Assembly: GCF_001598795.1 (NCBI RefSeq)
Contig: NZ_BCZP01000003.1
Span: 150,001 to 182,000 of the forward strand
Reading direction: 5' to 3'
Source: Delftia acidovorans NBRC 14950
Lineage (GTDB): Bacteria; Pseudomonadota; Gammaproteobacteria; Burkholderiales; Burkholderiaceae_C
Length of the DNA: 32,000 nt
In this document: piece after piece, positions 1-32,000 of the stretch
Layout: every line of letters starts with the position of its first letter
Numbering within the stretch: position 1 is the first letter of the stretch
Position numbers and translations under genes: made by a program
Notes under the pieces: model-generated
What the model was told of the DNA's origin: nothing
Databases searched by the model: none
Seen by the model: the letters and a program-made list of their open reading frames with translations, nothing else

Positions 1-1988
<1,988 letters not shown>

Positions 1989-2051
1989 CAGTATAGGGGA
2001 TGGCAAGGCGCCCTTGCCCTGCGGGTTTGCCCAGGGGCCTGAAAGCCCTGC

Positions 2052-2714
2052 TCAGTCGAAGCCGCGCATCTGCGCCCATTCGGCCACCGGTGCGCGCGTG
2101 GCACGCCAGCCGTTGATGGGGGCATCCTTGTCCTCATAACCCAGCGCAATGCCGAAGGCCACGTGGTAGCCCTCGGGCAGCGCCAGCGCCTGGGTCACGG
2201 CGTCGTTGTAGCGGCGCCAGAAGCCCTGGGCGCAGGTGGCCAGGCCATTGGCGCAGGCCAGCAGCATGAAGGACTGCAGGTAGATGCCCAGGTCCACCCA
2301 TTGCGGCAGGCCCATGCGCTCGTCCACCGCCACGATCAGGCCCACGGGCGCGCCGAAGAACTGGCCGTTGCGCGCCAGCTGCTCCAGGCGCGCGGGCTTG
2401 TCGTCGCGCGGAATGCCCAGCGACTGGTACAGCTCTTCGCCATTGGCAAAGCGCCGGCTGCGGTAGGGCTCCCAAAGGTTGGGCGGGTAGGACAGACCGG
2501 GCTGGGCGTCCTGGGGCTCGGCTTCGGCAACGGCGGTCAGCAGCTGCTGCAGCGGCTCGCCCGTCAGCGCCAGCACGCGCCAGGGCTGCAGGTTGCCGCC
2601 CGAGGCCGCTTGTGCCGACTGTTCCATCAGGGAGCGCACCAGGGCCGCATCGGGCGACTGGGGCAGGAAGGCGCGCACGGAGCGGCGCGCATGCAAGGCC
2701 TGTTCAACGTTCAT
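2052..2714 (-). CDS. nitroreductase family protein
   Basis: 220-aa ORF with N-terminal RRSVRAF, GGNLQPW and a C-terminal GIALGY-type segment typical of the NADH/FMN nitroreductase fold. GC3 is high in this frame. Confidence 0.8.
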   Translation of the reverse strand: MNVEQALHARRSVRAFLPQSPDAALVRSLMEQSAQAASGGNLQPWRVLALTGEPLQQLLTAVAEAEPQDAQPGLSYPPNLWEPYRSRRFANGEELYQSLGIPRDDKPARLEQLARNGQFFGAPVGLIVAVDERMGLPQWVDLGIYLQSFMLLACANGLATCAQGFWRRYNDAVTQALALPEGYHVAFGIALGYEDKDAPINGWRATRAPVAEWAQMRGFD

Positions 2715-2776
2715 GCTGGTCGGAGTCTCCGGTCTTCTTGGGGGATCTTGGGGATCTTTGGTGATCTTGTGCAGGC

Positions 2777-3601
2777 CTACTTGCCCATGATCTGGTCGAT
2801 CTTGTCCTTCTGGAACGCCTGCGGGCGCTCGGACTCACAGGGCACGCAGTCGCCCACCTTGCTGCCGGCCGAGAGCTTGGCAATGGCCTCCCACAGCAGC
2901 GCGATCTGCTGCTCGTGCGCGGCCGCGCCGTCGCTCAGGCCGCGCATGGCCTGGGCCACGGGGTCCATTTCCTGGGTGATGCCGTAGGCCGTGAACGGCT
3001 GGGGCGCGGCAGAGGCCGGGACCTTGATGGACTCGGCCTTGGCAGATGCCAGGTCGTGCTCGGTCACATCGGCGCTGTGGCCGTTCTTGCTGGCGATGAT
3101 GCGCGCCGGAATGCCCACGGCCGTGGCGCCTGCGGGCACGGGCTTGATGACCACGGCATTGCTGCCGATCTTGGCGCCGTCGCCCACCTCGAAGCCGCCC
3201 AGCACCTTGGCGCCCGCGCTGACCACCACGTCGCGGCCCAGCGTGGGATGGCGCTTGGCGCCCTTGTACAGCGAGGTGCCGCCCAGGGTCACGCCGTGGT
3301 AGATGGTGCAGCCGTCGCCGACCACGGCCGTCTCGCCGATGACGACGCCCATGCCGTGGTCGATGAAGACGCGTTCGCCGATGACGGCGCCGGGGTGGAT
3401 CTCGATGCCGGTGAGCCAGCGGCCGATGTGCGAGATGAAACGCCCCAGCCACTTGAGGCCGTGGTTCCAGCACCAGTGCGCCGGGCGCTGCAACCAGATC
3501 GCATGCAGACCCGGATAACAGGTGATGACCTCCCAGGTGCTGCGTGCCGCAGGGTCGCGGTCGAGGATGCACTGGATATCGGAGCGCAGGCGGTCAAGCA
3601 T
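2777..3601 (-). CDS. cysE: serine O-acetyltransferase
   Basis: 274 aa. It has [52 protein letters not shown] hexapeptide repeats, then [20 protein letters not shown]. Confidence 0.9.
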
Positions 3602-3636
3602 CTAGGGGCTGGTTATTGTTGACAAGACCGCTCAGT

Positions 3637-4446
3637 CTAGCGTTTCGGTGGGGTGCTCTGCAGCATGGCCTTCGCAACACCGCGCAGGATGTGGATTTCC
3701 TCGGCGGTCAGTTGCGAGCGGTTGAAAAGCTGGTTGAGGCGCGGCATCAGCTTCTTGGGCGCAGCCGGATCGAGAAAGCCGATATGGGCCAGCGCCTGCT
3801 CCCAATGGCCCAGCATGCCGGCCACCTGGGCCGCGTCGGCGCGCTGCGGCGCCGGCGTGTGCTCCACCACGGGAAAGCCGCCCAGCGCCTGGCGCCATTC
3901 GTAGGCCACCACCTGGATGGCCGCCCCCAGGTTCAGCGAGCCGAACTGCGGATTGGACGGAATCGACAGCGCCACATCGCTGCGGTAGACATCGTCGTTG
4001 CTCATGCCGAAGCGCTCGCAGCCGAACAGGAAGGCCACGCCCGACTGGTTGCAGCGCGGCGCGGGAGCCGGTGCGGACACGGATGCATCGGTGGGCGGCG
4101 CGGCCTCATCGGGCGCAGCCAGCACATCCAGCGCCCCGCTGAGCAGCAGCTCGAAATGCTGGCGCGGCGTGCGCGTGGGCGGACCGAAGTCGCGCGGCGT
4201 CATGGCCGTGGCGCACAGGTGGCTGATGCCGTCCAGCGCCTCCTCCAGCGTCTCGACCACGCGCGCATTGCCCAGCACGTCCAGCGCGCCGCTGGCCCGC
4301 TGGATGGTCTCTTCCTTGCGCAGCACGTTGGGCCAGCGCGGGCGCACCAGCACCAGGTCGTCAAAGCCCATGGTCTTCAGGGCGCGGGCGGCGGCGCCCA
4401 CATTGCCGGCGTGGCTGGTTTCTATCAGTACGAATCGGGTTTTCAT
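3637..4446 (-). CDS. trmJ: SpoU/TrmJ-type tRNA 2'-O-methyltransferase
   Basis: [34 protein letters not shown] is the classic TrmJ N-terminus. I chose the internal ATG at 4446 rather than the track start at 4554. It lies upstream of cysE and divergent from suhB, a common arrangement. Confidence 0.85.
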
Positions 4447-4662
4447 GGCATCGCTGGCCTGCCGGCGCCGGCAGAGCCCCCAAGACGGGACAGGTTGCGC
4501 AGCACAAAACGGACAAGGCGGGTAAAATTGCGCGCTATTGTCGCCGCCCCGCATCGCCGGACGCGGCTTTTTCCGTTCTTACCCGCGTCAAACAGCCTGC
4601 TTTTGCCAGAGAGGACCGTCCTCTCCTTGCACAGCCGCTGCTCCGCCTACGCCTCACAATCT

Positions 4663-5577
4663 ATGTCGACCAACCTGCATCCCATGCTCAACGTGGCCAT
4701 CAAGGCCGCACGCGCCGCCGGCGCCATCATCAACCGCGCGGCTCTTGACGTGGAATCCGTGCGTGTCGCACAAAAGCAGGTCAACGACTTTGTGACCGAG
4801 GTGGACAAGGCGGCCGAGCAGGCCATCATCGAAACCTTGCTGGGCGCCTACCCGGGCCACGGCATCCTGGCCGAGGAATCGGGCAACGAGTTCGGCGCCA
4901 AGAACTCCGACTACGTCTGGATCATCGATCCGCTGGACGGCACCACCAACTTCATCCACGGCTTCCCCGTGTACTGCGTGAGCATTGCCCTGTCCTTCAA
5001 GGGCAAGGTGGAGCACGCCGTGGTGTACGACCCCTCGCGCAACGACCTGTTCACGGCCACGCGCGGCCGCGGTGCCTACCTGAATGACCGCCGCATCCGC
5101 GTGTCCAAGCGCATCCAGCTCAAGGACAGTCTGATCTCCACCGGCTTCCCCTTCCGCCGTGGCGACAACTTCAAGCAATACATGAACATGCTGGGCGACG
5201 TGATGCAGGAAACCGCAGGCGTGCGCCGCCCCGGCGCCGCCGCGCTGGACCTGGCCTACGTGGCAGCCGGCTTTGCCGACGGCTTCTTTGAAAGCGGCCT
5301 GCAGATCTGGGACGTGGCCGCCGGCAGCCTGCTGGTGACCGAGGCCGGTGGCCTGGTCGGCAACTTCACGGGCGAGGCGGATTTCCTGGAGCAGAAGGAA
5401 TGCCTGGCGGGCAATCCGCGCATCTATGGTGCGCTGGTCGGCATCGTTGGCAAGTACAGCAAGTTTGCTTCGGCTGGTGAGAAGGCTGGTGTGCGGCAGG
5501 CGCTGTCTGATTCTGGAGAGGCGGCTCCCGTCGCTGATGCTGAAACTGCTGAGTCTGAGCAGCAGCCTGAGGCCTGA
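4663..5577 (+). CDS. suhB: inositol monophosphatase family protein (SuhB-like) with an acidic/Ala-rich C-terminal tail
   Basis: From the ATG at 4663: [20 protein letters not shown]...[10 protein letters not shown]...ILAEESG...[15 protein letters not shown]...[13 protein letters not shown]. The 677-aa track ORF is an upstream read-through of this frame. Confidence 0.9.
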
Positions 5578-5604
5578 TTTCGGCTTCTCCTGTCTCTCTC
5601 TTTA

Positions 5605-5632
5605 AAACAGCTCCTTCAAGGGGCTGTTTTTC
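5605..5632 (+). terminator. intrinsic terminator downstream of suhB
   Basis: The stem is AAACAGCTCC / GGGGCTGTTT (one G.U pair), the loop is TTCAA, and a T-run (TTTTT) follows. It begins 28 nt after the suhB stop. Confidence 0.7.
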
Positions 5633-5658
5633 ATTGGGCCTTTGGATTTGGGACGGGG

Positions 5659-5975
5659 CGCTTGTTTTTGTCCCTGCCGGGGGGGTGTTTTTCGAGGCCG
5701 GGTCTCGGCCCGGCGGCCGACCTACCTTTCTTTGATTCGTCAAAGAAACGTAGGCCAAAGAAAGACGACCCGAATGTCCACGTCCCTTCGCTTCGCTGCG
5801 GGCAACCTGCGCCGGGCCGCCTGCGGGGTTCGCCGTGAAACTCACTTCGCGCTGCGCGCTACGTTCAAACAATCACGGCGAGTCAGATCACGAGGCAGTC
5901 CTGTCCTTCGGCAGGACTGCAACCCCGCAGGCGGCCCGACGCAGGCGTGGGCATACGGGAGGGGTGAGAGGGGGC
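5659..5975 (+). repeat. structured intergenic repeat, copy A (inverted partner at 18325-18640)
   Basis: It aligns along its whole length with the reverse complement of 18325-18640. Internal helices are 5721-5735/5740-5754, 5807-5830/5921-5944, 5831-5838/5873-5880 and 5895-5903/5912-5920. Confidence 0.85.
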
Positions 5976-6021
5976 CACGGTCAGGGGCAGCATGCTGCCC
6001 ACTGCACGTTTGCCGCCTCTT

Positions 6022-8124
<2,103 letters not shown>

Positions 8125-8469
8125 GAAAGGACTCCTGGGTGCTGATAAGCGTTGATGCGTGGATCTGCCGTGGGCTGGGATTCTCGCGGGGGTTGAATGA
8201 GGGTTGATGACAATTGGAATGTACGAAGACAATCGTACTATCTTCCGCAACTTCTTGCAGAACGATTCATGTTTTCACCACGCCATGCCCCTGTCTGCCA
8301 GATAACTGCCCGCGCCACGCCGCATCAGCGACGTGCGGCATTGCTTCCATGGCACAGTGGCGCCCCATCGACAGGATTGCGACTTGCGCAAGAAGGAACG
8401 CCACCAGCGTTCTTCCACAGGGCGCAGCGCGTTGCTGCAACCTGTTTGCACAAGTCCTGAGGACGATTC

Positions 8470-8820
8470 ATGCTTGCCAACCACCCCGACCGCGAACAGA
8501 TACGCCTGGAAAACCTGCTCAACGCCCTGGGCAACCCCCTGCGCCTGGCCGTGGTGCGCGCGCTGGCCGCAGGCCATGAGCGCGCCTGCGGCTCGCTGCT
8601 GCAGGGCCAGTCCAAATCCACCATGACCCACCACTGGCGCGTGCTGCGCGACAGCGGCGTGATCTGGCAGCGCCCCGATGGCCGCGAAAACCTGCTTTCC
8701 CTGCGCCGCGAAGACCTGGATGCGCGCTTTCCCGGCCTGCTGGATGCGCTGCTGCAGGCCCTGGCCGAAGACCCGCTCACCGAACAGGCCACGGCGACCC
8801 ACCTCAAACCCTGCCCCTGA
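8470..8820 (+). CDS. ArsR/SmtB-family winged-helix transcriptional regulator
   Basis: 116 aa. LNALGNPLRLAVVRALAAG...STMTHHWRVLRDSGVI is the typical ArsR HTH core. RBS GAGGA lies 6 nt upstream. Confidence 0.8.
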   Translation: MLANHPDREQIRLENLLNALGNPLRLAVVRALAAGHERACGSLLQGQSKSTMTHHWRVLRDSGVIWQRPDGRENLLSLRREDLDARFPGLLDALLQALAEDPLTEQATATHLKPCP

Positions 8821-8857
8821 AGCCAGGCCCCTGCAACGCAGGCGGCAGCCCTGCGCC

Positions 8858-9241
8858 CTACCCTTTCACGGCAAGCGCCACAGCAACGCCCTCATCCGCA
8901 AACCGCTTGGCCGCCTTGAGCAGATAGCTCACGGCATAGAGGATGGGGTCATCGGCCTCGTCGCCATTCAGATGGTCCACCACCTCGACGGCATAGCCTA
9001 AATCCACCGCCGTGTCGTGCAGCAGGCCCAGCAGCTCCTTGTCCTGCGGCTCCAGCGACTGCGCCTGATCGGCCTTGGCGTAGTAGATGCGCAGCAGGTC
9101 GCGGCACACGCAGTTGATGGCCGTGACCTTGTGGCTGGCGTGCAGCTCCAGCACTTCGAGGGCAGCGCCCAGGTGCAGGACGGCGTCGATGGCCAAGTCG
9201 TCGAGGTTGGGTTGAGAAACGGTGCGGATGTCTTGATCCAT
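8858..9241 (-). CDS. hypothetical small, predicted helical protein
   Basis: Internal ATG at 9241 preceded by GAGGAGG. GC3 is high in this frame. I recognise no family. It is divergent from the XRE gene. Confidence 0.6.
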   Translation of the reverse strand: MDQDIRTVSQPNLDDLAIDAVLHLGAALEVLELHASHKVTAINCVCRDLLRIYYAKADQAQSLEPQDKELLGLLHDTAVDLGYAVEVVDHLNGDEADDPILYAVSYLLKAAKRFADEGVAVALAVKG

Positions 9242-9382
9242 CGAAGCCTCCTCTGATGATTGAAGCCTGCGTCTCGGCCTCGTACCAAGCTGTGCCCGAT
9301 GCAAGGCAGCAGCAGCCCAAGATCAACAAAAGAGTTAAATATAACGTGGTTTAAATTGCATCAAAAACTGACGCTCTTGCCC

Positions 9383-9670
9383 ATGCAAAAGCGTCCTGTC
9401 AAACGCGGCCGTCCAGTCGGCGCCACTTCATTCGATGCAGACATTGCCCGGGCTTTCGGCGCGGCGGTACGCGCCCTTCGCACCGAGCGCGGCATCTCCC
9501 AGGAATCATTGGCCAACCTCGCCGACATCGAGCGTTCTCACATGGGCAAGGTGGAGCGTGGGGAGCACATGCCCACGCTGGTCATCGTGTTCAAGATTGC
9601 GCGGGGGCTGGGGTGCAGTGCGGCGGAGGTGATGAGAGCAGCCGAGGACGTGCTGCGAGTTGTAAGTTAG
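9383..9670 (+). CDS. XRE-family helix-turn-helix transcriptional regulator
   Basis: From the ATG at 9383: ...LRTERGISQESLANLADIERSHMGKVERGEHMPTLVIVFKIARGLG, a Cro/C1-type HTH. Its stop coincides with the sharp drop in GC at 9671. Confidence 0.75.
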   Translation: MQKRPVKRGRPVGATSFDADIARAFGAAVRALRTERGISQESLANLADIERSHMGKVERGEHMPTLVIVFKIARGLGCSAAEVMRAAEDVLRVVS

Positions 9671-10036
9671 CGTTCGACATAGCGAAGGTCAGCAGTTAGC
9701 ACCAACCAAGCCAAGCCGAAGAATCAAGTTGGTCGCACTAGAAAAGCGTTGACTCACATGCTCGATACTCAGTGCACCATTTACAGTGTTATCTCCACGG
9801 TAGTTATGAAATTTTCTTCACCAAGAGCCAAGCTAGAGTAGCGTCAGATGGCTCACCGCAAGCCCTACTCGCAGGATTACTCCATGATGCATCTACAATC
9901 TTGCCTAACGCTGATATATTATCTAGTCAAAGTAAAAAACGCAGACAGTTTTTCCCACGACTTGCTTGAAGATCTGTCTTCTACATAACTCCACTGACTC
10001 TCTAGCAATTTTTATATTAACCTTGAAAGACAGAAT

Positions 10037-11068
10037 ATGAGCAGATACGCACTTTGGAATAATAAAGGAGGAGTCGGCAAGAGTTTCCTCACTTTCTCAC
10101 TTGCTTGCGAGTATGCGTTAGAAAACCCTGACGAGGATGTTCTGGTGCTTGACTTATGTCCTCAAGCCAATCTTACCGAGATGTTTCTGGGTGGAAAAGA
10201 GGCATCCGCAACGGCTCTCAATGATTTTTATGGAGAGAAACCTCGTCGCTCCATCGGAGGATATTTTGAAGCACGACTAACATCTCCATTTGTCTTACTA
10301 CCAAGTATCAGCGAATTTCTGTGCAAACCGTCGATTATTAATAATAATATTCCAGAAAATATTACCTTAATGGCCGGCGATAACCTGCTAGAGCTTTTGG
10401 CAGAAGCAATTCGAGGAGTCGCGCAACTTCCACTCCCATCAGACGCGTGGGCTAAAGTCATGCGCTGGCTCATTGATTTAGTCCGAACTTTTACAGAAAC
10501 AAGCACGGCGTCGGATGTTGTTACTTTTGTAGACTGCAATCCCAGCTTTTCAATGTACACGCAAATTGCCTTGTGTTCAGCCGAAAACCTCATAGTTCCC
10601 TTCACTGCTGACGACAGTTCTCGCCGCGGAATTGAAAACGTTTTCGCCTTACTTTATGGAATGGCATCCTCAGAGTTACAAGGATATGCTCGCCTTAGCT
10701 TTTCCAAGCGCTCGATGGATGAGGGAATCGATCTACCGCGCATCCATACATTTGTGAGCAATAGAGCCACATTCTATCGAGGCAAACCCAGCTCTGCCTT
10801 TGAAGCCAAAAGCGCCCCGATTAAAGAGTTGGTTAAAAACGCTTCCATTACTGGCAAACGGCACTTTGTAAACCATAGAAAGCAGTCAGATCTCTTTGCA
10901 GAAATGCCAGACTATCACTCTGTCGCAGTTGTGGCATCCTCTGAAGGGTGCCCTCTTTCCAAGATGCAATCAGGACACCATAATATTGACGGTGAAGTTG
11001 TACAAGTCAACCTAATCGCTATTAACAAATACCTAAAAGCCATTAACAAGCTCGTCCAAAGGCTCTAA
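10037..11068 (+). CDS. ParA/MinD-superfamily (SIMIBI) ATPase with a deviant Walker A
   Basis: 343 aa. It has WNNKGGVGKS (signature Lys10 and Lys15), VLVLDLCPQANLT (Walker A'/switch) and VTFVDCNPSFS (Walker B-like). It is longer than canonical ParA, with a distinctive C-terminal third. Confidence 0.85.
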   Translation: MSRYALWNNKGGVGKSFLTFSLACEYALENPDEDVLVLDLCPQANLTEMFLGGKEASATALNDFYGEKPRRSIGGYFEARLTSPFVLLPSISEFLCKPSIINNNIPENITLMAGDNLLELLAEAIRGVAQLPLPSDAWAKVMRWLIDLVRTFTETSTASDVVTFVDCNPSFSMYTQIALCSAENLIVPFTADDSSRRGIENVFALLYGMASSELQGYARLSFSKRSMDEGIDLPRIHTFVSNRATFYRGKPSSAFEAKSAPIKELVKNASITGKRHFVNHRKQSDLFAEMPDYHSVAVVASSEGCPLSKMQSGHHNIDGEVVQVNLIAINKYLKAINKLVQRL

Positions 11069-11670
11069 TGTCCTCTGCTGCACTGACAAAATTTAAAGAG
11101 TCGGTCATAGGTGCCCGAGTAATGCATAGCTTTGTTGGCACAACTAGCACAGCTAGTACCACTCAGGAATTCACCGATCAAGTCCTGCTCAAAGGCGGAG
11201 TTGCACTGACAGTAGGTTGCTGGGAAGGATACTTAGAGGAAGTAATTAAGGAGTTTGTATCCAAAACTCGTGTACAAGCTCATAGAAAAGCATGGACACT
11301 AATTGTCCAGTTTGAATCTCTAGTTCAGAAAATTACAGCCGAACTTAACACCCCTAGCTGGGAAAAAGCAAGGGAGCTAATTTACAATATCACGGGAATG
11401 GACCCCTATGCCTCCTGGATATGGACCCCAAAATTTAACACACAGAATGATACTCAAGCATTCATGAAAGGAATCATGGATGTCCGCCACTCCTTCGCCC
11501 ATGGTTTCGCCACTCCAAACAACATCCCTGGACTTAACAGTCCAGGAATTCTGGACTCAGCATATTTGCATGATGCAATATTGCTCCTAACCTTTCTGGC
11601 AGAAACCACTGACGAACTACTTCGACATGAACTTACCCATCGCCACGGATGCGCCACCGGCTGGAACTAA
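11068..11670 (+). CDS. hypothetical protein with an Rx4H motif (candidate HEPN-like RNase domain)
   Basis: 200 aa. Its start overlaps the upstream stop (TAATG). It has motif R140-HSFA-H145-G (DVRHSFAHG) in a predicted helical protein, with an upstream CWEGYLEEVIKEF helix. It has no TM segment or signal peptide. The family assignment rests on motif recognition only. Confidence 0.55.
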   Translation: MSSAALTKFKESVIGARVMHSFVGTTSTASTTQEFTDQVLLKGGVALTVGCWEGYLEEVIKEFVSKTRVQAHRKAWTLIVQFESLVQKITAELNTPSWEKARELIYNITGMDPYASWIWTPKFNTQNDTQAFMKGIMDVRHSFAHGFATPNNIPGLNSPGILDSAYLHDAILLLTFLAETTDELLRHELTHRHGCATGWN

Positions 11671-11940
11671 CCTCATATAATTTCAAATCATCCCCCTTTC
11701 CATAACAATTCAAAATCATGGAAATTTCAAACCCTCCACCATTAATATAAAAATATTTAAGCAGACATCAGATAAAATACGAGATTCCAATATACACATA
11801 TTTAGATCTTTTCTACCCAATGGATTCCGCTCTAGGAGATGTAATTGCACTTCATCCAATCGAAGTTGCAAAAAACAATTGACAAATTCTGTCACTCCCC
11901 CAAAAACCTTTCTACCCCGATGGTGCTGCTCACAACCACT

Positions 11941-12226
11941 AGCCGCTCCCCCGGGCCTTCTTGCATGTACAACACATGACGCCAAGCTATGGCAAGCAGC
12001 CACCACATGAGTGTCTCTCTAGGTTGTGACACTCACCGTCCCCTGACTGAGCATCACCCAGTCGACCGGCGATTCGTGCGAGATGCCGAGGTAGTGCCGA
12101 CTGGCGCGATGATGCTCTTTCTGATTGCGGGGGGATGCAGCTGCTGGCGAACCTGCTTCCGGCCGAGCGCTGGAGCGACCGATGCCTAGCCACAGTGAAC
12201 CGCAACTATATGATCCTGATGCTGCC
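11941..12226 (+). pseudogene. decayed copy of the promoter-proximal region and 5' end of the fatty-acid hydroxylase/desaturase gene at 15367
   Basis: It aligns by eye with 15332-15627: CCCCCGG(G)CCTTCTTGCA..ACA.GACATGAC ... TTCCGGCCGAGCGCTGGAGCGACCG ... GACCGCAACTA.A.G.TCCTGATGCTGC. It contains an in-frame TAG right after the core plus indels. Confidence 0.7.
12157..12181 (+). repeat. 25-nt identical core, left copy (TTCCGGCCGAGCGCTGGAGCGACCG)
   Basis: It is a perfect match to 15557-15581, embedded in otherwise clearly diverged homologous flanks. Confidence 0.9.
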
Positions 12227-12439
12227 CCGACTCAGTACACCAACCAACCTATGTAACCCACGGGCTTGGCTACTCCGACATGAATGTCAATCAACGAGCG
12301 TACATTAATGGCTGTATTCACTAGCGAGCAGAAATACTTCAACCGGCTGCAATGAATCATTCTCTGCAGGCGCTCTTGCCGACGCCAACGGGCTGCATAT
12401 TTGTTTTTTCCAATATTTGCTGTACAGCAAATATTTTGG

Positions 12440-13270
12440 CTAGTAAATTTCAAGGCCCGCCTTGCTCATAATTGCCTGAAAAATTTGATCATCCAATTCA
12501 CTGCTTAAACCCATACCCTCATCGGAGCAAAACGCGGCAATTGCTTTTTTTGTGTTTTGACCCACGATTCCATCTGGATCACCGGGTCGATAACCAAGGT
12601 AGATCAGCGCGCCTTGCACAGCACGGGCTCTAAGGTCTCTAGTGATGCCTGAGCTGAATTTATCAAATTCGTGCTCCAGCTTGAGGTGATATCCCCGCTC
12701 GGCATAATTTGGTCCATTATATCGGTAGGCGAATTGATCCCATCGCTCTTCACGCAGAAACTTATCCATTCCTTCATGCTGCATGAAACTAGCCATTGCG
12801 GAGAGTTGCATTGCCTCCGACTCGGCCATCTGCTCTGCCATCTGCGAAGCACTCTTGAAGCCTGATGCCTTCGCATTGAAACCCATCACCTGGCCCAGCC
12901 CCCAACTCGCACTCTGCATCGCTTTTTCTTCTTTAATACCCCGGCCACGGCACAAATCGATCGCTTCTTGCAAACGCACATATTCAGCCTCGCCCCCCTT
13001 GTAGTCCCCAGGAGTACTTGAACAAAGAAGTGGATGACTATCTGCGAAAGCTCCTTCAGTGAGTCTAAAGAAAACATGTTTCTCAAACAAGATTTTTGGT
13101 TTTCGCGTAGACAAGAATCCAAATCCTCGACTCTCGACAAGCAAAACAGCCCAAAGCTTTGGCATATCGAATGCGGGATCCATGCCTAATATTTCAAGAG
13201 CCGAGTGCATATCGCTTTCAACGAGCGGCTGTCCAACTCCAACAAATGTATTTAACGAAATATTTGGCAT
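12440..13270 (-). CDS. N-acetylmuramidase-family (DUF3380-like) peptidoglycan hydrolase with a C-terminal PG_binding_1-like domain
   Basis: 276 aa. SWGLGQVMGFN...FAYRYNGPNYAERGYHLKL matches the muramidase family as I remember it. The C-terminal LRARAVQGALIYLGYRPGDPDGIVGQNTKKAIAAF is a peptidoglycan-binding repeat. RBS is GAGGTG. There is no signal peptide. Confidence 0.75.
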   Translation of the reverse strand: MPNISLNTFVGVGQPLVESDMHSALEILGMDPAFDMPKLWAVLLVESRGFGFLSTRKPKILFEKHVFFRLTEGAFADSHPLLCSSTPGDYKGGEAEYVRLQEAIDLCRGRGIKEEKAMQSASWGLGQVMGFNAKASGFKSASQMAEQMAESEAMQLSAMASFMQHEGMDKFLREERWDQFAYRYNGPNYAERGYHLKLEHEFDKFSSGITRDLRARAVQGALIYLGYRPGDPDGIVGQNTKKAIAAFCSDEGMGLSSELDDQIFQAIMSKAGLEIY

Positions 13271-13422
13271 GATAACACCTCAAATAGTGGCTGCGGCCTG
13301 CTCTAAAAATATACAAACAAAAACTAGCGATTCATTGTTTGCAAAAACCAAATCTTTGAAAAAGATCCACAAGAGGACGGTATGCTATTTTCACCAATGC
13401 AAGTTCATAAGAAATCGCTTGG

Positions 13423-14142
13423 TCAAGGCAGTATTTTCGTCAACGGCCACGCAGCCTTCAGTTCATCTGGTGTACCGTTGAAGACATTAACATCAAGATC
13501 CTTCTTGGTTCCCGGGAGACGGATCTGCACCAGCAGCTCGCTGGAAAATTGCCACAGTGTGTAGCTGGGCCAAACACCAGTCGGAAAATCTATGACCTTG
13601 GGCTTGAACCGCGCGTACCAGAGAGGGGTATGAGAGAATACGCTGCCCTTGTACTTCTCGGAGATGAGTTTGGCACTTGAATGGTTCGTATACAGGACTG
13701 GGTAACGTCCAGTTCGAACCTTTACCCGCTCTATGAATACGATGGCTTCATCGACATTCATGAGCTTCTTGGACTTTGCATCCTCCAAGTCCAACGCTAT
13801 GAGTTCATCAGGGCCGGGCTTAACGGTGTCAATGTAGAAGTCAGCCTGCTGAAGAGGATTGCCGGCTACGCCCCAATGGTATGAGCCCCAGAGATATCCC
13901 CGTTTTAAAGCCTCTTCTTTGCGCTCCATATATGCAGGATCAAGGGACTTTGTACCTATAGTCGCCTTGTGTATCACAGCCACGACACGACGCTCTGTCG
14001 CAAGCTTTTCCCAATCAATGGGATTACTATAAAAGGGATCGATCACCAACGCTACACTGGTATCTTTCCACGGGGAATCGAACTCCGTACCGATTGCAGG
14101 CATGGACAAGCAAGCCGCGAGAATTGCCGCAATAAAGCGCAT
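13423..14142 (-). CDS. secreted GH25-family lysozyme (muramidase)
   Basis: 239 aa. It has an N-terminal signal peptide MRFIAAILAACLSMPAIG. Then come IDWEKL...VVAVIHKATIG...GSYHW...QADFY...IALDLED...PVLYTN...PLWYARF...TLWQFS...DVNVFNG, which is the GH25 motif order. RBS is GGGGGAG. Confidence 0.8.
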   Translation of the reverse strand: MRFIAAILAACLSMPAIGTEFDSPWKDTSVALVIDPFYSNPIDWEKLATERRVVAVIHKATIGTKSLDPAYMERKEEALKRGYLWGSYHWGVAGNPLQQADFYIDTVKPGPDELIALDLEDAKSKKLMNVDEAIVFIERVKVRTGRYPVLYTNHSSAKLISEKYKGSVFSHTPLWYARFKPKVIDFPTGVWPSYTLWQFSSELLVQIRLPGTKKDLDVNVFNGTPDELKAAWPLTKILP

Positions 14143-14760
14143 ACAGATCTCCCCCTTTTAGCTATCATCTACAGTACCACCCACATCGTTTAAGCGCAAC
14201 CTTCTTTTTTTCGGCACAGGAACTTTAGATATGACCTCTGTATTCCTAGGAATTTTCACAGTCTTATGTCAAAGAAGGATAAGTAGTGGACTTTTTCGGG
14301 GAGTCAGGGACCATCTTATCCCCCACGGTCTGTACTGTAGCAAGCCGCCATTGATTTTTTCTACTGGCTTACCCTTGCTGTGCATCTGGCTAGCGCCGCC
14401 AAATTAATTAGAGCACCCCATAGGATTGCCAGTTCCATGCTGCTTGCCAAAAGTAAAACTCAAGCAGCACCTACCTTTGAAGGGCACTCGAATGGTTCGC
14501 CCAATGATCCGCAGCGAAGGGAGCACAGTGCAGTAGAGCTGATGCCAGATCGGCGAGACAGTTGTGATCTTGACCTGCAAACTAATGCCCGAAATGACAG
14601 GGCGTCTACGGCAGGTTACGCTCGTTGGTTGCCTTCATCGAAGCAGATTGGCTGCATCGATCAGCACTTACCCTCCTAATAGGCGGCGTTGCAACCATAG
14701 ATAGCATGTGAAACGCACTTAACTACCGCTTAAGCGCTTTGCTTGAAGGAGAATATATGT

Positions 14761-15198
14761 ATGTCATCAAAGTTGCTACTCGAAGATGGTAGGGCACTCT
14801 GGCGCTCCAACCTCGGAAATTGGGGCATGTTGTATCTGATTTCCCAAGAAATTTCAGCGCCTGATGCACCCCTGCTAATTTGGCTCATCGATATGTCTAA
14901 TCGCGCATCACCATTCTGTGAATTTGATATTCAAGGCATTCCGGTTTCAGCACGTCAGGAGTTTGGGGCTTACGCATCCCGCGCTTGGGTGAAAATTCAA
15001 ATTAAATACGGAAGCAATACTTCGCCTCCAGACAACGCATATGCAGCGGAATATTTGCAGCATCTCATACGCATGCATGAAAGCATTGAGGTAGGCGAGC
15101 CGCCCTCGACCCTAAATGATTTCGACAAGACAATTGAGTACTGCGGAGCTCATGAAGACTTGGACACACTTTGGGCGGCGCCAGAAGATTACGTCTAG
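14761..15198 (+). CDS. hypothetical acidic cytoplasmic protein (possible immunity-type protein)
   Basis: The ATG at 14761 has AAGGAG 9 nt upstream. The track begins at an in-frame TTG at 14743. It is 145 aa and AT-rich, and I recognise no family. Confidence 0.55.
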   Translation: MSSKLLLEDGRALWRSNLGNWGMLYLISQEISAPDAPLLIWLIDMSNRASPFCEFDIQGIPVSARQEFGAYASRAWVKIQIKYGSNTSPPDNAYAAEYLQHLIRMHESIEVGEPPSTLNDFDKTIEYCGAHEDLDTLWAAPEDYV

Positions 15199-15366
15199 CC
15201 GAACTCGGCCGTTAAATCTCGAGCTCCATCAGTACCAGCTTTGCCAAGTGCACACGCGCCCCGAAGAGCTGCGCCCCCTCTTCGCACACACTCCCTCCAC
15301 ACCCCCACCCCATAATCCCGCCCGCAACCCCCAGCCCTCCCCCGGCCCTTCTTGCAGGCACAAGAC

Positions 15367-16491
15367 ATGACTTCACTGACCGAGCTGTGGCAGGCAGCCA
15401 TCACCTGGCTCGCCACCCACGCCGTAACCCCCACCGTCCACTGGCTGGACATCGCCCAGGCGGCCGGTGATCCGCGTGAGATTGCTGAGGCGGTGCTGAT
15501 TGCCGGGCTGCAGCTGTTCCTGATCGCGGGCGTGATGCGGCCGCTGGAGAGCCTGTTTCCGGCCGAGCGCTGGAGCGACCGGCGGCTGACCACGGTGGAC
15601 CGCAACTACACGCTGCTGATGCTGCTGGGGCTGTTTCCGCTGTTCAGTTTTCTGGTGCTGATGCCGTTTGCCAGCATGCTGGGCGGCGGGCCGGCGGCCG
15701 AGGAGGCGACGGGGCTCAAGCATTGGGTACCGTGGTTTGCGGACCATCCGGTGGCGCTGTTCCTGGTGTACTACGTGGTCTACGACCTGGTGTATTACTG
15801 GATGCACCGCGCCCAGCACGTGATTCCCTGGTGGTGGGCCATGCACAGCATGCACCACAGCCAACGCCAGATGAGCTGCTGGAGCAATGACCGCAGCCAC
15901 TATCTGGACGGCATGCTGCAGTCCTTCATCCTGGCCACGGTGGGGCTGGCGATGGGGGTGGAGCCTTCGGAATTTGCGCTGCTGGGGCTGCTGAGCGAGC
16001 TGGTGCAGAACTTCTCGCACGCCAATGTTCGGCTGCGCCTGGGCTGGCTGGGCCGGGTGGGTGAGCGCGTGCTGGTGGGCCCGCTGTTTCACCGCCACCA
16101 CCACATGCTGCGCGACCCCGAGCGGCCCACGCGCCACAACTGCAATTTTGGGCAGGTGCTGCCCTGGTGGGACATGCTGTTTGGCACGGCGCTGTACACC
16201 GACGAACCCGTGCGCCCCACGGGCGTGAGCGACCCCGAGGTGGATGCCGACAACGAGCGCGGGCTGGTGGCCATGCAGTGGCATACGCTCAAGCGGTTCT
16301 GGGGGGCGTTTCGCCGGCGCGATGGCTGGCGGCTGGGCGATGTGTCCTTCGGGCCCGGTTACCGGCCCATTCATGACGACGACGGGGCCCAGCCCCACCC
16401 TGCGGCCGGGGCGGCTGCGGTGACGGGGGCGGCCGGGGTTGCGCCTACGGCTCCAGGTTCGGCCGCATCAGCGCCTCGAACCAGTCGATGA
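15367..16491 (+). CDS. fatty acid hydroxylase / sterol desaturase superfamily membrane protein
   Basis: It has His boxes HRAQH, HSMHH and HRHHHM plus several hydrophobic segments. I prefer the ATG at 15367 over the TTG at 15352. The Ala/Gly/Pro-rich tail overlaps the LysR 3' end by 47 nt. Confidence 0.8.
   Translation: MTSLTELWQAAITWLATHAVTPTVHWLDIAQAAGDPREIAEAVLIAGLQLFLIAGVMRPLESLFPAERWSDRRLTTVDRNYTLLMLLGLFPLFSFLVLMPFASMLGGGPAAEEATGLKHWVPWFADHPVALFLVYYVVYDLVYYWMHRAQHVIPWWWAMHSMHHSQRQMSCWSNDRSHYLDGMLQSFILATVGLAMGVEPSEFALLGLLSELVQNFSHANVRLRLGWLGRVGERVLVGPLFHRHHHMLRDPERPTRHNCNFGQVLPWWDMLFGTALYTDEPVRPTGVSDPEVDADNERGLVAMQWHTLKRFWGAFRRRDGWRLGDVSFGPGYRPIHDDDGAQPHPAAGAAAVTGAAGVAPTAPGSAASAPRTSR
15557..15581 (+). 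repeat. 25-nt identical core, right copy, inside the intact desaturase gene
   Basis: It is a perfect match to 12157-12181, exactly 3400 bp to the left. Confidence 0.9.
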
Positions 16492-17389
16492 AAACCGCCA
16501 GCCGGCGCGAGCGCTGGCGGCGGTGCGGATACAGCAGCGCCACGGGCATGGGCGCTGCGCGGTGGGCGGGCAGCACTTCCACCAGCTCGCCCGTGTCCAG
16601 CAGGTGCTGCACGTCATAACGCGGGATCTGGATCAGCCCCAGGCCTGCGCGGCAGCAGGCGATGTAGCTTTCTGCATTGTTGGTCACCACGCGGCTGGGC
16701 ACGGCCAGGGTCTGCGGCCCATCCACTCCATCCACCCCATCCACATCGCTCGCCCCACTCCATTCCCAGGGCAGTTCCCGCCCCGTGCGCGGCGAGGCAT
16801 AGCCCACGCTCCAGTGGCCGTGCAGCAGGTCCTGCGGCTGCTCGGGCAGGCCGTGCTCGCGCAGGTAGGCGGGGCTGGCGCAGTTGATGAGGGCAATGCA
16901 GCCCTGCGGGCGCACGACCAGGCTGCTGTCATGCAAGGTGCCCACGCGCACGGCGCAGTCCACGCCTTCCTGCACCAGGTCGATGGCGCGGTCTGACGAA
17001 CCCAGCACCAGCTGCAGCCCCGGGTGGCGGCGCATGAGCCCCGGCAGCGCAGGCGCCAGCAGGCGGCGCGCGATGCGGCTGGGCACGTCCACATGCAGCC
17101 GGCCCGTGGCCTGGCGCGTGCGGGCCTGGAACATCTGCTCCACGTCCTCGGCCTCTGACAGCAACGGGCGCACACGCTCCAGCAACTGGGCGCCATCGGC
17201 CGTCAGGCTGACCTGGCGCGTGGTGCGGTGCAAGAGCCTTGCGCCCACCTGCTCCTCCAGCTGCTGCACGGCGGCGGAGACCGTGGCGCGCGGCAGGTCC
17301 AGTGCGTGGGCGGCCTTGATGAAGCTGCCCATCTCGGCCACCTGCATGAAGATCCGGTATCGGTCGAGTCGGTCCATGGGACGCAGCAT
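16445..17389 (-). CDS. LysR-family transcriptional regulator
   Basis: MDRLDRYRIFMQVAEMGSFIKAAHALDLPRATVSAAVQQLEEQVGARLLHRTTRQVSLT is a LysR HTH, followed by a substrate-binding domain. The start is ATG 17389 or ATG 17377. The track start at 17509 overlaps the SDR gene. Confidence 0.85.
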   Translation of the reverse strand: MLRPMDRLDRYRIFMQVAEMGSFIKAAHALDLPRATVSAAVQQLEEQVGARLLHRTTRQVSLTADGAQLLERVRPLLSEAEDVEQMFQARTRQATGRLHVDVPSRIARRLLAPALPGLMRRHPGLQLVLGSSDRAIDLVQEGVDCAVRVGTLHDSSLVVRPQGCIALINCASPAYLREHGLPEQPQDLLHGHWSVGYASPRTGRELPWEWSGASDVDGVDGVDGPQTLAVPSRVVTNNAESYIACCRAGLGLIQIPRYDVQHLLDTGELVEVLPAHRAAPMPVALLYPHRRQRSRRLAVFIDWFEALMRPNLEP

Positions 17390-17417
17390 AGTCCGTGCAG
17401 CAGTCCTTCTACTTGGC

Positions 17418-18191
17418 CTACTTGGTGGTGTAGCCGCCGTTGATGAGGATGGTCTGCCCGGTGATCCACCAGCCGTCGCTGACCAGGTGGCGGATGAAGG
17501 GCACCACATCTTCGATATGCGTCAGCCCCGAGGGCGAGAACGGCGACAGCGCCGCCGCGCTCTTGTGATAGGCCACGGCGTCCGCGCCTTCCTGGCCGTA
17601 GAAGAACGGCGTGTCCATGGGCCCCGGCCCCACGGCCGTGACCGAGATGCCCCGCGCCCCGAACTCCTTGGCCGCCGCCCGCGTGAAATGCTCCACCGGC
17701 GCCTTGGTGCCCGCGTAGGAGGAATAGAACGGCGTGAACGCGCCCAGCAGCGAAGTCACCAGGGTCACGATCTTGCCGTGGTCGTTGACATGGCGCCCCG
17801 CCTCCTTGAGGAAGAAAAACGCCGACTTGCCGTTGACGGCGGCCATCTCGTCGTACTCCGCCTCGCTGATCTCCATCAGCGGCTTCTTGAGCACCTTGCC
17901 CACCGTGTTGATGGCAATGTCCGGCCGGCCCACGGCGTCCACGGTCTCTGCAAAAAGCCGCTCCACGGCGCCAGCGCGCGTGAGGTCACCCTGCAGCGCC
18001 ACGGCCTCTGCGCCCAGCGCACGCACTGCGGCCACCGTGGTCTCCGCCTCGGCCCGTGAAGACTCGCTGTTGTAGTGCACCACCACGGCCCGCGCGCCGT
18101 GCCCCGCCAGATCACGGGCAATCAGCCCGCCCAGATTCTTGGCGCCGCCTGCAATCAGCGCCACCTTGCCGCGAATGGAATGGTCTGCCAT
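17418..18191 (-). CDS. short-chain dehydrogenase/reductase (SDR) family oxidoreductase
   Basis: From the ATG at 18191 (RBS AAGGAG): KVALIAGGAKNLGG (Rossmann TGxxxGxG-like) ...YSSYAGTKAPVEHF (YxxxK) ...ITGQTILINGGY. The upstream part of the 383-aa track ORF is translation of repeat copy B. Confidence 0.85.
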   Translation of the reverse strand: MADHSIRGKVALIAGGAKNLGGLIARDLAGHGARAVVVHYNSESSRAEAETTVAAVRALGAEAVALQGDLTRAGAVERLFAETVDAVGRPDIAINTVGKVLKKPLMEISEAEYDEMAAVNGKSAFFFLKEAGRHVNDHGKIVTLVTSLLGAFTPFYSSYAGTKAPVEHFTRAAAKEFGARGISVTAVGPGPMDTPFFYGQEGADAVAYHKSAAALSPFSPSGLTHIEDVVPFIRHLVSDGWWITGQTILINGGYTTK

Positions 18192-18324
18192 GGAAACGCT
18201 CCTTGTGCTTGGATGAAGCACCCAGCTTAGGCAGCCCGCCCCCCGCGATAAACCCGCGCAGCCGGGATGGATCATCCAGAAAACCAGAACAATCAGCCGC
18301 GCCCAGCGGCTCCTGCCCCGGGGC

Positions 18325-18640
18325 AGTCCGCTCCGCTCCCCCCTCCCGTATGCCCGCGCCTGCGTCGTGGCGCTTGCGGGGTTGCAAGCCTGCCGAAGGA
18401 CAGGCTTGCTTCGTGATCTGACTTGCCGCAGTTGTCTGAGCGGAGCGCGAAGCGCGCAGAGAGTTCTGCGGCAAACCCCGCAAGCGCCACGACGCAGGTT
18501 GCCCGCAGCGAAGCGGAGGGTCGCGGGCATTCGGGTCGCCTTCTTTGGCCCGGTTTCTTGGCGAGACAAGAAAGCGGGTCGGCCGCCGGGCCGAGACCCG
18601 GCCTCGAAAAAACACCCCCCGGCAGGGTCAAGAACAAGCT
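18325..18640 (-). repeat. structured intergenic repeat, copy B (inverted relative to copy A)
   Basis: Its reverse complement aligns with 5659-5975. Helices are 18549-18560/18567-18578, 18360-18383/18474-18497, 18424-18431/18466-18473 and 18384-18392/18401-18409. Confidence 0.85.
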
Positions 18641-18664
18641 ACACACCGCCCGTGTCCCAAGACA

Positions 18665-19909
18665 TCAGGACAGCTCGCGCTCGTACATATACCTCCGCGA
18701 CCAAGGCAACGAAGCAGCCCCCTGCCCCGCCCTCCGACAAACAACCTGAAAGATAGACACGTCATCGTGCTCAAACGCATAAGCACACCCCGCCAAATAC
18801 ACCCTCCAAATCCGAAACCTCTCCTCCTCCACCAACGCCCGAATCTCCGGCACACAAGCCTCAAACCGCTCCAGCCACAACTGCAACGTGCGCACGTAAT
18901 GCCGCCGCAACCCCTCCACATCCAGCACCTCCAGCCCCCCACGCTGCATGGCCTCCAGCGCCAGGCTCAGGTGCGGCAGCTCGCCATCAGGAAACACATA
19001 GCGGTCGATGAACGCGCCGCCACCCAGGGCCGAGGCGCCCACGTCCGCATCGGTGGAGGTGATGCCGTGGTTCAGCGCCAGGCCGTCATCGGCCAGCAGC
19101 TCGCGCATGTGCGCAAAGTACATGGGCAGGTTGCGGCGGCCCACATGCTCGAACATGCCGACGCTGGTGATGCGGTCAAAGCGCCCCTGCACGTCGCGGT
19201 AGTCCTGCAGGCGGATCTCGATGCGGTCGGCCAGGCCTGCGGCGCGCACGCGCTCGGTGGCCGCTTCGAACTGGTTGCGCGACAGGGTCACGCCCACGCA
19301 GTGCGCGCCAAAGTGCTGGGCCGCGCGCAGCACCAGGGCGCCCCAGCCGCAGCCGATGTCCAGCAGGCGCTGGCCGGGCTGCAGGCGGATCTTGGTGAGG
19401 ATGTGGTCCAGCTTCTTGCGCTGGGCGGTGGCCAGGTCCTCGTCGCCGTTCTCGAAGTAGGCGCAGGAATAGACCATGCCCTCGTCCAGCCAGAGGCGGT
19501 AGAAGTCGTCGGAGACGTCGTAGTGGTACTGGATGGATTCGCGGTCCGTGCTGCGGCTGTGCCTGAAGCGCCTTGCCGCGCGCGCCGCAAGCGCCAGCCG
19601 CCCCGGCCCCTTGCCAGCGCCCTGGGTCTTGGACATGCGGCGAGCCAGCGCATAGCCGAAGTCGATGATGTCGGGCAGGCGGCCGTCGATGTCGATCTGG
19701 CCCTTCACATAGGCCTGGCCCAGGTGGTCCAGGCTGGGGTCCAGCAGCAGCGGCAGGGCCGAGGCGCTGCGCACGGTGAGCGTGACGCGCGGCTGCTCGA
19801 AGCGGCCGAAGTCGAACTGCTCGCCATTCCACAGCACCAGCCGCGCCGGCAGATCGGCCCGCGCACGCACGGCCTCGGCCCAGCGCCTGAGCTTCTTGTC
19901 CCAGAACAT
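18665..19909 (-). CDS. cfa: cyclopropane-fatty-acyl-phospholipid synthase family SAM-dependent methyltransferase
   Basis: From the ATG at 19909: ...YDVSDDFYRLWLDEGMVYSCAYF...LLDIGCGWGALVL...SVGMFEHVG...FIDRYVFPDGELP. These are the CMAS family signatures. Confidence 0.85.
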   Translation of the reverse strand: MFWDKKLRRWAEAVRARADLPARLVLWNGEQFDFGRFEQPRVTLTVRSASALPLLLDPSLDHLGQAYVKGQIDIDGRLPDIIDFGYALARRMSKTQGAGKGPGRLALAARAARRFRHSRSTDRESIQYHYDVSDDFYRLWLDEGMVYSCAYFENGDEDLATAQRKKLDHILTKIRLQPGQRLLDIGCGWGALVLRAAQHFGAHCVGVTLSRNQFEAATERVRAAGLADRIEIRLQDYRDVQGRFDRITSVGMFEHVGRRNLPMYFAHMRELLADDGLALNHGITSTDADVGASALGGGAFIDRYVFPDGELPHLSLALEAMQRGGLEVLDVEGLRRHYVRTLQLWLERFEACVPEIRALVEEERFRIWRVYLAGCAYAFEHDDVSIFQVVCRRAGQGAASLPWSRRYMYERELS

Positions 19910-20264
19910 CGTGCATCTCCCCGGGGCTGGCGGCGCCCCCTTTGACATGAACCGCATGAACCGCATGAAAAGCAAATGACCAGTCTTGCCGGTTCATGTG
20001 ACGGCAAGACGTCAGCACGGCAGCCCGCGCCGGTAGCGGATCGATACAGACCCGATGGCGCCCACACCCCGCCAGCGGCCCGGCTTGGGGCACACTGGCC
20101 GGCGTTCCAACTGCCCCGGCGCGAAGGCGCCTGCGACAGACCCATGCAAGCCCATGACCTGAGCACCGAACACTGCATCAAGCACCGCAACGAACAACGC
20201 AGCACCGGCGGCTATGGCCTGCCGGATTTCAGGAACCTGCCATCGAACTGGAGCCAGTGACGCC

Positions 20265-21092
20265 ATGGCCATGACCCATACCCAGGCGCTGTCCAAGCTG
20301 GCAGCCGATACCCTGGTGCAGACCCTGGAGGAAGACGTGGCGCGCGTGATGGCGCGCACGTTTGCGCTGGGCCGGCACGATGCCGCTATTGCGGCCAACT
20401 ACGGCGGCCATGCCCTGCCGCCCCTGCTGCGGCGCTGGAGCTGCGTGCTGCAGGCCGGTGACGCCAAGGCAACGGCGCTGTACCGGCACAAGACGGCGCT
20501 GGCCCTGGCCATCGTGCTGCACAGGAACGGCCTGGCCGATGCGGGCCTGAACGCGGCCGCGTGCACGGCCATCGATGTGCTCAATGCCGAGGTGGCGCTC
20601 AGCGATGACTTCTTTCGCAAGTCGGCGCAGATCCGCCAGGACTTTCTGGACACGCCGCCCGCGCCGCCCAAACGCTCGCCGGGCCTGCCCGACAGCCTGA
20701 CCTTCTACCGCGCGGCCGACGTGGTGGCCATGGAGCTGGACGGGCGCTTCCACGCCCTGTATGTGCACGGCTGCGCCAGGACCAACCAGAGCCCCATCGT
20801 CGAGTTCTACGACGCGGTGTTCGACCATGTGCCGCAGATGGCGGAACTGGCCGACGTTCGCGCCCGGGGCCGACGCTACAACGATGGCGTGGGGCGGGTG
20901 GCGCGGTTTTCCATATCGGGCCTGAAGTTCCTGCCCGACCCGGCCGGCCAGTTCACCCTGGTCAAGGCCTGCGTGGAGACGCCGCCGGACCCCGGCCATC
21001 TGCAAAAGGGTGACTGGCTCTACACGGTGTCCGACATCTTCGAGCTGCAGTCCGAGGTGGACTCCATGTTCGGCCCCGGCGGCAAGCCCTGA
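20265..21092 (+). CDS. hypothetical protein
   Basis: GC3 is high in this frame from the ATG at 20265 (MAMTHTQALSKL...). I recognise no family. The competing minus-strand ORF 20229..21005 has an Arg/Gly/Pro-rich shadow composition. Confidence 0.6.
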   Translation: MAMTHTQALSKLAADTLVQTLEEDVARVMARTFALGRHDAAIAANYGGHALPPLLRRWSCVLQAGDAKATALYRHKTALALAIVLHRNGLADAGLNAAACTAIDVLNAEVALSDDFFRKSAQIRQDFLDTPPAPPKRSPGLPDSLTFYRAADVVAMELDGRFHALYVHGCARTNQSPIVEFYDAVFDHVPQMAELADVRARGRRYNDGVGRVARFSISGLKFLPDPAGQFTLVKACVETPPDPGHLQKGDWLYTVSDIFELQSEVDSMFGPGGKP

Positions 21093-21157
21093 GCCTTGAG
21101 CCTTGAGCTTTGAGTCCTGGCAGCGGTCTGTTCTTGCCTGTTTTCAAGAGGAAATTC

Positions 21158-22090
21158 ATGACGCATCCCCGGCCTTCCACTCTGCCCTCCCGCATGGCCT
21201 TGCCGGCCGTGCTGGCACTGGCTGCCACGCTGGCCCTTGCGGGCTGCAACCAGCGGCATGACACAGCAGCCATGGAATCTGCGCCCGCCCCCGCGCCCAT
21301 GGCGGGCGGCGCCGGCATGAAGCAAGGCCGCGCCGCCACCGTGCAGGCCGAGGATGCGGCAGCAGCCGCACCAGAGACGTCGGCGCAGGACGAGATGGCC
21401 CAGCGCTTCCTGGCCGTGCGCCAGGAGCTGAACGTGGAAGTGCCGCAGGCGCAGCTGGCCGATGCCTGGGGCCAGGTGCGCGACCTGTGTGCCACGCTGC
21501 GCTGCGAGCTGCTGTCGGCATCCCTTCTGCGCGAGACGCCCCAGCAGCCCGGCAACGCCATGCTGGAGATGCGCGTGGCGCCGGCCGATGTGCAGCGGCT
21601 GCTGGGCACGCTGGCCGGCGTGGCCACCATCGTGTCGCAGAACACCATCAGCGAGGACAAGACGGCCGAGGTGATCGACGTGGAGGCGCGCATCAGGAAC
21701 CGCACCGAGTTCCGCGACAGCCTGCGCCTGATGCTGCGCGACACCACGACCAAGCGCACCATGTCCGACCTGCTGGAGATACAGCGCACGCTGTCGGACA
21801 CGCAAGCCGAGCTGGACGCCATGGCCGCCCAGCGCAAGGTGCTGGAGCAGCAGACCAGCAAGCAGCACATACAGATCCAGTTCACGCCCACCCGCGCCCT
21901 GGTGCAGGGCGGCACCAGCTACAGCCCCATAGGCCGCGCGCTGCGCGATGCCGGCCATGTGCTGGGCGAGAGCATGGCCGCGCTGATCACCTTCGTGGCG
22001 GCCGTGCTGCCCTGGCTGGTGCTGGTGGTGCTGCCGCTGGGCTGGGTGCTGCGCGCGCTGTGGCGCCGCAGGCGCGCCAGGAAGGCCTGA
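21158..22090 (+). CDS. lipoprotein with a coiled-coil middle and C-terminal membrane anchor (DUF4349-like)
   Basis: The ATG at 21158 has AAGAGGA upstream. It has lipobox LALAGC and a C-terminal hydrophobic LITFVAAVLPWLVLVVLPLGWVL followed by RRRRARKA. The DUF4349 call is from memory of that architecture. Confidence 0.65.
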   Translation: MTHPRPSTLPSRMALPAVLALAATLALAGCNQRHDTAAMESAPAPAPMAGGAGMKQGRAATVQAEDAAAAAPETSAQDEMAQRFLAVRQELNVEVPQAQLADAWGQVRDLCATLRCELLSASLLRETPQQPGNAMLEMRVAPADVQRLLGTLAGVATIVSQNTISEDKTAEVIDVEARIRNRTEFRDSLRLMLRDTTTKRTMSDLLEIQRTLSDTQAELDAMAAQRKVLEQQTSKQHIQIQFTPTRALVQGGTSYSPIGRALRDAGHVLGESMAALITFVAAVLPWLVLVVLPLGWVLRALWRRRRARKA

Positions 22091-22143
22091 GCGGCACGGC
22101 AGGATCAGGAAGTACGGCAGCACTGCCGTGCTCCAATCAAGCC

Positions 22144-23241
22144 ATGCCCACCGAACCGAGCCTTGACGACCTGCGCCGCCATGCCGTGGCGCGCACCCTG
22201 TTCACACCGACCACCCTGCCTGCGGCCATACAGCGCCTGGGCTTTGTGCAGGCAGACCCGATCCGCGCCCCGGCCCGGGCGCAGGACCTGACGCTGCGCC
22301 ACCGCGTCAAGGACTACCGCGCCGGCGACCTGGAACGCCGCTACGCACGCCTGGCGATCGACGAGGACTGCCTGGTCAACTACGGCTTTCTGCCCAGCGA
22401 GCACCTGGCGCTGATGCACCCGCGCCAGGCCCGCAAGGCCTGGGATGCCGAGACGCAGCGCAAGGCCGCCGAGGTGCTGACCTTTGTGCGCGAGCGCGGC
22501 GCCGTGCATCCGCGCGAGGTGGAGCAGCATTTCTCGCACGGAAGCGTGAAGAACTACTGGGGCGGCTCGGGCAGCGCCAGCACGCAGTTGCTCGACGGCA
22601 TGCACTACCGGGGCCTGCTGCGCGTCAAGCGCCGCGACAGCGGCACACGCGTCTACGAGGCCATCGCTCACCCGCCGGCCGACGACAGCCCCGCCGCCAG
22701 CGCCCGGCGCGCCGCCGCGCTGATCGACCTGGTGGTGCGCAAGTACGCACCGCTGCCAGCCCCCAGCCTGACCTACCTGGTGCGCCTGCTGGGCTACGGC
22801 GCCCCCCATCTGGCGCAGCAGACCCAGGCGGCGCTGCGGCTGGCGCGCGAGCAGCTGGCCAGCTGCCGCATCGACGGAACCACCTGGTACTGGCCCGCCG
22901 ACGAAAACCCGCGCTCGCGCCGCCATGCCATTGACGAGCGGCTGCGCCTGCTCGCGCCCTTCGATCCCGTGGTCTGGGACCGGCGCCGCTTCACGCTGCT
23001 CTGGGGCTGGACCTACAAGTTCGAGGCCTACACGCCACCGGCCCGGCGCCAGCTCGGCTACTACGCCTTGCCCATGCTCTGGCGCGGCCAGGTGATCGGC
23101 TGGGCCAACCTGCAGGCGCGCGACGGCCGGCTGGAGCCGTCATTCGGCTATGTGGCCGGCGCGGCGCCCGGCGATGCCACCTTTCGCAGCGCGCTGGATG
23201 AGGAGCTGCAGCGCATGGAGCAGTTCCTGGCGCCGCGCTGA
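22144..23241 (+). CDS. winged-helix DNA-binding protein of the YcaQ/AlkZ-like (DUF1006) family
   Basis: From the ATG at 22144: ...LGFVQADPIRAPARAQDLTL... and C-terminal YTPPARRQLGYYALPMLWRGQVIGWANL, resembling the YcaQ C-terminal motif. Confidence 0.7.
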   Translation: MPTEPSLDDLRRHAVARTLFTPTTLPAAIQRLGFVQADPIRAPARAQDLTLRHRVKDYRAGDLERRYARLAIDEDCLVNYGFLPSEHLALMHPRQARKAWDAETQRKAAEVLTFVRERGAVHPREVEQHFSHGSVKNYWGGSGSASTQLLDGMHYRGLLRVKRRDSGTRVYEAIAHPPADDSPAASARRAAALIDLVVRKYAPLPAPSLTYLVRLLGYGAPHLAQQTQAALRLAREQLASCRIDGTTWYWPADENPRSRRHAIDERLRLLAPFDPVVWDRRRFTLLWGWTYKFEAYTPPARRQLGYYALPMLWRGQVIGWANLQARDGRLEPSFGYVAGAAPGDATFRSALDEELQRMEQFLAPR

Positions 23242-23316
23242 GGCGCATGCACTCGCCCCCTGCGCGTGGTTGCCGCCCCACAGGAGCAGCGGCAAGGCAG
23301 CTCAGGGGCAGTCCGT

Positions 23317-23640
23317 TCACAAGGTTCCGCGCAGCGTGAGCGTGGCATTGCGCGGCATGCCGTAGTGGGTGCCGTTGCGCGCGCCGCCCACGGCGGCCCA
23401 GTAGACCTTGTCGGTCACGTTGCCGATGTTGAGCGCCGCCGTCCAGTTGCGGTTGATGCGGTACGAGGCGCGCAGGTCCAGCACGGCATGGCCGGGGTTT
23501 TGCACGGTGTCCACGCGGGCATGGCTTTGCGCCGAGGTTGGCGCCCACCTTCCAGGCCGACCATTCGCCGGGCAGCGCGTAGCTGGTGGACACGCGCAGC
23601 AGGCTGCGCGGGGTGTCGGTGCTCAGCGAGAGGGAGAAAA
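23317..23640 (-). pseudogene. C-terminal fragment of a TonB-dependent outer-membrane receptor, frameshifted and 5'-truncated
   Basis: The minus strand gives ...SLSLSTDTPRSLLRVSTSYALPGEWSAWKVGANLG, a frame change near 23515-23530, then VDTVQNPGHAVLDLRASYRINRNWTAALNIGNVTDKVYW...GMPRNATLTLRGTL-stop. These are typical terminal beta-strands. No plug or barrel N-terminal part follows. Confidence 0.7.
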
Positions 23641-23642
23641 CA

Positions 23643-23882
23643 GTGGCAGACAGCATCGAGAAAGTCGCCATCATCGGCGGTAAGACGGCAACCTACGGTG
23701 GCGCCATCAGTGCCGTGGTCAGCGGGCTGACGATTTCCGAAATCGGCGTCATCGTGGGCATCATCGTCGGCGTGGTGGGTCTGCTGCTGGGCCAGTATTG
23801 GCAATGGCGCAAGGACCGGCGCGAAGAACGCGCGCTCACCGCCTGGCTGGAAAACGAGGCCGGTGGGGAGACCGTCCTATGA
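23643..23882 (+). CDS. putative class II phage holin
   Basis: The GTG at 23643 has AGGGAG 6 nt upstream. It is 79 aa with two hydrophobic segments (TATYGGAISAVVSGL and IGVIVGIIVGVVGLLLGQYW) and a charged tail RKDRREER. Its end overlaps the start of the endolysin ORF. Confidence 0.55.
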   Translation: MADSIEKVAIIGGKTATYGGAISAVVSGLTISEIGVIVGIIVGVVGLLLGQYWQWRKDRREERALTAWLENEAGGETVL

Positions 23883-24405
23883 AGTGGCCAGCAACATCAA
23901 GATTGCTGCAGGAGCCTCGGCGGTGGCCGTGGGGGTGGCTGGTCTGCTGGCTCAGTTCCTGCCCGTGGAGGAAGGCCGCAGGCTGGGCGCATACCGCGAC
24001 CCCATCGGCATTCCCACAATCTGCGAAGGCTGGAGCCGTGGCGTGCAGATGGGCGACCGCGCCACGCAGGCTGAATGCGACCTGCTGACCCGCCAGGGCA
24101 TACAGGAGGCCTGGGAAGTCTTCGAGCGATGGGTGCCCGCCCATGTGCGCAACGGCATACCTGACCAGACCCTGGCCGCCTTCCTGAGCTTAATCTACAA
24201 CGTCGGGCCAGGGCAGGCGGGCACCCCCGACGAAAGCCACATGTTTAGCGCGCAGGTGCCGCGGGGACTCAACCGCGCGCCGAGGGGGAACATGGGGGGA
24301 CGGATGCATATTCCTTCACCAGCCCCTTTCCGTAGTGCGGTTACGGCGCCCAAGACGGGCTTGAGCGGGTCGAATGCGGCTCAACCAATGGGGGAGCTGT
24401 CATGA
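23863..24405 (+). pseudogene. GH24 phage lysozyme with a SAR-like N-terminal segment. Homology is lost after about 24215 (C-terminal third replaced).
   Basis: It has a Gly/Ala-rich weak TM segment IAAGASAVAVGVAGLLAQF. Then come EEGRRLGAYRDPIGIPTICEGW...TQAECDLL...LAAFLSLIYNVGPG (E-x8-D-x5-T catalytic triad layout). The expected STLLRKLN... continuation is absent in all frames. Confidence 0.6.
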
Positions 24406-24658
24406 GCAGGCTATTCGCGTTGTCGCGCGTTTAAGTGGCCGCGCTGACTGACAGTCTGTCTATGCCGGTGCCTGGCACCGGAGCGATTGCAAAGTGGACT
24501 CTATGCCCGGCACCCGGACCGGTACGCGTACGGCCGACCTACTGCGCTGGGCTGAACGTCACTACCAGTCCAATTTAAATACAATAATCCTTGATCCTCA
24601 AGGATTGCAATTAACAAAAATTAATGACCAATGGGCCAAATCGAAATAAAGGCGCAAA

Positions 24659-25174
24659 ATGCATAAAATAAACCTGCACTCCGACATAATTCCAGGAAAA
24701 TCTGCTGCCGGACTTGATTTAGGGATAAATTTCAGTGAAATTAACGATTTAATAACTAATCCGATTCAATGGAAGAGGGAGGATGGACAGGTTCAGTCAG
24801 TCATATTAAACGAATCTGGATGGATTTTTGTTCCAACTAGAACAAATAATGCATCACCAGACTCTCCACATATTAATGGCCGTTATTATTACAACTTCGG
24901 ATCAATTGAACTGAATTTCAACTCAAGTGGAGATCTTGTGCTTATAGCATTATCAAATAAATATCAAGGCCTTTTCTTGAATTCAATTGGCATTGGTGAC
25001 AAATTAGCAAAAGTTGAAGATTTTTTCAAATTAAAATACGACGACATCGAAGAGCTTCATTATCCATCCGTCAATTCTGAAATTTCTGGAATAATTTTTC
25101 AAGCCGAAGAATGCTCTCTAGAAGAATCTCCAAACCAAGATATTTACAGAATTATAGTTGAGCGCTCAATATAA
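24659..25174 (+). CDS. hypothetical protein (AT-rich cargo gene)
   Basis: 171-aa ORF in strongly AT-rich DNA. It has no TM segment or signal peptide. I recognise no family. Confidence 0.55.
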   Translation: MHKINLHSDIIPGKSAAGLDLGINFSEINDLITNPIQWKREDGQVQSVILNESGWIFVPTRTNNASPDSPHINGRYYYNFGSIELNFNSSGDLVLIALSNKYQGLFLNSIGIGDKLAKVEDFFKLKYDDIEELHYPSVNSEISGIIFQAEECSLEESPNQDIYRIIVERSI

Positions 25175-25281
25175 CATTTATTGGCCATTTTTCTATTGGA
25201 TAAATAATATTCTCCTCACGGATTTCACAGTTAAGATGTTCAGTCCCACAGTGAGATGGTGCGAATGAAGTCTAAAGCGGC

Positions 25282-25737
25282 TTGGATCTTTTCCCCCATG
25301 CCTCGCAAATCGCCCGGAATGGTGTCTTCCACCTGAGCGCCTTCAGTGCGGGCCGCGAAATCTTGAGCTCTGTGTTTACCAGAGGCGCCAGTACGATTGG
25401 GCGTATTATCCCGGGTGGCTCTGCACGGGTGGGTGCAGCCGCCGTTTTCGAGTCTGGTGCTACTGCGACGCCGAAAGGCGGGCCAACGCTCATTAATGGC
25501 ATTTTGGTTTCAAGCATGAAGCTCCGCCCCAATGCCGAAATTTATGGCAAAGCCGTAACCCGTATAACAGCTGATATTTCTGTGCTGCTGCAAAAAGCAG
25601 GCTATAGCGCTGAAGAGTTGACGGAGTATAACTTTGTACGACTCACTGAGGGGAGTACGCCGCCCGAGTGGCTTCAAGCAGAGACGCGCTTGTCGAAACC
25701 TCTTTCTTACATTCTTTGCATTTCGTCAGCGCCATGA
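25282..25737 (+). CDS. doubtful ORF or gene fragment of unknown function
   Basis: It has a TTG start only, and the first internal ATG is at 25516. Composition is intermediate. There are no recognisable motifs. It could be a remnant. Confidence 0.3.
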   Translation: MDLFPHASQIARNGVFHLSAFSAGREILSSVFTRGASTIGRIIPGGSARVGAAAVFESGATATPKGGPTLINGILVSSMKLRPNAEIYGKAVTRITADISVLLQKAGYSAEELTEYNFVRLTEGSTPPEWLQAETRLSKPLSYILCISSAP

Positions 25738-25762
25738 GACCTCACTCCACAGAAAAAGACAA

Positions 25763-26686
25763 CTACTTTTCGTCTTTTGAATTATTAACGAATTTTTGAG
25801 CAATTGAAATTACGTCTTTCAAAGTCTTGATGTCAAGACTTCCATGACCCGCAGAACTAGGTCGATCGGGCCAAGTAAAGTCGCGCTCTAGCAATTTTCC
25901 AAGATGAGTCTCCAGTATTGAAGATGAATCACCTTCATCACATGCAAACTTCAACAACATAATTTTGTCAAAAATCGCTTTTATTTTCAATAACTCGATT
26001 GTCCCATCCACATAATTACGGTACTGACGCAGATACCACGCACTAATTATCTCGATAGCAAAAAATAATGAGGCACAAGAGACAACCCCAAAGATATGCG
26101 CATTAGAAAATCCATAAAAATGAAATATCACCTGCCACACAACAACGGAGACAAAGAAAAAAGATAGACCAAATAATGCATAGCCTCTACCTGCATCGAG
26201 CAACTCAGAGGCTTTTTCATCATACACCACAGACTGCTGCTGTAATGATTTAGTAATTTCAACTATAGCAGCTTTGAAACTATCAGGTGCTTTATTCTCT
26301 CCAATTTCAGCAGATCTTTTATCACCACCCTGGATATCCCCGCCCATAAGTGAGGCACGCCGAAACACATCTACGTCTGATATATTGCTTAGACTATTAA
26401 TGTATAAAGACAACCCAAAAATGGAAACCCCAGCACCACAGATTACCCAGAATCGCTCCGCAATAAAGACCCAAAACCCTCTTAACCCTTGTAAATCGTA
26501 AGAAAATACAGCCATAGCTGTGAAAATAAGACCAAACAGCATTGCTGAAAGACCTTGTATTCTCCGACTTCTCTGCCCTTTAATTCTTTCTACTTCATAG
26601 AGCTGCTGGGCAACATACTTTTTATTTAACTCTTCCCTTTGGGTCTTGAGTCTGTCAAAAATCTTATCATTATCAATTTCCGACAT
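25763..26686 (-). CDS. hypothetical integral membrane protein with two hairpin pairs of TM helices (4 TM)
   Basis: 307 aa. Its hydrophobic segments are LSAMLFGLIFTAMAVFSY, FWVICGAGVSIFGLSLYI, YALFGLSFFFVSVVVWQVIFHFYGF and IFGVVSCASLFFAIEIISAWYL. It has charged soluble N- and C-terminal regions and is strongly AT-rich. Confidence 0.7.
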   Translation of the reverse strand: MSEIDNDKIFDRLKTQREELNKKYVAQQLYEVERIKGQRSRRIQGLSAMLFGLIFTAMAVFSYDLQGLRGFWVFIAERFWVICGAGVSIFGLSLYINSLSNISDVDVFRRASLMGGDIQGGDKRSAEIGENKAPDSFKAAIVEITKSLQQQSVVYDEKASELLDAGRGYALFGLSFFFVSVVVWQVIFHFYGFSNAHIFGVVSCASLFFAIEIISAWYLRQYRNYVDGTIELLKIKAIFDKIMLLKFACDEGDSSSILETHLGKLLERDFTWPDRPSSAGHGSLDIKTLKDVISIAQKFVNNSKDEK

Positions 26687-26715
26687 ATTTACCTAAATCT
26701 CGGACAACAAACCAA

Positions 26716-26905
26716 TTAAAAAAGATCAAAACCGCCGCCCATTCCACCCATAAACAACCCGCCCACAGATACGCACCTGATGCACCCATTGAGCACCTCC
26801 ACAGTGCGCACATTCGGGTTGTCGCTCGTCACTTCCAACTGCCCATCAATGCGCCGCGTAACGCGCTTGATGAAAAGCTGCTCATTGGCAACCAGCACAT
26901 AGACG
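26716..26905 (-). pseudogene. C-terminal fragment of an S24 (LexA/CI-like) peptidase-type repressor
   Basis: The minus strand gives GGVYVLVANEQLFIKRVTRRIDGQLEVTSDNPNVRTVEV...IRCVSVGG. This resembles the terminal beta-strands of S24 repressors. There is no HTH or catalytic Ser region upstream. Confidence 0.5.
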
Positions 26906-27476
26906 CCACCCGGCCCGCGTCAAGCGCATAGTCCCAGGCCGCCCCAAGCTCTGAGCGCAGGCTGTTGGCCAGCACGGGCGTCTTGACGGCCACGCCTTCC
27001 AGCAGCGAGAACGCCATGCTGCGCCCAACGTCTGCCGGCTCCAGAGCGTGAATCTTGGTGGTGTAGTTGACCAACAGGCGCCGCGCTTCGGCGCTGCCCT
27101 TGGGCTTGCGGTGCCGCTCAACATGCCCCTGCAGGTAGTCCTCAAACAGATACCGCACGGTATAGATTCCGTCGCGGCCCCGCACATCGGATCGGGCTTG
27201 GGCGACAGCGGCTGCACGCCGCTTCTCCCTGGCCAGGTCCTCACCTGCATCACGTCTTCGCTTGAGCTGCTCCCACACAGCGAGCGCGCTGGGGTAGCTC
27301 ATCTCGGGCCATTGGCCCATGGCAATCTGGCGCATGTCGCCGTCCACGGGGCTCTTGTACCGATATGTCCATGTGCGCCGCGTGGCAGTGGCCACCAGGC
27401 GAAGGCCCGGGGCGTGATCGACAATAATGTGCTCCCCCGGCTCCAGCGACTTGGCCCGGCGTGCGTTGAAACTCAT
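26906..27476 (-). pseudogene. N-terminal half of a P4-like tyrosine integrase (DUF4102 arm-binding plus SAM-like domain); the catalytic domain is missing
   Basis: From the ATG at 27476 (RBS GGAGG): MSFNARRAKSLEPGEHIIVDHAPGLRLVATATRRTWTYRYKSPVDGDMRQIAMGQWPEMSYPSALAVWEQLKRRRDAGEDL... Similarity stops at ...WDYALDAGR, where the S24 fragment begins. Confidence 0.7.
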
Positions 27477-27605
27477 GGCGCCTCCGTATGCGGCGCAGGT
27501 TTCCAAATCGGCCCCAACCTGTTCGGCGTAACTTCTTCAAAAGGACGCCGAAAAACTTACGCCAAAGTGCGCAGTGTAGATGGGTTTAAGCGGGACATAG
27601 TTGGA

Positions 27606-27621
27606 CTGTATATAAAAACAG
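27606..27621. promoter_or_regulatory. LexA (SOS) box CTGTATATAAAAACAG
   Basis: It matches the CTGT-N8-ACAG consensus of beta/gamma-proteobacterial LexA perfectly, with an AT-rich spacer. It ends 32 nt upstream of the mutS ATG and begins 130 nt upstream of the integrase fragment start. Confidence 0.55.
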
Positions 27622-27653
27622 TCAACAAACCCAAGTGATTGATTTCAAAAGTA

Positions 27654-30305
27654 ATGAGCGAAGATATTGAAGTGAATCAGGCACTTAGCGAAATACCTTT
27701 GGCGTCACATACGCCCATGATGCAGCAGTACCTGGGCATCAAGATCAACTACCCCGACACGCTGGTTTTCTACCGCATGGGGGATTTCTACGAGCTGTTC
27801 TTCGGGGATGCGGAGAAGGTGGCGCGGCTGCTGGACATTACGCTGACCACGCGCGGGCAGACGGCGGGGCAGCCGATTCCGATGGCGGGCGTGCCCTTCC
27901 ATGCGCTGGAGAACTACCTGGGCCGGCTGATCAAGCTGGGCGAGTCGGTGGCGATCTGCGAGCAGGTGGGCGAGGTGGGCGCCGCCAAGGGCCCGGTGGA
28001 GCGCAAGGTGGTGCGCGTGGTGACGCCGGGCACGCTGACCGACAGTGAGCTGCTGTCGGACAAGAGCGAGGCGATCTTGCTGTCCCTTCACACGGCCGGG
28101 CGCCAGCGCTGCGGCCTGGCCTGGATGGCGGTGACGCAGGGGCGCATCCATCTGGCCGAGTGTTCCCACGATGAGCTGGGCGCCTGGATTTCACGCATTG
28201 CGCCCAGCGAGCTGATCTACAGCGCGGGCGTGACCGAGCGTTTCGAGCAGAGCCTGTTCGCGCTGCGCCATGGCGGCTCCATTGCCTGCCCGCTGTCGCC
28301 GCGCCCCGACTGGCAGTTCGACGGCGGCCTGGGCGAGCGCAAGCTGCTGGAGCTGCTGGGCGCGGCCAGCCTCAAGGCCTGGGAGGCCGAGGACCTGCCG
28401 CTGGCCCATGGCGCCAGCGCCGCGCTGCTGTCGTATGCGGAGCACACGCAGGGCCGCAGCCTGTCGCACATCCACGCTCTGCAGGTGCAGCGCGACGATG
28501 AGTTGATTGCGCTGCCGCTGGCCACGCGCCGCAACCTGGAGCTGGTCAAGACGCTGCGCGGCGAGGATTCGCCCACATTGTTCTCCCTGCTGGACACCTG
28601 CATGACGGGCATGGGCAGCCGCCTGCTCAAGGCCTGGCTGCTGGAGCCGCGCCGCGACCGCACGCAGGCCATGGCCCGGCTGGAGGCCACGCGGGCGCTG
28701 CAGGGCGCCAGCGCAGGCGGCATGGCCGCGCCCTGGCAGCAGTTGCGCGAGCAGCTCAAGGGCGTGAGCGATGTGGAGCGCATCACGGCGCGCACCGCGC
28801 TGCGCCAGGTGCGCCCGCGCGAGCTGGTGGGACTGGGCCGCACGCTGCACAAGGCCGCCGTGCTGGCCCAGGCCGGGCAGACGCCCTCGGCCCACCTGAC
28901 CCAGCTGTTTGCCGACCTGCAGCCGCCCGAGGGCTGCGCCGAGCTGCTGGTGCGCGCCATCATGGAAGAGCCGGCCGCCCTGGTGCGCGACGGCGGCGTG
29001 TTTGCCACGGGCTACGACGCCGAGCTGGACGAGCTGCGCGCCATCCAGAACAACTGCGACGATTTCCTGCTGGAGCTGGAGGCCAAGGAAAAGCTGCTGA
29101 CCGGCATTCCCAACCTGCGCGTGCAGTTCAACAAGGTGCACGGCTTCTATATAGAGATCACCAACAGCTACAAGGACGCGGTGCCCGAGCGCTACCGCCG
29201 CCGCCAGACGCTGAAGAACGCCGAGCGCTACATCACGCCCGAGCTCAAGGCCTTCGAGGACAAGGCCCTGTCCGCGCAGGAGCGGGCGCTGCAGCGCGAG
29301 AAATTCCTCTACGAGCAGTTGCTGGACCAGCTGCAGCCCCATGTGCCGGCGCTCACGCGCGTGGCCGGTGCCATTGCCGCCATCGACGTGCTGTGCACGC
29401 TGGCCGAGCGCTCGCTGACGCTGAACTGGTGCGCGCCCGAGTTCGTGAACCATCCCTGCATCGAGATCGAGGCCGGCCGCCACCCCGTGGTGGAGGCCCG
29501 CATGGCCGAGACCTCCAGCGGCAGCTTCATCGCCAACCACACGCGCATGAACGCCAACACGCGCATGCAGATCATCACCGGCCCCAACATGGGCGGCAAG
29601 TCGACCTATATGCGCCAGGTGGCGCTGATCGTGCTGCTGGCCAGCATGGGCTCGCATGTGCCGGCGTCCAGTTGCCGGCTGGGGCCCATCGACGCCATCC
29701 ACACGCGCATCGGCGCGGCCGACGACTTGGCCAATGCCCAGTCCACCTTCATGATGGAGATGACCGAGGCCGCGCAGATCCTGCATTCGGCCACGCCGCA
29801 CAGCCTGGTGCTGATGGACGAGATCGGCCGGGGCACCAGCACCTTCGACGGCCTGGCGCTGGCCAGCGGCATCGCCACCCAGCTGCACGACAGGACGCGC
29901 GCCTTCACGCTGTTTGCCACGCACTACTTCGAGCTGACCGAGCTGCCGGCCAAGGCACGCGCGGCCGTGAACATGCATGTGAGCGCGGCGGAGTCCGGCC
30001 AGGACATCGTCTTCCTGCACGAGATCCAGCCCGGCCCGGCCAGCCGCAGCTACGGCATCCAGGTGGCCAAGCTGGCGGGCATGCCGGCCGGCGTGCTGCA
30101 CCACGCGCGCCATGCGCTGGAGGCACTGGAGGCCCATGCCGACGAGGGCCGCCTGCAGGTGGACCTGTTCGATGCGCCCGACATGCCCGAGCCCGAAAGC
30201 CGCCACGATCCGCTGGCCCAGGCGCTGGCCGCCATCAATCCCGACGCACTGAGCCCGCGCGAGGCGCTGGAAGCCCTTTACCAGCTCAAGAAGATCGCCG
30301 CCTGA
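27654..30305 (+). CDS. mutS: DNA mismatch repair protein MutS
   Basis: [32 protein letters not shown]..., Walker [14 protein letters not shown], ...[13 protein letters not shown]... I prefer the ATG at 27654 to the TTG at 27639. Confidence 0.95.
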
Positions 30306-30360
30306 ACGCGGTCAATCGCCTCGCACTAAACTTGCCATTTCCGCAGATTCGGACGCTTCC

Positions 30361-31419
30361 ATGACTTATTGCGTTGCCATCAAGCTCAACGCCGGCCTGG
30401 TTTTCCTGGCCGACTCGCGCACCAATGCCGGCCTGGACCAGATCAGCTCGTTCCGCAAGCTCATGGTCTACGAGAACCCCGGCGACCGCTTCATGGTGCT
30501 GCTGTCGGCCGGCAACCTGTCCATCACCCAGTCCGTTCGCGAGCTGCTGGAGAGCCAGCAACTGCGCGACGAGGCCACGGGCGACATGCTGACCATCTGG
30601 AACGTGCGCAGCATGTTCGATGCGGCCCGCGTGCTGGGCGCGGCCGTGCGCCATGTGTTCGAGCGCGACGGCGTGGCGCTGTCGCGCTCGGGCGTGGACT
30701 TCAATATCTCGCTGGTGCTGGGCGGCCAGATCCAGGGCGAGAACATGCGACTGTTCCAGGTCTACTCGGCAGGCAACTTCATCGAGGCCACGAGCGAGAC
30801 GCCCTACTTCCAGATCGGCGAGTCCAAGTACGGCAAGCCCGTGCTGGACCGCGTGATCACGCCGCGCACGCCGCTGGACGAGGCCGCCAAGTGCGCCCTG
30901 GTGTCCATGGACAGCACGCTCAAGTCCAACCTCTCGGTGGGCCTGCCGCTGGACCTGATCGTGTACGAGAAGGACCGCTTTGCCTCCGACAAGATCGTCA
31001 GCATCGACGAGAGCAATCCGTATTTCCGCATGCTGCACGACAGCTGGGGCGAGCGCCTGCGCCATGTCTTCGACAGCATCGAAGACCCGGCCTGGGAGGG
31101 CAGCGATTCCGCGGTGCCCATTCGCGTGCACAGCCGCCAGGCCCAGCCGCTGACCAAGGTCACCGCGCCGGCAGGCGCCCTGCGCTCGTCGGCGCGCAGC
31201 ATGGGCCGGCTGCCGCCTGCGGCGCTGCGCCAGCCCTATCACAGCGGCACGGGTGCAGGCCTTGGCACCTCCACGGCCGACGGGCTGGCCACCTCGCCCA
31301 TGACGCCCCTGCAGCCGGGCCCGGCATCGCCCATGCGGCCGGACGCCGGGCAACCCTCCGGCCACCAGCAAGGCTTGCCGGATGCTCCGGACCGAACCGG
31401 CCAGGAGCCCCAGCCGTGA
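30361..31419 (+). CDS. Anbu-type proteasome beta-subunit homolog (Ntn hydrolase) with a ~110-aa Pro/Ala/Gly-rich C-terminal extension
   Basis: MTYCVAIKLNAGLVFLADSRTNAG... has Thr2 as the putative N-terminal nucleophile. The fold-length core ends near ...LRHVFDSIEDPAW, and a low-complexity tail follows. Confidence 0.75.
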   Translation: MTYCVAIKLNAGLVFLADSRTNAGLDQISSFRKLMVYENPGDRFMVLLSAGNLSITQSVRELLESQQLRDEATGDMLTIWNVRSMFDAARVLGAAVRHVFERDGVALSRSGVDFNISLVLGGQIQGENMRLFQVYSAGNFIEATSETPYFQIGESKYGKPVLDRVITPRTPLDEAAKCALVSMDSTLKSNLSVGLPLDLIVYEKDRFASDKIVSIDESNPYFRMLHDSWGERLRHVFDSIEDPAWEGSDSAVPIRVHSRQAQPLTKVTAPAGALRSSARSMGRLPPAALRQPYHSGTGAGLGTSTADGLATSPMTPLQPGPASPMRPDAGQPSGHQQGLPDAPDRTGQEPQP

Positions 31420-32000
31420 ACGCGGCCCGGCCCGCGCAGCGGGCCGACAGCGATGGGGGCACGGGATCGGCACCGCTGCCCGTGGTCTTCTCGCATGCCA
31501 ACAGCTTTGCGCTGCCCACCTACCGGCTGCTGTTCTCGCTGCTGGCCGAGCGCGGCATCGCGGCGCAGGGCGTGGAGCGCTTCGGCCATGACCCGCGCTT
31601 TCCCGTCACCAACAACTGGCCCCACCTGGTCGAACAACTGGCCGAATTCACGCGCGCCGAGGTAGAGCGCGTGGGCGGTCCGGTCTTTCTGGTCGGGCAT
31701 TCGCTGGGCGGTTTCCTGAGCGTGATGACGGCTGCACGCCACCCCGAACTGGCGCGCGGCGTGCTGCTGATCGACTCGCCATTGCTCAGCGGCTGGCGTG
31801 CCAATGCCGTGGGCGTGGCCAAGCGCACGCAGCTGGTGGGCTCGGTCTCGCCGGGCAAGATCAGCGCCCGCCGCCGCAATGCCTGGGACAGCGACGAGGA
31901 GGCGCTGGCCTACTTCCGCGCCAAGAAGGTGTTTGCGCAATGGCACCCGCAGGTGCTCCAGGACTATGTGCAGGGCGGCCTGGCCGATGTGGACGGCCGG
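31416..32000 (+). CDS. alpha/beta-fold hydrolase, partial (runs off the right edge)
   Basis: My own translation from the GTG at 31416 (GTGA overlap with the Anbu stop) gives ...PLPVVFSHANSFA...VFLVGHSLGGFLS (GxSxG nucleophile elbow)...LLIDSP... It is open to the window end and is not in the ORF track. Confidence 0.7.
   Translation, partial: MNAARPAQRADSDGGTGSAPLPVVFSHANSFALPTYRLLFSLLAERGIAAQGVERFGHDPRFPVTNNWPHLVEQLAEFTRAEVERVGGPVFLVGHSLGGFLSVMTAARHPELARGVLLIDSPLLSGWRANAVGVAKRTQLVGSVSPGKISARRRNAWDSDEEALAYFRAKKVFAQWHPQVLQDYVQGGLADVDGR

Follow-up and report, generated by a model that had tools for sequence, protein, structure and literature searches.

A translationally coupled ParA/MinD-type ATPase and HEPN gene pair in Delftia acidovorans, a predicted two-gene conflict module

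Gene pair and low-GC islet

The window, i.e. the whole stretch of 32,000 nucleotides from Delftia acidovorans NBRC 14950 that was analysed, carries two neighboring genes on its forward strand. Gene 1 (10037..11068, +) encodes a 343-aa ParA/MinD-fold (SIMIBI) ATPase of a 'DxCPQ' subfamily, assigned from its ORF, Pfam, Foldseek and its relatives, and gene 2 (11068..11670, +) encodes a 200-aa stand-alone HEPN protein (PF18735, RiboL-PSP-HEPN), assigned from its ORF, Pfam and an AF2 model. The sequence contains a TAATG stop/start overlap between them (11066..11070, +; translational coupling). Both ORFs and the overlap had been described in an earlier sequence-only reading and were recovered exactly as claimed there, together with the motifs that it quoted, namely NNKGGVGKS (residues 8–16), DLCPQANLT (39–47) and FVDCNPSF (164–171) in gene 1 and DVR140-HSFA-H145-G in gene 2. 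The two were regarded as real genes and not as chance ORFs because of their many relatives of conserved length: 129 close relatives and 964 by profile search were obtained for gene 2, and thousands, of conserved length throughout, for gene 1.

In the GC profile, the pair and two lysozyme-type genes form a low-GC islet (9700..15250) with GC values of 0.38–0.52 vs. ~0.68 in the Delftia host, interrupted by a short GC bump at 12000–12200. The Delftia pair is of foreign GC content, in agreement with its first description as AT-rich. The lysozyme neighbors mentioned in that description are real and were identified as a Muramidase + PG_binding gene (12440–13270, −) and a GH25 gene (13423–14142, −). 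They are no conserved part of the module, as no neighbor is kept across the family, and no third conserved gene was found across the family neighborhoods compared. An XRE/HTH_3 gene lies upstream of the pair in the window, as one does in two Comamonas loci; it was considered as a third component and rejected, the encoded proteins not being orthologous. An Rfam scan of positions 9000–15500 gave no credible match.

The HEPN protein and the ATPase

Gene 2 was matched to PF18735 with 32.3 bits at a cut-off of 28.4, and the same family was matched by 71 of the 71 relatives tested (best E = 1e-12). Weaker matches among these relatives were to HEPN_Swt1, to HepT-like_2 (few members) and to PF18737 (MAE_28990/MAE_18760-like), the last being weak and restricted to 3 of the 71 (best E = 0.0085). 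Pfam matches were to HEPN families only, which bears out the earlier observation that gene 2 shows no HTH, RHH or ParB features, and Pfam detected no DNA-binding domain in either gene 1 or gene 2. The predicted RNase active-site motif V139-R140-H141-S-F-A-H145-G146 is encoded at 11482..11505 (+). Its conservation was determined in 103 diverse full-length representatives, collected by an exhaustive HMM search that presupposed no pattern, with R140 present in 103, H141 in 101, H145 in 102 and G146 in 102 of the 103 sequences; the conservation of R140 and H145 among homologues, on which the earlier reading had made its proposal depend, was thereby confirmed. The Rx4H motif was invariant in close relatives too (alignments A1 and A3) and, judged from these sequences, is under strict selection. 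HEPN proteins have a conserved acidic helix 2 residue close to the active site, for which position 53 is a candidate here, with E in 42, Q in 32 and D in 24 of the 103 sequences.

The AF2 model of gene 2 (pLDDT 93.4) is all-alpha and carries the motif where helix 126–145 ends. The motif had originally been placed in HEPN helix 4; this needs correction, since in canonical HEPN proteins the Rx4-6H motif ends helix 3 (PMC3710099), and the model places it likewise, so that its predicted helix order appears compatible with the canonical topology. The canonical all-alpha core has two helical hairpins and an insert separating helix 2 from helix 3. With PF18735 above threshold in gene 2, matched by all relatives tested, and with an invariant Rx4H motif, gene 2 is a HEPN protein, as first claimed, and a predicted endoribonuclease.

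Gene 1 gave Pfam matches to AAA_31 (8.9e-16) and CbiA (2.3e-8), while NCBIfam yielded only sub-threshold Walker A matches. A Foldseek search with the gene 1 model, the confidence of which is moderate, returned Soj (2bek), McdA (6nop), ParA (8ray) and MinD as top matches, all at probability 1.0, with FleN also among the matches; the target-normalised TM of these matches was 0.48–0.67. Pfam, Foldseek and alignments agree on a ParA/MinD-fold ATPase whose C-terminal third is unusual, as originally read. The deviant Walker A motif K10-G-G-V-G-K15-S16 with the signature lysine K10 (10064..10084, +) is invariant in alignments A4, A7 and A8. In the Walker A'/switch I motif D39-L-C41-P-Q (10151..10165, +), residues D39, C41, P42 and Q43 are invariant, and in the Walker B motif V-T-F-V-D166-C-N-P (10520..10543, +) and directly behind it, D166, C167, P169, S170 and F171. 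Past the ParA core follows a C-terminal extension of ~110 aa (10724..11065, +) with conserved HTFVSNR, PSxAF and PDYH motifs, compared with best-matching solved ParA/Soj/MinD chains of 232–273 aa; it is kept across phyla and in a phage sister clade, at moderate model confidence in this region. A 307-aa truncated ATPase in one assembly was dismissed as a gene-calling artefact, because the DNA was identical.

Where the DxDPQ motif of ParA/Soj has its second Asp, gene 1 has C41, so that D39 is kept and the DxD pattern is lost. HMMER alignments pair C41 with the second Asp of VDCDPQ (3pg5), VDLDPQ (4pfs) and IDKDLQ (2oze). PDB entry 3pg5, a ParA-like 361-aa 'uncharacterized protein', was the best solved-structure sequence match (E = 3.4e-9, residues 1–202) and shares with gene 1 the NNKGGVGK N-terminus, a similar length and a weak PxxHS-like C-terminal match, but retains the canonical second Asp. 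This Asp is the catalytic residue (Soj D44, MinD D40), and its mutation leaves Soj and MinD locked in the ATP-bound dimer. The invariant Cys in its place is, on the alignments, a new point on the ATPase, and it can be argued from it that the protein would be a slow switch or sensor and not a hydrolysis-driven partition motor.

Co-inheritance, replicons and genomic contexts

Of 80 HEPN loci from >6 phyla, 79 have the ATPase gene as the immediate upstream neighbor, each of the 79 encoding a full-length relative of gene 1 (42–85% identity), and the gap between the two genes in these 79 homologous loci was mostly −4 to +15 nt. In the reverse test, i.e. loci seeded with the ATPase, the HEPN gene was found downstream in 3/3. 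The identity matrices of the ATPase and the HEPN protein correlate (r = 0.935, Mantel p = 0.001), and the two proteins are strictly co-inherited. The ATPase was the more conserved partner in 94% of pairs, which is unusual for an antitoxin and was counted against the preferred reading as a conflict module.

As the gene order resembles parA–parB, the ATPase has the ParA fold and a match to the PHROG 'ParA-like partition protein', and AGACAG occurs three times upstream of gene 1, a true ParA–ParB–parS-like cassette was weighed, in which gene 2 would be a novel centromere-binding or adaptor protein. Against this stand the identity of gene 2 as a HEPN protein with an invariant predicted catalytic motif in place of any HTH, RHH or ParB match, the Cys for the second Asp of DxDPQ in the ATPase, and the replicons on which the pair is found: among 72,556 plasmids, only 3 have the pair, each a ~1.9 Mb Ralstonia replicon, and the remaining loci are chromosomal (islets among them) or prophage. 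The three AGACAG copies, one inverted, are present as noted earlier (9943, 9974 (inverted) and 10028), but a role of AGACAG as parS or operator was rejected: the motif is at chance frequency in the whole window (10 found vs. 10.4 expected) and not conserved in homologues, since only one of 17 homologous loci checked carries it upstream (a single copy) and the other 16 have none. A partition cassette is therefore largely refuted and most improbable. The first reading had already argued that the setting does not fit one, and its own counter-scenario, homologue pairs mainly on plasmids next to parS-like repeats, is not what the plasmid counts and upstream regions show. Specific to the Delftia locus is an 8-nt inverted repeat, TCTGTCTT/AAGACAGA, at 9973–9980 and 10027–10034.

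The phylum distribution of the pair is patchy, and its neighborhoods vary. Hosts include Burkholderia, Ralstonia, Stenotrophomonas, cyanobacteria and actinomycetes, the cyanobacteria being well represented among the loci. The pair was found in islets, IS-rich islands, an integrative element, a toxin–antitoxin cluster (MazEF + CcdAB) and a P2-like prophage, where it adjoins the portal gene at a site matching the gpA–gpQ defence hotspot; in Microcoleus, it is inserted between NRPS genes. Neighboring proteins include integrases, methylases, ResIII, AriA-like, Fic and Mrr proteins, and many neighbors are housekeeping genes; these neighbor counts are descriptive only, uncorrected for background. 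Sequenced phages are almost devoid of the pair, with the HEPN protein lacking from them, and IMG/VR yielded just 4 loci; like the many housekeeping neighbors, this scarcity was counted against a conflict module. Most likely, it is a self-contained, horizontally mobile module.

Housekeeping genes flank the pair in Ralstonia, a group in which it is widespread and indexed in 149 assembly-collection blocks; this setting could reflect a domesticated, non-defence role. ParA/MinD proteins commonly position cargo, and both points were counted for a housekeeping system outside conflict, e.g. one in which a ParA-type protein positions or regulates an RNA-processing enzyme. For the family, such a role is very unlikely in view of the patchy phylum distribution and varied neighborhoods, the foreign GC content in Delftia, and the prophage, integrative element, IS and toxin–antitoxin contexts, along with the insertion between the Microcoleus NRPS genes.

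Proposed function, related systems and solo sister clade

The pair is probably a two-gene conflict module of the toxin–antitoxin or abortive-infection kind, composed of a HEPN RNase effector and a ParA/MinD-type obligate regulator. HEPN RNases are active in dimeric form, with a composite active site. Gene 2 would be the effector, a HEPN endoribonuclease, and gene 1 its obligate regulator, a ParA/MinD-type ATPase forming nucleotide-dependent dimers; the ATPase would bind the HEPN protein, its ATP-bound vs. free state controlling the pairing of HEPN protomers, and its dimer interface or C-terminal extension is predicted to touch the side of the HEPN protein that bears R140 and H145. The RNase, presumably active and toxic, would remain silent as long as the cell is healthy. 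Once infection or another stress, as the putative trigger, shifts the state of the ATPase, the RNase would be set free or assembled and translation would stop; the ATPase may exert this control either as antitoxin or as activator. Type II antitoxins are usually DNA-binding and autoregulatory. Counted against the conflict module were the lack of an evident DNA-binding or autoregulatory domain and of a PADLOC match, neither protein being matched by any family of PADLOC-DB v2.0.0 at E <= 1. The latter result agrees with the earlier remark that no experimentally named defence system of this composition was known. PF18735 is listed in a review table for PD-T4-2, PD-T4-5, PD-T7-3 and ApeA, and the PADLOC models of these four systems gave no match to gene 2.

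Of the earlier interpretation, the identity of HEPN protein and ATPase, the non-partition nature and the absence of a named system stood, but the term 'undescribed' has to be withdrawn: a ParA/Soj–HEPN dyad was described in 2013 as a predicted toxin–antitoxin system with the ATPase as antitoxin (Anantharaman, Makarova, Burroughs, Koonin and Aravind, Biol Direct 8:15; PMC3710099), and the earlier statement that HEPN surveys noted ParA/Soj-like neighbors was correct. Like the present pair, the 2013 dyad couples the gene for a ParA/Soj-type ATPase of the SIMIBI class to that for a small HEPN protein with an Rx4-6H motif, the latter predicted as RNase toxin (PMC3710099), and the good representation of cyanobacteria found here would be expected of a family named after a Microcystis gene. 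Unlike it, the dyad was filed under the MAE_18760 HEPN family, whereas the present family matches PF18735 throughout and PF18737 only weakly in few members; the Ribo L-PSP-HEPN entry of the same survey lists an 'operon with ParB', not ParA (PMC3710099). The present pair is either the 2013 dyad under another family label or a second, parallel association. In the searched literature, no experimental work on the ParA/Soj–HEPN dyad was found, and PMC3710099 was the only paper treating it. The pair is a real member of the predicted kind, for which we infer the mechanism set out above. Since its prediction dates from 2013, and neither experimental follow-up in the searched literature nor a PADLOC-DB v2.0.0 model was found, the dyad represents a tractable target and not a new concept; as a compact two-gene system, it is directly testable.

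The concept of a HEPN RNase combined with a P-loop NTPase, predicted here, is shared with PrrC, RloC and further anticodon nucleases of the NTPase-gated HEPN type, in which the RNase is kept inactive by the associated P-loop NTPase until infection releases it (PMC3710099). In those nucleases, an ABC (SbcC/Rad50-like) domain on the polypeptide of the RNase plays the NTPase part and is R-M-linked, whereas the NTPase of the present pair is a ParA/MinD-type protein of its own, and no R-M partner is conserved beside it. ParABS, MinDE and McdAB resemble the pair in ATPase fold, the signature lysine of the deviant Walker A motif and a gene order in which the ATPase precedes a small partner. They differ in that the present partner is a HEPN protein and not a DNA-binding or ATPase-stimulating adaptor, that parS is lacking and the pair is not plasmid-borne (bar the three Ralstonia replicons), and that the ATPase has the Asp-to-Cys change and the additional ~110-aa C-terminal region. 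To our knowledge, regulators of HEPN-based immunity comprise ABC ATPases, MNT and CARF, but no ParA/MinD dimerisation switch; if the module works as proposed, it would add a new regulator type.

With type VII HepT–MntA, the pair shares an Rx4-6H HEPN RNase toxin (predicted here) and an upstream gene for a nucleotide-using enzyme in a tight bicistron. The partner in HepT–MntA is a minimal nucleotidyltransferase AMPylating HepT, in contrast to the ParA/MinD P-loop ATPase found here; the present HEPN protein is larger, contains a helical insert and comes from another family. By analogy, the P-loop protein might neutralise the HEPN protein by covalent modification, e.g. phosphorylation, as in an enzymatic type VII-like toxin–antitoxin system. 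Covalent modification was one option proposed in the 2013 paper (PMC3710099), the ATPase gene takes the position of MNT in MNT–HEPN pairs, and the invariant hydroxyl residues S3, Y55 and T95 of gene 2 are possible acceptor sites. This explanation is nevertheless unlikely, as the ATPase carries the ParA-type dimer-sandwich signature lysine and no kinase-specific feature was identified in it, and phosphotransfer chemistry looks less likely because of the Cys for the second Asp of DxDPQ.

In ~60 phage and prophage loci, a full-length sister ATPase (38–42% identity, same motifs) was found without a coupled downstream gene, and in at least 24 of these ~60 loci, in lambdoid phages, it directly follows a cI-like repressor. 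This solo sister clade beside cI is a new point. The sister ATPase was not found in E. coli complete genomes by megablast. The solo loci, together with the higher conservation of the ATPase, were counted for the ATPase as the primary player, with a role in exclusion or sensing on DNA or phage processes, and the HEPN protein as an add-on effector of one clade. In the HEPN-linked clade, though, pairing is essentially obligate and the genes are translationally coupled, so the HEPN protein is not dispensable there, and an ATPase-first arrangement of this kind is improbable. Within the preferred reading as a conflict module, a wider proposal is put forward tentatively: the 'DxCPQ' ParA-like ATPases may be an unrecognised family of switches that sense infection or energy state in conflicts among bacteria, phages and other mobile elements, which would gate a HEPN RNase in one clade, as a new abortive-infection class, and act in the sister clade as solo, cI-adjacent exclusion factors in a rexAB-like slot of lambdoid prophages. 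The Asp-to-Cys change and the solo clade provide handles on the signals that ParA-type proteins sense during infection. In the isolated Pseudomonas phage phi297, which was likewise counted for the ATPase as primary player, the sister ATPase also lies beside a cI-like repressor.

The gene pair and its proteins

The two genes lie on the forward strand at 10037–11068 (gene 1, 343 aa) and 11068–11670 (gene 2, 200 aa), translationally coupled through a TAATG stop/start overlap at 11066–11070; both reading frames and the overlap were as the sequence-only reading had given them, and every peptide motif quoted there was found in the sequence. A 6.8 Mb contig of Delftia acidovorans has an annotated gene identical to gene 2.

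Gene 1 matched Pfam AAA_31 and CbiA, and the best Foldseek matches of its moderate-confidence model were Soj, McdA, ParA, FleN and MinD (probability 1.0), bearing out its assignment as a ParA/MinD-fold ATPase. The deviant Walker A signature lysine K10, K15, D39 and the Walker B D166 were invariant in the family, from Proteobacteria to Cyanobacteria, Actinomycetes, Chloroflexi and Poribacteria. Two features distinguished gene 1 from partition ParAs, the first being some 110 extra, conserved residues at the C-terminus, in the part previously noted as atypical. The second was an invariant C41 in the motif DLCPQ (10151–10165, residues 39–43), aligned by HMMER opposite the second Asp of DxDPQ in solved ParA-like proteins; the Cys was kept throughout the ATPase subfamily, including its phage clade. 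This Asp (Soj D44, MinD D40) is the residue that activates water for hydrolysis; when it is mutated, dimers are trapped in the ATP-bound state. If that role is right, the subfamily would be a slow switch, and the Cys substitution suggests slow or partner-dependent ATP hydrolysis. The ATPases least identical to gene 1 (42–43%) were found in six Nostoc loci (L019, L021, L024, L025, L027 and L042), all of which kept the predicted HEPN catalytic motif. The only Nostoc member aligned, L019, was full-length, with substitutions in otherwise invariant motifs (NTK vs NNK; CSPSF; PFTAAESSLH vs PFTADDSSRR) and an insertion in PDYH.

Gene 2 scored 32.3 bits against Pfam PF18735 (RiboL-PSP-HEPN; gathering threshold 28.4), and the same family was matched by all 71 aligned close and distant relatives (best E = 1e-12), other HEPN families giving weak matches in a few of them; the proposed HEPN identity was thus upheld by the profile check. 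The confident, all-helical AlphaFold model (pLDDT 93.4, pTM 0.89) placed the predicted catalytic motif at the C-terminal end of helix 126–145, which is compatible with the surveyed HEPN topology, in which Rx4-6H closes helix 3 and an insert separates helices 2 and 3 (PMC3710099). The stretch V-R140-H141-S-F-A-H145-G146 was invariant in 27 close relatives. Conservation of the predicted catalytic residues, which had been named as a point to check, was also found in 103 full-length sequences drawn, without use of a motif pattern, from an HMM search that covered 1.84 billion representatives exhaustively (R140 103/103, H141 101/103, H145 102/103, G146 102/103). The 80 genome loci described below were retrieved by a pattern containing the motif, so that counting its conservation in them would be circular, and they were not counted. 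The predicted catalytic centres of both proteins are under selection. The family is of moderate size; a profile search gave 964 clusters at 90% identity and the exhaustive HMM search 592 representatives at 50%, nearly all about 200 aa long and unfused.

The HEPN N-terminus, M-x-S (11068–11076, residues 1–3), was nearly invariant across phyla in the two protein alignments A2 and A3; S3 was kept by 75 of the 103 representatives and by every sequence of A3, and Y55 and T95 were likewise highly conserved. S3, Y55 and T95 are possible interaction or modification sites.

Linkage of the pair and the partition alternative

A full-length ATPase homologue (42–82% identity) was located directly upstream on the same strand in 79 of the 80 HEPN-seeded genome loci, mostly with an intergenic gap of −4 to +15 nt; the lone exception was a HEPN fragment. 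In the reverse direction, three ATPase hits on contigs chosen outside the HEPN locus list were each followed by a 200–201 aa PF18735 protein. Matrices of pairwise identity for the ATPase and the HEPN protein were correlated (r = 0.935, Mantel p = 0.001), and in 94% of comparisons the more conserved partner was the ATPase. The two genes are co-inherited as a widespread, tightly linked two-gene unit. Clustering of all ORFs within 5 kb yielded no third gene common to the loci beyond lineage-level synteny. An upstream XRE gene was considered as a third component and rejected: the XRE genes present at a few Comamonadaceae loci proved to be non-orthologous.

A ParA-type ATPase followed by a small gene could also represent a partition locus. 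The HEPN gene was present on only 3 of 72,556 plasmids, all of them Ralstonia replicons of about 1.9 Mb, and Pfam gave no DNA-binding signature in gene 2 or its relatives. The AGACAG motif, raised earlier as a possible parS-like site, occurred at chance frequency in the window and, of 17 homologous loci examined, 16 lacked it upstream and one had a single copy, the upstream regions themselves being unrelated; it was discarded as a partition site. The view that the pair is not a partition cassette was therefore retained.

Genomic contexts and a solo ATPase clade in phages

Neighbourhoods of the pair varied and were often mobile. In Burkholderia seminalis it lay 1.7 kb away from a P2-like prophage's portal gene, on the portal-proximal side of the gpA–gpQ locus, a P2 defence hotspot (PMC9122126, PMC13586616). 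In Comamonas terrigena the surrounding element also encoded a serine recombinase, a D5-type primase and an integrase, and in B. pseudomallei the pair was part of an IS-rich island. Two uncultured Comamonas loci (L099, L100) carried it with MazEF and CcdAB in a small cluster between nrdAB and a porin gene, which is a toxin–antitoxin-rich islet. In Microcoleus (L041, L068) two large NRPS genes on the same strand (C-A-MT-T and C-A-T-TE) flanked the inserted pair, and in Ralstonia it formed an islet amid housekeeping genes. Among 149 immediate neighbours at 42 loci, many were housekeeping genes, and integrases, DNA methylases, ResIII, AriA-like ATPases, Fic/SoFic and Mrr recurred two to four times each; these counts are purely descriptive and only suggestive.

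The HEPN gene was absent from 50,697 sequenced phages and rare in IMG/VR (4 loci). Searching IMG/VR with the gene 1 ATPase returned 68 loci (L102–L169), with a HEPN gene downstream only at the four closest and one partial locus. About 60 encoded a sister ATPase of ~339 aa, 38–42% identical to gene 1 over its full length and sharing the Walker motifs, D-x-C-P-Q and the C-terminal region, with no HEPN or other coupled partner beside it. In at least 24 of these loci it followed a cI-like repressor gene (HTH_3 + Peptidase_S24) at a distance of about 210 nt, near N-like antiterminator, cII, O and P genes of lambdoid temperate phages or prophages; the isolated Pseudomonas phage phi297 has the same arrangement (L170, NC_016762.1, 15492–16544), its ATPase annotated, like the others, only as 'ParA-like partition protein'. 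In lambda, rexAB occupies the slot between cI and N, an accessory site that lysogens express and where exclusion genes are typically located. This placement of the sister clade supports the view that the ATPase subfamily takes part in conflict. The same HEPN-less, cI-adjacent clade also raises a rival view, in which the ATPase and not the HEPN protein is the key actor.

For the pair itself, the best-supported reading is a toxin–antitoxin-like or abortive-infection module, and a function as a conflict system is plausible. The HEPN protein would be the effector, a toxic RNase gated, probably in a direct complex, by the nucleotide state of the dimerising ATPase, which might either restrain or activate it in response to a trigger. 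A dyad of a ParA/Soj-like ATPase and a HEPN gene had been described by Anantharaman et al. (2013; PMC3710099), who postulated the ATPase as the antitoxin and also suggested covalent neutralisation of the HEPN protein, a type VII-like sub-alternative to the present reading. Owing to that description, the earlier statement that HEPN surveys had noted ParA/Soj-like neighbours proved right and the label 'undescribed' too strong; the concept is not new, and the pair belongs to a kind already predicted by computation. It may or may not be the same dyad: the survey files its dyad under the MAE_18760 family, Pfam assigns the present family to PF18735, and PF18737 (MAE_28990/MAE_18760-like) was matched, weakly, by just 3 of 71 members; in the table of PMC3710099, Ribo L-PSP-HEPN is linked to ParB, not ParA. 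A literature search found no later paper on the pair and PADLOC contained no model for it, in line with the earlier statement that no experimentally named defence system of this composition is known. With its Asp-to-Cys switch signature, its strict linkage across phyla and the solo clade next to cI, the pair is well defined as a target for experiments.

Surroundings in the Delftia window

The window is GC-rich chromosome (GC about 0.68) carrying mutS and fusA (6022–8250, a 742-aa ORF recognised by translation), with no tRNA. By its GC profile, the pair lies in a low-GC islet (about 9700–15250) shared with a muramidase/PG-binding gene and a GH25 lysozyme gene, both on the opposite strand, in agreement with the lysozyme-type neighbours reported before. 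A perfect 8-nt inverted repeat, TCTGTCTT / AAGACAGA, was located at 9973–9980 and 10027–10034, its second arm overlapping the expected ribosome-binding site position of gene 1; homologues did not share it, and it may be either an operator of this locus or fortuitous. Beyond the 3' end of the HEPN gene, about 770 nt of AT-rich sequence (11671–12439) without a convincing gene or Rfam match contained the 13-nt direct repeat AATTTCAAATCAT three times (11679, 11707 and 11723), and a GC bump at 12000–12200 may be the junction of two acquired segments. A second low-GC island (23800–27500), adjoining mutS, comprised a Phage_lysozyme gene (23863–24405), three ORFs without Pfam match (24659–26686) and the sole integrase trace in the window, an N-terminal fragment (Arm-DNA-bind_3, 26829–27506), and looks like a decayed integrative element.
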